Positions 1 through 64,000 of a DNA stretch of 64,000 bases are shown here, in pieces; positions within the stretch are counted from its first letter, which is position 1, and each line of letters opens with the position of its first letter. This stretch comes from Longimicrobiales bacterium (lineage in GTDB: Bacteria; Gemmatimonadota; Gemmatimonadetes; Longimicrobiales; Gaopeijiaceae): the NCBI GenBank assembly GCA_965203485.1, contig OZ241892.1, positions 3,136,001 to 3,200,000 of the forward strand, in the 5' to 3' direction. A model generated the notes under the pieces. That model made no database searches and was not told the DNA's origin. It saw nothing but the letters and a program-made list of their open reading frames with translations. A program made the translations under genes and the position numbers.

Positions 1-1425
1 CTTGGCTTCGAGCAGATTGTCCACGTAGTGGTAGTTGCCGTTTCCGTGGTCGGCGAGCTGTTCCATCTTCGAGTCCTTGAGGTTGCCCGTTCCGAAGCCC
101 AGCACCGTGAGGAACGTGCCCGACTCGCGCTCGCGCTCGATCAAGCGCACCATCTCTCCGTCGCTGGACGGGCCGACGTTGAAGTCGCCGTCGGTGGCGA
201 GGACAATGCGATTGCTTCCGCCCTCGATGCGGTTCTTGCCCGCAGTTTCGTACGCCAGCTGGAGCCCGGCGCCTCCCGCGGTGCTTCCGCCCGCGTGCAA
301 CTGGTCCAAGGCGGCGAGGATTTCGCCCCTCTGGTTGCCGGGCGTCGAGGGAAGCGCCAAGCCTGCCGCGCCCGCGTACACAACGATCGCGACGCGGTCC
401 TGGGGCCGAAGCTGCTCGACCAGCAAGGCGAACGCCTTCTTGAGCAGGGGCAACTTGTCGGGCCCGGACATCGATCCCGAGACGTCCATCAGAAAGACCA
501 AGTTGCTGGGCGGCAGATGCGCGGTCTCGACCGAACGCGCCCGCATTCCGATGCGGACCAAGCGATGGCCGGGCTTCCATGGCGCGTCCCATACTTCGGT
601 GGCCACGGTAAACGGGCGCTCGCCCCGAACTTCGCCCCAGGAGTAGGGGAAGTAGTTGATCATCTCCTCGATTCGAACAGCGTCGACGGGCGGACGTTCT
701 CCCGACTGGATGAAGCGCCGCACGTTGGCGTAGGAGGCCCGGTCCACGTCGATGGAGAAGGTGGAGAGCGGCGCCGCGCTGACGAGCCGAAAGTCGTTCT
801 CCGGCAAGTGGGCGTAGGACTCGGTGTTGAAGTCGGCCAGCGGCCCTTGATGCAGCCGCAACCTTGCCTGGGCCTGGACGCGGCCGTGGACGACGAACTC
901 CTCGAGCGGCGCCGCCGGCTCGATGCTGGGCATGGCACCGGGCGAGAGCGCGAAGTCCACAATCGCGGTCTCGCCCGGCGCGACCGTTATCGTTTCGCGC
1001 GCCGTCTCGTATCCGGGGGCCGAGGCCTCGACGACGTGTTCGCCCGAGGGGACGCCCAGCCGAAAGCCTCCCGCCGAGTTGGTCGCTTGGCCGGTCGAGG
1101 TTCCGGCAATTGCGACCCAGGCGCTCGCGAGCGGCATTCCCGAGTCGGCGTCGCGCACCTTTCCGGCGACGACCGCAGTCTGCACCTGCGCCGCGACGCA
1201 CGGCGGCGCCGCAACGCTGGCGGCCGCGGCGAGAAGAGCGGTTCGGCGGAGCGCCGCGCCGGTCCGGCCTGCAAGTGCGCGCAACGCTCGGCGCGAAGCC
1301 AAGGCGGCGGTGGCGGCCGTGGCGGCGGGCTTGGCGGCGGGCGGCGCCGCAATGCCGACGCCCGTGGCGACGACGGCCGCGTTGAACGGTCCCGTGGCGC
1401 GCTGTTCGCAACTTCGTCGAGTCAT
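1..1425 (-). CDS. vWA domain protein (YfbK-like) with N-terminal carboxypeptidase-regulatory-like domain; 3' end lies outside the window
   Basis: Manual translation (absent from the ORF track): STFSIDVDRASYANVRRF, NLVFLMDVSGSM (MIDAS), GGSTAGGAG, LATDGDFNVG, LADHGNGNY. Start codon uncertain. Confidence 0.9.
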   Translation of the reverse strand, partial: MTRRSCEQRATGPFNAAVVATGVGIAAPPAAKPAATAATAALASRRALRALAGRTGAALRRTALLAAAASVAAPPCVAAQVQTAVVAGKVRDADSGMPLASAWVAIAGTSTGQATNSAGGFRLGVPSGEHVVEASAPGYETARETITVAPGETAIVDFALSPGAMPSIEPAAPLEEFVVHGRVQAQARLRLHQGPLADFNTESYAHLPENDFRLVSAAPLSTFSIDVDRASYANVRRFIQSGERPPVDAVRIEEMINYFPYSWGEVRGERPFTVATEVWDAPWKPGHRLVRIGMRARSVETAHLPPSNLVFLMDVSGSMSGPDKLPLLKKAFALLVEQLRPQDRVAIVVYAGAAGLALPSTPGNQRGEILAALDQLHAGGSTAGGAGLQLAYETAGKNRIEGGSNRIVLATDGDFNVGPSSDGEMVRLIERERESGTFLTVLGFGTGNLKDSKMEQLADHGNGNYHYVDNLLEAK

Positions 1426-1632
1426 GGCAACCTCGCTCCCTTTCTCCTGTCTCGTGGCGCGAAAGGCGCGCGCAACCCCCCTAAAGCGGCCCAGCCGTGC
1501 TCGCGAACCGCGAGGCGCGGGCAACGGTCCCTGCCGCAACATACCGTCCGAGGGCCGCACTTGCTCCGTTGACCAGAGGACTTCGGCCGGCGAGGAAAGG
1601 TTGCCGCGTCTCCGGCCCACAGCTCTTGGGCG

Positions 1633-2151
1633 CTACGGCGACCCCTGCGACGGTTCTCGGCCGGGCGGATACCAGCAGCCTTCCGACCGGCTAGTGTCCA
1701 CCAGCTGCGTGATCCGCCAGTCCTCGCCGGCGCGGTAGAGCTCGAAGGCGTCCGAGCCGCAGTGGGAGAACTCCTCTCCCAAGAAGAAGGCGTACTTGGT
1801 CCACATTTGGGCCAAGCGGCCGTCCACGTTCACGACCCAGTCCCATATCGGCTCGTCCCACACTTCGTCCTTGGGCCGTCCGATTGCCGCGACGAAGCCG
1901 TCCACCGGCCCGAAGCTGATGCCCTCGTCGGTGGCGCGCCCCAAGCGGGCGTCCGCGTGGAAGACCGAGGCGGCCAGTTCGCCGTCGTTGGTGCGCATTG
2001 CCTCGAAGAGGCGCTCGACGGTCGCGACGACCTCGGCCACGGCTGGATCGGCTTCGGGCTCGGCGGCGGTTTCGGGCGGCAGGCCCTTTTGCACGCACGC
2101 GGCGGACGCGGCTGCGACCACCAGCGAAGCGGCGGTGATGCGGCGGTTCAT
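1633..2151 (-). CDS. NTF2/SnoaL-like lipoprotein
   Basis: Signal peptide with lipobox-like SAAC; WDEPIWD, AQMWTKYAF and SHCGSDAF are typical of the NTF2-like family. Confidence 0.75.
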   Translation of the reverse strand: MNRRITAASLVVAAASAACVQKGLPPETAAEPEADPAVAEVVATVERLFEAMRTNDGELAASVFHADARLGRATDEGISFGPVDGFVAAIGRPKDEVWDEPIWDWVVNVDGRLAQMWTKYAFFLGEEFSHCGSDAFELYRAGEDWRITQLVDTSRSEGCWYPPGREPSQGSP

Positions 2152-2279
2152 CCAAGTTCTCCTTGTTCGTTCGGGATTCGCGGGGGGCCGCGTGGCGCAA
2201 CGCGGCGCGGCGTCCGGCAACCCCCCGCTACGGGGGTGCGCACCTTGGCATCCGCGGCAGGCTTCGCGCCTCCCGGAGC

Positions 2280-3560
2280 TCATGGACACGCGTCCGTCTC
2301 GTCGGCCGGCGCGACTCGGTTCGGTCGTTCGGCCACGACCGGGCCCCGCCTCGCGGGGGGCTTGAAGTAGCCAACATGGTCCAGCATGAAGGCCCGGATC
2401 GCGCGCGCCGCCTTGGCGGCGTACGAGCGGCGGTTTGCCGGCGTGTCCCTCACGCCCGCGTACTGATGCTCCAGCTGAATGCCGCTGATCACCTCGCCGT
2501 CCCCGACTGAGCCGTGGATGCGCGTGCTGTAGCCGCCCCTGAAGTACGGGCTGCTCCCGGGCGACGGCGCCGCGGGGCTGGGAACGGAGGCCACGCCCTC
2601 GGCTTGCAGGAGGCCCCCGAAGGACGTGGCGCCGCGGAGAAGGTGGGCGAAGGGCAATGGCGAGTCGCGCCCGAGCTCCCGTATGCTTGAGCAGCGGACG
2701 ACCCCCAGCGAGTTGAGGGACGCGTCGGGGCCGTTCAGCTGTTCCGCAGGCAGGAGATAGCCCAGTTCGACGCGGTCGATCTCGTGCGAATGGCCGTGGA
2801 TGTCCAGGTAGAGGCCCTCGCCGGAGCCGTGCGCGGCGAACGTGCTGCTGACGGTGGCGCGCGCGTCGCGTATCCAATCGTGGTACTCGCGCCAGGCCTG
2901 TTCCGCATACGGATTTCCCTGGGCCGCCTCCTCGATGTCTCGGTTCGGGTCCAGCTTGGCGCGGGCCAAGTGGGAGACCACGAGGTGCGGGGCGAGCCCC
3001 GTCAGTGCGATCAGCTCTTCGCGAACGGCCAGCGCGAGCTCCAGCGTGTTGCGGTCGTTCAGCATGACGCCGTACCTCCGGTCGCCGATCTCGCTGGGCG
3101 CGGCCGCGCCCCCGTGTCCCGCCGAGACGATCACCGGGAGTTCGCCCGGTACGTACTGCACGTAGTTCCGTCGCCCGTAGTAGCTGCGCCCCGGCTCGTA
3201 GCGGCCGACGCGCTCGGGCACGAAGACTTCCAGTTGCGCGGTGGCGCTGATCCCTTGGGCCCTCGCGGTGACCGTCGTGGTTCCGTTGGCGAGGCCGGTC
3301 GCCAAGCCGCGCGCGCTCACCGACGCGACGTCCGGGTCGGCCACCGACCATTCGAGGCGCGCGGCGACAACTCCGCCGTCGGGCCCACGGGCCGTGGCGG
3401 CGAACTGGGCCGCCGAACCCACGCCTACGACGAGGGCCGCGGGCGGCTCAATGGCCAAACCGGTTGGAGCGGGCTCCGCCGGGCCTTCGCCGCCGCACGC
3501 CAGCGACACCGACGTCCCCGCGGCCGCGCCGAGCGCTCGTGCCCGCCGCCGCGCGTTCAC
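2280..3560 (-). CDS. Lipoprotein with Ig-like (Big_2) domain and N-formylglutamate amidohydrolase-like Zn-hydrolase domain
   Basis: SLACGG lipobox; WSVADPDVASVSARGLATG Ig motif; SAGHGG, LDPNR, DIHGH and IQLE motifs. GTG start assumed. Confidence 0.65.
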   Translation of the reverse strand: MNARRRARALGAAAGTSVSLACGGEGPAEPAPTGLAIEPPAALVVGVGSAAQFAATARGPDGGVVAARLEWSVADPDVASVSARGLATGLANGTTTVTARAQGISATAQLEVFVPERVGRYEPGRSYYGRRNYVQYVPGELPVIVSAGHGGAAAPSEIGDRRYGVMLNDRNTLELALAVREELIALTGLAPHLVVSHLARAKLDPNRDIEEAAQGNPYAEQAWREYHDWIRDARATVSSTFAAHGSGEGLYLDIHGHSHEIDRVELGYLLPAEQLNGPDASLNSLGVVRCSSIRELGRDSPLPFAHLLRGATSFGGLLQAEGVASVPSPAAPSPGSSPYFRGGYSTRIHGSVGDGEVISGIQLEHQYAGVRDTPANRRSYAAKAARAIRAFMLDHVGYFKPPARRGPVVAERPNRVAPADETDACP

Positions 3561-3868
3561 GTTGCCGCGCGGCCGTCGCCGGCCAGGGAACATCGTCGTC
3601 GAATGCGAATCCGACTGCGTGCCCGCCACGCCGATGCCTGGCGCGACCATCCGCTGTCCATCGAGCACTCTTGGCGATCCCCTTCCTGCGTAGCGGAACG
3701 TCCGGCCAAGATTGGCGCGCACCCCGCCCGCCGCGCGATTCCCCTGCAACCGCCGCGGCGTCCAAGCGCGGGCGCGACGGTCACGGACGGTCCCGTCCAG
3801 TGGATTCTGCAACGAACTTGGCGCTCGCGCAATTCGCGGAACTCGTCGGGGTCCCTGAACTTGCGCTC

Positions 3869-5074
3869 ATGAACGCCGCCGACCTCGCTCGCCACTACGC
3901 CCGCTTTCGCGTTTCCGAGCGCGTGCTTCTGACGGGGCACTCCCATCAAGCGTGGCCCGACGTGGCCTTCGACGCGCAGCAGCAGGCGTGGCTCGACGCC
4001 GCGGAGCACATGGACGACAAGTGGGACTTGGCGTTCAAGGTCGCCGACCGCGTGCGCGCAGGCTACCGGCGCTTGCTCGACGATCCCGACGGCCACATCG
4101 CTCTCGGCCAGAACACGCACGAACTGGTGGTGCGCTTCCTGTCGGCGCTGCCGTTGCGCGACCGGCCCCGCCTCGTCACGACCGACGGCGAGTTCCACAC
4201 TGTGCGCCGCCAGTTGGACCGGCTTCGGGAGGAGGGAATCGAAGTCGCCAGCGTCGAGGCCGGCGAAGAAGCCGGGACGGTGGTCGCGGAACGATTGGCG
4301 GACGCCGTGGACGGACGGACGGCGGCCGTTCTGGTCTCTTCAGTGCTGTTTCGCGACGCCCGCATCGTCGGAGGCTTGGACGAAGTAGCGCGGGTCTGCT
4401 CGATCGCGGGCGCGGAGCTTCTGGTCGACGTCTACCACTCCCTGGCCGTGGCCCCGTTCTCCGTCCGGAGGATGGGCCTCGATCGCGCGTTCGTGGTAGG
4501 GGGCGGCTACAAGTACTGCCAGCTGGGCGAAGGCGTCGCCTTCCTGCGTATTCCCGCCGACTGCGCGCTGCGGCCCGTCGTGACCGGGTGGTTCGCCGAG
4601 TTCGGCGCCCTGGCGGATTCCCCTAGTTCGGACAGGCTCGGCTCGACGGCTTACGGCGATGGACACCTGCGCTTCGGCGGCGCGACCTACGACCCGGCAA
4701 GCCACTACCGAGCGGCGGCAGTCTTCGGCTTCTTCCGCCAACAGGGCCTGGCAGCCGAGACGCTGCGCTCGATCAGCCTTGCCCAGATCCGCCGCTTGGC
4801 AGCAGGCGTCGACGCCCTCGACCTGGACCGCGCGCTTCTGGCCCGCGACCGTTCGGTCCCGCTGGATCGCAAGGGCGGCTTCTTGGCGCTGAGCAGCCCT
4901 CGGGCCGCCGAACTCGCCTGCGCCCTGCGCGCCCGCGGGGTACACGCCGACCACCGCGACGCAATTCTGCGCTTGGGGCCCGCTCCCTACGTCACCAGCC
5001 AGCAGATCGACGACGCCACTGCGGCGCTTGGGGAGGCTGTTCGATCCCTGGACCCTGGACATCCGTTAAGTTAG
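3869..5074 (+). CDS. kynU: Kynureninase-like PLP enzyme (class V)
   Basis: LLTGHSHQAW, VDVYHS, GGGYKY (PLP lysine), VTGWFA, LRLGPAPY. Confidence 0.75.
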   Translation: MNAADLARHYARFRVSERVLLTGHSHQAWPDVAFDAQQQAWLDAAEHMDDKWDLAFKVADRVRAGYRRLLDDPDGHIALGQNTHELVVRFLSALPLRDRPRLVTTDGEFHTVRRQLDRLREEGIEVASVEAGEEAGTVVAERLADAVDGRTAAVLVSSVLFRDARIVGGLDEVARVCSIAGAELLVDVYHSLAVAPFSVRRMGLDRAFVVGGGYKYCQLGEGVAFLRIPADCALRPVVTGWFAEFGALADSPSSDRLGSTAYGDGHLRFGGATYDPASHYRAAAVFGFFRQQGLAAETLRSISLAQIRRLAAGVDALDLDRALLARDRSVPLDRKGGFLALSSPRAAELACALRARGVHADHRDAILRLGPAPYVTSQQIDDATAALGEAVRSLDPGHPLS

Positions 5075-5162
5075 GTTCCGGCCGTGGCCATGCCCACGGA
5101 GGCCCCTCTTCGACCGGCGACGGCGGTTCGAGGAACGGGGCCCTTCCCCGAATGCGCGCCTC

Positions 5163-8100
5163 CTACCCCCCTCGCTTCCAGGTAGCCGACAGCTTGATGC
5201 GCCGCCCCCGGGAGCTGTGCGTGAAGGCGTCGTAGGACTGCTCCCAGGCCACGAAGGGCGGGTCGGCGTCGAGGACGTTGGTCACCGACAACGCGACGTC
5301 GAACCCTTGAGTGGCGCGGCGCAGCACGCTCATGTCCCAGGTGATCCACCCGTCGATCGTCTCGTACCGCGTTCCCACGAACGCGTCGTTGGTGTAGGAC
5401 GAAACCGTGTTGAAGTGGTTGACCCAGCTGTAGTCGCCCCGATGCGCACCCGCTGAGAATCGCAGCTTCCAACGCGGAAGAGGCGGGGCCGTCGGGCTTC
5501 CCCAGTTGAGCTTCCCGACGCCGTCCTGTTCGGGATACGCGTCCACAGACACTCGCGAAAGCTCTCCTTCGCCACTGAGGGACAGCGTCTTGATGTCGTA
5601 GGTCTGCGTGTAGGTGCCGTCCATGCCGAGCGACACGACCCCTTCTCCCGCAGGCAGGCGCGCGCTCGCATGCCAGTCGAAACCCGACGTCGACACGCCC
5701 GGCCAGTTGATCAAGTCGACCCGGATGCGCTCGAGGTTGCTGGCGTCGCAAGAACCGTCGTGCCTAGCGCCGGGACAGGTAACCAAGTGTTGCACGATCC
5801 TGCGAGTGGTTAGGTCTCCCGCATAGAGACGCGCGATGCTCGCATACGGCGTGATGTCGATCATGTCTTTGAAGTCGTAGCTCCAGTAGTCGACCGACGC
5901 CCGAACGCGCGACAGCTGCAAGCTGAGTCCGGCGTTGTAGGTGAACGCCTGCTCAGGACGCAGGTGGGGGTTGCCGTAGGTATCGGTGGCCTTGTACGTG
6001 CCCACTTCGGAGACATAGGCCGACGCCGTATTCTGCTGATCGTTCAGGTCGTCCACCGACGGTGTGCGGAACGTCGTTTGAACGGACACGCGGAGAGCCA
6101 GCGGGTCCGCGATCTGAAAGCGCATCGCCAATCTGGGGTCGAAGCTGCTGGCCGTGCTGTGGAACTCGTAGTTGGCCGCGGCTTGTGCGCTGAAGCGTTC
6201 GCCGAAGGTCATCGGCACCTCGGCGAAGAACCTGTGCACCGTCTGCGTCCCGTCGTAAGGATAATAGCCGTTAGTGAACGTGAACGCGCCCGCTTTCTCA
6301 ATGCAACTCTTGTCTCCGAGCACGGGACACGGATTCACGTTGAGGTCTCCGGCCCTGTTGGGCGTGCCCGCGACAGCGACGCGGCGGAACTGGTAGCCGG
6401 CGGCGAAGTTAGCTCTGTCCTCCACCAGCGTGCCCTTGAGCAAGGCGTCGCCGACGAGCAAGGTGGCCGTGCCCTTGAGGTCGACTTCCTCGTTGATCCA
6501 GTTGATGAGCTCCGGCGAATTCGCAAGGCTCGCCACATAGTCCGGGTTCGACTGCGTCTCGTAGGTAGCGCCGGGTTGCTGCGAATACTCGTGGGCGTTG
6601 CTGAAGGGATTGTAGTACATGCAAGAGCCCTGTCCCGGCACAGAGCCGCCGACCGGGCCCAGCGCCATGCCCGAAGGACTCGACGAGTCGACCACGACGT
6701 CCACTCCGCAGTCGGGTCCGCCGAAGCCCCGGAAAGCCAGGAACTTGCGATGCGCGTACTCGGCCGGCAGGCTGACGTTGCCCGCGGCGCGAGAGAAGCT
6801 GGCCGCCACTTCCAGAGTGAGATCCTCGTCCGCGAGAGTGCCGACGGGCTTCTCGGCCGAGGCCGCCAAGCGCCACGTGTTGGAAGCCCGCTGCAAGAAC
6901 CGCCCCGGGCCGCTGTTCCCGACTAGGCGGCCATAGAAGTACCAGTCGTCCTCCAGGCAATCGGCCTCGGACCCGAATCCGGCCTGCGAGCCGTACCTTC
7001 CGCAAAAGTCGCGCCTGCCTGGATGGTTCGGTGCGACCACTTGCGTGCCGTCGTAGATCGAAATGGGCGGATAGGACGGAGTCGTGAACCAGTTCGGCAT
7101 CCCCGCATGCGCGAGCATCCCCTCGACGTGATAGCTGCCTTCGTCGTCCGCCCACGTGCCGTTGAGTTCTCCGAAGGCCCGCACATGCCTCGATTCCTGC
7201 TGCAGGTCGTCCCAAGGCTGGTAGCGGAAACGACAAGTCGCGGGTTCGATGTGACCGCCGAATTGTCGGCACAGCGGGTCCACGAAGACGGGTGCGGCGG
7301 CGAGCGCTTCGACGAACTCGGTCTTGTCTTCGTCGCCGCTCAACTCCGGGAAGAGGAATGCGCCCGGGTTGCCCGTGTAGGACCAGGAGCCCGCGCCCGC
7401 GATGAACGTATCGGCCAGCGCCCAGTCGCGATCCCTGACGTGGAGGGCCTGGTTGAGCGTCACTTCCGCCGAGAGCACGGCGTGTGCCGTCTCCCCCACG
7501 CGCCGACCCCAGATGCCGCCCACGTTCGTATTGCCGGAAGCCGCGTAGTATTCGTGCGCCGCCGTCAATTCCACGCCCTCGAAGTCTTTGCGCGTCAGGA
7601 AATTGACCACGCCCGCCACCGCGTCGGATCCATACACGGCGGACGCGCCCTCCTTGAGCACTTCAATCTTCTCGATCGCCACGGAAGGGAACGAGTTCAC
7701 GTCCACGAAACGGCCCCCGTAGATGCGCACCGGGACATACGTTTGGCGCTTGCCGTTGAGCAGCACGAGGGTCCTGGAAGCCCCGAGGCCCCGCAGATTG
7801 ACGCTCGCCACGGTCTCGGGGACCGTCCCCGCCTGCTTGGTGTTGTACCAGCCCTGGCGTTCGCCCAGCGAGCCGTGGCTCGCGCCCAGGTTCTTGAAGA
7901 AGTCGGTCGCCTGCGGCGATCCCTGCTCTGCCAGCGTCCGCCGTCCCGACACGGCGACGGAGTATGGCAAAGTCGTCGGAGACTCCTGAAACGCCGTGCC
8001 CGTGACCACGACGGCTTCCAGTTGCAGGCCCGTGGAGTGCAGCTTGAAGTCCACCGAAGCCGTCCCGCCTTCGGCGATCGTCACCGTTTGCGTGACGCCG

Positions 8101-8417
8101 GCGTAGCCAAGCAGGTTGGCGCCTATTTCGTGAGTCCCGGCCGCCACGACGGGCATTGCGAACCGTCCGCCCGCCCGCGACGCAACGCTGATGTTGAGCG
8201 CCGCGATGTGGATCTGGACGGCTTCGAGCGGCGCTCCGGTCTCGGCGTCGGTGACGGTGCCTACCACGCTGCCCGTCTGAGCGGCAGCCGGCGCCGCAAG
8301 GGCGCCGTGGGCGGCGATGACGACGAGGCAGCCAAATGCCGGGCGAGCCACCTGTACGACGCACGACGCAAGGACGCTACGGGTGGCGGCAAAGAGAAGA
8401 GAGCCTGCGTTGCGCAT
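5163..8417 (-). CDS. TonB-dependent receptor
   Basis: Plug motifs VNLRGLGASRTLVLLNGKR and IEVLKEGASAVYGSDAVAGVVN; C-terminal NVLD..PP...GR beta strand. Confidence 0.95.
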   Translation of the reverse strand: MRNAGSLLFAATRSVLASCVVQVARPAFGCLVVIAAHGALAAPAAAQTGSVVGTVTDAETGAPLEAVQIHIAALNISVASRAGGRFAMPVVAAGTHEIGANLLGYAGVTQTVTIAEGGTASVDFKLHSTGLQLEAVVVTGTAFQESPTTLPYSVAVSGRRTLAEQGSPQATDFFKNLGASHGSLGERQGWYNTKQAGTVPETVASVNLRGLGASRTLVLLNGKRQTYVPVRIYGGRFVDVNSFPSVAIEKIEVLKEGASAVYGSDAVAGVVNFLTRKDFEGVELTAAHEYYAASGNTNVGGIWGRRVGETAHAVLSAEVTLNQALHVRDRDWALADTFIAGAGSWSYTGNPGAFLFPELSGDEDKTEFVEALAAAPVFVDPLCRQFGGHIEPATCRFRYQPWDDLQQESRHVRAFGELNGTWADDEGSYHVEGMLAHAGMPNWFTTPSYPPISIYDGTQVVAPNHPGRRDFCGRYGSQAGFGSEADCLEDDWYFYGRLVGNSGPGRFLQRASNTWRLAASAEKPVGTLADEDLTLEVAASFSRAAGNVSLPAEYAHRKFLAFRGFGGPDCGVDVVVDSSSPSGMALGPVGGSVPGQGSCMYYNPFSNAHEYSQQPGATYETQSNPDYVASLANSPELINWINEEVDLKGTATLLVGDALLKGTLVEDRANFAAGYQFRRVAVAGTPNRAGDLNVNPCPVLGDKSCIEKAGAFTFTNGYYPYDGTQTVHRFFAEVPMTFGERFSAQAAANYEFHSTASSFDPRLAMRFQIADPLALRVSVQTTFRTPSVDDLNDQQNTASAYVSEVGTYKATDTYGNPHLRPEQAFTYNAGLSLQLSRVRASVDYWSYDFKDMIDITPYASIARLYAGDLTTRRIVQHLVTCPGARHDGSCDASNLERIRVDLINWPGVSTSGFDWHASARLPAGEGVVSLGMDGTYTQTYDIKTLSLSGEGELSRVSVDAYPEQDGVGKLNWGSPTAPPLPRWKLRFSAGAHRGDYSWVNHFNTVSSYTNDAFVGTRYETIDGWITWDMSVLRRATQGFDVALSVTNVLDADPPFVAWEQSYDAFTHSSRGRRIKLSATWKRGG

Positions 8418-8579
8418 GTGGAACTCCGAAGTTCGGGGGCGGGCAACCTGCACGGCATAACAATAGCCGCATCGGCGAACGAAGCAAGTAGGAGTTCTGA
8501 CGGCGGCCGGGCTCGGCCGATCCCTTGGAAGGCCCGGCGCACTGCGGAACCGGGCGATGGCGCCACGGCCGGCCGAACG

Positions 8580-9233
8580 TCACAACGGCCAACGGCGGGC
8601 GGCCGCTGTGGCCGCAACGATCGCCACCGCGACGGACAGCCCGGCCGTCCAAGCACGCGAGGACACGCCGAGCACGCGCACGGCCAGGAGACCGAACAGA
8701 GACAGGCCTGCCACGAGCGCCAACTGGGCGGCTTCCAGTCCGAGGTTGAACGACAGAAGCGGAACGAACAAGTTGCGCTCTGCGCCGAGCGCCGCCCGCA
8801 GGAAATTGGAGAACCCGAGCCCGTGGACTGCCCCGAACAAGACGGTAGTCGCATAGCGCAGACGTCGAGGGGCGACGCCCGGACGGGCGCGACGCGGAAC
8901 GGCCCGCGTCCGGCTTCGGGGCGACGGTTCAGCGCCGCCGCCGGGCCCGGAATCCAGGGGGGCCTTGCGCTCCATGAGGTTGAGCGCCGCCGCCGCGACG
9001 ACGGTCGCCAGGACCAAGAACTCCACCCAGTCGCCCGGGACCCGCACCAGCTGCAGCGTGGCCAGCGCGAGCGACGCGGAATGGCCCGCCGTGAATGCGG
9101 TAACCAGAACCAGCAACTCGCGCCACCGGCCGTATCCGCAAGCCGCGCAAAGGACCGCGAGAAAGAGCAAGTGGTCGTAGGCGCGGAAGTCCAGGAGGTG
9201 GCCGAACCCGAAGCCGAAGTAGGTTGCGAACAC
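8580..9233 (-). CDS. HupE/UreJ family membrane protein
   Basis: GFGHLL, YDHLLFL, TAFTAGHS, FGAVHGLGF, FNLGLEAAQL. GTG start at 9233. Confidence 0.85.
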   Translation of the reverse strand: MFATYFGFGFGHLLDFRAYDHLLFLAVLCAACGYGRWRELLVLVTAFTAGHSASLALATLQLVRVPGDWVEFLVLATVVAAAALNLMERKAPLDSGPGGGAEPSPRSRTRAVPRRARPGVAPRRLRYATTVLFGAVHGLGFSNFLRAALGAERNLFVPLLSFNLGLEAAQLALVAGLSLFGLLAVRVLGVSSRAWTAGLSVAVAIVAATAAARRWPL

Positions 9234-9262
9234 TCTGTGGTTTGCCCGGGCCGACGGGAGCT

Positions 9263-10567
9263 TCAGGCGCCGGCGGATTCGACGGACGCTCGCCGCTTCC
9301 TCCACGCCCTCGCCGCGGCGACCCACGCGGCGACCCACGCGAGCCACGAAACCCGCTCTGCGGGAGCCAGCATCCTGAAGTGCTCCCACAGAAGCCATGG
9401 AAGCGTCGCCGCGATTCGCAGCGGCTCCCCGTCGTGATAGGGCATTCGCCGCTCGACCACCGACGCGGCGCGGCGGCGGTCCCGGTGCAGCGCCGCCTCG
9501 ATCGCCGCGCCCAGGCCGGCCGGGGTCATGTCCCGCCAGCCCGGCATCCTCATCACGCTCCACGCCGCAGCCGTGCGGCCCCAGCCGTGCACGTTGGCGC
9601 CCGCGACCACGGCCAGGTCAAGCGAATCGGCCAGCGCCAGGATCTCTTCGCGCTCCGCTCTCGCCTGCTCGAGCCCGCGCGGAGCGCCGTCGCTCAACTC
9701 GACCCCTACGACGCCCGCCGGCTGCTGGGGCCCGAACGCGACAATCCGGTCGATGGGCCCGGGGATCGTATGAAGCATCGTGGGCGGGCGGCCGTTGCGC
9801 CCGTAGGCGGCCGCGAGCGAGTCCTCGTCGAGGTGGTGTTCGGAGTCGTCGAGTGCGAAGGCGTAGCGCGACCGGGAGCCGAGCACGTTCGTGTGGTGGT
9901 TGCGCAACCTCAGTTCGGCGCCTGAGAGGAGGACGGTTCGGTCGCCCGCGCGGGCCGGGTTGGCCGGCGACGCGTCGTCCACGCCGTCCCACGTGTAGTG
10001 GTCGGTTACGTAGGCGGCATCGAATCCGGCGCTTTCGTGCCATTCGCGATTCCGGGCGGCGGTGAAGGCGCCCAGGACGCGCCGGCCGTCGTGGGACCGG
10101 TGCGTGTGGGAGTGGAAGTCCACGGCGAGCAACTGGGGGTCGCCGAGATCGATGCCCGTCATCGGGCGTGGCGCCAGCGCCCCGCCGACGTAGAAGGCAA
10201 CCAGCAGAAGAAGCGCCGCCGCGGCCCGCGCGGTCTCCATCGCGATCGCCTGAACACGATGCCGCGCCCCCCCCTTCGAGCGCCGTCGCGCGAGCAAGCG
10301 CCGCAACAAGTACCAAACCGCGAGGGTGGTCACCACCGCCAAGTGCTGGCTGCCCGCCAACACCGACAAGCTGTCCCAAAGCCCGAAGAGCGGCGCCCCG
10401 GCCAAGTACGCCAGCCCGGTCGTCCGCTCGAAGGGCACGGCTTCGCGCGTGGCCGCGTCCCACAGCGCCGGTTGCGGGGCGAAGGCGCTCCCAACGACCG
10501 CCGTCACGACCGCGGCCGGCCAGCGCAAAGCCCAGACTCGGCGCAAGAGCGTATCGCCCGGGGTCAC
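9263..10567 (-). CDS. Membrane-anchored PHP-like metallophosphoesterase
   Basis: N-terminal TM helices; DFHSHT..SHDG, YVTDH, GAE and GANVHG motifs. Confidence 0.7.
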   Translation of the reverse strand: MTPGDTLLRRVWALRWPAAVVTAVVGSAFAPQPALWDAATREAVPFERTTGLAYLAGAPLFGLWDSLSVLAGSQHLAVVTTLAVWYLLRRLLARRRSKGGARHRVQAIAMETARAAAALLLLVAFYVGGALAPRPMTGIDLGDPQLLAVDFHSHTHRSHDGRRVLGAFTAARNREWHESAGFDAAYVTDHYTWDGVDDASPANPARAGDRTVLLSGAELRLRNHHTNVLGSRSRYAFALDDSEHHLDEDSLAAAYGRNGRPPTMLHTIPGPIDRIVAFGPQQPAGVVGVELSDGAPRGLEQARAEREEILALADSLDLAVVAGANVHGWGRTAAAWSVMRMPGWRDMTPAGLGAAIEAALHRDRRRAASVVERRMPYHDGEPLRIAATLPWLLWEHFRMLAPAERVSWLAWVAAWVAAARAWRKRRASVESAGA

Positions 10568-10862
10568 TCGAAGCCCCTCCCTGTCGTTGCCCGACGCCCC
10601 AATCGACGCCGCAGTCTTCGCCGCGCCGAACCCACCTCGCCGCCATCAAATCATAGCACGCCCGCGTCCAGTGCGCACGGCGGCGGCGCCATCCCCGGAC
10701 CCGGCCCGGCTTCGGACCCGGCGGCGCGCGCTCCGCAGCAGCGCTCCCCTTGGCAACGGCGCCCGCGCGGCCATAAGATGAGACGACCGACCCTGGATAC
10801 CTTCGCATCCCACCCGCCCGTGCTCTGCCGGCACGGAGTCCCACGAACTCGGAGAAGCCGTC

Positions 10863-12863
10863 GTGAAGCCAAGAGGCACCCCTTCGACGCCCCGTCGCAT
10901 CCCTTCGAGTGCGGCGGCCGTCTCCTGCGCCCTTGCGGCGGCGCTCGTTTCGGCGCCGTTGCTTCCGCCCGCTCCCGTGGTCGCACAGGACGGGGAGTGG
11001 CGCTATTGGGGCGCCGACGCGGCGAGCACTCGCTACTCTCCCCTGGACCAGATCGACGCATCCAACTTCGAGAGCCTGGAAGTGGCCTGGACTTGGCGGG
11101 GCGACAACTTCGGCCCGCAAGCGGATCCCCTGTTGCGGGCAACCCCCATCTACGTGGACGGGCGGCTGTATTCGGTTGCCGGCTCGCGCCGCACCGCCGT
11201 GGCCATCGATCCCGCCACGGGCGAGACTCTCTGGACCTTTCGCGAGCCGCCCACCAAGCGGTGGATGGACTCCATGCGGAAGAACTACGGGAAGGGCGTC
11301 GCCTACGCCGAAGTGGAGGGCGAAGGAATGATCTACTTGGTCACCCCGGCCTTCTTCCTGCACGCGCTGGACCCCGACACGGGCTACCCGGTCGAGTCCT
11401 TCGGCAAAGGCGGCGTAGTCGACATGCTGGGCGACCTGGGTCCATGGGAGCACGACCGGGACGCGGGCCTGCCGCCCGACGTAGGCTACATCACCAACTC
11501 CTCGCCGCCCATTGTCGTCAACGGGGCCGTCGTGGTCGGCAACTCCCACGAACAGGGCTACTACCAGACGCGCAAGGAGAACGTTCCCGGCAACATCTTG
11601 GCCTACGACGCGGCGACAGGAAAGCATCTCTGGACCTTCAACGTCATTCCTCAAGAAGGCGAGTTCGGCAACGATACCTGGGAGAACGACGCTTGGTCGT
11701 GGACCGGCAACGTGTCGGCCTGGGCGCCGCTGTCCGCGGATCCCGATCTAGGCCTAGTCTACGTCGTCACCGACCCGCCCACGATAGACTACTACGGCGG
11801 CTTCCACCCCGGAGACAACCTGTTCGCCACTTCCATCCTGGCAATCGACGTGGCCACCGGCGAAAGGCGCTGGCATTTTCAGACTGTCCACCACGACGTG
11901 TGGAACTACGACAACCCCACGGCTCCCAACTTGGTCGACATCGCCGTGGACGGACGCGAAATCCCCGCCTTGGTGCAAACCACCAAGCAGGGCTGGGCCT
12001 ATGTGCTCGACCGGGCCACGGGCGAGCCGGTATGGCCCATCGAGGAGCGTCCCGTGCCGCAGTCCGACGTGCCCGGCGAGAAGCTGTCGCCCACGCAGCC
12101 CTTCGTCACGCGTCCCGCGCCGTTCGATATGCAGGGACTGACCGAGGACGACCTCGTCGACTTCACGCCCGAGCTGCGCGCCATGGCGCTGGACATCGCC
12201 AAGAACTATCGGCTGGGCCCGCTGTTCAATCCGCCGTCGCGGGAAGACGCGCCCGACGGCACTCAAGCCGCGATTCATTGTCCGGGCGCCAACGGCGGCG
12301 CGAACATACCAGGAGGCGCGGTCGTCGATCCGGAGACGGGCATCCTCTACGTGGCGTCCACCCGGGGTTGCAGCGCGCCGAGGCTCGTGCCGGGAGTGGA
12401 GGAGGATCCGGACTCGAACGTGGACTGGGTGTCCAACGGACCCGGCGGCGTCCGCGGCCCCGACGGATTGCCGATCTTCAAGCCGCCCTACGGAAGCATC
12501 ACGGCAATCGACCTGAACACTGGCGACCACCTGTGGCGCATCCCCAACGGAACCACGCCGGAGGCGATACGCGATCATCCCCGGTTGCAGGGCGTGGACA
12601 TAGGCAACACCGGAGCGCGTTCTCACGCCACCAAGCTGGTGACCAAGACGCTGCTCATGTACGGCGAGGGCCGGGGCGCCGCGCCCGTCTTCCGGGCCGT
12701 CGACAAGGCGACCGGAAGGGAATTGGGCGCTGTGGATCTGCCTGCGCCGACTCTGACCGCGCCCATGACGTACATGCACCAAGGAGTTCAGTACGTTGTG
12801 ATGGCCGTAGGCGGGCGCGGATTGGCGGGCTCGCTGGTGGCGCTGCGCCTGCCGGAGGAATAG
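10863..12863 (+). CDS. PQQ-dependent (quinoprotein glucose-type) dehydrogenase
   Basis: RYSPLDQI, WHFQTVHHDVWNYD, KPPYGSITAIDL, APMTY; signal peptide. Confidence 0.92.
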   Translation: MKPRGTPSTPRRIPSSAAAVSCALAAALVSAPLLPPAPVVAQDGEWRYWGADAASTRYSPLDQIDASNFESLEVAWTWRGDNFGPQADPLLRATPIYVDGRLYSVAGSRRTAVAIDPATGETLWTFREPPTKRWMDSMRKNYGKGVAYAEVEGEGMIYLVTPAFFLHALDPDTGYPVESFGKGGVVDMLGDLGPWEHDRDAGLPPDVGYITNSSPPIVVNGAVVVGNSHEQGYYQTRKENVPGNILAYDAATGKHLWTFNVIPQEGEFGNDTWENDAWSWTGNVSAWAPLSADPDLGLVYVVTDPPTIDYYGGFHPGDNLFATSILAIDVATGERRWHFQTVHHDVWNYDNPTAPNLVDIAVDGREIPALVQTTKQGWAYVLDRATGEPVWPIEERPVPQSDVPGEKLSPTQPFVTRPAPFDMQGLTEDDLVDFTPELRAMALDIAKNYRLGPLFNPPSREDAPDGTQAAIHCPGANGGANIPGGAVVDPETGILYVASTRGCSAPRLVPGVEEDPDSNVDWVSNGPGGVRGPDGLPIFKPPYGSITAIDLNTGDHLWRIPNGTTPEAIRDHPRLQGVDIGNTGARSHATKLVTKTLLMYGEGRGAAPVFRAVDKATGRELGAVDLPAPTLTAPMTYMHQGVQYVVMAVGGRGLAGSLVALRLPEE

Positions 12864-12872
12864 GAGCCTTCA

Positions 12873-13721
12873 ATGCGGCGATCCTGCGCTCGGAAGCCGT
12901 CCTTGGCTTGGGCCATCGCCTTGCTCGCGGCCGGGTGCCAGGCCGGCCAGAACGAGGTCCCTGGTGTGCTGGCGGCCTTCGACGGGGGCGGCGGCCGCTG
13001 GGTGGACCTCTCGCATTCCTTCGGGCCGTCCACGATCTACTGGCCCACCGACACCTTGGGCTTCCAGCACCGAGAGCTGGCGTACGGCACGACCGAGGCG
13101 GGGTGGTTCTATTCGGCCTATGCGTTTGCGTCCGCCGAGCACGGTGGCACCCACCTCGACGCGCCCAGCCATTTCGCCGAGGGAGGACTGACGGCCGACC
13201 AGGTTCCGCTGTCGAGCCTTATTGCGCCCGCATCCGTCGTGGACGTCTCTTCCAAGACGACGCCCGATTATCAGCTGTCCGCGGCCGACCTGGAGGCGTG
13301 GGAGGCCGAGCACGGGCGCATCGCCGACGGGTCCATTCTGCTCGTGCGCACCGGCTGGTCGGAGAAGTGGGGCGACCGGACGGCCTACCTGGGAACGTCG
13401 CTGGCCGGGCCCGCCGCCGTCGCCGATCTCCACTTCCCCGGAATCGGCGCGGACGCGGCCCAATGGCTCGTCGACAACCGGGCGTTGGCCGCAGTGGGCA
13501 TCGACACGCCCAGCATCGACTACGGCCAGTCGGAGGACTTCGAGGCGCACGTGATCTTGTACGCCGAGAACGTCCCCGGCTTCGAGAACGTCGCGAACCT
13601 GGGCGAGTTGCCGGCGACGGGCGCGGCTGTCGTGGCGTTGCCGATGAAGATCGAGGGCGGCAGCGGCGGGCCGCTCAGGATCGTGGCGTACGTACCCCAT
13701 GCGGCAAGCGCCGGTCACTGA
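12873..13721 (+). CDS. Cyclase family metal hydrolase (KynB-like) lipoprotein
   Basis: EHGGTHLDAP, VGIDTPSID, ENVANL, GGSGGPLR; lipobox AAGC. Confidence 0.88.
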   Translation: MRRSCARKPSLAWAIALLAAGCQAGQNEVPGVLAAFDGGGGRWVDLSHSFGPSTIYWPTDTLGFQHRELAYGTTEAGWFYSAYAFASAEHGGTHLDAPSHFAEGGLTADQVPLSSLIAPASVVDVSSKTTPDYQLSAADLEAWEAEHGRIADGSILLVRTGWSEKWGDRTAYLGTSLAGPAAVADLHFPGIGADAAQWLVDNRALAAVGIDTPSIDYGQSEDFEAHVILYAENVPGFENVANLGELPATGAAVVALPMKIEGGSGGPLRIVAYVPHAASAGH

Positions 13722-13776
13722 TGGATCCGCGCGCCGTGGGCGCCGGGAAGCGTCTCGTTCCAGCGGACGAAGCGAC

Positions 13777-14526
13777 ATGACGGCGGGGCCGGCGCCGCTT
13801 GGCGGCCGGATCGGCAAGTCCTACTACGACGAGACGGAGTACTTCGAGGGCGCCGAGCATCTGCGCGACTTCAACAGCCGCTTTCAACGCTATCGCACTC
13901 GCAAGTTGCTGGAGATCCACCGGCCCCGGCCGACCGACGAAGTGCTGGACATGGGTTGTGGTTGGGGGACGATCAGCTATGCGATGGCGCCTGTCGCGCG
14001 GCGGGTCGTCGGCGTGGACTTCTCGCGCCGCGCCGTAGAGGAATGCGAAGCCCGTCTGGCGCGGTCGGGCCTTGATAATCTGGAATTTCGGGTCGGCGAC
14101 GCTCGCGACACGGGATTTCCCGCCGGCAGCTTCGACCTCGTCGTGGCCGCCGATCTCTTCGAGCACTTGTATCCGGACGACTCGGAGGCGGTCGTTGTCG
14201 AGGCGTTTCGCGTCCTGAGGGCGGGCGGGCGTTTCGCGGTCTGGACGCCGTGCCGGAGCCATGTGCTCGAGGTACTGAAGAACAACGACGTCCTGTTAAA
14301 GCGCGATCCCAGCCACGTCGACTACAAGTCCATGCGTCGCATGCGGGAGCTGTTGCAGGATGCGGGCTTCGAGGTCGAGCGCGCCTACTTCGCCGAGTCC
14401 CACCTGCCGGGACTGCAGCTCGTCGAGAGGCTCGGACAGCGGTTCGTGCCGCTCTTGAGACGCCGGATTGCAGTGTTGGGACGGAAGCAGGGCCGCACTT
14501 CCTCGACAGCCGCCGGCAACGCTTGA
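13777..14526 (+). CDS. Class I SAM-dependent methyltransferase
   Basis: VLDMGCGWG, GVDFS, FDLVV..DLFEHL. Confidence 0.88.
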   Translation: MTAGPAPLGGRIGKSYYDETEYFEGAEHLRDFNSRFQRYRTRKLLEIHRPRPTDEVLDMGCGWGTISYAMAPVARRVVGVDFSRRAVEECEARLARSGLDNLEFRVGDARDTGFPAGSFDLVVAADLFEHLYPDDSEAVVVEAFRVLRAGGRFAVWTPCRSHVLEVLKNNDVLLKRDPSHVDYKSMRRMRELLQDAGFEVERAYFAESHLPGLQLVERLGQRFVPLLRRRIAVLGRKQGRTSSTAAGNA

Positions 14527-14563
14527 GCGGAACGGCGGCCAGTCGGCCCGGAGGTCCAAGGAG

Positions 14564-15547
14564 ATGCGCTATCTGGAATACGACGCCGATCCCCCTACGC
14601 GGGCCGGTCTCGGCCATCTATTGTCGAACCTTCGCTGCCTGCTGACCGAGGCCCACCTCACCGGTAGGCGCGCGGTGCTGCCGAAGCTCCGCCTCGATCC
14701 GCGGCACAACTTCGGGATCGACCGCGACTGGCGCTGGGAGACGTACTTCGACTTCGGGAGCAGTACGCTGGCCGACGCGGACGGTTGCGAGCATCCGTTG
14801 CCGCTGGCGCACCCAGCGCCGGCATCTCTCCCCCCGCCGTCGGCGCTCGCCCAAGGCGATCCTTGGCCCGCCGTCGGGCGAGACTGCGCTCGAGTCGTTC
14901 GGCGCTTCTCGAGCGGATCGGCGCCGTTTCGCGTTCAGCTCCCGGGCGCCTCGCCCTCGCTGGCCGACTTGCGGCTTCGATCTTCCGTCCGGGTGGTTGC
15001 GCTGGCGGCAGAGGTCGCAAAGCGCCTTTCGGAGCGAGGATATGGCCGGTTCGCGGCGGTCCACGTGCGCAGGGGCGACCGCTTGGCTGAGCGCCAGTAT
15101 CCCTCTCGCTCGACTGGTCCGGCAGCCGTCGCCCGCAACTTGCGGCGCGAGGGCGTAGTCGGCGGCTCGGTGGTGTTTCTTGCGTCCGACGAGCGCCGCG
15201 CGGGCTTCTGGACTCCGTTGGCCGAACGCTTCCAGCTGGTGCGGTACGCCGACTTCCCGAGCTTGGCCGAACTGGTGTCGCCCGCCGACGGCGGCCTGCC
15301 GGACAACTACTTGCTCTATCAAGTGGAAAGAGAGGTGATGAAGGCGGCCGCCGTGTGGATCGAGACTCTGCCCGGTTTCGAGCCCGGCGCCACTGGATCG
15401 CTGATCAGCGAGGAGTTCTGGACTGCGACCGCCGAACGCCGCCAAGGCCGGGGAGGAACGCGGCGCCGTCTGCATGGATCGTGGGCGGCGTTGCGCGGCG
15501 CGCTTGGCACGCTTCTCGGACGCCGACGCCGCCGAACGCGCCGCTGA
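14564..15547 (+). CDS. O-fucosyltransferase-like GT-B glycosyltransferase
   Basis: AGLGHLLSNL, AVHVRRGD, FLASDE; AAGGAG immediately upstream of the ATG. Confidence 0.6.
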   Translation: MRYLEYDADPPTRAGLGHLLSNLRCLLTEAHLTGRRAVLPKLRLDPRHNFGIDRDWRWETYFDFGSSTLADADGCEHPLPLAHPAPASLPPPSALAQGDPWPAVGRDCARVVRRFSSGSAPFRVQLPGASPSLADLRLRSSVRVVALAAEVAKRLSERGYGRFAAVHVRRGDRLAERQYPSRSTGPAAVARNLRREGVVGGSVVFLASDERRAGFWTPLAERFQLVRYADFPSLAELVSPADGGLPDNYLLYQVEREVMKAAAVWIETLPGFEPGATGSLISEEFWTATAERRQGRGGTRRRLHGSWAALRGALGTLLGRRRRRTRR

Positions 15548-15763
15548 GCAGAGAGACGACGTCGCCCTCGGGCCGTCGAGCGAGAGTTCTCGAACGGTCC
15601 GTGTCGTGCTCCATCTGAACCGGCGTTGCGAGCCAGGGCCGTGCGGCCTCCGGGTCGTCAAACGCCCGTTTGCGACGTAGGTTGCGAGCACGACGCGAGG
15701 AACATGCCGGGGTCGGGACCAGGACGCGCGCAGAGGGGCAAGCCTGTGCCGGGAGAGAGCTTC

Positions 15764-17047
15764 GTGGAGGCTGTGCAGTTCAACGTGACGCCCGCCGGCT
15801 ACCTGCTGGCACGGAGCCTGGGACGGGCGAGCGGTTCCTTCGTCCACGGGCGTGCGTCCGGGTTGCGCCGCGTGGAGAGGCCGGTCCCGCCATTGCCCGG
15901 TCCCGCCTGGATGCGCATCGAAGTGCTGCTGTGCGGCATTTGCGGAAGCGACTTGGCCGCGCTCGCGTACCGGTCGAGCACGGCGCTCGAGCCCTTCGGC
16001 TCCTTTCCGGCGGTGCTGGGGCACGAGATCGTCGGACGGGTGGTCGAGGTCGGCCCGGACGTGAGCGGCGTGGCGCCGGGCCAGCGCGTGGTGGTGGATC
16101 CGATGCTGCACTGCGCCGTGCGCGGGCGCGAAGCCGGGACGTGGTGCCGGTCGTGCGCGGCCGGACGGCATTCGACGTGCGAGCTGGCCGCGGAGGACGG
16201 GCCCCTGCAAGTGGACGGCAAGCCGTTGCGGCGCGGACTGGCGATCGGCTACCACGCGGCCTTGCCGGGGGGATGGAGCGAGCAGGTGGTCGCGCACGCC
16301 CGGCAAGTGTTTCCGGTGCCCGACGCGCTGGACGACCGGGTCGCCGTGCTGGCCGAGCCCGTCTCGATCGGCGTGCACGGCGTGCTCGCGGGCGCGCCGG
16401 AGCTGTGCCGGGGCGGCCGGCGGCCGGCGGGTGCGGCGCTGGTCGTCGGCAGCGGGCCGATCGCGTTGGCCACGGTGTGGGCGCTTCGGGCGCTGGGCTA
16501 CGACGGGAAGCTGTTGGTGCAGGCCAAGCGGAGCCACGAAGCGGGCATGGCCGTGGCGCTGGGGGCCAGCGAGGTCGTCCTGCCCGGCGCGGAGGCCCGG
16601 CAAGCGCTGATCGACACGGGCGCCCGCGCCTACATGCCCATCGTTGGGCCGGAGGTCTACGCGGGCGGCGGGTTCGCGGCCGTCTTCGACTGCGTGGGCA
16701 GCGAGAGCAGCTTGGCGCAGTCCTTGCGCTTCGCGGCGCCGCGCGGCCGGATCGTCCTCCTGGGTTGCGCGGGCCGGCTCGATAAGCTCGACTTGACTTT
16801 CCTGTGGGCGCGCGAAGTTCAGGTGATCGGTTGCGTGGGCTACGGAACGGAGGATTGGGACGGACGCCGCCGCCACACCTTCGAGATTGCCCTCGAAGGG
16901 ATGGAGGCCAATCCGGACGGCTTGGCGGACTTGGTCACGCACGTCTTCCCGCTCCGACAGTACCGAGACGCTTTGCGGGCGGCCTTCGATCGCCGACGCA
17001 GCGGCGCCGTCAAGGTGGCTCTCGCGCCGGGAACCGGGACGCGATGA
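15764..17047 (+). CDS. Zn-dependent alcohol dehydrogenase (MDR family)
   Basis: CGICGSD, GHE, structural Cys cluster, GSGPIA, DCVG. Confidence 0.9.
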   Translation: MEAVQFNVTPAGYLLARSLGRASGSFVHGRASGLRRVERPVPPLPGPAWMRIEVLLCGICGSDLAALAYRSSTALEPFGSFPAVLGHEIVGRVVEVGPDVSGVAPGQRVVVDPMLHCAVRGREAGTWCRSCAAGRHSTCELAAEDGPLQVDGKPLRRGLAIGYHAALPGGWSEQVVAHARQVFPVPDALDDRVAVLAEPVSIGVHGVLAGAPELCRGGRRPAGAALVVGSGPIALATVWALRALGYDGKLLVQAKRSHEAGMAVALGASEVVLPGAEARQALIDTGARAYMPIVGPEVYAGGGFAAVFDCVGSESSLAQSLRFAAPRGRIVLLGCAGRLDKLDLTFLWAREVQVIGCVGYGTEDWDGRRRHTFEIALEGMEANPDGLADLVTHVFPLRQYRDALRAAFDRRRSGAVKVALAPGTGTR

Positions 17048-18150
17048 TGCGGCCGTTTACGCGCACGGAGGCCGAGGCGGCCGACGCCGCGGACCGTCCG
17101 CCGGCTCTGCGGACGCGACGGGGGCGCATCGCCGGCTCGCGTCGGCGCGCCTTCCTGGCCTTTGTGCTCGTCTCGGCATGCAACGACGGCGGGGCGGCTC
17201 CGCCCGTCGAACCGCCGGAGCCATCTCCGGGCCCCTGCACGGTGGCCGCGCAGTGCCGCGCCCGCCTGCCGCTCGGCCCCGGCGCCTTCCTGCCCCACTA
17301 CGCCACGCACCGGCTCGGCGACGGCATGAACGCAGAGGTCGTCCAGGGAGTGGTCGTGGTCCACGGCGCCAGCCGCAACGCCGACGACTACTTCGAGCGC
17401 GTGGTCGAAGCAACGCGCTTGGCCGCCCGCCTGGAGTCGACCGTCGTCGTGGCGCCGCACTTCCAGATCAGAGACGACGGCCCGCGCATCGACGAGCCGT
17501 ACTGGACGAGCTCAGGCTGGAAACGCGGCCACCCTTCCGAAGGTCCGGCGTCTCCGCTGAGCTCGTACGCGGCCCTCGACGCGGTCGTCGCCCGGCTCGC
17601 CGACAAGTCCCGGTTCCCCAACCTCTCCAGGCTCGTCGTGACCGGCCACTCCGCCGGCGGTCAAGTCGCCCACCGCTACGCCGCGGGAAGCGCCCTTGAA
17701 GACGCCCTGCCCGGCTACGCCGTCCGGTACGTGGTGGCCAATCCGTCCACCTACCTCTACCCGACGCCCCTCAGAGAACGGGCGCCCGGAAGCTTTCTGG
17801 CGCCCAACGTCGCCGACTGTCCCGACTACGACGCGTGGCACTACGGTCTGCAGAACCTGAACCCCTACATGCACCGAACGGGCGCCGCACTCGCGCGGCA
17901 GAGGCTCCTGCGCCGAGATGTAGTCGTTCTGCTCGGCGAGGAGGACACGGGCGCCGCCAGCCTCGACCAATCCTGCGGCGCGAACCTCCAGGGCGCCAAC
18001 CGCCTGCAACGGGGCCGCGCCTTGGTTCGCGTGCTTTCGCATGCGTTCCCCGGCCACGCGCACGAACTTGCGACGGTGCCTGGCGTGGGTCACTCCAGCA
18101 CGGCCATGTACCAGTCGACCCAGGGCCGCGAAGCGCTGTTCGCTTGGTAG
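17044..18150 (+). CDS. Alpha/beta hydrolase lipoprotein
   Basis: VVVHG, GHSAGGQ nucleophile elbow, VANPSTY, VPGVGHS; ATGA overlap with the upstream gene. Confidence 0.82.
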   Translation: MMRPFTRTEAEAADAADRPPALRTRRGRIAGSRRRAFLAFVLVSACNDGGAAPPVEPPEPSPGPCTVAAQCRARLPLGPGAFLPHYATHRLGDGMNAEVVQGVVVVHGASRNADDYFERVVEATRLAARLESTVVVAPHFQIRDDGPRIDEPYWTSSGWKRGHPSEGPASPLSSYAALDAVVARLADKSRFPNLSRLVVTGHSAGGQVAHRYAAGSALEDALPGYAVRYVVANPSTYLYPTPLRERAPGSFLAPNVADCPDYDAWHYGLQNLNPYMHRTGAALARQRLLRRDVVVLLGEEDTGAASLDQSCGANLQGANRLQRGRALVRVLSHAFPGHAHELATVPGVGHSSTAMYQSTQGREALFAW

Positions 18151-18166
18151 GGGTGGCGCCACCAGA

Positions 18167-18239
<73 letters not shown>

Positions 18240-18520
18240 GCCGCAAACGTAACCTCGCGGCGGCATCGCGGCAATACTGCATGAATTCCAGGGGGGGCGC
18301 CGCCCCGCCTACCGCTACAACCCGGGAGATTGCTCAAACAGGCCAAGGACGCCATTAGGCTAGGGCTCCCGCCAGCATGCAACCAGACACGCCACGCCAA
18401 TTTGCGCCGGGCCGCTGCACCGGATTCGCGAGTCCGCGCCCACAAGTGGAACACCGCAACCGGAACGAAGGCGAGGACCAGACCCAGCAAGAATCCGGCA
18501 ACGGCAGTGCCCACTACAAC

Positions 18521-18554
18521 ACACTAGGAGGGACGGGACACTAGGAGGGACGGG
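18521..18554. repeat. Perfect 17-bp tandem duplication ACACTAGGAGGGACGGG x2
   Basis: Read directly at 18521-18537 and 18538-18554. Confidence 0.9.
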
Positions 18555-18595
18555 CCTTGGAGGCAACGTCGCCTTGACTTGCATCGAGGTAGTCT

Positions 18596-18859
18596 TCATG
18601 CCCGCCGCTTCAAGCCCCGTAGCCCCAGCACCGCCGCAGTAGATGCAAAGGCAACCGTCGCCAACGTTATGCCTGTCCACCGAATGCCCGGTGCCCAGTT
18701 CCAAAATTCGTTCGCCCGCCAACCAACAAACAGACCGGCGAAGCAACCGGAAAAGAAGGGTGCCTTCAGAACTGGCCAAGCCATTACTTCCAGCCAAGCG
18801 ATAAGCCGGTTTCTGGAAAGAATCATTGTTGCCACCCCAGGTCTCATCGTCGGAATCAT
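18596..18859 (-). CDS. Small hypothetical membrane protein
   Basis: Two hydrophobic segments; ATGA overlaps at both ends; lower-GC patch. Confidence 0.35.
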   Translation of the reverse strand: MIPTMRPGVATMILSRNRLIAWLEVMAWPVLKAPFFSGCFAGLFVGWRANEFWNWAPGIRWTGITLATVAFASTAAVLGLRGLKRRA

Positions 18860-19042
18860 CGTGGGTGTAGCACTCGAGGTAGTGCAACGGTCGCTCCACC
18901 GCGAATTTGGGCCGAAGCGAGCGTTGGCGTTGTCATTGGTCTGCCCTGGGTTGGAGTGGGCTGACCGACAGCTTCTGCTAGCTTCTCAGCATGGGCGACA
19001 CGGCTTGATCCAGCCCGCCCCAACCAGGAGGTGACTGACGAC

Positions 19043-20728
19043 ATGGCCAGACTGCGCCCGCCGGGCCTGGGTCCCATCGTGGGCCACACCACCGACCGAT
19101 CGAGCCGGATATGGATACGAGCCGATCCGGCCGCCGACGGCGGCGACCATCCCGCGGCCGGACACCGCACGTTGGGCGTCGCCGGGATCGTCGCGAAGGA
19201 CGGCCGCAAGCTGAACCCGGCCAAGACGTTCTACTTTCGGCTGCACCGCGAGTTCGACCGCAGCGGCAGCATCAACCTCGGGCCGGACACGCCCGGCTTC
19301 GAGCTCATGCCGGATTCCGCCTACACGGTTCGGGTCGGATGCCTCGTGCTCGACGACCCCGTGCCGGACGACGCCGAGGTCGAGAGCGAGGAGCTCTTCA
19401 AGCGCCTTCCGAAGCCGGGGGCGTGGCGCGGCGACCTGAAGGCCCTCGACGCCGGACAGTCGGAAGCCGTCGTCCGCACCTTCCCGGCGGAAGCTGGCGA
19501 CGGCGAGCGCAACGAGGCCGCCGTGCGTCCTGGCGAGCGGATCAGCTTTCTGCTGGGGTCGTGCCGCTATCCAGGCTTGCTCTGGAAGGTGCGGCGCTCG
19601 GACCGCATCTTCGCGCCGATGGCCGATCTCGCCGCCGACTCCGACGACCGTCCCCGCTTCGTCCTCATGGTGGGCGACCAGATCTATGCGGACCTCTTCA
19701 ACCGCATCGTGCCCTTCGGCCGCGCCGACACCTATCAGGAATTCCGCGACCGCTACCTGACGGCGTTCGGATCGCCCAACATCCGGCGCCTCATGCGCAC
19801 CTTGCCGACCTACATGATCCTGGACGACCACGAGATCGAGGACAACTGGTCGCAGGACAGGTTGCGCCGCTCGGCGCGCTACCAGCTGTTCACGATCGCC
19901 ATAGACGCCTACCTCAGCTACCAGTGGAGCCACGGCCCGCGCACTTGGGGGCGTCGTCTCTACTACCGATTCGACTGCGGCGGATTTCCGTTCTTCGTCC
20001 TGGACACGCGCACGCAGCGGTTCATCGAGGGCAAGCCGGGCGACTTGGCGGCCAACCACTTGCTGGGACGGCCGTCCCATCCCACCGCGCCGCCGGGACA
20101 GCTGGCGCGCCTGCTCTCGTGGTTGCGCGAACAGCAGCGAAGGCGCGGCGACACGCCCAAGTTCGTCGTCACGTCGGGCGTGTTCGTGCCGAGTCCCATG
20201 TCGGCCCGCACCGCGCTGGCCGGCGACGATCCCGAGTCGCTCGAGAAATCCGACGGATGGCCCGGCTTCCCCGGCACGAGGGCGGCGATTCTGCGCACGA
20301 TGGTGGAGCACGGCGTCCAGAACGTGGTCTTCCTGTCGGGCGACATCCACTGCGCCAACTTGGCCGAGATATCCTTCGCGGGCGCTCCCGAGGCCGAGCG
20401 CCTCAGGGCCTTCTCCGTGACGTCGTCGGCGTTCTACTGGCCCTTTCCGTTCGCGGACGGCGAGCCGTCGGATTTCGTCCACGACTCGAAGGCCGAGGGC
20501 CAGGAAGACACATTCGCTTTCGAGCTCTCCGACGGACGGACCGTGACGATGGACTACTTGGCCCGCAACTTCTCGCAGGAAGACAACTTTTCGCACTTGA
20601 CGGTCGACCGGGCTTCGCGCTCGCTGCGGGTGCGCGTCCGCGACAGCAAGGGCCGCATCGTGTCGGAGGAGGTCGGCCGGGGAGGCCGGATCGTGCTGGA
20701 CGAGCCGTTGCGGCTGGCCGAGTGGTGA
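19043..20728 (+). CDS. phoD: Alkaline phosphatase D family protein
   Basis: GSC, GDQIYAD, DDHEIEDNW, VLDTRT, LSGDIH; strong RBS AGGAGGT. Confidence 0.88.
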   Translation: MARLRPPGLGPIVGHTTDRSSRIWIRADPAADGGDHPAAGHRTLGVAGIVAKDGRKLNPAKTFYFRLHREFDRSGSINLGPDTPGFELMPDSAYTVRVGCLVLDDPVPDDAEVESEELFKRLPKPGAWRGDLKALDAGQSEAVVRTFPAEAGDGERNEAAVRPGERISFLLGSCRYPGLLWKVRRSDRIFAPMADLAADSDDRPRFVLMVGDQIYADLFNRIVPFGRADTYQEFRDRYLTAFGSPNIRRLMRTLPTYMILDDHEIEDNWSQDRLRRSARYQLFTIAIDAYLSYQWSHGPRTWGRRLYYRFDCGGFPFFVLDTRTQRFIEGKPGDLAANHLLGRPSHPTAPPGQLARLLSWLREQQRRRGDTPKFVVTSGVFVPSPMSARTALAGDDPESLEKSDGWPGFPGTRAAILRTMVEHGVQNVVFLSGDIHCANLAEISFAGAPEAERLRAFSVTSSAFYWPFPFADGEPSDFVHDSKAEGQEDTFAFELSDGRTVTMDYLARNFSQEDNFSHLTVDRASRSLRVRVRDSKGRIVSEEVGRGGRIVLDEPLRLAEW

Positions 20729-21051
20729 GGGAACCTGCGCTCGCGACAGGCGACGAGGCGGGCGCGACCCTCGTGGCCGGCCCAAACCCGCCGCAACTGC
20801 CGCGTTGGACCAGCGGATGCGCGATCCGGGGAGCGTTAGGTCATGCGCACCAAGCCGGGACGCTCGTCGAGCAGGGCCGCTTCTCGGTCGCAGTCGGTCG
20901 CCATGCCGGGGCCCGGCTTCGAAGAGATCCGCGTCGCGTCGGCTGGGCTCGTCGATAAAGGGACCGGATTCTCAGTCGCGTTTTGCTCGCTATAGATTAA
21001 GATTGGTAGGCGCCGGACAGTCCAATCTGCAAATGAACCACCGGAGGAAGC

Positions 21052-23550
21052 ATGAGACTCGCGTCGATTCGCAACGCTGCGACCGCTTTGGCCGTGGGCC
21101 CGCTGGCGCTGGTGCAGGCCGCGCCGGCGTCGGCGCAGGAGGAGGCCGACACTGCGTTCGCGCTGGGGGAGGTCGTGGTTGTAGTGGGGTCCCGGGCCGG
21201 AACGGTGAACCCGGCGGACCTCTCGGTTCCGGTGGACGTGTACGGCTCGGAAGAGCTGGCGCGTCTCGGCGAGATCGATCTGGCGGAGGTCCTCGGCAGC
21301 ATTGCCCCGTCTTTCAACTCCCAGCGCCTGAACGTCGGAGACGGAGCGGCCCTCCACGTCGCCACGCTCCGGGGCATGAACCCGGACCAAGTGCTGGTCC
21401 TCGTCAACGGGAAGCGCCGCCATGCCGCCGCTTTTCCCAAGGTGATCGCGTCGCTCGGCTTCGGGACGACGGGCACGGACCTGCGCGCCATCCCCGTGCA
21501 GGCGATCAAGCGGATCGAGGTGCTGCGGGAGGGGGCGGCGTCCCAGTACGGATCGGACGCCATCGCGGGCGTGATCAACATCGTGCTCAAGGACGCCGAC
21601 GACGGCGTCACCGCCTCGACGTATCTCGGCCGCACGTCGTGGGGCGACGGCGCTCGCTTGCTGGCGTCCGGCAACACGGGAATCCGGCTGGGCGAGGACG
21701 GATTCCTCAACCTGACCATGGAGTTCGCGAAGCAGGAGCCGACGAGCAGGGCCAGCGCCGCGCCCACGTGCTTCGGCGCGGATCCCAACTATGCGCCGTG
21801 CGCCGGGGGCGGGAGGAACGAGCAGCTGCAGCGAATCGGGGAACCGGACTACGAGGGCGTGGGACTGATGCTCAACGCGGCGGTGCCGGTCGGCGAGTCC
21901 GGGGAGTTGTACGCCTTTGGCGGATATGCAGGCCGGGACGCCGTGAGCGACGGACTCTACCGCAAGGCGGACTGGACGCCCCGCAACGTCTCCTACGTGT
22001 ATCCGGACGGCTTCTTCCCCAAGGAGGAGTCCACGCTGACCGACGGATCCGCGGTCGTTGGGTTGCGCGGCGACGTCTCGGCTTGGTCCGCGGACCTGAG
22101 TTTCCGCTTCGGCCAGGGCCGGTTCGCCTTCGACGCGGTCAACTCCATCAATCCGTCCTATGCCGCCGAGTACTTGGCGCACAACCCTGGAGCGAGCGGC
22201 GCCGCGATCGCGTCGAACGCCGGACCGAGCGACGTCTTCAGCGGCGCCCTCAACCTGCGCCAGCTGGAGGCGAACGCCGACTTGACGCGCGGCTTGGAGC
22301 TGGCGGGCCGGACCGGCGTTCTTGCGCTCGGCGCGGCCTTCAGGCAAGAAAGCTTCTGGATGGATGCCGGCGACTTGGCCTCTTACGCGTGCGGGCCCAG
22401 CAACTCGCCCGGCAGCTTCCCCGCGGCGCACCATCAGAACGACGGCAGCGCGTTCGCCAGCTGCGGCATTCAAGGGTATCCCGGCTACAGTCCGCAGAGC
22501 GCAACCGCCAGCGAGCGGGACCGGACGAGCGTGGGCGCGTACGCCGACCTGGAGTTCCGTTCGCCGGAATCGCCGGTGTCCATCGGGGGCGCGCTTCGCT
22601 TCGAGAACTACAGCGATGCCGGCAACGCCCTGACCGGCAAGGTGGCGGGCCGCCTGGAGCTGGGCGAATCGGGAGCGGCTTTGCGGGCGGCCGCCTCCAC
22701 CGGCTTTCGCGCCCCGGGACTTCCCCAACGCGGGTTCAACACGGTCATCTTCCAGGGGGGAGGCGGCGGGCTCACCAGCACCGGCTTCCTCCCCGAGGGC
22801 GACCCAATAGCCTGCCAGGACTTCGACGCCTGCTCCTTGAAGCACGAGACGTCCTTGAGCCTGACCGGCGGGTTTGTCTATTCTCACGCCCGCGGCTTTC
22901 TGTTCACCGCAGACTACTACCGCGTGGCGGTGACGGACGCCATCGTGCTGACGCAGGGGCTCGGCCCCGACCACGGCTTGCGCGCCAACGCGCAGTTCCA
23001 GGGACGGCCGGTGAACGGCGTGGCGTTCTGGACGAACGCCGTGGACACCCGCACTTCGGGGTTCGACGTGGTCGGCACGTGGCGGTTCAGAGGCATGTCG
23101 TGGGGCGCGGCCGATCTGTCGGCCAGCTACCACCGCAACGAGACCGACATCACGAAGAACCGCAACGCCGCGTTCGTCCGCGAAACCCAGACGGCCCTCA
23201 TCACCGACGCGCAACCCAAGCAACGCATCGGCGCGAGCGTCGACGTGCGGTCCGCCCGAGGCTTCGGGGTGCGGTTTCGGGTGAACCACATCGGCGAGAT
23301 CACTTCGCCGACCGTCTTCGAGGAGCCCGTGAAAGTCGCGGCGGCGGCCATCGCCGACCTGGAAGCCGACGTTGCCGTCGCCGACCGGATTCGGCTGACC
23401 GTCGGCGCCAACAACCTGTTCGACAAGCTGCCCGGCAAGCTGGCTGACGGCCATGTGGGCCAGCTGTGGGCGTTCGACTATCCGACCGAGTCGCCCTACG
23501 GCCTCCTGGGCCGGATCGTCTTCGCGAAGGTGGACATCGTGGGGTCGTGA
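21052..23550 (+). CDS. TonB-dependent receptor
   Basis: LRGMNPDQVLVLVNGKRRH, RIEVLREGAASQYGSDAIAGVINI, GANNLFD; RBS GGAGG. Confidence 0.95.
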   Translation: MRLASIRNAATALAVGPLALVQAAPASAQEEADTAFALGEVVVVVGSRAGTVNPADLSVPVDVYGSEELARLGEIDLAEVLGSIAPSFNSQRLNVGDGAALHVATLRGMNPDQVLVLVNGKRRHAAAFPKVIASLGFGTTGTDLRAIPVQAIKRIEVLREGAASQYGSDAIAGVINIVLKDADDGVTASTYLGRTSWGDGARLLASGNTGIRLGEDGFLNLTMEFAKQEPTSRASAAPTCFGADPNYAPCAGGGRNEQLQRIGEPDYEGVGLMLNAAVPVGESGELYAFGGYAGRDAVSDGLYRKADWTPRNVSYVYPDGFFPKEESTLTDGSAVVGLRGDVSAWSADLSFRFGQGRFAFDAVNSINPSYAAEYLAHNPGASGAAIASNAGPSDVFSGALNLRQLEANADLTRGLELAGRTGVLALGAAFRQESFWMDAGDLASYACGPSNSPGSFPAAHHQNDGSAFASCGIQGYPGYSPQSATASERDRTSVGAYADLEFRSPESPVSIGGALRFENYSDAGNALTGKVAGRLELGESGAALRAAASTGFRAPGLPQRGFNTVIFQGGGGGLTSTGFLPEGDPIACQDFDACSLKHETSLSLTGGFVYSHARGFLFTADYYRVAVTDAIVLTQGLGPDHGLRANAQFQGRPVNGVAFWTNAVDTRTSGFDVVGTWRFRGMSWGAADLSASYHRNETDITKNRNAAFVRETQTALITDAQPKQRIGASVDVRSARGFGVRFRVNHIGEITSPTVFEEPVKVAAAAIADLEADVAVADRIRLTVGANNLFDKLPGKLADGHVGQLWAFDYPTESPYGLLGRIVFAKVDIVGS

Positions 23551-23622
23551 GTTCGGACACGCGACGCCGTGCCTGATTGAGGCCCGATAGCACAGCATTC
23601 GCGCACCAGCGGACGAAAGGCG

Positions 23623-24891
23623 TCACGAGGGTCGGACTTGCGCACCGCTTGACGGGCGGGCGACGAACAACTCGTCGTTCCGGGGGCGCCCGCCGAGCCG
23701 GGGCGCGTAGAATCGTTCGGCCAGCGCTTCCATGACCGCCTCGTTGTCGTCGCAAAGGACGATCGCGCAACCCCCGAAGCCGGCCCCCGTGAGGCGAGCC
23801 CCAGCCGCCCCGGCCTGCAGGGCCACCGAGACGATGGCGTCCAGCTCGGGGGTGCTCACGCCGTAGTCGTCCCGGAGGCTCTCGTGCGACTGGACCATGA
23901 GGGCGCCGAAGTCGGCCGCCCGCGATTCCGCCATGGCGCGTTGAGCGAGTTCCACTCGCCTCGCTTCCGTAAGCACGTGGCGCGTTCGGCGCAACAGGGC
24001 GGGGGGCAGAATGCGGTCTGCGCGATCCAGTAGCGCATCCGTTCCGAAGGCCGACACGAGCTCCCCGAACATGGGTCCGGCTCGGGGGCGGAGCGGGGCG
24101 CCCGGGACGGCGCCGTCTGGACGAGGCGCACCGCGTCCGTCATCGTCGTCCATGCAGTTGCCTTGCGGAAGGCGGCGCACGAAGGCTTTGTCGGCCACCG
24201 ACGCAGCCAGCAGACATGCGGCCTCCCGGCATTCTCTGACCCGCGCGTTGTAAGCGGCGCGGGCGTTTCCCGTTTTCTCGGCGCGCGCCAAGGAAGACGC
24301 CACTACCCAACGCCAGCGTTCTGGAATCGGGACGGGGGTCGCGCGAAGCGGGCCGAAGTCGATGCGCAATGCATGATTCGCCACTCCGCACAGGGAGGCG
24401 GCCTGATCCATTCCGCCGCCCTCCGCGCCGGCGAAGCGTTCGGCGCGGGCCGCGAGCTCCGCGAGTTCCAGCGGCGCAACGGAGCGTCCGTTGGCGTGCA
24501 GCAAGGCCAGAGCAGAAGCGACGACCAGCGCCGAGGACGACGAGAGGCCGACGGCGACTGGCAGGCTTCCGGAGACGTTGCCGACGATTCCGCGCTCCAG
24601 GGCGATTCCATGATCCAGCAGGCCCTTTGCGGCGGCGCGCACGTAGTTCGACCAATGGCCGGCGGCGGCGGGCCGAATGCGGCCATCCAGGCGAAACGCG
24701 AAGCTCGGAAACTCGGCCCGGTCGCTCGAGAGGCGCAGCGCAAGTTTCGGAAGCATGCGGAACCGGACGCGCACGTCGCGGTCCAGCGTCATCGGCAACA
24801 CCGGCAGACCGTTGTAGTCGGTGTGCTCGCCCACGAGATTGACGCGGCCGGGGGCGGCGGCGGTCCAGGCGATGACGTCTTCGCTATCCAC
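23623..24891 (-). CDS. galK: Galactokinase (GHMP kinase)
   Basis: APGRVNLVGEHTDYN, GLSSSSA, GGMDQ, GARLTGAGFGG. Start uncertain. Confidence 0.85.
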   Translation of the reverse strand: MDSEDVIAWTAAAPGRVNLVGEHTDYNGLPVLPMTLDRDVRVRFRMLPKLALRLSSDRAEFPSFAFRLDGRIRPAAAGHWSNYVRAAAKGLLDHGIALERGIVGNVSGSLPVAVGLSSSSALVVASALALLHANGRSVAPLELAELAARAERFAGAEGGGMDQAASLCGVANHALRIDFGPLRATPVPIPERWRWVVASSLARAEKTGNARAAYNARVRECREAACLLAASVADKAFVRRLPQGNCMDDDDGRGAPRPDGAVPGAPLRPRAGPMFGELVSAFGTDALLDRADRILPPALLRRTRHVLTEARRVELAQRAMAESRAADFGALMVQSHESLRDDYGVSTPELDAIVSVALQAGAAGARLTGAGFGGCAIVLCDDNEAVMEALAERFYAPRLGGRPRNDELFVARPSSGAQVRPS

Positions 24892-25088
24892 GCTGCTCGG
24901 GTCGCGGCGCCGCGCTGGGTTCGCCGTGCCGACGGGCACGCGGCAAGCGCCAGGCGCTACCAGCCGAGCCGATGGACGACAATCTGCAATACCCCGAGGT
25001 CGGCGAACTTGGTCGTGCAGGCCATCGCTTCGCCTTCGACGGATGAACAGGCTGGGCGATGCACGGTGTTCGTCACGTCTCGGCTTCG

Positions 25089-26885
25089 CTACGGGTCGGC
25101 CGAGTCGGCGCCCTGCTCGGCCCAGCCGATTCGGGGCAACAGCCGAATCAGCCATGTTCCCGCCCCGGCAGCGGCGCCAAGCGCCAGCACGGCCGGCGCC
25201 GGGCGGCCGTAGAGGACGTAGCCCGTCCCGAAGAGGACGCCGTACACGGTCACGCACCCCAGGAACCAGGCGAGCAGGGCCGCGGTGACGGTCCCGGCAC
25301 GGTCTTGGCCGATTCCGGCGTCCACGACCCGCCGCCATCCCCGTCCCAGCGGGCGGATCTTGTCGTAGAAGCGCTGCAGCGTGGGTTGGTCGGCGGGCGG
25401 CGTGGCCAGCGTGACGGCGAGCCAGCCGGCCGTCGTCACGGCCACGCTGGCCACGATCTGGGCCGACGGCGCCAGCGGGGCGAAGCCAAGCGCCGGATGG
25501 ACCCACGCGAAATGGACGGCCACGAGAAAGGAAATGGCCATGGCGGCCAGTTCGCTCCAGACGTTGACGCGGTACCAGAACCAGCGGAGCAGGAAGACGA
25601 GTCCCGTGCCGGCCCCCACGTTGAGCAGGATCTGGAAGCCTTGGCTGGCCGTGTCCAGCTGGAGCGCGACGAACGCGCCCGCCGCCATCAAGCCCACGGT
25701 CGCCAGTCGGCCGGCCGCCACGAGCTGGCGTTCGCTCGCCTGCGGGTTGACGAAGCGGCGGTAGAAGTCGTTGACGACGTAGGACGCGCCCCAGTTGAGC
25801 TGCGTGCTGACCGTGGACATGTACGCCGCCGCCAGCGAGGCCACCACGAGGCCCAGAAGCCCGGCGGGCAGGAAGACGAGCATGGCTGGATAGGCCAAGT
25901 CGTGCCCGACGAGCGAGGGATCCAGTCCTGGGAAGCGGGCCTGGATGTCGGACAGCTCCGGGTAGACGATCAGAGAGCAGAGCGCCACGACGATCCACGG
26001 CCAGGGGCGCAGTCCGTAGTGCGCGACGTTGAACCACAGCGTAGCCTTGACGGCTTCGCGCTCGTTGCGCGCCGCCAGCATTCGCTGGGCCACGTAGCCG
26101 CCGCCGCCCGGCTCGGCGCCGGGGTACCAGACGCTCCACCACTGCACGGCCACGGGGACCACGAAGATTGCGGCCGCCGTCGTCCAATCGGAGAAGTCGG
26201 GGAAGAAGTTCATGGCTTGGCGGGCGCCGGGATGGGCCGCCAGGCCGGCAAGTCCGCCGACGTCCGGGTGCCCCAGGGCGAACCACGCGGCCGCCACCGA
26301 CCCCACCATGGCCATCACGAAGAGAACCAAGTCCGTCGCCACGACGCCCCAGAGCCCGGAAGTGGCCGAATAGAGCATGGCGGCGGACCCGGCCACCACG
26401 ACGGTCGTGAGCGGGTCGAGGCCCAGGAGCACGCCCCCGATCTTGGTCGCCGCCAGCGTGACCGTCGCGATGATCACCACGTTGAAGAAGACGCCCAGAT
26501 AGAGCGCCCGAAATCCCCTTAGAAAAGCGGCGGGACGGCCCGCGTAGCGGAGCTCGTAGAACTCGATGTCCGTCAGCGCGCCCGACCGCCGCCACAGCTT
26601 CGCGTAGAAGAACACCGTGCACATGCCCGTGATCAGGAAGGCCCACCAGGACCAGTTCCTGGCCACGCCGCCGTCGCGCACGAAGTTGGCCACCAAGTTG
26701 GGCGTGTCCGTGGAGAAGGTCGTCGCCACCATGGACGTGCCCAGGAGCCACCACGGAAGCTTGCGGCCCGAAAGGAAGAACTCGCCCGCGCCGCTCCCCG
26801 CCCGGCGGGCGAAGCCGAGTCCGATGGCCAGCGCCGCGAGGCCGTAGAGGGCGACGACGATCCAGTCGAGAGGAGCTAGCTGCAT
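25089..26885 (-). CDS. Sodium:solute symporter (SSS family)
   Basis: FFLSGRKLPWW, SMVATTF, YVAQRMLAA, AAYMST; many TM helices. Confidence 0.92.
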   Translation of the reverse strand: MQLAPLDWIVVALYGLAALAIGLGFARRAGSGAGEFFLSGRKLPWWLLGTSMVATTFSTDTPNLVANFVRDGGVARNWSWWAFLITGMCTVFFYAKLWRRSGALTDIEFYELRYAGRPAAFLRGFRALYLGVFFNVVIIATVTLAATKIGGVLLGLDPLTTVVVAGSAAMLYSATSGLWGVVATDLVLFVMAMVGSVAAAWFALGHPDVGGLAGLAAHPGARQAMNFFPDFSDWTTAAAIFVVPVAVQWWSVWYPGAEPGGGGYVAQRMLAARNEREAVKATLWFNVAHYGLRPWPWIVVALCSLIVYPELSDIQARFPGLDPSLVGHDLAYPAMLVFLPAGLLGLVVASLAAAYMSTVSTQLNWGASYVVNDFYRRFVNPQASERQLVAAGRLATVGLMAAGAFVALQLDTASQGFQILLNVGAGTGLVFLLRWFWYRVNVWSELAAMAISFLVAVHFAWVHPALGFAPLAPSAQIVASVAVTTAGWLAVTLATPPADQPTLQRFYDKIRPLGRGWRRVVDAGIGQDRAGTVTAALLAWFLGCVTVYGVLFGTGYVLYGRPAPAVLALGAAAGAGTWLIRLLPRIGWAEQGADSADP

Positions 26886-26940
26886 GAGGGACGGCCTTTC
26901 GGAAGCGGCCAGAGGCGGCCGAACGTCGGCGCAACGCCGG

Positions 26941-28035
26941 TCAAGGCCGCACCGAACCCGAGGAGTGGTCCCCCGGCAACGGCCAGAGACGGCGCGGATA
27001 CGCCCCCGATTCTACCATGGCCCGGAGCGCGGCGGCCACTTCGGCGCGGTCGCCCGGGAAGGTCACGCCCATCCAGGGTTCGGCTGCGGGCAACGCTTGG
27101 CAACGGAGCCGTCCGGCCGCGACCAGCTTGCCGACCGCCTCGGTCAAGTAGAACTCGGCGGCGGGGCCGGGCTTGGAGGCGAGGAAGTCCGCGAAACCCT
27201 CCGCCAAGCAGGCGCGGACTTCGGGCGCGAAGCCCCAGAGGCTCATGCAGGCGGGGGCGTCGGCCGGGACGCTCGCCGGGGCGCCTGCGGCCGTCCGGCC
27301 GACGACCTGATCGCCTTGGAGGCGCAGGTCCAGCCCTTCTCCGAGCGCGGCGAGGCGCCCGTCGGGACCGACGTGGCAGATGCCGCGCGACACGCCGCCC
27401 CGGGACGACAGCGTGGCGCGCAACGGATAGGTCACGGTGACCGCAGGCACGACAGGAGAAGAGTGCGCGGAGGCGGCGCCGGTTGTTCGAGGCGCGAGTC
27501 CGGTTCGCGAACGACGGCGCGCGGACAGCAAGCCCACGGAGGCGCCTGCGGCCGATCGAGGTTCTGCCGACTCCATTTCGCGCAACGCCCGGCGCAGCAG
27601 TACATAGGCGCCCCGGCCGTAGAAGTCGTCGGCGTTGCAGACGCCGAAGGGCGAGTCCAGGTGGCGAGTCGCCGCAAGAACGGCGAAGCCGGTTCCCAAT
27701 GGCTTGGTCCTTCCCGGCGGAGGCTGCTCGACCGGACGCGGGAGCGCCAACGGTTGCGGCACAAGCAGGACGTCGGCCCCGGCGGTCGTCGCGGGCGCGA
27801 GATGGCGCTCGAAGTCGGCGCGCAACGTTTCCTGGATAACGATCACGAAGCGCGCGAAGCCGGCGAGGGAGGCGTCGTGGAGCGCGTAGTCCAAGAGCGC
27901 GTGTCCGCCAGGACCCACGGGCTCGAGCTGCTTGGGCCGGCCGAAGCGCGAGGACAGGCCGGCGGCGAGGATCACGAGAACCGGGCTTGCACCATCGCCT
28001 TCAGCGCCGGCCCCCCTGTCGTTAGCTGCAGACAT
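26941..28035 (-). CDS. Sugar-phosphate nucleotidyltransferase
   Basis: LAAGLSSRFG..KQL, RTKPLGTG, NADDFYG, EFYL, WMGVT. Confidence 0.85.
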   Translation of the reverse strand: MSAANDRGAGAEGDGASPVLVILAAGLSSRFGRPKQLEPVGPGGHALLDYALHDASLAGFARFVIVIQETLRADFERHLAPATTAGADVLLVPQPLALPRPVEQPPPGRTKPLGTGFAVLAATRHLDSPFGVCNADDFYGRGAYVLLRRALREMESAEPRSAAGASVGLLSARRRSRTGLAPRTTGAASAHSSPVVPAVTVTYPLRATLSSRGGVSRGICHVGPDGRLAALGEGLDLRLQGDQVVGRTAAGAPASVPADAPACMSLWGFAPEVRACLAEGFADFLASKPGPAAEFYLTEAVGKLVAAGRLRCQALPAAEPWMGVTFPGDRAEVAAALRAMVESGAYPRRLWPLPGDHSSGSVRP

Positions 28036-28086
28036 CGACCGGCGCTTGGACGACGGGCAACCCAAGGCCGCCCACGCGACGACGGC

Positions 28087-29220
28087 CTATTCGCCCATTG
28101 CTTCGGCCAAGAGGCGGTGGAAGTGGTGCGTTCCAACTTCTCGCCGAGGCGAGAATCGTCCGCGCCCGTAGAGCCGCGACGCCAAGCCCCGGTGCTGGGA
28201 CTCCACCACCTCCTCGTCCTCCATCTCCACTCGGTGCAGGTCCGCGCCTACGCCCCGTTCGCGCATGCTTTCGTCCCACACGAAGGGCAAGAACGCGACC
28301 CGCGTGCGGTCTCTCCCCAGCGGCGTGACGACGTTCATGGACACGCCCCACGGATAGAAGTTCAGCATCACGTTGGGGAACAGCCAGAAGTAGAAGGCCG
28401 CCATGCGCTCGCCCCGGTCGGGATGTCCGTCGGGCAGCTTGAACGCCGCGTCGCCGTTCCTGCCGATTCCGAACTGCAGGCTGCCCCACGGAAAACGCTC
28501 GGTTCGGTAGGCGTCGTAGTCCAGGCCCGACAAGCTGGCGCCGTGGACGTAGGGAATGTGGAACTCTTCCAGGTAGTTGTCGCAATAGAGCGCCCAGTTG
28601 GCCTCGACGAGGTAGTCCCGGGCGCCGCCGGCGTCGAAGCGCGCCTCGTCCAGAGGCATCCAGTCGCAACGGGCGCGCACCGGCGCGATCCACTCGTCGA
28701 ACGAACAAGGCGGATCCTGGTCCAAGTTGGCGAAGAGGAACGGTCCCCAGCGGCCCGTCGCCAGCCAGGGCAGATCGTCGGCCCGGCTGGGGAATCCGGT
28801 CACGCCGTCGAACTCCGGCATCGATCGGAACGAGCCGTCCAGCTCGAAGCGGCGTCCGTGATAGCGGCACTTCAGGCTATGGACATGCCCCTCGCCCTCC
28901 ACCACGATGGCCCCCCGGTGCGTGCACACGTTCGAGAGGCAATGGACCTTGTCGTCGCGGTCGCGCACGACGACCACGGGCTCGTCCAAGCATCCCGGCA
29001 ACAGTTCCGACGGCAACACGTGGCCGGGCGCCTTCAAGCGGTTGAGGTCGGCCGCGAAGTGCCACGCGCGGGCGAAGACGCGTTCGCGCTGGCCCTCGTA
29101 GACCGCGTCCGAGTGATAGAAGGAGCCCGGAAGCGTCCGCGCCTCGCGCACGTCCGCGCTCACGCGGCAACCGCAACCCGTGCCAGGCGCGCTCCTGGAC
29201 CCGCCGCCCTCGTCGCTCAT
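28087..29220 (-). CDS. Rieske oxygenase alpha subunit (choline monooxygenase-like)
   Basis: NVCTHRG and CRYHG Rieske ligands; DNYLEEFHIPYVH mononuclear Fe site. Confidence 0.9.
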   Translation of the reverse strand: MSDEGGGSRSAPGTGCGCRVSADVREARTLPGSFYHSDAVYEGQRERVFARAWHFAADLNRLKAPGHVLPSELLPGCLDEPVVVVRDRDDKVHCLSNVCTHRGAIVVEGEGHVHSLKCRYHGRRFELDGSFRSMPEFDGVTGFPSRADDLPWLATGRWGPFLFANLDQDPPCSFDEWIAPVRARCDWMPLDEARFDAGGARDYLVEANWALYCDNYLEEFHIPYVHGASLSGLDYDAYRTERFPWGSLQFGIGRNGDAAFKLPDGHPDRGERMAAFYFWLFPNVMLNFYPWGVSMNVVTPLGRDRTRVAFLPFVWDESMRERGVGADLHRVEMEDEEVVESQHRGLASRLYGRGRFSPRREVGTHHFHRLLAEAMGE

Positions 29221-29328
29221 GGCACCCAAGCAACGGGTACCGCCGCGTCCGGCAGGCCATTCAGCACTGGGCTCGGCCTCGAGCCGAACGAGGCCGCATG
29301 TTCCTCTCGTCCAGCCGCCCCCTCCCGT

Positions 29329-29712
29329 TCAGTTCTTGGTCGCCGAGAATCCCCCGGACATGCCGCCCATCGACCAAGTGCCGTCGACAACTCCGTCCTC
29401 GGAGACAACGACCTCGATCGCGAGCGGCCCCATCGGCCCGCTGGCTTCGATCGTCATCGACCGATCGATCACGACGATCCCGTTTATCGAGATGGGAGGC
29501 GTCCCGTCGTCGGCGGCGATGGAGCCCGCGTAGGCTCCCTCCGTCCCCTGAATCGTCATCGTTCCCGTCATCGTCATGCCTTCGACCTCGGCGACGAAGT
29601 CGTACGAGCCGGTGGGATCGAGGGGCGGCGGCGCTGGGGGCTCCGGCGGCGGGCCGGCACACGCGGCAAAGGCCAGCGCAAGGAGGGCTCCAGCGAAGTA
29701 CTTTCTGGTCAT
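29329..29712 (-). CDS. Small beta-rich lipoprotein, hypothetical
   Basis: Lipobox FAAC, Pro-rich linker, RBS AGGAGA. Confidence 0.75.
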   Translation of the reverse strand: MTRKYFAGALLALAFAACAGPPPEPPAPPPLDPTGSYDFVAEVEGMTMTGTMTIQGTEGAYAGSIAADDGTPPISINGIVVIDRSMTIEASGPMGPLAIEVVVSEDGVVDGTWSMGGMSGGFSATKN

Positions 29713-29971
29713 GGTCGGTCTCCTGCAGGCGCGAGGAAGGCGAAGCCGCCATCTATGAGGTGGCGGGACTCAAGGTACCGCGGGAACGAGCGCCGCGCAA
29801 TCCGAAGCGAGGCGCAACGGCGAATGCTCCGCCCGATGGTCGTTCGCCGAGGCGGCGGCCGTGCGAAGAGCCCCCGTCGAGAGGGGCGACCCGGCGGCGA
29901 AGACGATGCGTACTGCGTGCCCACCGGCAACACGGGCGATGACAGTTCCCGTAGGCTGATCGCGTTGTGGT

Positions 29972-30721
29972 TCAGGGCTGGCTCCATTCGGCATGAACGA
30001 CGCACGCCGAGAGTTGAATGCCGCGCACGGTGATCTTTGCATCCGAGCGGTCTGCCGCCACGCGCGCAACGAGCCTGCCGTCGAGATGGCACGGGATGAC
30101 GGGGGCGTCCCGCTCGAAGTCCTGTAGCGAAGATTCCTGAATGGAGTCGAACAATCGGACCGGTATTTCGACGAGCTGATAGCGGTGTGGGGGTGAATTG
30201 GCGTCGCCCCGGAAGGCGCGCAACATCAAGATCGCGCTGACCGCCTCGCGGTACTCTCGGAACAGATCCCGCATGGCGTTGCGTCGGGCGGTCGGCGGGC
30301 GGGCATCCTGAATCCAGGCGGCCTCGGTCAGCTTCGAGATGTGCACGGTCGTCTCGGAGAGGTTACGGGCCGCAGTCGACTTCAGGGAGAGCTTTCGTGC
30401 CTTTCCCGCGGCCTCTACGGTTACGTCTACGAACCGGCGGGTACGAGAGCCGGGTTCGTCCATCGGCCACTGCACGTACCTGCAAGCGTTCCTGAACGCG
30501 GTCTCGAAGGCCACGAGCGCCAAGGGCTCCGGCGTCGCATCATGGTGCACCGACAGTACCAGACCGAAGTACTCGAGCCACTCCGGGGATGCCGTGATCC
30601 ATGTCCTCCCCATGGCCGCCGCCCGCGGGGGCCGGGACAACGAATCGACCATCCGGCAGACGAATTCCACCTTAACCGGGGAAAGTTGGTCGAGCCTAGC
30701 CTTGAGTTGCTCGAGCGTCAC
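29972..30721 (-). CDS. Type II restriction endonuclease, SmaI-like
   Basis: FGLVLSVHH, FETAF, KLSLKSTAARNLS..VHISK, YQLVEIP and CVVHAEW recall R.SmaI (from memory); GTGA-coupled to the methyltransferase. Confidence 0.7.
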   Translation of the reverse strand: MTLEQLKARLDQLSPVKVEFVCRMVDSLSRPPRAAAMGRTWITASPEWLEYFGLVLSVHHDATPEPLALVAFETAFRNACRYVQWPMDEPGSRTRRFVDVTVEAAGKARKLSLKSTAARNLSETTVHISKLTEAAWIQDARPPTARRNAMRDLFREYREAVSAILMLRAFRGDANSPPHRYQLVEIPVRLFDSIQESSLQDFERDAPVIPCHLDGRLVARVAADRSDAKITVRGIQLSACVVHAEWSQP

Positions 30722-31617
30722 AGGTGGCGCAGGCGCCGATCAATCAGGTCCACGAACGACCGGTTGATCTCGATGCCGATCCATCGGCGGCCGAGTCGGT
30801 GAGCGGCGACCAGTGTGGTGCCCGCTCCTGCATACGGGTCAAGCACGATCGTGTTCTCGCGGCTGGTGATGGATACGCATTGCCGGGCAAGCGTCATCGG
30901 CATCATGGCCGGATGGTCGTCGGCAGTTCCGTTTAGCCGTTTGAGCGGTTTCGTGGCGATATCCCACACGCTGCGGAGCCGGCGTCCCCGTGGGCCGGAG
31001 ACTGCCTCAATGTCGTAGTAGTAGTCCTGATTCTTGGAGAGCAAAAAGATCGTCTCATGCGCCTTTGTGGGTCTATCACGGACGGATTCCGGGTGCGCGT
31101 TCGGCTTGTGCCAGATCACCTCCGACCGAAGCCACCAGCCGGCCGCCTGAAGCGCGAAGGCAAGTCGCCACGGCACGCCGATGAGGTCCTTCGGCTTGAG
31201 CCCTCGGGGAGTCGGGGGCCGCGTTGTCATGGCTCGTGCCCGGTTCTTTCGATCGGGTGCTCGGTAGCGTCGATTCCCGGATGTGAAGACATCGCCCACA
31301 TTGAGCCAGACGGTGCCATCCGGCCGGAGGACTCGCCGAAGTTCCTCGAACACCGCCAGGATGCTGCCGATGTAGTCGTCGAGGGAGTCGTCTCGGCCGA
31401 TCTGATCCTCGACGGCATAGTCCCGCAGAGACCAGTACGGCGGACTCGTGACCACGGTCTGCACGGACTCGCTTGGAAGCAATTGGAGTGACTTGTGCGC
31501 GTCGCCACAGATCAAAGTCGATTGACGTAGTGGCAACGGTGCGTGTGCAGATTCATCGACTCGGACGTGTCCGCTTGCGTTGGCGAACAGATCCCGAAAA
31601 GTGGCGACCGTGGTCAA
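30718..31617 (-). CDS. N4-cytosine DNA methyltransferase (beta class, M.SmaI/Cfr9I-like)
   Basis: TSPPYWSLRDY, KPKDLIGVPWRLAFAL, PESVRDRPT, VLDPYAGAGTT. Start uncertain. Confidence 0.88.
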   Translation of the reverse strand: MTTVATFRDLFANASGHVRVDESAHAPLPLRQSTLICGDAHKSLQLLPSESVQTVVTSPPYWSLRDYAVEDQIGRDDSLDDYIGSILAVFEELRRVLRPDGTVWLNVGDVFTSGNRRYRAPDRKNRARAMTTRPPTPRGLKPKDLIGVPWRLAFALQAAGWWLRSEVIWHKPNAHPESVRDRPTKAHETIFLLSKNQDYYYDIEAVSGPRGRRLRSVWDIATKPLKRLNGTADDHPAMMPMTLARQCVSITSRENTIVLDPYAGAGTTLVAAHRLGRRWIGIEINRSFVDLIDRRLRHL

Positions 31618-31639
31618 GATCGCACGTTGGCGTCGAGAC

Positions 31640-31860
31640 CCTTGTCCTCGGTCCCGTCCACGTACTTGCGGTGCTTGCCATGCATGCCAATGGTGACGGT
31701 GGTCGTGATGTCGCCGACATCTTCGTCCCGGAGGTTGTTCCGGCGTGCACGTTCGCCACCGCGTGGATGGCGACGAGAGGCGAACCGTCGTCGGCGAGGA
31801 TGGAGCCGCTGTAGGCGTTTTCGGCTCGCTCGGTTCGTCATCGTTCCCGTCATCGTCACT
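31640..31860 (-). pseudogene. Degenerate paralog of the 29329-29712 lipoprotein
   Basis: 24-bp identity between 31835-31858 and 29553-29576; frameshifted MTGTMT..ENAYSGSILADDGSP versus MTGTMTIQGTEGAYAGSIAADDGTP. Confidence 0.7.
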
Positions 31861-31891
31861 ACGCGGTCGCAACGCGACGACGACGGAACAG

Positions 31892-33106
31892 TCAGCACGG
31901 AAAGGCTTCGACTCGGTCGCCCGATGCGGTCCGCAACGACATTCGTACTACGTACTCGATGTCCAGGTCGTCCTTGACGACGCCGAACAGCCTGCCTCCT
32001 TCGCCGACGGTCATGGGCCGGCCGTCGAGCCGCATCTCGGGAGCGACGTTGGCCAAATATCGGCCGCACGCGTCGAAGACGTCCCACGCGAAGGTCCCGT
32101 CGGGCAAGCGATTGCGTATCCACAGCAGTCCGTCCCTTGCCACGTCCAAGCGATCCATGGCGGGCCGCAAGGCGGGCAGTTCGCCGACGCCGAACCCCGA
32201 GGCCTCCGCCAGGCTGTCGCGCTCGGCGCCTTCCAATGGCACGGGCGCGCGCCGAAGCTCCACGGACCGCACGGTGTCGCCCGTGAAGGCCACTTCATGC
32301 ATGACGTGCTCGGACGTGGAAGCGATCCACGCATTGCCGCTCGGCCCCATGGCCCACACCAAGTCCGGCTCCATGGGCAACGCCTCCATGATCATCACGA
32401 TTCGTCCCGTCGCCGCCCCTCTTTGGTCCCGCATGCGGCTCGTCCTCGTCCACGATCCGAGCAGCAAGCTGTCCACCACGGCAATGTCTCCTTCGGTCGA
32501 GATGCCGTACTTGTTCAGGACGTAGGTCCCCTTCGTGGGAGGAAAGGCCGCCGTGTCGCGCGTACGGCTCCGCCGCACGTAGGCAAAGTTCGCCGCGTCC
32601 GTCTTTGGCGTCCCTGCCAGTCCTCCGACTCCAATCGCCGTGGCAAGGGGCAGGCCGGACTCGTCGACGACGTTCAAGAACGGTCCGTCGCCGATCCAAA
32701 GGCGATTCGGCGCTTGCCACGAGACGTCCATGACGGAGTATTGAAATTCGCCCGGGCCACCGCCCCGCCGACCCATGCGCCGCATCAAGACGCCGGTCGA
32801 GTCGAACACCAGGATTTCGCCGCGGCGGTCGTCCACCGCGTAAACCGCCCCATCGCCGCCGACGGCCAGTGCCGCGACGTTCCCGAAAGCAAGCGAATCG
32901 TCGCCGGCTGGCCCGCTTCCCACACGCATGTCCTCGACGAGGCGCAGGCCGCCTTCGGCAGCGTAGATCCCGTGGTCCGAGTTCGAAACCACCACCCGGC
33001 CGCCAGCTGTGGAACCCACGCGGACTTCGTCCGGCGGGAGGCCGTCTCCGTCCATGCCACATGCGAAAGAGAACACGCAAATCGAGATCGACGCGGAAAA
33101 TCTCAT
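31892..33106 (-). CDS. 6-bladed beta-propeller (NHL-like) lipoprotein
   Basis: Lipobox SFAC; GRRGGGPGEFQ, ILVFDSTG, WDVFDACGRYL. Confidence 0.8.
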   Translation of the reverse strand: MRFSASISICVFSFACGMDGDGLPPDEVRVGSTAGGRVVVSNSDHGIYAAEGGLRLVEDMRVGSGPAGDDSLAFGNVAALAVGGDGAVYAVDDRRGEILVFDSTGVLMRRMGRRGGGPGEFQYSVMDVSWQAPNRLWIGDGPFLNVVDESGLPLATAIGVGGLAGTPKTDAANFAYVRRSRTRDTAAFPPTKGTYVLNKYGISTEGDIAVVDSLLLGSWTRTSRMRDQRGAATGRIVMIMEALPMEPDLVWAMGPSGNAWIASTSEHVMHEVAFTGDTVRSVELRRAPVPLEGAERDSLAEASGFGVGELPALRPAMDRLDVARDGLLWIRNRLPDGTFAWDVFDACGRYLANVAPEMRLDGRPMTVGEGGRLFGVVKDDLDIEYVVRMSLRTASGDRVEAFPC

Positions 33107-33168
33107 GACGCCGGACTGCTGATCAACACAAGAGCGAATCCCGACCACCTGGAGACGGGTTCGACTAG

Positions 33169-33675
33169 TCAGGTCTTGACCACTTTCGCAATCGCGTCCG
33201 GCTGTCGTCCACATCTTGCCTGGGAGCACTTCTCGTCGCATCTGTCCGCAGGCGTTTCTCCTTCTCCCAATGGTTCTTCGATCGTCATCGTCAGGTCAAG
33301 CACTTCTTCGCCACGCTCGACGGTCACGATATGCACAGTTCCAGGTCTGATACCTTCAAAAAGCGGCACGATACGACCATCTCGACCGCTCACAACCTTC
33401 AGCACGTCGCCTGCTTGGAAGCCGGCTTTCTCCGCAGGTGAACACTTGTCGACCTGAACAACCACCGAGTATCCAGACGCACGCATCACGCCCGACTCGT
33501 CCTCTTCGACAGCCAACGGAAAGGACCAGCCCAAGCCTATGTACCCCCTGTCTGGACTGGGTGGCACTGCCACTTGAGCGACAGATGCGACTGGACATCC
33601 GAGCAACCAGATCATTAAGACAGCCAAACGTTGCGGTCCGCGGGGTGCGCGCGGGCGCCCAGTCACCGGCCGCAT
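33169..33675 (-). CDS. Secreted PDZ-domain protein
   Basis: GYIGL, SPAEKAGFQAGDVL, VERG. Start uncertain. Confidence 0.65.
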   Translation of the reverse strand: MRPVTGRPRAPRGPQRLAVLMIWLLGCPVASVAQVAVPPSPDRGYIGLGWSFPLAVEEDESGVMRASGYSVVVQVDKCSPAEKAGFQAGDVLKVVSGRDGRIVPLFEGIRPGTVHIVTVERGEEVLDLTMTIEEPLGEGETPADRCDEKCSQARCGRQPDAIAKVVKT

Positions 33676-34103
33676 TCTGGCGATCAAGGCCGGTGCCGAC
33701 CTCCGGGGCAACCAGTATCGCTCCGACTCCTGCCGTGTCCAAACCCCCCGCCGACCGCCACGGACGGGCGTTCCGCGCGGTGCAAACGATGGCCGGCGTG
33801 CCGGGGATTGGCCGGTGTCGCCGCTCTCTTGCGGTTGGTGGTGTTTCATCTTCCTGCTCATGTTGCGGTCGCTAGGGGGCGGTTCGACCGACGCCTTCGG
33901 CGAACGCCTGCTTGAACATCATATCGCCTTGCGGAGAAAATGGCAAATCGCGGGTCGTGGAAGCTGAACGCAGGGGTCGGCAACTGGACGCAACCCGCGG
34001 GTGCGTCGTAGCGTCGCGGCCTTGGAATCGGGCCATCGCGACGCGCCTCCTCGTTTGCCGCCCTCTCGCCCCGTCCGGCGCATCGGCCTAACTTCGTGAC
34101 GCC

Positions 34104-34832
34104 ATGGCCCATTCCGCCGCCGACCACTTGGGCCTCGACGTGGAGCGCTACGACGAGGTCATCCGCACTCTGATCCCCAACTACCGGGCGACCGGCGAGC
34201 TGGCGGCCCGCGAGGTCGCGGCGTCGGGAGCCCGAACCGTGGTCGATCTCGGGGGCGGCACGGGGGCTCTCTCGGCCACGCTCCTTGCCTTGACCGATTC
34301 CTGCCGCGTGACGCTCTTCGACGTCGATTCCGCCATGCTCGAAGGAGCGAGGGGCCGTCTTGGGCCGTTCGGCAAGCGCGCCGTGCTGCACCGCCGATCC
34401 TTTGCCGGGCCGTTGCCGCCGTGCGACGCGGTGATGTCGTCCTACGCGCTGCACCACGTGCCGACTCTGGACGAGAAGGGGCAAGGCTACCGGGCAATTC
34501 ACGGCGCGCTCGTGCCCGGGGGCGTCTTCGTCAACGCGGACGCGACCATGCCGCCGGAACCAGAGCGGCAGGCCGCCGTGTACGACTATTGGGCCGCCCA
34601 CATGGCCCGGCACGGCATCGGCCGGGCCGCCGCCTTCCGTCATTTCGCCGAATGGAGCGAAGAAGACACGTACTTCTCGCTGTCCGAGGAGCTCGCTTGC
34701 CTCGAATCGGCGGGCCTCGCCGCCAAGTGCGTCTGGCGGGAGGGGCCGGGGACGGTGATCGTGGCTCGCAAGCCGAACGCGGCGGCGGTCGGGCCCGAGC
34801 GCGCGCCGCCGGCTTCGAGGCCCGCGTCGTGA
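34104..34832 (+). CDS. Class I SAM-dependent methyltransferase (CmoA-like)
   Basis: YDEVIRTLIPNY, VDLGGGTG, SSYALHH, GGVFVNAD. Confidence 0.85.
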   Translation: MAHSAADHLGLDVERYDEVIRTLIPNYRATGELAAREVAASGARTVVDLGGGTGALSATLLALTDSCRVTLFDVDSAMLEGARGRLGPFGKRAVLHRRSFAGPLPPCDAVMSSYALHHVPTLDEKGQGYRAIHGALVPGGVFVNADATMPPEPERQAAVYDYWAAHMARHGIGRAAAFRHFAEWSEEDTYFSLSEELACLESAGLAAKCVWREGPGTVIVARKPNAAAVGPERAPPASRPAS

Positions 34833-36409
34833 GCCCAAGGGGATCGGCGAAGCCGGCCGCGGAGCACCGCCCGGCGTCGTGGGCCAAGGTCGTCGACCAA
34901 ACGCGTTGCATCGGTTGCCACGCATGCACCACTGCCTGCAAGTCCGAGAACAAAGTGCCGCTGTCGGTGACGCGCACCTACGTGAAGAGCGTCGACGCGG
35001 GATTCTTCCCCGAGGCGCGGCGGTCGTTTCAGGTAACTCGGTGCAACCAGTGCGAAGAGCCCCCCTGCGTGGACGCTTGCCCCACGGCGGCGATGTTCAA
35101 GCGCGCAGACGGGATCGTGGACTTCGACAAGGACGCCTGCATCGGTTGCAAGGCGTGCATCGCCGCATGTCCCTACGACGCCGTGTTCATCAATCCGGCG
35201 GACGGGGCGGCCGAGAAGTGCAACTTCTGCGCGCACCGCATCGACGTCGGCCTGGAGCCCGCGTGCGTCGTGGTTTGCCCGACGCAGGCGTTGCTGGTGG
35301 GCGACGTGAACGACTCCGGCTCGGAGGTCGCCCGCATCGTCAATCGCTCGCCGGTCACGGTGAGGCGGCCGGAGAAGGAGACGAGGCCCAAGCTCTTCTA
35401 CGTCGGCGCGGACCAAGCCGCGCTCGATCCGCTGGCGGCTCGCCGGCCCGAGCGAGGCATGCTCATGTGGAGCGAACAGGGCGGACCGGACGGCGGCTCG
35501 CCGGGACCGTGGAACTCGTCGGCGGCGGCCGTGCTGAGCTACGACGTGCCACACCGGGCGCCGTGGGACTACCGCGTCTCCCTGTACACCTGGACGAAGT
35601 CGCTGGCCGCAGGGGCGTACCTGGCTCCGTTCGTTCTGATCGCGATCGGCGCCCTGTCCGCCTCGAGCGCGATGTGGCGAACGGCCGCGCCCCTGATCGC
35701 CGCAGTCTTTCTCGCGCTCACAAGCGGGCTTCTTGTGTGGGACCTGGAACGGCCCGGCCGCTTCCATCTGATATTTCGGCGGCCCCAATGGCGCAGCTGG
35801 CTGGTGCGCGGGGGATTCGTGATCGGCGGCTTCGGCGCGGCGCTGGCGGCCCACCTTGTCATGGCGACCGGTCCGGGGCCGCCGAACTGGCTGGGTTGGA
35901 CCGGCGGCGCGCTGGCCGTCATGACCGCCGTCTACACGGCGTTTCTCTTCGGCCAAGCCAAGGCGCGCGACCTGTGGCAGAGTCCCCTGGCGCCTGCGCA
36001 CTTCCTGGTTCAGGCGCTCCTCGCAGGCAGCGGCGCCACGGCGCTCGCGCTTCTCCTGGCCCCTTCGCTTGCGGTCGGCGAGACGCTCGGCCCCGGAGCT
36101 GTCGGCAATGCCGCCCAGGCCTCCGCCGTCGCCAAGGCGCTCCAGCTCTTCGCCGCCGCCAGCGCGGTTCACGCTCTCCTCGTCGCCGGCGAGACGCTGA
36201 TGCCAGCGCCCACCGCCCATGCGGCCCACGCCGAGCGCGAGATGGTGCGCGGGCGCTTCCGGCGCTGGTTCTGGCTGGGGGTCCTGGGGGCGGCAGCAGG
36301 CGTGGCCGCGCCGTGGATCGGCTGGCCCTGCGTGCTGGCGGGTCTCGGCGGCCTCCTCGCCTACGAGCACGCCTACGTGCAAGCCGGCCAATCGTCCCCG
36401 CTGGCCTGA
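34829..36409 (+). CDS. Fused 4Fe-4S (DmsB/NrfC-like) and NrfD/PsrC membrane anchor subunit
   Basis: Four Cys clusters (CIGCHAC, CNQC..PPC..CP, CIGCKAC..CPY, KCNFC..PAC..CP) then DLERPGRF..SWLVRG and TM helices; GTGA overlap. Confidence 0.9.
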   Translation: MSPRGSAKPAAEHRPASWAKVVDQTRCIGCHACTTACKSENKVPLSVTRTYVKSVDAGFFPEARRSFQVTRCNQCEEPPCVDACPTAAMFKRADGIVDFDKDACIGCKACIAACPYDAVFINPADGAAEKCNFCAHRIDVGLEPACVVVCPTQALLVGDVNDSGSEVARIVNRSPVTVRRPEKETRPKLFYVGADQAALDPLAARRPERGMLMWSEQGGPDGGSPGPWNSSAAAVLSYDVPHRAPWDYRVSLYTWTKSLAAGAYLAPFVLIAIGALSASSAMWRTAAPLIAAVFLALTSGLLVWDLERPGRFHLIFRRPQWRSWLVRGGFVIGGFGAALAAHLVMATGPGPPNWLGWTGGALAVMTAVYTAFLFGQAKARDLWQSPLAPAHFLVQALLAGSGATALALLLAPSLAVGETLGPGAVGNAAQASAVAKALQLFAAASAVHALLVAGETLMPAPTAHAAHAEREMVRGRFRRWFWLGVLGAAAGVAAPWIGWPCVLAGLGGLLAYEHAYVQAGQSSPLA

Positions 36410-36450
36410 CTTCCCCCGGTCCTGCGGCCGTCATTCCGTCGCTCCTTCGC

Positions 36451-37215
36451 TTATCCTCGCTCGCTTTCTCGCAACGATGCCGCGACGCCGTCGGCCGTGA
36501 CGGCGATGCATCGTTCGCCGATCTCGGCGCTCATTCCCGTCGGGTCGCCCAGAACGCCGTTGGGCGTGACCGCGGCGAAGCCGTCGTCGAAGATGCGCCT
36601 TGCCAGCTCGGGGCCGAAGTCCTCGACATGGCCGGGCTCGGCTTGGTCCCGGCGCAGCAAGTCAGGGCGGATGCACAGCATTTCGGAGCTCTCGGCAATG
36701 TCCGCGTGCCCGCCTACGCGATGCTCCAGATCAGGCGCGACACTTGCGACGGCCCTCTTCCACAGAGCCACGAAGGCCTGCAAGTCCGTGTACGCGCGCA
36801 CTTCGCACTCCGGTCCGGCCGCACGTTGCAAGCGATCCTTCATCGCCGCCAGCGGAGCGAAGTTGCCTCCGTGCGACGGCACGAAGCAGACCACGCCGAA
36901 GCCATGGTTGGCCAAGCTCGCGGCGTAGTCCGCGCAGACCGCCTCGAGCGTGGCGGACCGCAACGAGATCGTGCCCGGAAAGGCCATGCGGTGCTCCGAG
37001 CAACCGACTCGAATCGTCGGCGCGGCCAAGGCGCGGCCCAGACGCCGGGCGACTTCCACGGCCAGTCGGTCCCCGCGCACGGCGTCCACGAGCAAGGGAA
37101 GATGCGGGCCGTGCTGTTCGACCGCGCCCAACGCCACCACGACCGTGTCGAACCCCTCCCGAAGCGCCGCTCGCACCTCGGGCCACGTCATCTCTTCAAG
37201 CAGCAGCTTACGCAA
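36451..37215 (-). CDS. Creatininase family amidohydrolase (MftE-like)
   Basis: EEMTWPEV, GAVEQHGPHLPL..D, SHGGN, GHADIAESS, NGVLGDP. Confidence 0.88.
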   Translation of the reverse strand: MRKLLLEEMTWPEVRAALREGFDTVVVALGAVEQHGPHLPLLVDAVRGDRLAVEVARRLGRALAAPTIRVGCSEHRMAFPGTISLRSATLEAVCADYAASLANHGFGVVCFVPSHGGNFAPLAAMKDRLQRAAGPECEVRAYTDLQAFVALWKRAVASVAPDLEHRVGGHADIAESSEMLCIRPDLLRRDQAEPGHVEDFGPELARRIFDDGFAAVTPNGVLGDPTGMSAEIGERCIAVTADGVAASLRESERG

Positions 37216-38896
37216 AGTCCGCGCGCCAAATGTGCACGGCTCGCTTGGCCATGCGGCGTTGCCGTTCGTCCAGCAGTTCCGGGGTCCACTCCTCCGGCGC
37301 CATCTCTGGAATCGCCTTCGTGACGGCGTACCCGCTCTGCGCGTAGACGGGGATCTTGGCAGAATACGCTTCGTTGCCCACCTCCCGGTTCGCGCTTCGC
37401 TCCAACAGCGTCAGATTGCCCAGCCGCCATGTGGCACCGCTGCGCGAACGTTGCGGAAAGCTGTCGTCCCAATCGGCCGCCGGGTTCTCGGGAAGAACGT
37501 GTTCGATCGTGCCCGGGTCGGATTCCGGGTGACAGGAACGCCCCGACGCGTCGCTTTCCAATCGCGCCAGGACGTACTTCGCCAGCTTCTTGCGGCTTCG
37601 GGGCACGACAAGCATCGAGAAGTCGGTTGCCGCCCGCGTGTCGTCGACATAGATCGACTGCAACTTCTCGAAAACGCCGCGTACCGTCCGAACCTCGCCG
37701 ACGCCGATCGCCTTCGCCGCCTTGTGATACGCCGGTTCCAGGCGAGCACCGTGCAACTTGCTGACGACCGAATACCGGAACGTCATCGTCGCAACCAGTT
37801 TCAACAGACGCACGAAGTCATGGCGCAACGGCTCCCATGCCGCAAGCAGCAACGGCATCATCTGGCGCGCACCGAAGAGAGAAAGCTCGGCGACGTACTG
37901 CTTGGCGTCGGGCATGTCGATCCAGTATGGATGCCGGAAATCGAGCAATGCAGAAAAAACCTCCGCCCGTGGCTCGATGTCGTCCATCAGCTTCAAGACG
38001 TGCGGCGTCGTGGAAATCTCGTCTTGCACCAGCTTGAACATTCTTCGGCGGCGCACTTGCGAATGGCTGCAAAGCAGATGATATCGGAGAAAATCGGGGA
38101 AACGCGGCGCCTCGACTACATCAATCAGGTTCGACCAGCGCCGCTGCAGCATGTCGAGATCGCTCTTCGAACGCACCTTGGAGAACAAATAGTTCTTCAG
38201 CAGATCAGTGGTCGTCAGCTCCAGTCCGCGGGCGTTCAGCGTTTCAAACACCGTGTAGGCGTTCAAGCCGTCGTCCACGGTGATGAGAATGAACAGCAGA
38301 CCGCGGGCAACCGTCTCCGACAGAATCTCCGCAAGAGCGCGCCCGTCGGCGCCGACGGCGTCCGGCAACTTGTCGAGGCGCTCGCGAAAATACTTGAAGG
38401 CGTCCCACAACTGCCTGTTGGAAGCCGAAAGTCCCCGTGGATTGTGCGGCGTCCGCAACTGCACCAAGACATCCTGGTAGAATTCGTCGTCGGAATGATT
38501 GAGAAACAGCCGGCTGCTCTCCGCCAGCGACGCAGGGTCCTTCTCGCCGACGAACCGGTTCCGCAATTCCTGGCTTCTCTCGCGGTTGGCCCCCGGGTCG
38601 CGTCCTTCGTCCGCCAAGTCGCCGAGCTTGGCGATGATGGCCAGCGAAAGCAGGCTGAGCGTCGCCAGGCGCTGCTGGCCGTCGATCACCAGGAACTCCC
38701 GGTCGCTCGTCGCCTCGACGACCAACGCTCCGAGGTAGTGCCGGGCGTCCGTATCGCCTCGCAGTCCGACGATGTCGTTCCAGATATCCTCCCACTGCTC
38801 GCGAGTCCAGGAATAGTCGCGCTGGTACTGCGGCACGCGGTAGACTCTTCCGTTGCCGATCAGCTCCAGATAGTTGATCGTGCGCGTATTCAGCAT
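37208..38896 (-). CDS. DUF262 + DUF1524(HNH) GmrSD-like modification-dependent nuclease
   Basis: VPQYQRDYSW, IDGQQRL, FETLNARG; C-terminal IEHVLPE..LGNLTLL..N. Confidence 0.88.
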   Translation of the reverse strand: MLNTRTINYLELIGNGRVYRVPQYQRDYSWTREQWEDIWNDIVGLRGDTDARHYLGALVVEATSDREFLVIDGQQRLATLSLLSLAIIAKLGDLADEGRDPGANRERSQELRNRFVGEKDPASLAESSRLFLNHSDDEFYQDVLVQLRTPHNPRGLSASNRQLWDAFKYFRERLDKLPDAVGADGRALAEILSETVARGLLFILITVDDGLNAYTVFETLNARGLELTTTDLLKNYLFSKVRSKSDLDMLQRRWSNLIDVVEAPRFPDFLRYHLLCSHSQVRRRRMFKLVQDEISTTPHVLKLMDDIEPRAEVFSALLDFRHPYWIDMPDAKQYVAELSLFGARQMMPLLLAAWEPLRHDFVRLLKLVATMTFRYSVVSKLHGARLEPAYHKAAKAIGVGEVRTVRGVFEKLQSIYVDDTRAATDFSMLVVPRSRKKLAKYVLARLESDASGRSCHPESDPGTIEHVLPENPAADWDDSFPQRSRSGATWRLGNLTLLERSANREVGNEAYSAKIPVYAQSGYAVTKAIPEMAPEEWTPELLDERQRRMAKRAVHIWRADFA

Positions 38897-39159
38897 GTCG
38901 GCCCGCGTGCTCTTGCTTGGGGAGTCCGCGCCCTGCGGCCGGGATGCCGCCGGGGGGAGCGGCGGTCAGCGGCGACTTCGGACGGTTGCCGGCGAGAGCC
39001 GGGAATCACCCGCGTCGTCGAAACGGTCGCTCGCGCGGGTGGCGTGGACGGACGATAGCGCGGCGCCTTCGGGTCGGCAACGCTTGCCGCGTTGGACAGA
39101 GCGCCGCCGGCGCGGCAACTTTGGTGGTCCGCCGGACGCTCCTTTGCCCACCCCAACCG

Positions 39160-42099
39160 ATGACCCTCTCCGACCTCGAAGCCCGCGTCTCGGCGGCCAA
39201 GGCCGAGGTGGAGGCCCGTGGCGAGACCTTCTATCCGGGCGCCAGCCGCGTCCACTTGGCCGCGTATCCCCCGAAGGAACGCTGGAGCGACTGGGTGGAG
39301 CTGGACGCCAAGGCGTGGCCCAAGCGCGTGGAGCGCCGGTACGTGCTCGTGCCCACGACGTGCTTCAACTGCGAGTCCGCCTGCGGCCTCCTCGCCTACG
39401 TGGACCGCGACACGCTCGAGGTGCGCAAGTTCGAGGGCAATCCCGAGCATCCGGGCTCGCGCGGCCGCAACTGCGCCAAGGGGCCGGCCACGGTCACCCA
39501 GCTCACGGACCCCGACCGTATCCTGCATCCGCTCAAGCGCGCGGGCGCCCGGGGCGAAGGACGGTGGCGGCGCGTCGAATGGGACGAGGCGCTCGACGAC
39601 ATCGCCGGCCGCGTCCGCAAGGCGTTCGACGAGGAGCGGCGCAACCAAGTCATGTACCACGTGGGCCGGCCCGGCGAGGACGGCTTCGTCGAACGGATGC
39701 TGGCGGCGTGGGGAGCGGACGGCCACAACTCGCACACAAACATTTGTTCCTCGGGCGCGCGGGCGGGCTACCACTTCTGGATGGGCATGGACCGTCCCAG
39801 CCCCGATCACGAGAACGCCCGGGTCATCCTGCTGATCAGCAGCCATCTCGAGGCCGGCCACTATTTCAACCCGCACGCCCAGCGCGTCATGGAGGGGAAG
39901 AAGCGGGGAGCCAAGCTCGTCGTCTTCGACACGCGCCTGTCCAACACGGCGACGCACGCGGACCACTGGCTCTCCACCTATCCGGGCTCCGAGGCCGCCG
40001 TGCTTCTGGCGATCGCCAACCACCTCGTGCGGACGGGCCGCCACAACCGCGCCTTCGTGGAGCGCTGGTGGAACTGGCGCGAGTACATGGCGGAGACGCG
40101 CCCCGGCGAGCCCGCCGACTTTGCCGACTTCGAGCGCGTGCTCGAAGCGCAGTACGCCGGCTTCACCTTCGATTTTGCGGCCGCCGAGAGCGGCGTGGCG
40201 GCCGACGCGATCGCGCGCGTCGCAGAGACCGTTGCCGAAGCGGGCACGCAACTGTCCACGCACAACTGGCGCAGCGCGGCGGCGGGCAACTTGGGCGGCT
40301 GGCAGGTAGCGCGCGCGCTGTTCCTCCTGAACGCGCTCACGGGCTCGGTCGCCGTACCTGGCGGCACGTATCCCAACGCGTGGAACAAGTTCGTTCCACG
40401 GCCCATTCGGATGCCCGCCCAGCACCCCAAGCGATGGAACGACCTTACCTGGCCCGCCGACTATCCGCTGAGCCTCATGGAGATGTCGTTTCTGTTGCCG
40501 CATCTGACGGCCGAGCGCGGCGGTTGCCTGGACGTGTACTTCACCCGCGTCTACAACCCGGTGTGGACCAATCCGGACGGCTTCTCGTGGATCGAGATGC
40601 TGACCGATCCCGAGCGCATCGGCATGCACGTGGCGCTGACGCCGACGTGGAACGAGACCGCGCTGTTCGCGGACTACGTGCTGCCGATGGGACACTCGGC
40701 GGAGCGCCACGACGTGGCTTCGTACGAGCAGTACGACGGACGCTGGATCGGCTTCCGCCAGCCCGTGCTGCGAACGGCGCGCGAACGCCTGAGCAGGGAC
40801 TCCGCCTCCACTCGCGAAGCCAATCCCGGCGAAGTATGGGAGGAGAACGAGTTCTGGATCGAACTCACTTGGCGGATCGACCCCGACGGCTCGCGGGGCA
40901 TTCGGCGCTTCTTCGAGTCGCGCGAGCGGCCCGGCGACAAGCTGACCGTGGACGAGTACTACGCTTGGATGTTCGAGAATTCGGTGCCGGGGCTGCCCGA
41001 GCGCGCGGCCCGAGAAGGCTTGGCGCCGCTCGAGTACATGCGGCGCTACGGCGCCTTCGAGATCGACGCGGGCGTGGGGGCGGTCTACGAGGAACGGGTG
41101 CCGCCGCAGGAACTGGAGGACGTGCGCGTGGACGAGGACGGGCGCGCCTTCACGCGGGTCCCCGCTCCGCGCTCGGTGAACGTGGTCCCCATGCCGCCGC
41201 AGGATGGAGACGACGAAGGAAGGAGGAGGGCCGGCGTCGAAGTGGACGGCGTCGTGCGCCGGGGATTTCCGACGCCTTCGGGACGCCTGGAGTTCTGGTC
41301 GCGGACATTGGCCGAGTGGGGATGGCCCGAGCTGGCCGTGCCGGGATACTCGCGCAGCCACGTCCATCCGCAGAACATGGACCGCGACCAGATGTGCCTC
41401 GTCTCCACCTTCCGCCTTCCGGTGCACATTCACACGCGAAGCGCCAACGCCAAGTGGCTGAACGAGATCGCGCACGCCAACCCACTGTGGATTCATCCGC
41501 GCGACGCGGCGCCCAAGGGGTTGCGCACGGGCGACTTGGCCCGCGTCGAGACCGAGATCGGACACTTCGTGGCGAAGGCGTGGGTGACGGAGGGGATACA
41601 CCCCGGCGTCGTCGCCTGCTCGCATCACATGGGTCGCTGGAAGCTGGCCGGCGGCCCCGGCGGCGCGGGGGCGGTGGTGGCGCTTCACCGCGAGGGCGAC
41701 GAATGGCGCATGAGGCGGCGCGAGGACGCCGGCCCGCACCGTTCCGAGGACCCCGACACGGCGCGCATCTGGTGGGCCGAGGCGGGCGTGCACCAGAACA
41801 TGACGTTTCCGGTGCAACCCGATCCGGTGTCCGGAGCGCATTGCTGGCACCAGGCGGTGCGCGTGGCGCCGGCGCGCAAAGGCGACGCGTGCGGCGACGT
41901 CGTCGTGCACGCTGACCGCTCCCGCGAAGCGTTTCGCCGCTGGCTCGGACTCTGCCGACCCGCGCACCGCCACTCGCCCGACGGGACGCGCCGGCCCTAC
42001 TGGCTCATGCGCCCGGTGCGCCCGGAACGCGACGCCTACCGGCTGTCCCGCGACGCGCGGCCCGACGCCGGGGAGAACGGAAGCGCCGACGATGTCTAG
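39160..42099 (+). CDS. Molybdopterin (bis-MGD) oxidoreductase catalytic subunit, no Tat signal
   Basis: CFNCESACG..NCAKG Fe-S motif, HTNICSS, ADYVLP, FPTPSGRLE, WIHPRDA. Confidence 0.92.
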   Translation: MTLSDLEARVSAAKAEVEARGETFYPGASRVHLAAYPPKERWSDWVELDAKAWPKRVERRYVLVPTTCFNCESACGLLAYVDRDTLEVRKFEGNPEHPGSRGRNCAKGPATVTQLTDPDRILHPLKRAGARGEGRWRRVEWDEALDDIAGRVRKAFDEERRNQVMYHVGRPGEDGFVERMLAAWGADGHNSHTNICSSGARAGYHFWMGMDRPSPDHENARVILLISSHLEAGHYFNPHAQRVMEGKKRGAKLVVFDTRLSNTATHADHWLSTYPGSEAAVLLAIANHLVRTGRHNRAFVERWWNWREYMAETRPGEPADFADFERVLEAQYAGFTFDFAAAESGVAADAIARVAETVAEAGTQLSTHNWRSAAAGNLGGWQVARALFLLNALTGSVAVPGGTYPNAWNKFVPRPIRMPAQHPKRWNDLTWPADYPLSLMEMSFLLPHLTAERGGCLDVYFTRVYNPVWTNPDGFSWIEMLTDPERIGMHVALTPTWNETALFADYVLPMGHSAERHDVASYEQYDGRWIGFRQPVLRTARERLSRDSASTREANPGEVWEENEFWIELTWRIDPDGSRGIRRFFESRERPGDKLTVDEYYAWMFENSVPGLPERAAREGLAPLEYMRRYGAFEIDAGVGAVYEERVPPQELEDVRVDEDGRAFTRVPAPRSVNVVPMPPQDGDDEGRRRAGVEVDGVVRRGFPTPSGRLEFWSRTLAEWGWPELAVPGYSRSHVHPQNMDRDQMCLVSTFRLPVHIHTRSANAKWLNEIAHANPLWIHPRDAAPKGLRTGDLARVETEIGHFVAKAWVTEGIHPGVVACSHHMGRWKLAGGPGGAGAVVALHREGDEWRMRRREDAGPHRSEDPDTARIWWAEAGVHQNMTFPVQPDPVSGAHCWHQAVRVAPARKGDACGDVVVHADRSREAFRRWLGLCRPAHRHSPDGTRRPYWLMRPVRPERDAYRLSRDARPDAGENGSADDV

Positions 42100-42113
42100 C
42101 GCCGCCTGAACGG

Positions 42114-43055
42114 GTGGAGCTGTACCGCGCGCTGGGATCGCTGGCGGAGCCCCCCGCCCCGGAGCACCGTCGCTTGGCTCGCGCGCTCGGACTGCCCGAA
42201 CCGCCGGGCGCCGACGCGCATGCCGCCGTCGTGGAGTTCCAGAGGGTCCCTTACGCGTCGGTCTACCTCGGTTCCGAAGGGATGATGGGCGGCGAGGTGC
42301 GCGACCGCACGACGGGCTTCAGGCGCGCCTTGGGCTTGGACGTGGGGAACATCCCGGACGCGGGGACGCCGGGGCGTCGCCCTGCCCGCAACTCCGCCGT
42401 GCCGGACAGCTCGCGACGGGCCGTCGCCGAGTCGGACCACGTGGCGTCGCTGCTGTCGCTGCTGGCCTCGCTGGAGTCGTGGCGGAGAGCCGAGTCCGAC
42501 GCGGCGCGGCGGAGGCTCCTGCAGCAGGCCCGCGACACCTTGGCGTGGGAGTACGTGTTGTCGTGGATGCCCCTGTACCTGGCCTCGTTCGCGGGTTGCG
42601 GAACGCCCTTCTACGAGCGCTGGGCGCGGCTGACGGCACGGACGCTGGACTCGCTCGCCGACGACGCCGAGTTCCCGGACCGCCTGCCGGAAGCGTTGCG
42701 GACGGCCCCCGCCTTGTCCTCGCTGGCCGACGCGGGCGCGAGCGACGTGATCTCGGCGGCGCTGGCTCCCGTGCGATGCGGCGCGATCGTCCTGCGGAGC
42801 GACTTGGCGCGGCTGGCCGAGGAGACGGGAACGGCCCTCCGCCACGCGGACCGCCGGACGGCGCTTCGCGGCCTCCTCGCCCAGGATCCGGCCACGACGC
42901 TGGAATGGTTGGCGGGGCATGTCCGCCGCTGGGAGCGGCTGGCCGGCGCTTCGCGGCCCAGGCGCATCGCGGCGTGGTGGGCCGCGAGGGCCGCGGACAC
43001 GGCCGGCGCCCTGGAAGCCGCGGCCGCGGAGGTCGCTCCGGCGGGACTCGCGTGA
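42114..43055 (+). CDS. TorD/DmsD family Mo-enzyme chaperone
   Basis: PYASVYL, ESDHVASLL, LSWMP; directly downstream of the Mo subunit. Confidence 0.8.
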   Translation: MELYRALGSLAEPPAPEHRRLARALGLPEPPGADAHAAVVEFQRVPYASVYLGSEGMMGGEVRDRTTGFRRALGLDVGNIPDAGTPGRRPARNSAVPDSSRRAVAESDHVASLLSLLASLESWRRAESDAARRRLLQQARDTLAWEYVLSWMPLYLASFAGCGTPFYERWARLTARTLDSLADDAEFPDRLPEALRTAPALSSLADAGASDVISAALAPVRCGAIVLRSDLARLAEETGTALRHADRRTALRGLLAQDPATTLEWLAGHVRRWERLAGASRPRRIAAWWAARAADTAGALEAAAAEVAPAGLA

Positions 43056-43143
43056 CGCCACGGGTCTCGGGCGGCCGGACATGCCGTTGTCCAGCTGCCG
43101 CCGGCATCGTTTCGGCGGGCGTCCGCGTGGCGGAGACGCTTCC

Positions 43144-44166
43144 GTGATCGACTTGCGTCCGGGAGCTGCGCGGGCGCTGGCCGTCCTCGCGTACTTCGTA
43201 TTGCTGACCGTGGTGGGCACGGTCGGCTACGTGCTGATCGAGGACTGGTCGTGGGACGACGCCCTCTACATGACGGTGACGACCGAGACCGCGGTGGGGT
43301 TCAACGAAGTGCATCCCCTCTCTCGCGACGGACGCTACTGGACGATGTTCGTTCTGGGCGGCGGCTTGACGGGCTTGGGGATGTGGTTCGCGCTGGTCAC
43401 GTCGCTGGTCGTGCGCATGGACATAGGCAACACCTACAGAAGGCGGAGAATCGTGAAGCTGGCCAAGCAGGCGGGAGACCACGTGATCGTGTGCGGCGGC
43501 GGCGGCATGGGGCGGCAAGTCGTGTACGAGCTGGACGGAGCGAAGAAGCCGTGGGTCCTGATCGAGCGCGACGCCGAGGTCGCCGGTTCGCTCCGGCGAA
43601 CCTGGCCCGACGGTCTCGTGGTCGTCGACGACGCCACCCAAGACACCGCGCTGAGCGACGCAGGCATCGAGAACGCCAGCGGCCTGGTGTCGTGTCTCTG
43701 CCTCGACACGGACAACCTCTTCGTGTGCCTCTCCGCCCGGCACTTGAACGCGGACTTGGTCGTCGTCGCGCGCGCCGAAGGAGAATCCGCCACCGCCAAG
43801 ATGCGCCGCGCCGGCGCCGATCACGTTGTGAGCCCCAACGTGACCGGGGCCATTTGGATCGCTTCCGTGCTGGCGCGGCCCTCCGTGGCGCCTCTCCTGG
43901 GCGACGCGACCCCAGGCGCGCACTTCTCGCGCCACATGGAACAAGTCGCGGTCGGCGCCGAATCCAAGCTGGCCGGATCGACTTTGGCCGAGGCCCAGAT
44001 ACCGGGCAAGACCGGCATGGTCGTGGTCGCCGTTTGCCGGGCGGGCGCGGAGCCGGGCGCTACCATGTTCAATCCGGGGGCGGCGACCCGCATCGAGGCG
44101 GGCGACGATTTGGTCGTCTTCGGCGCCGAAGAACAAATCCGCGCGTTGCGGGACTACCTGGCATGA
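43144..44166 (+). CDS. 2-TM ion channel with RCK (TrkA-N/C) domains
   Basis: DALYMTV..VGF.EVHPL pore region, HVIVCGGGGMG, AGADHVVSP, TrkA-C domain. Confidence 0.88.
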   Translation: MIDLRPGAARALAVLAYFVLLTVVGTVGYVLIEDWSWDDALYMTVTTETAVGFNEVHPLSRDGRYWTMFVLGGGLTGLGMWFALVTSLVVRMDIGNTYRRRRIVKLAKQAGDHVIVCGGGGMGRQVVYELDGAKKPWVLIERDAEVAGSLRRTWPDGLVVVDDATQDTALSDAGIENASGLVSCLCLDTDNLFVCLSARHLNADLVVVARAEGESATAKMRRAGADHVVSPNVTGAIWIASVLARPSVAPLLGDATPGAHFSRHMEQVAVGAESKLAGSTLAEAQIPGKTGMVVVAVCRAGAEPGATMFNPGAATRIEAGDDLVVFGAEEQIRALRDYLA

Positions 44167-44272
44167 CGCGGCCCCGAAACTTCGCCTCCCTCTAGCGGAA
44201 CCGTCTCCCGACGCCTACCGTCCAAGCTCGTCGTGTTCCCCGGATTCCTCTTGCACGGAGCCGCTATCCAGC

Positions 44273-45022
44273 ATGGCCGGAAGCAAGGACAAGTCCCGCC
44301 TCGCGTTCTTCGGCGCGACCATCGTGCTGGCGGCCCTCGCGGCCGCCGCTGCTTTGCAGGTCGTGCGCGGCCAGGCGCGGGTCACCGAAGTCCACGAGCA
44401 GAGGTACCGGACGTACCAGCTCGCCAACCAGCTTCGCCAGTCGTCGGACGACCTCACGCGCATGGCCCGCCTGTACGCGGTGACGGGCGATGTCCGGTAC
44501 AAGGAATACTTCGAGCGGATACTCGCCATTCGGAAGGGCGATGCCGTTCGCCCGGCCGACTACGGGAACGCCTACTGGGACCTCGTCGTGGACGCGCGCG
44601 AGTACCCGCAGGTAGAGGAGGGCGCCGAAGCCGTCGCGCTCGCGGACCTGATGGCCGAAGCGAGCTTCTCGGCGGACGAGCTCGGTCTGTGGCAGGAAGC
44701 AGAGAACGCTTCCGACGAACTGGCCGCGATCGAAACCGAGGCCATGGGAGCCGCTCCGGACGAACTCGCCGTTGCCGGGGCGAACCAGCACGACGCGGTC
44801 AAGGAACTGCACGGCCCCGACTACAACCGGCGGAAGGCGCGGATCATGCAACCCATCGCCGACATGCACTCGATCCTGGAGGAACGGACGGCGGCGGCCG
44901 TCGAGAACGCGGCGCACCGGCACGACACGGCGTCTCATGTGCTGATCGTCGCCCTCGCTCTCCTGCTCCTGGTCAATGCAGGCGCGCTGGTTCGAGCGGT
45001 CGCGGGCTCGCGGACGACTTAG
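44273..45022 (+). CDS. Stand-alone TM-sensor domain-TM protein
   Basis: LRQSSDDLTRMARLYAVTGD..Y..IL.IR.G helical sensor motif flanked by two TM helices; stops a few residues after TM2. Confidence 0.7.
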   Translation: MAGSKDKSRLAFFGATIVLAALAAAAALQVVRGQARVTEVHEQRYRTYQLANQLRQSSDDLTRMARLYAVTGDVRYKEYFERILAIRKGDAVRPADYGNAYWDLVVDAREYPQVEEGAEAVALADLMAEASFSADELGLWQEAENASDELAAIETEAMGAAPDELAVAGANQHDAVKELHGPDYNRRKARIMQPIADMHSILEERTAAAVENAAHRHDTASHVLIVALALLLLVNAGALVRAVAGSRTT

Positions 45023-45222
45023 GCCTGCGAGCGGTGCGCCGTTTCCGAACCCCGGCCCGGCTTGCCTCGGACGGCGGCGAATCGCTACCGTAGCGGGGCA
45101 GGCGGCTCGGATCTTGCGGACGCCTGTGACGATGGGCCGCGCGGTCCAGGAGCGCTTGGCGCGTTCTTCGGTGGTGCGTGGCCATGCGAGTTCCTCAGGA
45201 CCAGCCAACGCGGAGGTTCCCC

Positions 45223-45786
45223 ATGCTGGAGGTTGAAGCCCTCTGGGTTCCGTTGCTCGTGTCCGCCGCCGCCGTCTTCGTAGCGAGCGCGCTGGCGTGG
45301 ACGGTGATGCCCCACCACCGGCCGGACTTCGCTCCGGCCGACGACGAGGACGCGCTGATGGACGCGATCCGCAAGTGCGCCCCCAAGCCCGGCATGTACT
45401 ACTTCCCCTACGCCGACCACAAGTCGGAGCACACCAAGGAGTACCGGCAGAAGGTCGAGGCCGGACCCGTCGGCATCATTCGCGTCCGCGACCCCAAGTC
45501 CGCGCTCAACATGCCGGGCGCGATGATCAAGTCGTTCGTCTACAACTTGGTCGTGGCGACGCTGGTCGCGTACGTCGCCGGCGGCGCCCTCGGCCCCAAC
45601 GCCGCTTTCTGGGACGTGTTCGGCACCGTGGGTCCCGTGACGTTCCTGGCCTACGCGCTCTGCAGCGTGCACGAGAGCATATGGATGGGCTTGCCGCGAA
45701 GCGCCGCGATCAAGCAGGGAATCGACGGCTTCGCCTACGCGCTGATCACGGCGGGCGTCTTCGCGTGGCTGTGGCCCGTCGCATGA
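45223..45786 (+). CDS. Conserved 4-TM membrane protein, hypothetical
   Basis: RBS GGAGG, hydrophobic helices, PHH..D and PGMYYFP motifs; ATGA overlap with the next gene. Confidence 0.75.
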   Translation: MLEVEALWVPLLVSAAAVFVASALAWTVMPHHRPDFAPADDEDALMDAIRKCAPKPGMYYFPYADHKSEHTKEYRQKVEAGPVGIIRVRDPKSALNMPGAMIKSFVYNLVVATLVAYVAGGALGPNAAFWDVFGTVGPVTFLAYALCSVHESIWMGLPRSAAIKQGIDGFAYALITAGVFAWLWPVA

Positions 45787-46259
45787 GCGACGTCGTCTAC
45801 GAAGCGCGAGTGCGGATAGAGCGCACGCGGGGGCCGCACCGCCTGGCCTATCTGCCGGCCCGCGAAGCGCCTGTGGAGTTCGGCGTGCACGGCCCGATCG
45901 CCGCTCACTACGGGGCGAGTCCCGTCAACGAAGTCACGACGACCCTGGACTACGTGGTGGCCGCCACCGGCGGCTGACTGACGGGAACCTTGGGCGGCGT
46001 GCTGGAGGCACGCGGGATCGACGCGTCGGACGGCAAGCTGGTGGCGGACGTGTCGGGCGAGATCGGCAAGGACGACGGCGTGCTGGTGATTCGCGCCATT
46101 CACGTGAGGTACCGGCTCGATGCCGGCGATGCCGATCCCGAGATCGTCCGGAGGGCCCACGAAATTCACGCCGCCCGTTGCCCGGTCTACAGAACGCTCA
46201 GCGGTTGCGTCGAGATCACGACGGAGCTTGCGGGCGCCCCGGGCGGCGTCCCCGCCTAA
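45783..46259 (+). CDS. OsmC/Ohr-like protein, probable selenoprotein (UGA=Sec at 45975-45977)
   Basis: One frame: ..TTLDYVVAATGG-TGA-LTGTLGG..HAARCPVYRTL; the UGA sits at the first conserved OsmC Cys; downstream hairpin. Confidence 0.85.
45978..46013 (+). promoter_or_regulatory. Putative bacterial SECIS element
   Basis: Stem GCGTGC (45997-46002)/GCACGC (46008-46013) with loop TGGAG, 25 nt after the UGA. Confidence 0.65.
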
Positions 46260-46307
46260 CGCCTTCACGCGCGAATCCCCCTGTCCCGGAGCAGCTGCAT
46301 TCCCAGC

Positions 46308-47045
46308 ATGAGACCCCATCTCTTGATCCTTGCGGCGGCGGCCGTCGCGACAACCCAAGGATGTGCCACCGGGCGGGGAACTCCGCCGGACGGCCATGGC
46401 GGGGAGCCGCGAGCCCGGTCCGGCGTCGAAGCCGACGGCGCCGACAAGCCGGCCCCGGTCCGGCCCAGCCCCGAGACCGCGGCGCGCCTGGACGCCCTCT
46501 ACCGCGCCCGGGCGGACAGCGCGAGAGCCCGCTACCATCCCGCCGACGTGCACTTCATGACCGGCATGATCGGTCATCACGGACAGGCGCTGGCCATGGC
46601 CGGGTACGCCCCCGAGAACGGCGCGAGCCACTCGATTCGCATCCTTTGCGCCCGCATCATCAACGCCCAGAAGGACGAGATCGCCGTCATGCAGCGGTGG
46701 CTTCGCGAACGAGGCCGACCGGTGCCCGAGATCCACATCGAGAACGGTCGCTTCGCGGTCCGCGGTCCCGCTCACGCCATGCACATGCCGGGGATGCTCA
46801 CCGCCGAACAGCTGGACGAGCTCCGGCACGCCAAGGGCCGCGACTTCGACCGCTTGTTCCTGGAGTACATGATCATGCACCACGAGGGCGCCGTGACCAT
46901 GGTCAGCGAGCTGCTGGCCACCGACGGCGCCGCTCAAGGCGACTTCGTCTTCAAGCTGGCTTCCGACATTCAGGCGGACCAAGGCTCGGAGATCGACCGC
47001 ATGCAACGCATGCTGGACGCGATGTCGCCGAACCCGTCTCGCTAG
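46308..47045 (+). CDS. DUF305 (ferritin-like) lipoprotein
   Basis: FMTGMIGHHGQA, MPGML, FLEYMIMHHEGA, DQGSEIDRM; lipobox TQGC. Confidence 0.88.
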   Translation: MRPHLLILAAAAVATTQGCATGRGTPPDGHGGEPRARSGVEADGADKPAPVRPSPETAARLDALYRARADSARARYHPADVHFMTGMIGHHGQALAMAGYAPENGASHSIRILCARIINAQKDEIAVMQRWLRERGRPVPEIHIENGRFAVRGPAHAMHMPGMLTAEQLDELRHAKGRDFDRLFLEYMIMHHEGAVTMVSELLATDGAAQGDFVFKLASDIQADQGSEIDRMQRMLDAMSPNPSR

Positions 47046-47096
47046 CCGGACCATCCCGGTCGCATTGCCGGCCCCGCAAGAGAAAGCCGAACCAAG

Positions 47097-49133
47097 ATGA
47101 ACGCCGTCTCGTCCCTTCGCCGTGGGCGCGGCGCCGCCCTTCCCTGCCTTGCCTTCGGCTTGGCGGCCGCGGGATGCGCGCAGAACGTCGCCACCGGCGT
47201 CCCCGCGGCACCCGGCGTTTCCGCCGCGTCGATCTCCACGCCTTCGCTCCTGCCCGTGCAGGAGGCGGCCGACCCGCCGTCGCCCGACCTCCGCGTGGGT
47301 CTGTCCGCAGGCCTCATGGACGCGGAGGAGGCGATCTGGAACCTGCGCCTCCTGTCGGCCACTCCTCCTCAGGAAGCCTTCGTGGGCAGCACCAACTCGG
47401 ATTTGGCGTTCACCGGCCCCTACGCCATACAAGGCAACTACGACGGCATCCAGGTCTGGGACATCTCCGATCCGTCACGTCCGGAGTCCGTGATCACCTA
47501 CGTGTGTCCCGCCTCCCAGAGCGACGTGTCGGTCTACGGCGACCTGCTGTTCGTGTCGGGCGAAGGCTTGGGCGGCCGGCTGGACTGCGGCGACCAGGGG
47601 GTCGAGGAGGCGGTCAGCCACCACCGCCTGCGGGGCATTCGCATCTTCGACATATCCGACATCAGCGCGCCCGAGTACTTGGCCAACGTCCAGACCTGCC
47701 GGGGTTCCCACACGCACACCGTGCTCGAGCATCCCGGCGACGACGACAACGTCTACATCTACGTTTCGGGCTCGGCCCAGGTCCGGCCGGCGGAAGAGCT
47801 TGCCGGCTGTTCGGGCCTGTCGCCCGACGAGGACCCGAACTCGGCGCTGTTCCGGATCGAGGTGATCCGCGTGCCCTTGGACGACCCCGCCAGCGCGGCC
47901 ATCGCCAGCTCGCCCCGGATCTTTCACGACTTGGTGGCCCCGCCGCGCCACGGTCCGTCGGCCGCCGACCTGGCCGAGATCGAGGAGGCCCGCGCCAGGG
48001 GCGCCTTCGTCGTGGAATTCGGCGGGCAACCGCAAGTCGTTCCCGACCAGGTCGCCCAACAGTTCCTGGCGCAAACCGTGCAGGCACGAGGCGGGGAAGG
48101 AGCTCCCACCGCCGCCGACAGCGCCGCCGTCCGCGAGCGGCTCGACGCCATGGCCGCGGCCGCCGCGGCGCAAGGGGAGGACGAGGACGACGGTCCGGCG
48201 CCCGGCCCCACCCAGTGCCACGACATCACCGTGTATCCGGCGATCGGCTTGGCCGGCGGCGCCTGCGGGGGCTACGGCCTGCTGCTGGACATCCGCGACC
48301 CCGTGGACCCGAAGCGCTTGGCGGCGGTGGCCGACTCCAACTTCTCCTATTGGCACTCGGCCACCTTCAACAACGACGGCACGGCGGTGCTGTTCACCGA
48401 TGAATGGGGAGGCGGAGGCGCGCCCAAGTGCCGAGTCGGCGATCCACCGGAATGGGGCGCCAACGCGATCTTCACCATCGAAGACGGAGACATGCGCTTC
48501 CAGAGCTACTTCAAGATTCCGGCCCCGCAGACGCCGCAGGAAAACTGCGTCGCCCACAACGGCTCGCTGATCCCTGTCCCCGGGCGAGACATCATGATCC
48601 AAGGCTGGTACCAGGGCGGCGTCTCGCTGATCGACTGGACCGACCCGGCCAACCCTGTCGAGATCGCCTACTTCGACCGGGGACCGGTGAACCCGGAGCA
48701 GATGCAGATGGGCGGCAGCTGGTCGGTCTACTGGTACAACGGACTCATCGTGAACTCGGAGATCGCGCGTGGACTGGACATCTTGGAACTGACGCCGAGC
48801 GAAGTCCTGACCCAAAACGAAATCGACGCGGCCAACTCGATTCAGCTGGACCAGCTCAACTCGCAGGGCCAACCCATCTTCGAATGGCCGACCACGTTCG
48901 CGCTTGCACGGGCCTACGCCGACCAGCTGGATCGTTCCGGCGGACTAGGACGCTCCCGGCTCGCCGAGGTGCGGGGCGCGCTGGCCGCCGCGGAAGCCGC
49001 CTCCGGCGCATCCCGGCGCAACGCGCTCGACACGCTCGCCGCCGAACTCGGCCGGGACGCCGCGGGTTCGGCCGACTCCTCCAAGGTCGAGAAGCTGGAA
49101 GACGCGGTTCGGCGCTTGGGCGAAGCCGGCTGA
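47097..49133 (+). CDS. LVIVD-repeat beta-propeller lipoprotein
   Basis: NSDLAF, SQSDVSVYGDLL, CRGSHTHT, CHDITVY, CVAHNGS; lipobox AAGC. Confidence 0.85.
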   Translation: MNAVSSLRRGRGAALPCLAFGLAAAGCAQNVATGVPAAPGVSAASISTPSLLPVQEAADPPSPDLRVGLSAGLMDAEEAIWNLRLLSATPPQEAFVGSTNSDLAFTGPYAIQGNYDGIQVWDISDPSRPESVITYVCPASQSDVSVYGDLLFVSGEGLGGRLDCGDQGVEEAVSHHRLRGIRIFDISDISAPEYLANVQTCRGSHTHTVLEHPGDDDNVYIYVSGSAQVRPAEELAGCSGLSPDEDPNSALFRIEVIRVPLDDPASAAIASSPRIFHDLVAPPRHGPSAADLAEIEEARARGAFVVEFGGQPQVVPDQVAQQFLAQTVQARGGEGAPTAADSAAVRERLDAMAAAAAAQGEDEDDGPAPGPTQCHDITVYPAIGLAGGACGGYGLLLDIRDPVDPKRLAAVADSNFSYWHSATFNNDGTAVLFTDEWGGGGAPKCRVGDPPEWGANAIFTIEDGDMRFQSYFKIPAPQTPQENCVAHNGSLIPVPGRDIMIQGWYQGGVSLIDWTDPANPVEIAYFDRGPVNPEQMQMGGSWSVYWYNGLIVNSEIARGLDILELTPSEVLTQNEIDAANSIQLDQLNSQGQPIFEWPTTFALARAYADQLDRSGGLGRSRLAEVRGALAAAEAASGASRRNALDTLAAELGRDAAGSADSSKVEKLEDAVRRLGEAG

Positions 49134-49308
49134 AGTTCGGTCAGCGGTCCGGGGCGCGGCGTCCCGGGCCGTGGAGTCGCCAGACCGCGCCCGTGGGCAT
49201 CGGCGCGATCGGACGCGTCCCGCCCGGCAACCCAGGCGCCCGTTTGGGCGGAAGGCGCGGGCCACGATCGACGGGCGTCAGCGCCGACGACCCCAACGCC
49301 GACCCGTA

Positions 49309-50493
49309 TCAAGCAATGTCCGGCCCAGACGCAGCGGACATCCTGAAGTAGAGTTGCGACAACCTGTTGGCAAAGCGATATCCGCCACGAATCTCAGGGA
49401 CGGCCTCCAGTCCGCCCAGCTTCGTCATGCGGCGCAGGAAGTTGTCCAGCGCCCTTCTGTCGTCGTTGGAAAGGCGCCGAAGGGCTTCAGCCCTCGTGAA
49501 CTGGATGCTCGGGCCTTGGACGATCTGGTCGAGGATCGACCGATAGCGTTCGCTTCGAATCGCCGCCAGAATCCGAGGCTCCAGGTACTTGGCGCCCACC
49601 GCTCGAGCCGCCAGACCAGTTCTCTGCGCGATGTCGCGCCGGGTGATCATCGGTCTCGGGGCCGAGCGCCAGACCGCGTCTCCGATTTCATGTGCCAGGA
49701 CGGGGAGTCCGCCTGTGAACTCCACCAACGCGTGCACGCTTCGAGATGGTAGAACGGCGTCCGCGGATTCGAACGACCGCTGGTAGAACTTCGCGACCTC
49801 TTCGTCGGACCACGGAACGAGGTCCACCAGCTCGAAGACCCGCGCCAACGAAGGCTGCTGCTTGATCAACTCCCGGCGTCTCTCCTCCAGACCGACCATC
49901 AGCACGCACAGCCGGGTCGTCTGCGACGACGTGGCGATCTCGTCCACCGTGCTCTTGAGCCAGTTCGCAAAGTGCGCGGAGCCGGCCAGTCCGTTGAAGT
50001 CGTCGAGGATCAGAAGGAGAGACTTGTCCTTTCCCGTCTTCTTCAAGAACTCCCGGACCGAGTACGCAAAGTTTCGTTCGACGACGCCGATGTCGTCGTT
50101 GCTGAGCCGCAGTTCGAGCGTGGCGCCGAACAAGCCCACGCTGCGAACGCGCGCGCCCAGCGAATCAAGCATCTGCCGGTGCCAGGGCCGCCCGATGCTG
50201 TCCTTCAACAGGCGGTCGAGGGTCCGCTGCAACATTCCGGCCAAGTCCTGCACGCCACCCAAGTAGACGTGGCAACCGACCACGTCGTCCCGGCGCTCCG
50301 CGAGCCGGCGCACGAACCCGGCCAGCGAACTCTTGCCGATGCCGCGCTCGCCGCTGACGAAGCCCACGCGAACCCGTCCTCGCCGCGCGGCCCCAACCAA
50401 GCCCTGCACGCGCTCGATCTCGGCTTCGCGGCCCACGAACGATTCCGCCGAAACCGGAGAACCGGGCGTGAACGGGCTCGACTCGGGAATCAT
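49309..50493 (-). CDS. AAA/STAND-like P-loop ATPase with C-terminal wHTH-like region
   Basis: SPFTPG, FVGRE, GERGIGKSS (Walker A), LLILDD (Walker B), TGGLP. Confidence 0.85.
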   Translation of the reverse strand: MIPESSPFTPGSPVSAESFVGREAEIERVQGLVGAARRGRVRVGFVSGERGIGKSSLAGFVRRLAERRDDVVGCHVYLGGVQDLAGMLQRTLDRLLKDSIGRPWHRQMLDSLGARVRSVGLFGATLELRLSNDDIGVVERNFAYSVREFLKKTGKDKSLLLILDDFNGLAGSAHFANWLKSTVDEIATSSQTTRLCVLMVGLEERRRELIKQQPSLARVFELVDLVPWSDEEVAKFYQRSFESADAVLPSRSVHALVEFTGGLPVLAHEIGDAVWRSAPRPMITRRDIAQRTGLAARAVGAKYLEPRILAAIRSERYRSILDQIVQGPSIQFTRAEALRRLSNDDRRALDNFLRRMTKLGGLEAVPEIRGGYRFANRLSQLYFRMSAASGPDIA

Positions 50494-50544
50494 GCTGGCA
50501 ACGTACGACCGACGGGCCGTTGGAGACAGGGCGGCCCGTCGTGC

Positions 50545-50796
50545 TCAGCCCGCTTGGCCTACGCTCTTCTCTTCGTTTGCCGCCTCCCAGATCGCCTTGG
50601 CGAGCACGGAGAACGTCGTGGCCTGGAAGTCGTCGTCGTCCATGTAGCGGGTCACGATCTGGTCGTTCTTGCCGATTCGTTGTACCATCAGCTCCCCGAC
50701 GCGTTGTCGGACGCCCAGCGCGAATTTCTTCAGATCGTTGGCTCGGGCAAGGCTGACAACGTCCGCGTCGGCGCAAGCCTCTGCCCGGCCTTGGTC
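50545..50796 (-). pseudogene. hsdR: C-terminal remnant (~80 codons) of a type I restriction subunit R
   Basis: ANDLKKFALG..LMVQRIGKNDQIVTRYMDDDDFQ resembles HsdR C-termini; no upstream body. Confidence 0.6.
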
Positions 50797-51305
50797 ACGC
50801 GTGGGCCTGTGGGAACCAGGTCCGCAACGTGTCCCCAAGCCTCAAGAACGCCCGGTAGGAACACCGGCGGTAGGACGCGCGACTAGCGATTTCCTGCATG
50901 ATCCTCGGGTGAGCCTTGGTGCGAGTTTCTCGCAATGCCGCTTGAAACGCCTCCTTCGGCCGCCGGGGCTTGGGAGCGTCCTGCGACCACCAACCCTCCT
51001 CGGCCAGCCAGTCGCGGAGCGAGGGCGTCCGGCCACCCCATCCGATCACGTCATCAACGTGAGGAGAACCGCCCCAAAGCCAGACCTCCAACTCCGGCGC
51101 GACGACGATGGCACGAGCACGGGCGTCCCAAGCTGACCGCTGGAACTCCGCGTCCAGGCTCGCTTCGATCTTCTCGGGCGATTCCCTCTCCCTTCCGCTT
51201 CCTTCGTGGTCGAACATCAGGATGGCATGATCGAATTCCCTCACGTATTCGCCCAAGAGTTCCACACCCGTCTTGGCGCAAGCCGGATCATGTCGGTCCT
51301 CGGAA
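50795..51305 (-). pseudogene. mad4: 5'-truncated MAD4-like (Toprim-like) defence-associated protein
   Basis: HDPAC, FDHEGSG, PELEVWLW, KPRRPKEA, RC..AF.RL..L.TWFP; the N-terminus is replaced by unrelated sequence. Confidence 0.65.
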
Positions 51306-51311
51306 GTCACC

Positions 51312-51562
51312 ACGGCTGGGTCCAGCAGGGGGCTGAAGAGCGGCATCGAGGACCTGCGGGCGAAGTGGGGCCGGTCGGCGCTGCGAATTGCCAAGGGCTA
51401 CTCCGCTGGCCTCGTGTTGACCAGCGGATACCGGTGTCCGCACGGAAACGCGTCGATCGCTGGCGCGTCGCGAAGCTCCTATCACATGGAGGGCAGGGCG
51501 GTGGACATTTCGACCAGGGCGATTATCGGCGCGGCTGGGATACCTTATGCTCGGATGACTCC
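51312..51562 (+). repeat. Orphan copy of the peptidase M15 domain coding segment (paralogous to 53180-53431)
   Basis: Encodes LTSGYRCPHGN..SYHMEGRAVDI; clear nucleotide similarity over ~250 bp. Confidence 0.85.
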
Positions 51563-52160
51563 GGATCGGGCTCCGGATCGGGGATGAACGCGGTCACCCA
51601 TCCGTCGCGCGCGCTTCCTATGTAGATGCCGCGCCGGTAGCCGCGATTGCGCCGGGCGTTCGACTCGGAATCGGCGGCGTAGAGTACGTCGTCGGCGTCG
51701 ATGACAGGCCGCTCGGGCGGCCGAACTGCGTCCACGTCTCCAGATGCGCGCCTTCCTGGTCGAAGATCTGGATGCGGCTGTTGCCCCGGTCGGCCACGAA
51801 CAGACGCCCCTGCGAGTCCATCGCCGGCGCGTGCGGGTCGCGAAACTGCCCCGTGCCCGTGCCCGTCTCTCCCCAGGCCATGAGGAACGACCGTCCCGGA
51901 TCCAGCTTTACGATACGGTTGTTGCCCCCGGCGTCGTGCCCGTCCGCCACGAAAATGCTCCCGTCCGGCGCCACCAGCACGTCGGAAGGCTTGTTGAAGA
52001 TGCCCTCGCCCTCGCCGGCGACGCCCTCGACGCCCAGCGTCATCATCAGCTCGCCGTTCGGGCTGTACTTGAGGATCGTGTGGCCCACCCCGGCCGGAAC
52101 CGGCGCATAGCCCACGGCGTCGGTGACCCAGACGTTGCCGTCGGCGTCCACATCCAGGCT
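51563..52160 (-). pseudogene. Internal fragment of an NHL-repeat (PAL-like) protein, frameshifted
   Basis: FNKPSDVLVAPDGSIFVADGH, FVADRGNSRIQIFD, QFGRPSGL then a frameshift to DDVLYAADSES; both ends missing. Confidence 0.8.
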
Positions 52161-52169
52161 GAGGCCGGA

Positions 52170-52410
52170 GGCGTCCGGGCGAGGCGTCTCTTTGCCGCCG
52201 TGCTGGCGTCGTCGTGGCTGGTTGCGGCGTTGCCGGGCGGGGCCGATGCCCAGTCGGCGGCCCCGGCGGTGCGGCACATCGTCTTTCTTGGCTTGGAGGC
52301 GGGCGACAGCACGTACTTCGGGGCGAAGCAGTCAAGGTGCGCGTAGTGTTCGACCAGCGTGTCGCGGTGGCGACGGCGAACGGCGCTCCCCACATGGAAC
52401 TGACCTGTTC
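52170..52410 (+). pseudogene. N-terminal fragment of a secreted protein
   Basis: Signal-like RRLFAAVLASSWLVAALPGGADAQ, then a frameshift to EAVKVRVVFDQRVAV. Confidence 0.35.
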
Positions 52411-52626
52411 GGCGAATACGTGTCCCGAAGCGCCGGGCCCGCCGACCGCAGGCTGGGCGTGCAGGGCGCGGTTCGTTTCAAATGACGGCGGGTCAGTCGG
52501 GCAAAGCAGCCCACCATGAATGCGAAGGCGCGGGCCGATCGGCCGACCACGGTCTTGTCCGTGCGCGGCCAGGCGCGTACCGTGCCCGTCATGTACGAGT
52601 TGCCCCTAGACGCGAGTAGGGACGCG

Positions 52627-53549
52627 ATGAAGACGCGGAGCAGATGGCTGGCGAGCTTCGGGGTGGCAGGCATGCTCGTGATGGCCGGTTGCGTAGACCC
52701 GCTTGGAATGGACGATGCAGGAAACACGCAAACGTTGCGAGTTGCCACACGGCCGCCGAGGGCGGAGCTCCTCGGTGCGAGAATAGACGGTGATTGGGTG
52801 GTCGCCGGTTCGGAGAGAATCGGCTGGGTCGCCGACGGCAGTGGTCTTCGCGGGGCCACTGCACCCCGGCGGGCGTCGGACGGGCCACGGGCCGCGCCGT
52901 CCATCGACAGCGGGGTGATCTGCTGGTACCTGATCACGTTCGTCACGACGACCGGCGAGATCGTGTCGGTGAAGTTCCTGGGCTGCACTTCTGGGGGCGG
53001 CGGCACGCAATGCGACGAAGAGCAACGCAGGATCGCCGACGAGTATCGCAATGCCGGCTGGGTCTTCGGTCGCAAGGCTCCGGCGTGCGACGACATCGAA
53101 GAAAACGGCTCCGGCACGGCGCATTTCAGCTGGGCCGAGCTCAACGGCTGGTTCCAGGAAGGCAATCCCCACACGGGCTACGGCTGGGTTCAGCAGAGCC
53201 TGAAGACCAGCATCCGAGGATCTGCGGGCGAAATGGGGCCGGTCCGCGCTACGGATTGCCAGGGGCTATTCTCCGGGCCTCGTGTTGACCAGCGGATACC
53301 GGTGCCCACACGGCAACGCGTCGGTCCTCGACGCATCGATAAGCTCCTATCACATGGAAGGCAGAGCGGTGGATATCTCGACCAGAACGATTATTGGCCT
53401 GGCTGGAGTACCTTACCGCTCGGATGACTCCAGCTCAGCAGGCTGAGCTCAAGGCGGTGTATTTGGAACTGTTGGGCCTAGGTGGCAATCACGATGAGCA
53501 ACCGTGGGACCGATACAAAGAAGACCGCCATTTTCATTTCGCCAAATAG
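52627..53549 (+). pseudogene. Lipoprotein with C-terminal peptidase M15 (Zn D-Ala-D-Ala peptidase) domain; two +1 frameshifts
   Basis: Lipobox MAGC; removing an extra C at ~53215 and ~53417 gives SGYRCP.GN, SYHMEGRAVD and terminal HFH, ending at TAG 53547-53549. Confidence 0.75.
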
Positions 53550-53564
53550 TGGAGACACGACGAC

Positions 53565-54524
53565 ATGAAGCACTTATTGTGGGCGTGGGCCGCCGTCTCC
53601 TTGACGGTTGCAGTGCCGACAGCGTCGCAGGAACGAGAGGCATCGGCCAAGGAAATCGAGGCCCTGTGGCAAGCGGAGCAAGCGACGGTCGAGAAGCTGA
53701 AGGCCGGAGATGCGGACGCCGAGCAAAGGATCGTCGAGTTGCTGACCACGGGCGGCGACGCGAATTGGCGCGTCGGCGTGGCGGCGGCTCTCTCGGTGGC
53801 GCCGGAACAGAGATCGCCGGTCTTGATCGCAGGCATGATTGAGGCGTTGCGGCGAGACGTGGAATGGAGCACTAGCCGTTACGCGGCCGGCTTGGGAGCC
53901 TCGAGCCGCGGAGAGATGTCGAGCTACTTTGCCCACCAGCTCTTGCTGACGGGCGACCCGGCGATCCTACCTCCGCTGGCATGGCGCGCCAGAGGCTTGT
54001 CGGCTACGGTGGTCTACGAGTTCGGGTTGCAGGCCGTGCCGCACCTGCTCGACGTCGCCCTGTCGCCGCGGGCAACTGGCTTCGAGGCGATCGGCGCGCT
54101 GTCGGTGTTGGCAAGCATAGTTTCAACGCACGGCCCGGGGTCCTACGCGAAGGAATTGCGCAAAGCGGCCATGCTTCACCTCGACGGGCCGCCGGAAGGC
54201 TACATGTCGGCCGGCGAGCACCGGTCGGGTGGGTTCCCGGGCGCCTTGGTGCCGGCGATTGCGCTCGCCGGAACATTGCAGATGCCCGAGCTGTTGGAGC
54301 GGATCAAAGCCATTGTGGCGAGTACGCCCGAGCAAATCGTGGAGCGGACCGGCTACAGCATAGCCGTTGCCGGGTACGGACCCCCGTGCGCCCGTGCGCA
54401 CCTGGAAGGCACTCCGCCCCCGAGTTGGATGTGCGATTCGCGTTCGTGGATCGACTGGTTCGATCGCTCCCCGCACGTACGCGATTACTCCTTGAAGGCG
54501 CGAAGCAAGGGGCCGGGCGGGTAG
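53565..54524 (+). CDS. Secreted alpha-helical (HEAT-like) protein, candidate immunity partner
   Basis: Signal peptide, RBS GGAG, 15 nt after the M15 stop; GDPAILPPLA and FGLQAVPHLL are HEAT-like segments. Confidence 0.65.
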   Translation: MKHLLWAWAAVSLTVAVPTASQEREASAKEIEALWQAEQATVEKLKAGDADAEQRIVELLTTGGDANWRVGVAAALSVAPEQRSPVLIAGMIEALRRDVEWSTSRYAAGLGASSRGEMSSYFAHQLLLTGDPAILPPLAWRARGLSATVVYEFGLQAVPHLLDVALSPRATGFEAIGALSVLASIVSTHGPGSYAKELRKAAMLHLDGPPEGYMSAGEHRSGGFPGALVPAIALAGTLQMPELLERIKAIVASTPEQIVERTGYSIAVAGYGPPCARAHLEGTPPPSWMCDSRSWIDWFDRSPHVRDYSLKARSKGPGG

Positions 54525-54542
54525 GTGGCGAGGCTCGCCTTC

Positions 54543-54719
54543 GTGAAGACCTCATTGTGGACTGGGGTCGCCGTCTCCTTGGCGGTTGCAACGCCGACGG
54601 CATCGCAAGAGCGAGAGGCGTCGGCGAAGGAGATCGCGGCCCTGTGGCGCGCGGAACGGGTCGCCATCTCGGTCCGAAGTGCGAATCCCGACGTTGCGGG
54701 ACCGGGGATCCTGCGATAG
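54543..54719 (+). pseudogene. Truncated paralog of the 53565 gene N-terminus
   Basis: VKTSLWTGVAVSLAVATPTASQEREASAKEIAALW versus MKHLLWAWAAVSLTVAVPTASQEREASAKEIEALW. Confidence 0.8.
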
Positions 54720-55060
54720 CTTTTGTGGGCCGACGATCGAGGTCCCTGCCTCGCGTACACTCGAAACGCACGACCGAATCCAAAGAAGGAACATTCTGCG
54801 TTGCACGCGTATCGGCTTCATGGAGCGCGAGATGCGGATGCAAGCAAGCGATGGATAAAATGACCCAAGGCGCAAGCACTGAATGGCCCTATCCCGGGCG
54901 CACGATGGTGGAAGTTCGATTTCCATACCCATACACCGGCATCCAGTGACTACGGAAAAGGTTCCAACCAGGATTCCTTGAAACGTATCACGCCTAGGGA
55001 TTGGCTCCTCGGCTTCATGCGCACCGCTGTCGACTGCGTGGCGATCACCGATCACAACTA

Positions 55061-55917
55061 GAACCTATCTCAAAAGGCCGAGATGGTTGAAGAAGATGCA
55101 GATGGCGGACAGTTGGACGAACGCCAGGAAGTTCTCGGGATGATATTCCCAACGGACCAACAGCCGGCGCTTCCACTGCATCCACCCGAAGAACCGCTCG
55201 ACAATCCATCGTCGCTTCGCCCGCCGAAGCCGACGACCGTCCTGCGTCCGCGGCCGCGTTCGATTGCGCCGGTGCGGCGCGATCATCTCGATGCCTCGCG
55301 CACGCAAGGCCGCGTCCAGCGGGTCGCTGTCGTACGCCTTGTCGCCGATCAAGTTTGCCGGCGTGTCGTCCGTGAACGCCAAGTCCAGCGACAACTGGAC
55401 GAGCGTCGCCTCGTGAGGATTCGCAGGATGCGTGCTCAACGACAGCGGAAGACCGCAACGGTCCACGACCGCCATGATCTTCACGCCCTTGCCCGCCTTG
55501 GTGTTTCCCACGCCCGCCCCGCCTCCCTTCGCCCGCGCGAACGACGCGTCCACGTATGCCTCCGTGCCGTCGAAGAGACCCCGTTGCCTCGCTTCCCCCG
55601 CCAAGTCCCTCAGCACCCGTTCGAGCACTCCCGTCCGGACCCAAGTCTGGAACCTCCGGTGCACGGTCTTGTAGTTCGGATAGTGTTGCGGCAGAAAGCT
55701 CCACTGGGCGCCCGTGTGCAGAATCCACAGCACAGCTTCGAACACGCGCCGGGCGGGCACCGGCGGCCGCCCCAGCCGCTTCCCCTTTTGCGCTTCCTCG
55801 GGAAAGTGGTGGCGAATCCGCTCCCACTGCTCGTCGCTCAGCTTCATCGTCGTCATACCTCGAAGATAAACAACTCCCCGACCCATCGCAACCCATCATG
55901 CTTTTTGAGATAGGCTC
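55061..55917 (-). mobile_element. IS5-family insertion sequence
   Basis: TIRs GAACCTATCTCAAAA / TTTTGAGATAGGCTC; CTAG at both junctions (55058-55061, 55917-55920), consistent with a TA or CTAG duplication. Confidence 0.92.
55065..55856 (-). CDS. IS5-family transposase, intact single ORF
   Basis: LSDEQW, LHTGAQW..LP, TVHRRF, VDAS, GDKAYDS, RWIVERFFGW, RRL.VRWE. Confidence 0.95.
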   Translation of the reverse strand: MTTMKLSDEQWERIRHHFPEEAQKGKRLGRPPVPARRVFEAVLWILHTGAQWSFLPQHYPNYKTVHRRFQTWVRTGVLERVLRDLAGEARQRGLFDGTEAYVDASFARAKGGGAGVGNTKAGKGVKIMAVVDRCGLPLSLSTHPANPHEATLVQLSLDLAFTDDTPANLIGDKAYDSDPLDAALRARGIEMIAPHRRNRTRPRTQDGRRLRRAKRRWIVERFFGWMQWKRRLLVRWEYHPENFLAFVQLSAICIFFNHLGLLR

Positions 55918-57935
55918 TAGGGAGAATGGATCGATTCGCCTGAAGAGCGCATACGCGACTTGCAACAAGAAGATGCGCCGGGTTACCGCCCTTTGATTCT
56001 GTTTCCGGGGGTGGAGATCACGGCCAGTGGTGGTATCCATGTCCTCGCGGTACTAGACGTCGACAAGGGCTCTGCCGACGTTGCCGCACTACTTGGCTCG
56101 GTCGGATATGGGGGTGACTGGGGCCGGAGTGACCGTGCGGCTAGAATGGCTCCCATCGGTGTTGTGGAATGCATCGCCGCCGCTGGCGGCATTCCGATTC
56201 TTGCGCATGTCGACAAACCCTCTGGAGCTTGGAAACTGCCCGGTAATACCGTGACATCTTTGTTTGACACAGACGACTTGTTCGCAATGGAAGTGTGTGA
56301 CCCTGGAAAGACGACTTTCGAACTCTACCGTCAACGCAAACTGGCGTGGGCCGAGGTTCTCGGATCCGATTCACATCATCCGGATGGACAAACAGGTTCT
56401 CGGTTCCCCGGGTCTCACTATACTTGGATAAAGATGGCAAAGCCATCGCTCGGAGGGCTACGCTTGGCATTACTGGATGGTGGTGGCTTTTCGATTCGCC
56501 GAAGCGACAATCCAAAACCCTTCGACCCATTCGACGTACCCAAGCATGACATCGAATCCATTAAGATTTCAAACGCGCGATACATGGGATGTAGCAGCCC
56601 GGCCAGATTCGATTTTAACCCATGGCTTAACGCTTTGGTCGGCGGCCGCGGTACCGGCAAGTCGACCGTGATCCATGCAATGAGACTCGTGGCAAGGCGT
56701 GGACGTGAGCTGGAAGCTCTGGAGGAACACAGCGAACCCCTCTCGACTTTCAGGAGATTTGATCGGATACCTGGAGATCGCACCGACAAAGGTCGATCGA
56801 CGAAATCAACGACGATCGCGTCGCGTATGATGCGCGACGGTGTGCTCCATCGGTTGCATTGGCGTTGTGATGGTGGCGGTACGATCGTGGAAGAGCATGT
56901 ACGCGAAGGTTGGCAAGCGTCGCCTGCCCAGACGGTCACGCCTCAGCGTTTTCCGCTTCGCATGTTCAGCTAGGGACAGATCGCGGCGCTGGCAGGAGGC
57001 GACCAGCGTGCCTTGTTGCAGGTCATAGACGAGGCGGCGGGCGTGATCACGCTTGGACGAGACCTGGAGACCGCTTGCACCGCATTCTATACGACCAGAG
57101 CGCAAATCCGGGACATTGACGGCGAGTTACGTTGCCGCGATGATCTCGTGGTACAGCAACGGGACGTGGAGCGAAAGCTGAAACGCTTTGAGGAAAAGGA
57201 GCATATCGAAGTCCTGACGGACTACCAGCGCCGCGACCGGCAACGCGCCAAAGCAGATCAGCAGTTCGAGACATCAGGGGCGGCCGCTGATCGAATTGAC
57301 CAAATGGCACAGACACTGGAACTCGACGACCGCTCTGGCCGTTGCCGTACGCGGTGCAGCTCAGGACTTGCATCAAGACGCAAACTGTTTGCGCAAACTG
57401 GTTGCGGAGCGACGTGAAGAGTTAAACCAAGGCGCATGGCCAACAGCAGTAGAAAGTGCCACGGGCAAGTACCAAGCCTTAATTGCGGCGTTGTGCGAGG
57501 AAGGCGTTACCGATCCGAGCGAATACGGTCGTTTAGTGCAGGAGCGCCGCCGGCTTGATAGCGAACTCGCTCGTCTGGATTCCGTGCAAGCAGAGCGCGA
57601 TAGGTTGATCAAAAAGGCCCGATCTTTGCTTGAAAACGTGACGAAAGTTCGCCGTGCATTGAGTCGTGAGCGTGATCTCTTTCTAGACAACTCGGAGAGG
57701 ACGAGGTAGTACAGATAGCGAGAATCGACGAGAAGCGGAAGGAGTGGCACAAATTCCACGGATGCAACGGTCGCCAATAGCAAATCGTCGACTTTCGGGG
57801 GTTGAGCCGTGATGCCAGCAAGATTCGATTCCTGATGTAGCTGTTTAGCGCTTGGACCGTATCGCCATCCTCAACCATGCCGGTATCGAATTAACGAGTT
57901 CCTGGTGCGTCTTGGCAGTCATCGCAGAATCTCCG

Positions 57936-58316
57936 TCAATCGAGCATACCCATCAGTTCGTCGATGGATTCGTCGCCGGGCCATTTGTTCACTGTCCTGT
58001 CGAGATTGATCGATTCGGTCGCACCAAATTGGATCCCGTGCCGCTCTCCAGCGATCAACGCATCTGTCACGGGGAGTTCGCAAAAGACGGCATCGGCGGG
58101 CACTTGGGGCATGACTTTCCGAGCCTCGATCAGTCGAGGTCGGCCGTTCGCCTTGAAATGCACCATTCCTTCTACGGTCGCTGCGCAGCCCCACAGTGGC
58201 CGAAGGGACTCCGCGGCTACTGCTGGCACCAGGCGGCCGAGCAGACAGGATTCGTCGGGCAACATCAGCCGAAAGCTCCTATTGGAGTACGTGATCTCGT
58301 CAAGTCGACCACTCAC
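57936..58316 (-). pseudogene. Probable C-terminal fragment of a hypothetical defence-island protein
   Basis: Lower GC, no RBS, begins right after pdhC; ends KWPGDESIDELM. Confidence 0.4.
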
Positions 58317-58353
58317 GACAAAGGACCTTCCCGCACCCCCAACCCGTCCCGCC

Positions 58354-59706
58354 CTACGCCAGAATCGCCGCCGGTTCCTCCAGGAAGGTCTTGAGGGTGG
58401 CCAGGAAGCGAGCGCCCTGCGCGCCGTCCACGACGCGGTGGTCGCAACTCATCGTGACGCGCATTCTGGGACGGGGGACCACTGCTCCGTCCACGACCAC
58501 GGCCCTCTCCTCCACGGCGCCCACGGCCAGGATGCCGGCTTCGGGCGGATTGATCACCGCCGTGAACTCCTCGATGCCGAACATGCCGAGGTTGGAGATG
58601 GAGAACGTGGAGCCCGTGTACTCGTGCGGCTGGAGCTTCTTCTCGCGGGCTCGGGCGGCCAGCTCGCGGACTTCGGCGCTGATCCGGCCGAGGCCCTTGG
58701 CCTGGGCGTCTCTGATGACCGGCGTGATCAGGCCGTCGGGCACCGCCACGGCCACGCCGATGTGGACGCGGTTGAAGCGACGAATGCGGTCGTCCTGCCA
58801 CCACGCGTTGCACTCGGGGTGGCGCGAGAGAGCGGCGGCGGCGGCCTTGACCACCAGGTCGTTGAGCGAAGCCTTGCCGCCGGCGGGTTCCAGCAGCTGA
58901 TTGATGCGCGCCCGCGCTTCCAGCGCCCGTCCCATGTCCACGTCCACGGTGAGGAAGAAGTGGGGGACGGGTCCCAGGGACTCGGCCAGTCGCCGGGCCA
59001 CCGTCTTGCGCATCTGGGTCAGGGGCGCGTCTTCGTAGTCCGGCGCGGCGAGACCGTCCGGCGCGGGGAACGGCGGCGGCGCGGGAATGTCGGCCGGGCC
59101 GGCGGCGGAGGCCGCGACGGCTTGGGCGGCGGCCTCCACGTCCCTCTTGACGACCCGGCCGGCCGGGCCGGAGCCGACGACGGCGTGCAGGTCCAGGTCC
59201 ATCTCGCGGGCGAGCCGCCGGGCCACGGGCGACGCCCTTACGCGGCCTTGCGGACCAGCGGGACCGGGAGAAGCGGGCTGAGCGGGCGGCCCCGCAACAC
59301 GCGCCGGCGAAGGTTCGACGACGGCAGTCGGCGAATCAGCCGAGGGTTTCGCCGACTCCGTCGCGGTGGTTGCGGCGACTGGCCCAGCGTCGCCGCGTTC
59401 CGGCGCAACCGCCGCATGCCCGTCCCCGCCGCCCCACGCCGCGGAGGCCACGGCGGAGACGTCCTCGTCGGCGCTCGCGATCACCGCGATCACTTCGCCC
59501 ACCGGGACCACGGCCCCTTCCTCCGCGAACACCCCGCGCAACACGCCGCCGCCGCGCGCCACCAGCTCCATGGTGGCCTTGTCCGTCTCGATGTCGGCCA
59601 GCACGTCGCCCTCGGCCACGGCGTCGCCCTCGGCCTTGTGCCACTTGACGACCTGGCCCTCCTCCATCGTGGGCGACAGCGCCTCCATGTAGACCTTGGC
59701 AACCAT
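58354..59706 (-). CDS. pdhC: Pyruvate dehydrogenase E2 dihydrolipoamide acetyltransferase
   Basis: IETDKAT lipoyl site, ASPVARRLA, GSGPAGRV, DHRVVDGA. Confidence 0.95.
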   Translation of the reverse strand: MVAKVYMEALSPTMEEGQVVKWHKAEGDAVAEGDVLADIETDKATMELVARGGGVLRGVFAEEGAVVPVGEVIAVIASADEDVSAVASAAWGGGDGHAAVAPERGDAGPVAATTATESAKPSADSPTAVVEPSPARVAGPPAQPASPGPAGPQGRVRASPVARRLAREMDLDLHAVVGSGPAGRVVKRDVEAAAQAVAASAAGPADIPAPPPFPAPDGLAAPDYEDAPLTQMRKTVARRLAESLGPVPHFFLTVDVDMGRALEARARINQLLEPAGGKASLNDLVVKAAAAALSRHPECNAWWQDDRIRRFNRVHIGVAVAVPDGLITPVIRDAQAKGLGRISAEVRELAARAREKKLQPHEYTGSTFSISNLGMFGIEEFTAVINPPEAGILAVGAVEERAVVVDGAVVPRPRMRVTMSCDHRVVDGAQGARFLATLKTFLEEPAAILA

Positions 59707-59710
59707 GCGC

Positions 59711-60793
59711 CTACGCCTCCCCGCCCAGGTAGAGCACCTGGCGGCACGCCTCCACCACGCGGTCGGCGCCCGGCTTCGCCAGGACCTCCAAGCCCTTGGC
59801 GTACGGCATCGGCACGTCGGCCTGGGTCACGCGCAGCACCGGCGCGTCCAAGTCGTCGAACGCCTCCTCCTGCACGAGCGCGACGATCTGCGCGCCGACG
59901 CCGGCGAACGGCCAGCCCTCCTCGAGGTACACGACGCGATTGGTGCGCGCCGCCGTCTCGAGGACCGCGTCCACGTCCAAGGGCCGCAACGAACGCAAGT
60001 CCAGGACGTCCGCCTCGATGCCGTCGCGGGCCAGCTTCGCGGCCGCCTGAAGCGCGACGTGCACCATCTTGCCGTGCGTCACCACGCTCACGTCGCCGCC
60101 CCGCCGCTTGAGGTCGGCCACGCCCAGAGGAATCACGTATTCGCCGTCGGGCACTTCGCCCTTCACGTTGTACAAGAGCTCGCCCTCCATCACGGCAACC
60201 GGATCGTCGTCGCGAATTGCGGCGGCCAGCAGTCCCTTGGCGTCTGCAGGAGTCGCCGGCGTCGCCAGCTTCACTCCCGGCGCGTGCACGTAATAGGTTT
60301 CGCAGGCTTGGGAGTGCTGGGCCGCCAGCTGGAGCGCCGCGCCCGTCGGGCCGCGAAACACGATCGGCACGTTGATCTGGCCGTTCGTCATGTACGCCAT
60401 CTTGGCGGCGCCGTTGATCACTTGGTCGAGCGCGAGGATGGAGAAGTTGAAGGTCATGAACTCGCAGATGGGCCGCAGTCCGGTCATCGCGGCGCCCACG
60501 CACAGTCCCGCGAATCCCAGTTCGCTTATCGGCGAGTCCACGACGCGGCGGTCGCCGAAGCGCGCCAGCATCCCGCGCGAAACCTTGTAGGCCCCGTCGT
60601 ACTCGGCCACTTCCTCGCCCATGAGGAAGACCGCGTCGTCCCGCTCCATTTCCTGCGTCATGGCCGCGTTCAGCGCCTCGCGGTAGGTCATGACGGTCGT
60701 GGACGGCTCGGTGTCCCCGCCGGTCTGGGCGCCCGCAGGGGCGTCCGAGGCCTGAGGCGCGCCGGACGGACGGGAATCGGAACCGGCGTTCAC
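59711..60793 (-). CDS. pdhB: Pyruvate dehydrogenase E1 beta
   Basis: GEEVAEYDGAYKV, DSPISE, EFMTFNF, AAQHSQ. Confidence 0.95.
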   Translation of the reverse strand: MNAGSDSRPSGAPQASDAPAGAQTGGDTEPSTTVMTYREALNAAMTQEMERDDAVFLMGEEVAEYDGAYKVSRGMLARFGDRRVVDSPISELGFAGLCVGAAMTGLRPICEFMTFNFSILALDQVINGAAKMAYMTNGQINVPIVFRGPTGAALQLAAQHSQACETYYVHAPGVKLATPATPADAKGLLAAAIRDDDPVAVMEGELLYNVKGEVPDGEYVIPLGVADLKRRGGDVSVVTHGKMVHVALQAAAKLARDGIEADVLDLRSLRPLDVDAVLETAARTNRVVYLEEGWPFAGVGAQIVALVQEEAFDDLDAPVLRVTQADVPMPYAKGLEVLAKPGADRVVEACRQVLYLGGEA

Positions 60794-61905
60794 GGCGCGG
60801 GCGTCCGGGACCGGCCGTCAAGGAACAGGCGGCCGTGCTCGCCGGCTTTCGAGTAGACGTGATCGTAGAGCGTCGCGTCGGCGGGGCGGGGCGACGCGTC
60901 CGCGAAGTCCATGGAGTCCTGGACCACGTCGCGCACCTTGGCGTCGAGCGTTTCCAGCTCTTCTTGCTGCAAGAGGTCCGCCTCGAAGAGACGGTCCCGC
61001 AGGATTGCGACGGGATCGTGCTTCTCCACCTGCGCGTCCACTTCCTCCTTCGAGCGGTAGGTGCCGGAGACGGGATCGGACATGGAATGGCCGCGAAAGC
61101 GGTACGTCACCGCGTTGACGAACTGCGGCCCGGCGCCGCCGCGCACCTCCTCGGCGAGACGCGCGAACAAGTCGTAGGTCTCCACGACGTCTTGTCCGTT
61201 CACGGAGTGAGCGGGCACCCCGCACGCGCTCGAACGCACTTCCATCTCGGTCGTCGAGACGCGCTCGAACGCCGTCCCCATCCCGTAGCCGTTGTTCTCC
61301 ACGACGTAGACGACCGGCAACCGCCACACGGCCGACATGTTCAGCGATTCGAGGAAGGCTCCCTGGTTGACCGCCGCGTCGCCCAGGAAGCACACGCACA
61401 CTTGGTCGCCTCCCCGGTACTTGATGGCCCACGCGAGCCCCGCGCCCAGCGGGATCTGGCCGCCCACGATTCCATGGCCGCCGTAGAAGCCCTTGGCAAC
61501 GTCGAAGAGGTGCATCGAGCCGCCACGTCCGCCGCAACACCCGTCCACGCGACCGTACAGCTCGGCCATCACGGCGCGAGGAGAAATTCCCTTGGCAAGC
61601 GCCTGCGTGTGCTCGCGGTAGGCCGTGATGACCAAGTCGTCGTCCCGAAGCGGCTTGACGGCGCCCGCGGCCACCGCCTCCTGGCCGATGTGGACATGGC
61701 AGAAGCCCCCGATCTTGCCGATCTTGTAGGCCGTCTCGACCTCTTCCTCGAAGCGGCGGTAGAGCAGCATGTCCTCCAGCAGGGCGAGCGCGTCTTCGCG
61801 GGAGAGACGGCCGAGCGCGGCGGCCCCGGCCTTGTCGGCGCGGGCCCCGGACGCGCGGCTGCCCGCCCTTGCCCTCTTGGCCGTCTTCGTTCCGGTCGCG
61901 GCCAT
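60790..61905 (-). CDS. pdhA: Pyruvate dehydrogenase E1 alpha
   Basis: GFCHVHIGQEA, GRGGSMH, GDAAVNQG..NN (TPP motif), YRFRGHSMSDP. Confidence 0.95.
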   Translation of the reverse strand: MAATGTKTAKRARAGSRASGARADKAGAAALGRLSREDALALLEDMLLYRRFEEEVETAYKIGKIGGFCHVHIGQEAVAAGAVKPLRDDDLVITAYREHTQALAKGISPRAVMAELYGRVDGCCGGRGGSMHLFDVAKGFYGGHGIVGGQIPLGAGLAWAIKYRGGDQVCVCFLGDAAVNQGAFLESLNMSAVWRLPVVYVVENNGYGMGTAFERVSTTEMEVRSSACGVPAHSVNGQDVVETYDLFARLAEEVRGGAGPQFVNAVTYRFRGHSMSDPVSGTYRSKEEVDAQVEKHDPVAILRDRLFEADLLQQEELETLDAKVRDVVQDSMDFADASPRPADATLYDHVYSKAGEHGRLFLDGRSRTPAP

Positions 61906-63234
61906 CTAGGCTTCCCGGACGGCAAGACGACTTGCCCTTGCCTCGGAGGCGCCGTGCGAGGCAGGCGATTCGGCCCGTCGCCGAGCGTCCGGCGCACGCT
62001 CCACCTGCAAGCGCAACAAGCCGGACGGGGCGGCAGGTCCGACGCCCGCGCCACCGGCAACGGCATCCACGCCGACTGGCGCATCGGCCGGTCGGCGGCC
62101 CGCGCATCCGAGCGAGCCGTCGCCCGTGTGCGCCGGGCTGCTGTCCGCCGCGGCCTGCGGAACCTGGGCGCCGGCAAGCACAGTCTCCGCCGGGGCCGGC
62201 ACGTCCGCCTCCAGCACGTGGGCGACAATGCCGGGGCCGCCCGCCTCGACCTCCCGCGCTTGCTCCTTGGCGTGGTAGCTCGAGCGAACGAGCGGACCCG
62301 CTTCGACGTGGCGAAAGCCGAACTCGTCCTCGCCTGTCCGCTTCCACGCGCTGAACTCGGCCGGCGTCACCCAGCGCGCCACGGGAATGTGCTGCTCCGA
62401 GGGCCGCAAGTATTGGCCCAACGTCAAGATGTCCACGGCCGCCTTGCGGAGGTCGGCCATCGCTTGGCGGACCTCTTCCTCGCGCTCGCCCATGCCCAGG
62501 ATGATGCCTGTCTTGGTCAGCATCGACGGGTCGATCCGCTTGGCCGCGCCCAAGTACGAGATCGAGCGCCAATAGCGGCCGCCCGGCCGCACTTCCGGGT
62601 GCAGTCGTTCGACCGTCTCCAAGTTGTGGCCCAGGATGGCGGGGCGGGCGTCCATGACGGTTCGCAGCGCCGCCTCGTCGCCCTTGAAGTCGGGGATGAG
62701 CACCTCGACGGAGCAATCCGGCAGCCGTTGCCGCACTTCCTCGATCGTTGCCGCGTAGATGCTCGCCCCGCCGTCCGCGAGTTCGTCCCTGTTCACCGAT
62801 GTGACGACCACGTGGTCCAGCTCCATGGCGGCGACCGTGTCCGCCACCCTCCGAGGCTCGTCCCAGTCCAGTTCCGTGGGCATTCCGTGCGCCACGGCGC
62901 AGTACTTGCAGGCCCGCGTGCACACGTCGCCCAAGATCATGAACGTGGCCGTGCCGGCTTCCCAGCATTCGCCGATGTTGGGACAGCCGGCCTCCTCGCA
63001 CACGGTGTGCAAGGACTGGCTCCGCATCCTCTGCTTGAGACGAAGGTAGTTCGCTCCCCCCGGGGACCGCACCTTCAGCCACGACGGCTTTCGCGACGTG
63101 ATGGGGATCGTCTCGATGCCCTCGTGCGCCCGAATGCGCGACGTGCCCTTGGGCTTGACGTCGCCCGTGTCCTTGTGCCGCGGAGCATAGCCCCGGCCGG
63201 GGGTCGGCGCCCGCAACCTTATGCCGTCACGCAT
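61906..63234 (-). CDS. lipA: Lipoyl synthase with a long low-complexity C-terminal tail
   Basis: CEEAGCPNIGEC, CTRACKYC, GQYLRPS, PLVRSSY. Confidence 0.95.
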   Translation of the reverse strand: MRDGIRLRAPTPGRGYAPRHKDTGDVKPKGTSRIRAHEGIETIPITSRKPSWLKVRSPGGANYLRLKQRMRSQSLHTVCEEAGCPNIGECWEAGTATFMILGDVCTRACKYCAVAHGMPTELDWDEPRRVADTVAAMELDHVVVTSVNRDELADGGASIYAATIEEVRQRLPDCSVEVLIPDFKGDEAALRTVMDARPAILGHNLETVERLHPEVRPGGRYWRSISYLGAAKRIDPSMLTKTGIILGMGEREEEVRQAMADLRKAAVDILTLGQYLRPSEQHIPVARWVTPAEFSAWKRTGEDEFGFRHVEAGPLVRSSYHAKEQAREVEAGGPGIVAHVLEADVPAPAETVLAGAQVPQAAADSSPAHTGDGSLGCAGRRPADAPVGVDAVAGGAGVGPAAPSGLLRLQVERAPDARRRAESPASHGASEARASRLAVREA

Positions 63235-64000
63235 AGGCCAGCTCGAGACTCTCGAGGACGGCGTCAACGACGGGGACGGCTACGGCGTTACCCGTCAATC
63301 TGCGAGCCACCGACACTTTTTCTGGTATCTCAAACGAGTCTGGAAAACCCTGCAACCGAAACATTTCCCGCTCCGTGAGCCTGCGCCGGCCGTCGACCAG
63401 CAAGTAGTTGTAGCTGGCTCCCGCTCGCAAGGCGCAAGAGAACGGATGACTAGAAACGTTGCCGCCCTTGTTCTCGTGCCATATGGCCGGCTGCTCGGCG
63501 GCGCAGTGCTTTGCGTATCGTGACCTCCGAATGGCCTTGGACGCCATGTGCTTGGGATCAGGGGATGGTTCGAGCAGATCGGCCAGTGGGCGCATCGGGA
63601 CACTCTTGGCGGGCCAAGGAAACTCCGCGAGCAACGGCTTGTCCATGGCCACAATGAACACTCGGCGCCGGTTCTGCGGCAAGCCGAAGTCCAAGGCGTT
63701 CAAGACTTTCCAGGCAATGTGATAGCCCATTCGGCGCAACGCGCCGCGAACCCATCTAAACGCTTCGCCCCGTCGATTGGTCACGAACTGCGGAACGTTC
63801 TCCAGCACAAGCGCCTTCGGCTTTTTGACACGAGCGATTCGCTCCACATGACCGAACAACGTCCCGCGAGCGTCGCCCATTCCCTTCTGCGTTCCGATGA
63901 TGCTGAACGGCTGGCACGGAAAGCCCGCGAACAGGATGTCGTGGTCGGGGACTTCCTGCGCGTCTATCTGGGCGATGTCGCCTGCCGGCTCGAGGCCGAA
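63227..64000 (-). CDS. C5-cytosine DNA methyltransferase (5' end outside the window)
   Basis: AGFPCQPFS, ENV, QNRRRVFIV, RLQGFP, GNAV. Confidence 0.93.
   Translation of the reverse strand, partial: FGLEPAGDIAQIDAQEVPDHDILFAGFPCQPFSIIGTQKGMGDARGTLFGHVERIARVKKPKALVLENVPQFVTNRRGEAFRWVRGALRRMGYHIAWKVLNALDFGLPQNRRRVFIVAMDKPLLAEFPWPAKSVPMRPLADLLEPSPDPKHMASKAIRRSRYAKHCAAEQPAIWHENKGGNVSSHPFSCALRAGASYNYLLVDGRRRLTEREMFRLQGFPDSFEIPEKVSVARRLTGNAVAVPVVDAVLESLELAYA

Follow-up and report, generated by a model that had tools for sequence, protein, structure and literature searches.

Reading Frame and Annotation of the Locus

The window, a 64,000-nucleotide stretch of a Longimicrobiales genome, contains on its forward strand a predicted OsmC-fold selenoprotein gene (45783–46259, +), which can be read directly as one frame of 158 codons plus a stop, from the ATG at 45783 to the TAA at 46257–46259. 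The sole in-frame interruption is a TGA at 45975–45977 (+), the predicted Sec65 codon, which aligns with the position where OsmC has its first (peroxidatic) Cys. The open reading frame list breaks this frame into two pieces, the first ending at 45977 and the second covering 45990–46259; a preliminary description had joined them as one frame split only by the TGA, and the coordinates bear this out. Codon 65 lies in the context ..YVVAATGG-U-LTGT.., and the predicted peptide spanning the Sec site is ..VAATGG-U-LTGTLGGVLEAR. The TGC codon of Cys133, the second (resolving-type) Cys, lies at 46179–46181 (+) and corresponds to the Cys in the CPVS motif of solved OsmC structures; the C-P-V motif to which it belongs (C133-P134-V135) is intact, as had been claimed earlier, and both C133 and P134 are invariant in an alignment of 34 sequences.

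The only protein-database form of this genome's gene is an 86-residue C-terminal fragment (P0002; 45999–46259, +; 99% identity, 54% of the query) whose GTG start falls within the hairpin described below, and for four of its nearest relatives (P0008, P0009, P0013, and P0019) the database likewise has just similar C-terminal fragments. The curated NCBIfam selenoprotein model also misses the gene. Because of such fragment calls and the failure of the model, selenoproteome counts for the phylum are too low, often by two genes per genome.

Immediately upstream lies a 202-codon membrane ORF that matches no Pfam family (45178–45786, +), the TGA stop of which overlaps the ATG of the selenoprotein gene (ATGA). 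It adjoins the selenoprotein gene only in two genomes of the same genus (L023 and L024), and neither the DUF305 gene of the window nor the ORF at 44273–45022 adjoins the gene in any of the other loci compared. These three genes thus form no conserved neighborhood and provide no operon-based clue to the reductant; the 202-codon ORF is a neighbor, and its functional partnership with the selenoprotein gene is putative.

OsmC Fold and Redox-Active Positions

Residues 53–148 match Pfam family PF02566 with 55.5 bits (gathering threshold, 27.5). An AlphaFold2 model of the protein has a pLDDT of 94.2, and its best 30 Foldseek matches in the PDB are all OsmC, Ohr, or OsmC-like proteins (TMq up to 0.74, TMt up to 0.82). 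In this model a long helix (residues 54–76) carries the active-site residue. In the alignment with OsmC from Thermus thermophilus (1ukk) and Escherichia coli (1nye), U65 stands opposite the first Cys and C133 opposite the second; among solved structures the best sequence match in profile alignments is 1ukk, a true OsmC (E = 4.4e-6). Asp56 is invariant; in the profile alignment it falls on the latter of the two Glu residues in the OsmC "EE" pair, adjacent to the presumed catalytic Glu. Residue 20 is Arg or Lys throughout the alignment; the N-terminal region that holds the OsmC Arg is outside the profile alignment. The redox site reads U-L-T-G-T in this protein and U-L/M-L-G-T in a paralogous clade, with an invariant Gly at +3 (Gly68). 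In line with the earlier proposal of a 158-residue Sec enzyme, the product is predicted, from its sequence, to be an antioxidant-type OsmC-fold enzyme in which Sec is the peroxidatic residue and Cys133 its partner.

Within the superfamily, OsmC proper (E. coli, 1qwi and 1nye; T. thermophilus, 1ukk) shares the fold and places the Cys of its G-C-P-V-S motif opposite that of C133-P-V, but it has Cys where this protein has Sec at the first position, identity is only 13–20%, and the NCBIfam model for OsmC proper (TIGR03562) gives 22.7 bits against a cut-off of 85.8. OsmC is a hydroperoxide reductase in which the first Cys is peroxidatic and the second resolving, an assignment supported by PMC8945050. 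Ohr proteins (6ebg, 1usp, 1n2f, and 1zb9) also have the same fold (TM 0.66–0.72), and are described as two-Cys enzymes that lipoyl-dependent systems regenerate (PMC8945050); OhrB (2bjo), however, gives a weak profile match (E = 0.02), and no NCBIfam Ohr model matches at E ≤ 0.01. The YhfA/COG1765 branch (E. coli YhfA, 1ml8; a Geobacter protein, 2opl) belongs to the same superfamily. The only PDB sequence match of the single protein is 2opl (E = 0.05), and 1ml8 matches the family profile with E = 0.0019; 2opl is similar to this family in the G-G-C-L-T sequence around the first Cys but lacks a second Cys at the position of the family's invariant C133.

Conservation of the TGA Codon

TGA occupies the codon-65 column in 29 of 29 extracted genes (those of relatives and of this genome), down to 37% identity. 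Among 61 genomes from relatives, 41 matches reach E ≤ 1e-17, and each has the TGA in frame. A sample of 301 genomes of the phylum yielded 85 genomes with a match at E ≤ 1e-10, and every match that spans codon 65 has the TGA in frame; the sole listed match that lacks it covers residues 1–47 and ends short of the codon. Both halves of the frame, on either side of the TGA, are conserved as protein. Elsewhere the column holds Cys, in 8 of 13 full-length database homologs and in 66 loci fetched from Acidobacteriota, Actinomycetota, Chloroflexota, and other groups with a scan pattern that itself required Cys at this column. The alignment of homologs called for in the preliminary description, which had placed the TGA at the catalytic Cys, therefore yields the expected Cys/TGA pairing. 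Four metagenome proteins (P0005–P0007 and P0010) have Trp at this column, which indicates that some pipelines translate the codon as Trp. As TGA is the terminal stop in 18 of 28 of these genes, general reassignment of TGA can be dismissed; it is also the stop of the upstream ORF. Reads with TGC, TGT, or TGG at the site had been named as a result that would speak against Sec; contigs from four public runs, all of one study that may be the source of the assembly itself, have no letter other than those of the TGA. The runs listed for the stretch include no RNA run.

A SECIS-Type Hairpin Downstream of Codon 65

The predicted SECIS core (45997–46013, +) lies inside codons 73–78 (G-V-L-E-A-R) and consists of a 5′ arm GCGUGCU (45997–46003), a GGA loop (46004–46006), and a 3′ arm GGCACGC (46007–46013). 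Its stem comprises seven pairs, six Watson–Crick and a closing U·G, and starts 19 nt from the TGA, with the loop at 26 nt. The hairpin and the G in its loop had been recognized before; the 6-bp stem and 25-nt distance then given are replaced by these values. The published bSECIS model allows a loop of 3–9 nt, a stem of 4–16 bp, a spacing of 16–37 nt from the UGA, and a minimum free energy of −7.5 kcal/mol or lower, and also wants a G within the first two nucleotides of the loop (PMC13188914). The present element falls within all of these limits (loop, 3 nt; stem, 7 bp; spacing, 26 nt; −9.7 kcal/mol), has G at the first loop position, and fits the pattern N1-G-G-N-N2 with the U·G pair as N1-N2, so that its earlier designation as SECIS-like agrees with the model.

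The 66 nt past the TGA fold no better as a single sequence than shuffled versions (MFE z = −0.47; 59 of 200 shuffles reach an equally good fold), and this fold is thus not evidence in itself; support for the hairpin comes from comparison. The RNAalifold consensus retains exactly the 7-bp stem, and a lower stem in the window's own minimum free energy structure, absent from this consensus, was excluded from the element. Across 27 sequences the stem positions pair in 189 of 189 cells, compared with 14–70% in slid registers. Two columns show compensatory change (C-G in 24 sequences vs. U-A in 3; G-C in 20 vs. A-U in 7), in which a synonymous change is paired with an Ala/Val change three codons away, and the covariation is therefore explained by RNA pairing and not by the protein; the four stem pairs that never vary are uninformative either way.

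All seven pairs are kept in 28 of 28 Sec forms but in only 9 of 66 Cys forms, at nearly equal GC content (0.69 vs. 0.68), and a 29th Sec form checked by hand (L035) brings full pairing to 29 of 29. When the comparison is restricted to genes encoding the same peptide, the full stem is present in 25 of 25 Sec forms and 8 of 37 Cys forms (Fisher p = 1.2e-10), counts and a test that overstate independence, the compared genomes being related. In the same subset CTG encodes the Leu in 25/25 Sec vs. 14/37 Cys forms, and GGA forms the loop in 25/25 vs. 16/37; a loop beginning with G is kept in all 28 Sec forms. Part of the conservation stems from coding, because the peptide at this site, the conserved G-A-L-E-A-R, frequently yields a near-hairpin when GC-rich codons are used: 21 of the 37 same-peptide Cys forms have six of the seven pairs, and the 8 that have all seven are at about the chance level, as their codon frequencies would lead one to expect about 9.

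Decoding of the UGA and Nature of the Product

The genome has the complete set of Sec genes that the preliminary description had implied. Its tRNA-Sec scores 77.7 bits and is called SeC with anticodon tca by ARAGORN; selA (469 bits), selB (319 bits), and selD (361 bits) are present and, like the tRNA, lie above their curated cut-offs. selD likewise has a TGA, which lies within the motif G-A-G-U-x-C-K and has its own downstream hairpin. We infer that Sec is inserted at codon 65, and it is very likely (probability about 0.9), judging from the sequence comparisons, that 45783–46259 is a single intact OsmC-fold gene in which this UGA is decoded as Sec.

The simplest competing account, that the gene is a pseudogene or contains a sequencing or assembly error and that the TGA is a true premature stop with no full-length protein, has the agreement of the gene callers and the lone 86-residue database fragment in its favor. 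It is effectively refuted by conservation: the TGA recurs in the same column in 29 of 29 extracted genes, with identities as low as 37%, and in 85 sampled genomes, both halves persist as protein, the contigs of four runs agree at the site, and a compensated hairpin would not be expected to persist in a decaying gene. Nor do the start codons directly past the TGA, TTG at 45990 and GTG at 45999, at which the database fragments begin, make a convincing case for two polypeptides, residues 1–64 and a restart product that together form an OsmC fold in two parts, lacking residue 65. Helix 54–76, which bears the active-site residue, would be broken at its middle; the catalytic position kept by every Cys-form homolog would be lost; the candidate restart codons lie within or beside the conserved stem; and no split Cys-form homolog occurs among the 66 loci. 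Such an arrangement is very improbable, and scarcely more credit can be given to readthrough of the UGA without selenium, in which a near-cognate or suppressor tRNA would insert Trp or Cys and the hairpin would act as a generic stimulator or ribosome pause. The Trp of the four metagenome proteins would suit readthrough of this type, but TGA terminates 18 of 28 of the same genes, the 66 loci without TGA have Cys and never a genuine Trp codon (the scan pattern having required Cys), the genome encodes the whole Sec pathway, with a selD that itself contains Sec, and the hairpin matches the SelB-type model with its G-first loop in 28 of 28 genes.

A more serious alternative grants the selenoprotein and disputes the peroxidase: the product might act on another substrate as a thiol-disulfide or selenenylsulfide redox protein, as members of the YhfA-type branch may do. 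The shortfall against TIGR03562 and the absence of Ohr model matches at E ≤ 0.01 both favor this reading, the catalytic Arg and Glu are not placed with confidence in the profile alignment, and YhfA proteins are described in PMC8945050 as having both Cys, lacking the Arg and Glu, and being of unknown activity. On the other side are the best solved-structure match to a true OsmC (1ukk), the retention of both redox positions, and the invariant acidic D56, which adjoins the position of the OsmC Glu. A different substrate is accordingly a minority reading that deserves to be kept in mind, and peroxidase chemistry, argued by analogy from the OsmC fold together with its pair of redox positions, is somewhat favored.

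Under the preferred reading, a Sec-dependent peroxidase, the conserved hairpin 19 nt downstream would recruit SelB and Sec-tRNA(Sec) to the UGA. By analogy with OsmC and Ohr, Sec65 would attack the hydroperoxide to form a selenenic acid, which Cys133 would resolve to a selenenylsulfide; an external thiol donor would then regenerate the enzyme, a role that lipoyl-dependent systems fill for characterized OsmC/Ohr proteins.

Relationship to Known OsmC-Like Selenoproteins and Possible Origin of the Sec Codon

That OsmC-like selenoproteins had been predicted before, as the preliminary description stated, is correct: they were catalogued in marine metagenomes in 2005 (Zhang, Fomenko and Gladyshev, 2005; PMC1088965), with the redox motif UxxT (Table 3 of PMC1088965), they appear in reviews under COG1765/YhfA or PF02566 with the same motif (PMC9312934; PMC13188914), and NCBIfam has a model for an "OsmC-related (seleno)protein" (NF041052). 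The gene described here shares with the 2005 family the OsmC-superfamily fold, one Sec residue specified by an in-frame UGA, the existence of Cys-form homologs, and a SECIS-type hairpin with G in a small apical loop, and both are predicted from sequence to be redox enzymes. It differs in its score of 16.4 bits against NF041052 (cut-off, 95; the paralog scores 24.5 bits) and in having U-L-T-G-T, with Gly68 at +3, instead of UxxT; the separation is one of model score and published motif. No NF041052 member above the cut-off of 95 was found in the genome of the window or in four genomes of other phyla, nor in 122 genomes of one class of Thermodesulfobacteriota, where the best score was 78.4 bits. 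The predicted gene thus extends a kind of selenoprotein catalogued since 2005 and lies outside NF041052.

A bolder proposal can be put forward only tentatively: that these genes constitute a separate Sec subfamily of the OsmC fold outside UxxT/NF041052, with two paralogous Sec clades across one GC-rich phylum and a SECIS exapted from a coding palindrome. G-A-L-E-A-R in GC-rich codons would amount to a "latent SECIS," the full 7-bp stem occurring at roughly the chance rate in Cys-form relatives, and a single TGC-to-TGA change beside it could yield a selenoprotein. A quick tree with SH-aLRT support is compatible with one or two origins of Sec. The known picture of Sec decoding is unchanged by this gene. 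The predicted Sec at its peroxidatic position has natural Cys counterparts in close relatives, a clean system for examining what selenium contributes to a predicted peroxidase that is neither a peroxiredoxin nor a GPx. The placement of the SECIS within GC-rich coding sequence that is itself nearly a hairpin makes this a tractable example of how Cys-to-Sec switches may arise.

Gene structure and database annotation

The window (C1:3136001–3200000) comes from a genome of 3.56 Mb and 69.3% G+C on one contig. The OsmC-fold gene runs on the + strand from an ATG at 45783 to a TAA at 46257–46259 and forms one frame of 158 codons whose sole interruption is a TGA at codon 65 (45975–45977, +; context ..LDYVVAATGG-U-LTGTLGG..). 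The ORF list breaks this frame in two, one part ending at 45977 and the other spanning 45990–46259; with Cys in place of U, the full product scores 55.5 bits against the Pfam OsmC family (PF02566; gathering score 27.5). The sequence, the ORF list and the PF02566 match together bear out the claim of the preliminary description that a single frame is split by this TGA. The gene is genuine and intact and very probably encodes a selenoprotein; SelB- and hairpin-dependent insertion of Sec at UGA65 is the best-supported reading, held with high confidence (probability about 0.9 or more): the hairpin would recruit SelB with Sec-tRNA(Sec) while the ribosome sits at UGA65, yielding a 158-residue protein. 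The source genome's gene is present in the protein database only as P0002, an 86-residue fragment whose GTG start (45999) lies within the hairpin, and four of the nearest relatives (P0008, P0009, P0013, and P0019) are represented by similar C-terminal fragments; given these fragment-only forms, "hidden" is a fair description of the gene.

Contigs of four public sequencing runs span the TGA site and show no other letter there, so that TGC, TGT or TGG, the readings against which the preliminary description had weighed its proposal, do not appear. The four runs belong to one study, represent at most two samples and may themselves have given rise to the assembly; they are therefore not independent support. 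At 45991–46021 the Logan contigs of three runs (X2–X4) all break right at the hairpin and are bridged by a contig of 31 bases, which probably reflects how the assembler handled the inverted repeat rather than biology.

Distribution of TGA and Cys among homologues

A six-frame search of 61 genomes, 60 of them relatives and one the source genome, with the window protein gave matches in 34, and all 41 matches with E ≤ 1e-17 carry an in-frame TGA; among the weaker matches to distant OsmC homologues (E ≥ 2.8e-7), five of seven lack one. The genes extracted for alignment comprised loci L022–L049 and L052, which is another copy carried by the source genome; L050 and L051, whose weak matches (31.6 and 26.5 bits) are to other OsmC genes, were left out. 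TGA falls precisely at the codon-65 column in 28 of 28 extracted genes, and L035, examined individually, has it at the same column (29/29). TGA is not generally reassigned: 18 of 28 extracted OsmC-like genes have TGA as their stop codon where the C-terminus is expected, and the ORF upstream of the window gene also ends in TGA. In a phylum sample of 301 genomes, 85 had a match at E ≤ 1e-10, distributed over families f1 (42/47), f7 (21/23), f4 (12/125), f5 (5/69), f3 (3/6), and f9 (1/3) but no others; the sole listed match without a TGA spans residues 1–47, short of codon 65.

Cys occupies the column in eight full-length database homologues (P0003, P0011, P0012, and P0014–P0018) and in 66 loci found by a pattern scan of species-representative genomes, in Acidobacteriota, Actinomycetota, Chloroflexota, Thermodesulfobacteriota and others; the scan pattern ended in Cys, hence only Cys forms were retrievable. 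The pairing of TGA with Cys at this column, proposed as a check on the gene, is thus borne out by TGA in 29 of 29 related genes and Cys in the eight proteins and 66 loci. Four JGI metagenome proteins (P0005–P0007 and P0010) have W at the column, which is probably the same TGA translated under code 4 by the gene caller, and P0004 has Leu. P0004 and P0007 also share an additional Cys in ..T-G-C-P-E-E...

A conserved, predicted SECIS hairpin and the Sec machinery

The bacterial SECIS model specifies a loop of 3–9 nt with G in one of its first two positions, an upper stem of 4–16 bp, a UGA-to-loop distance of 16–37 nt, and a minimum free energy of at most −7.5 kcal/mol (Fig. 2 legend of PMC13188914). 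The window hairpin has a 7-bp stem (45997–46003 paired with 46007–46013, +; columns 23–29 and 33–39 counted from the U of UGA) and a 3-nt loop, GGA (46004–46006), which with its closing U.G gives the pattern N1-G-G-N-N2; the loop begins 26 nt from the UGA and the hairpin alone folds at −9.7 kcal/mol. The hairpin seen 3′ of the TGA in the preliminary description, with its G-containing loop, is therefore upheld and lies within every constraint stated in that legend, with the correction that the stem is 7 bp rather than 6 bp. Taken alone, the 66-nt segment of the window folds no more stably than its shuffled versions (z = −0.47), so the case for a SECIS element rests on comparison.

The 7-bp stem is present in all 27 aligned Sec sequences, is the only stem predicted by RNAalifold, and has standard pairs in 189 of 189 cells, vs. 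14–70% when the 3′ arm is shifted by one to three columns. In two of the pairs both partners change (C-G in 24 vs. U-A in 3; G-C in 20 vs. A-U in 7), one alternates between U.G and U-A, and four are invariant. The stem lies within codons 72–78 (G-G-V/A-L-E-A/V-R), where the compensatory combinations GUG..GCA, GCG..GCG, and GCA..GUG occur; changes at the third position of one Ala/Val codon go together with changes at the second position (Ala/Val) of a codon three away, a pattern in the alignment that protein constraint would not readily explain.

All seven pairs are intact in 28 of 28 Sec forms vs. 9 of 66 Cys forms, the other Cys forms keeping six (26 loci), five (17), four (9), or three or fewer (5); G+C of the segment is alike (0.69 and 0.68), and mean hairpin energy is −10.6 kcal/mol in Sec forms vs. 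−4.9 kcal/mol in Cys forms. Among genes encoding the same hexapeptides (GALEAR, GALEVR or GVLEAR), the full stem is found in 25/25 Sec vs. 8/37 Cys forms (Fisher p = 1.2e-10, relatedness ignored), the Leu codon CTG in 25/25 vs. 14/37, and the GGA loop in 25/25 vs. 16/37. The product of the Cys-form codon frequencies in the stem (GGC or GGT 22/37, GCG 18/37, GCG 31/37, CGC 36/37) predicts about 9 full stems in 37 by chance; with eight observed, the stem is at chance level in Cys forms, whereas it is fixed in Sec forms.

The Sec machinery that the preliminary description took to be implied was found in full in the genome: a tRNA-Sec (Rfam RF01852, 77.7 bits, cut-off 47; called as tRNA-SeC with anticodon tca by ARAGORN), selA (469 bits, cut-off 267.9), selB (319, cut-off 242), and selD (361, cut-off 125). 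The selD locus (C1:2795274–2796197, +) carries an in-frame TGA at C1:2795304, within the motif H-G-A-G-U-A-C-K, and downstream of it a separate 7-bp hairpin with the G-first loop GCAAG; selD is itself a selenoprotein gene and an internal positive control for decoding of UGA as Sec in this organism.

Fold, proposed chemistry and gene neighborhood

In OsmC and Ohr proteins the first Cys is peroxidatic and the second resolving, and the characterized enzymes need a nearby Arg and Glu and are regenerated by lipoyl-dependent systems (supported by PMC8945050). In the family profile, the U/C column lines up with the first Cys of OsmC from Thermus thermophilus (1ukk, E = 4.4e-6) and from E. coli (1nye, 1qwi), and C133-P-V with the second (G-C-P-V-S) in all three structures, in agreement with the earlier observation that the second Cys motif is intact; Asp56 falls within one position of the OsmC Glu, and the alignment assigned no counterpart to the Arg. 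An alignment of 34 sequences shows no variation at C133, P134, G34, D56, G68, G72, L74, Y110, and H129. AlphaFold predicts the structure with high confidence (pLDDT 94.2), and the PDB entries that match the model best are OsmC and Ohr structures, with TM values reaching 0.74 (query length) and 0.82 (target length). If the enzyme works as OsmC/Ohr proteins do, the first step would be attack of Sec65 on a hydroperoxide; Cys133 would then convert the selenenic acid so formed to a selenenylsulfide, from which a thiol donor would regenerate the enzyme. Such peroxidase chemistry is moderately likely.

The start codon overlaps the TGA stop (ATGA) of an upstream ORF (45178–45786, +) encoding a hydrophobic, membrane-type protein of 202 residues with no Pfam family, which adjoins the gene only in two same-genus genomes. 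Downstream are genes for a DUF305 protein (46308–47045, +; PF03713, 144 bits; signal-peptide-like N-terminus) and for a 678-residue protein with a weak LVIVD-repeat match (47097–49133, +), neither found beside orthologues. Because the upstream ORF is genus-restricted and the DUF305 gene is adjacent in no other locus, the neighborhood gives no clue to the reductant.

Relation to known OsmC-like selenoproteins, and evolution

The first report of OsmC-like selenoproteins described three Sargasso Sea sequences of COG1765 with the motif UxxT (PMC1088965), and such proteins are listed in reviews of 2022 and 2026 (PMC9312934, PMC13188914); the OsmC entries of these three papers give the UxxT form only. 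The window protein, in contrast, has U-L-T-G-T with Gly68 invariant, and scores below the cut-offs of both NF041052, the NCBIfam "OsmC-related (seleno)protein" model (16.4 bits, cut-off 95; 24.5 bits for the paralogue L052), and TIGR03562, OsmC proper (22.7 bits, cut-off 85.8). The protein would thus work like the known kind, yet by model score and motif it falls outside the curated family: it is a new member, apparently a divergent subfamily that the catalogues lack, of a kind that has been known since 2005, and its value lies mainly in annotation and as a natural Sec/Cys system. Overall, the main points of the preliminary description proved correct.

L052 (C1:2378278–2378712, −; TGA at C1:2378532–2378530) is 42% identical to the window gene, with the motif U-L-L-G-T, its second Cys in C-P-T-A, and the same hairpin (GCGCACU-GGA-AGUGCGC) at an unchanged offset; both copies occur in many relatives. 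With the Sec/Cys column masked, 93 proteins (28 Sec, 65 Cys) were placed in a quick, unrooted ML tree that leaves out L035 and one Cys locus of <120 residues. The window gene falls in clade A (14 rows, SH-aLRT 90) and the paralogue in clade B (13 Sec rows and one nested Cys row, support 99), with L037 outside both on a long branch. The nearest Cys-form clades differ between the two Sec clades, and the tree requires four state changes, at least two of them forced by well-supported branches; on this topology, Sec may have had one origin with losses or two origins. The nested Cys form in clade B is L117, from an uncultured bacterium, and L054 (1501–1959), from a Pyrinomonadaceae MAG, is a Cys form (TGT) with a perfect stem and GGA loop; each may reflect a recent reversion from Sec to Cys or a pre-SECIS state.
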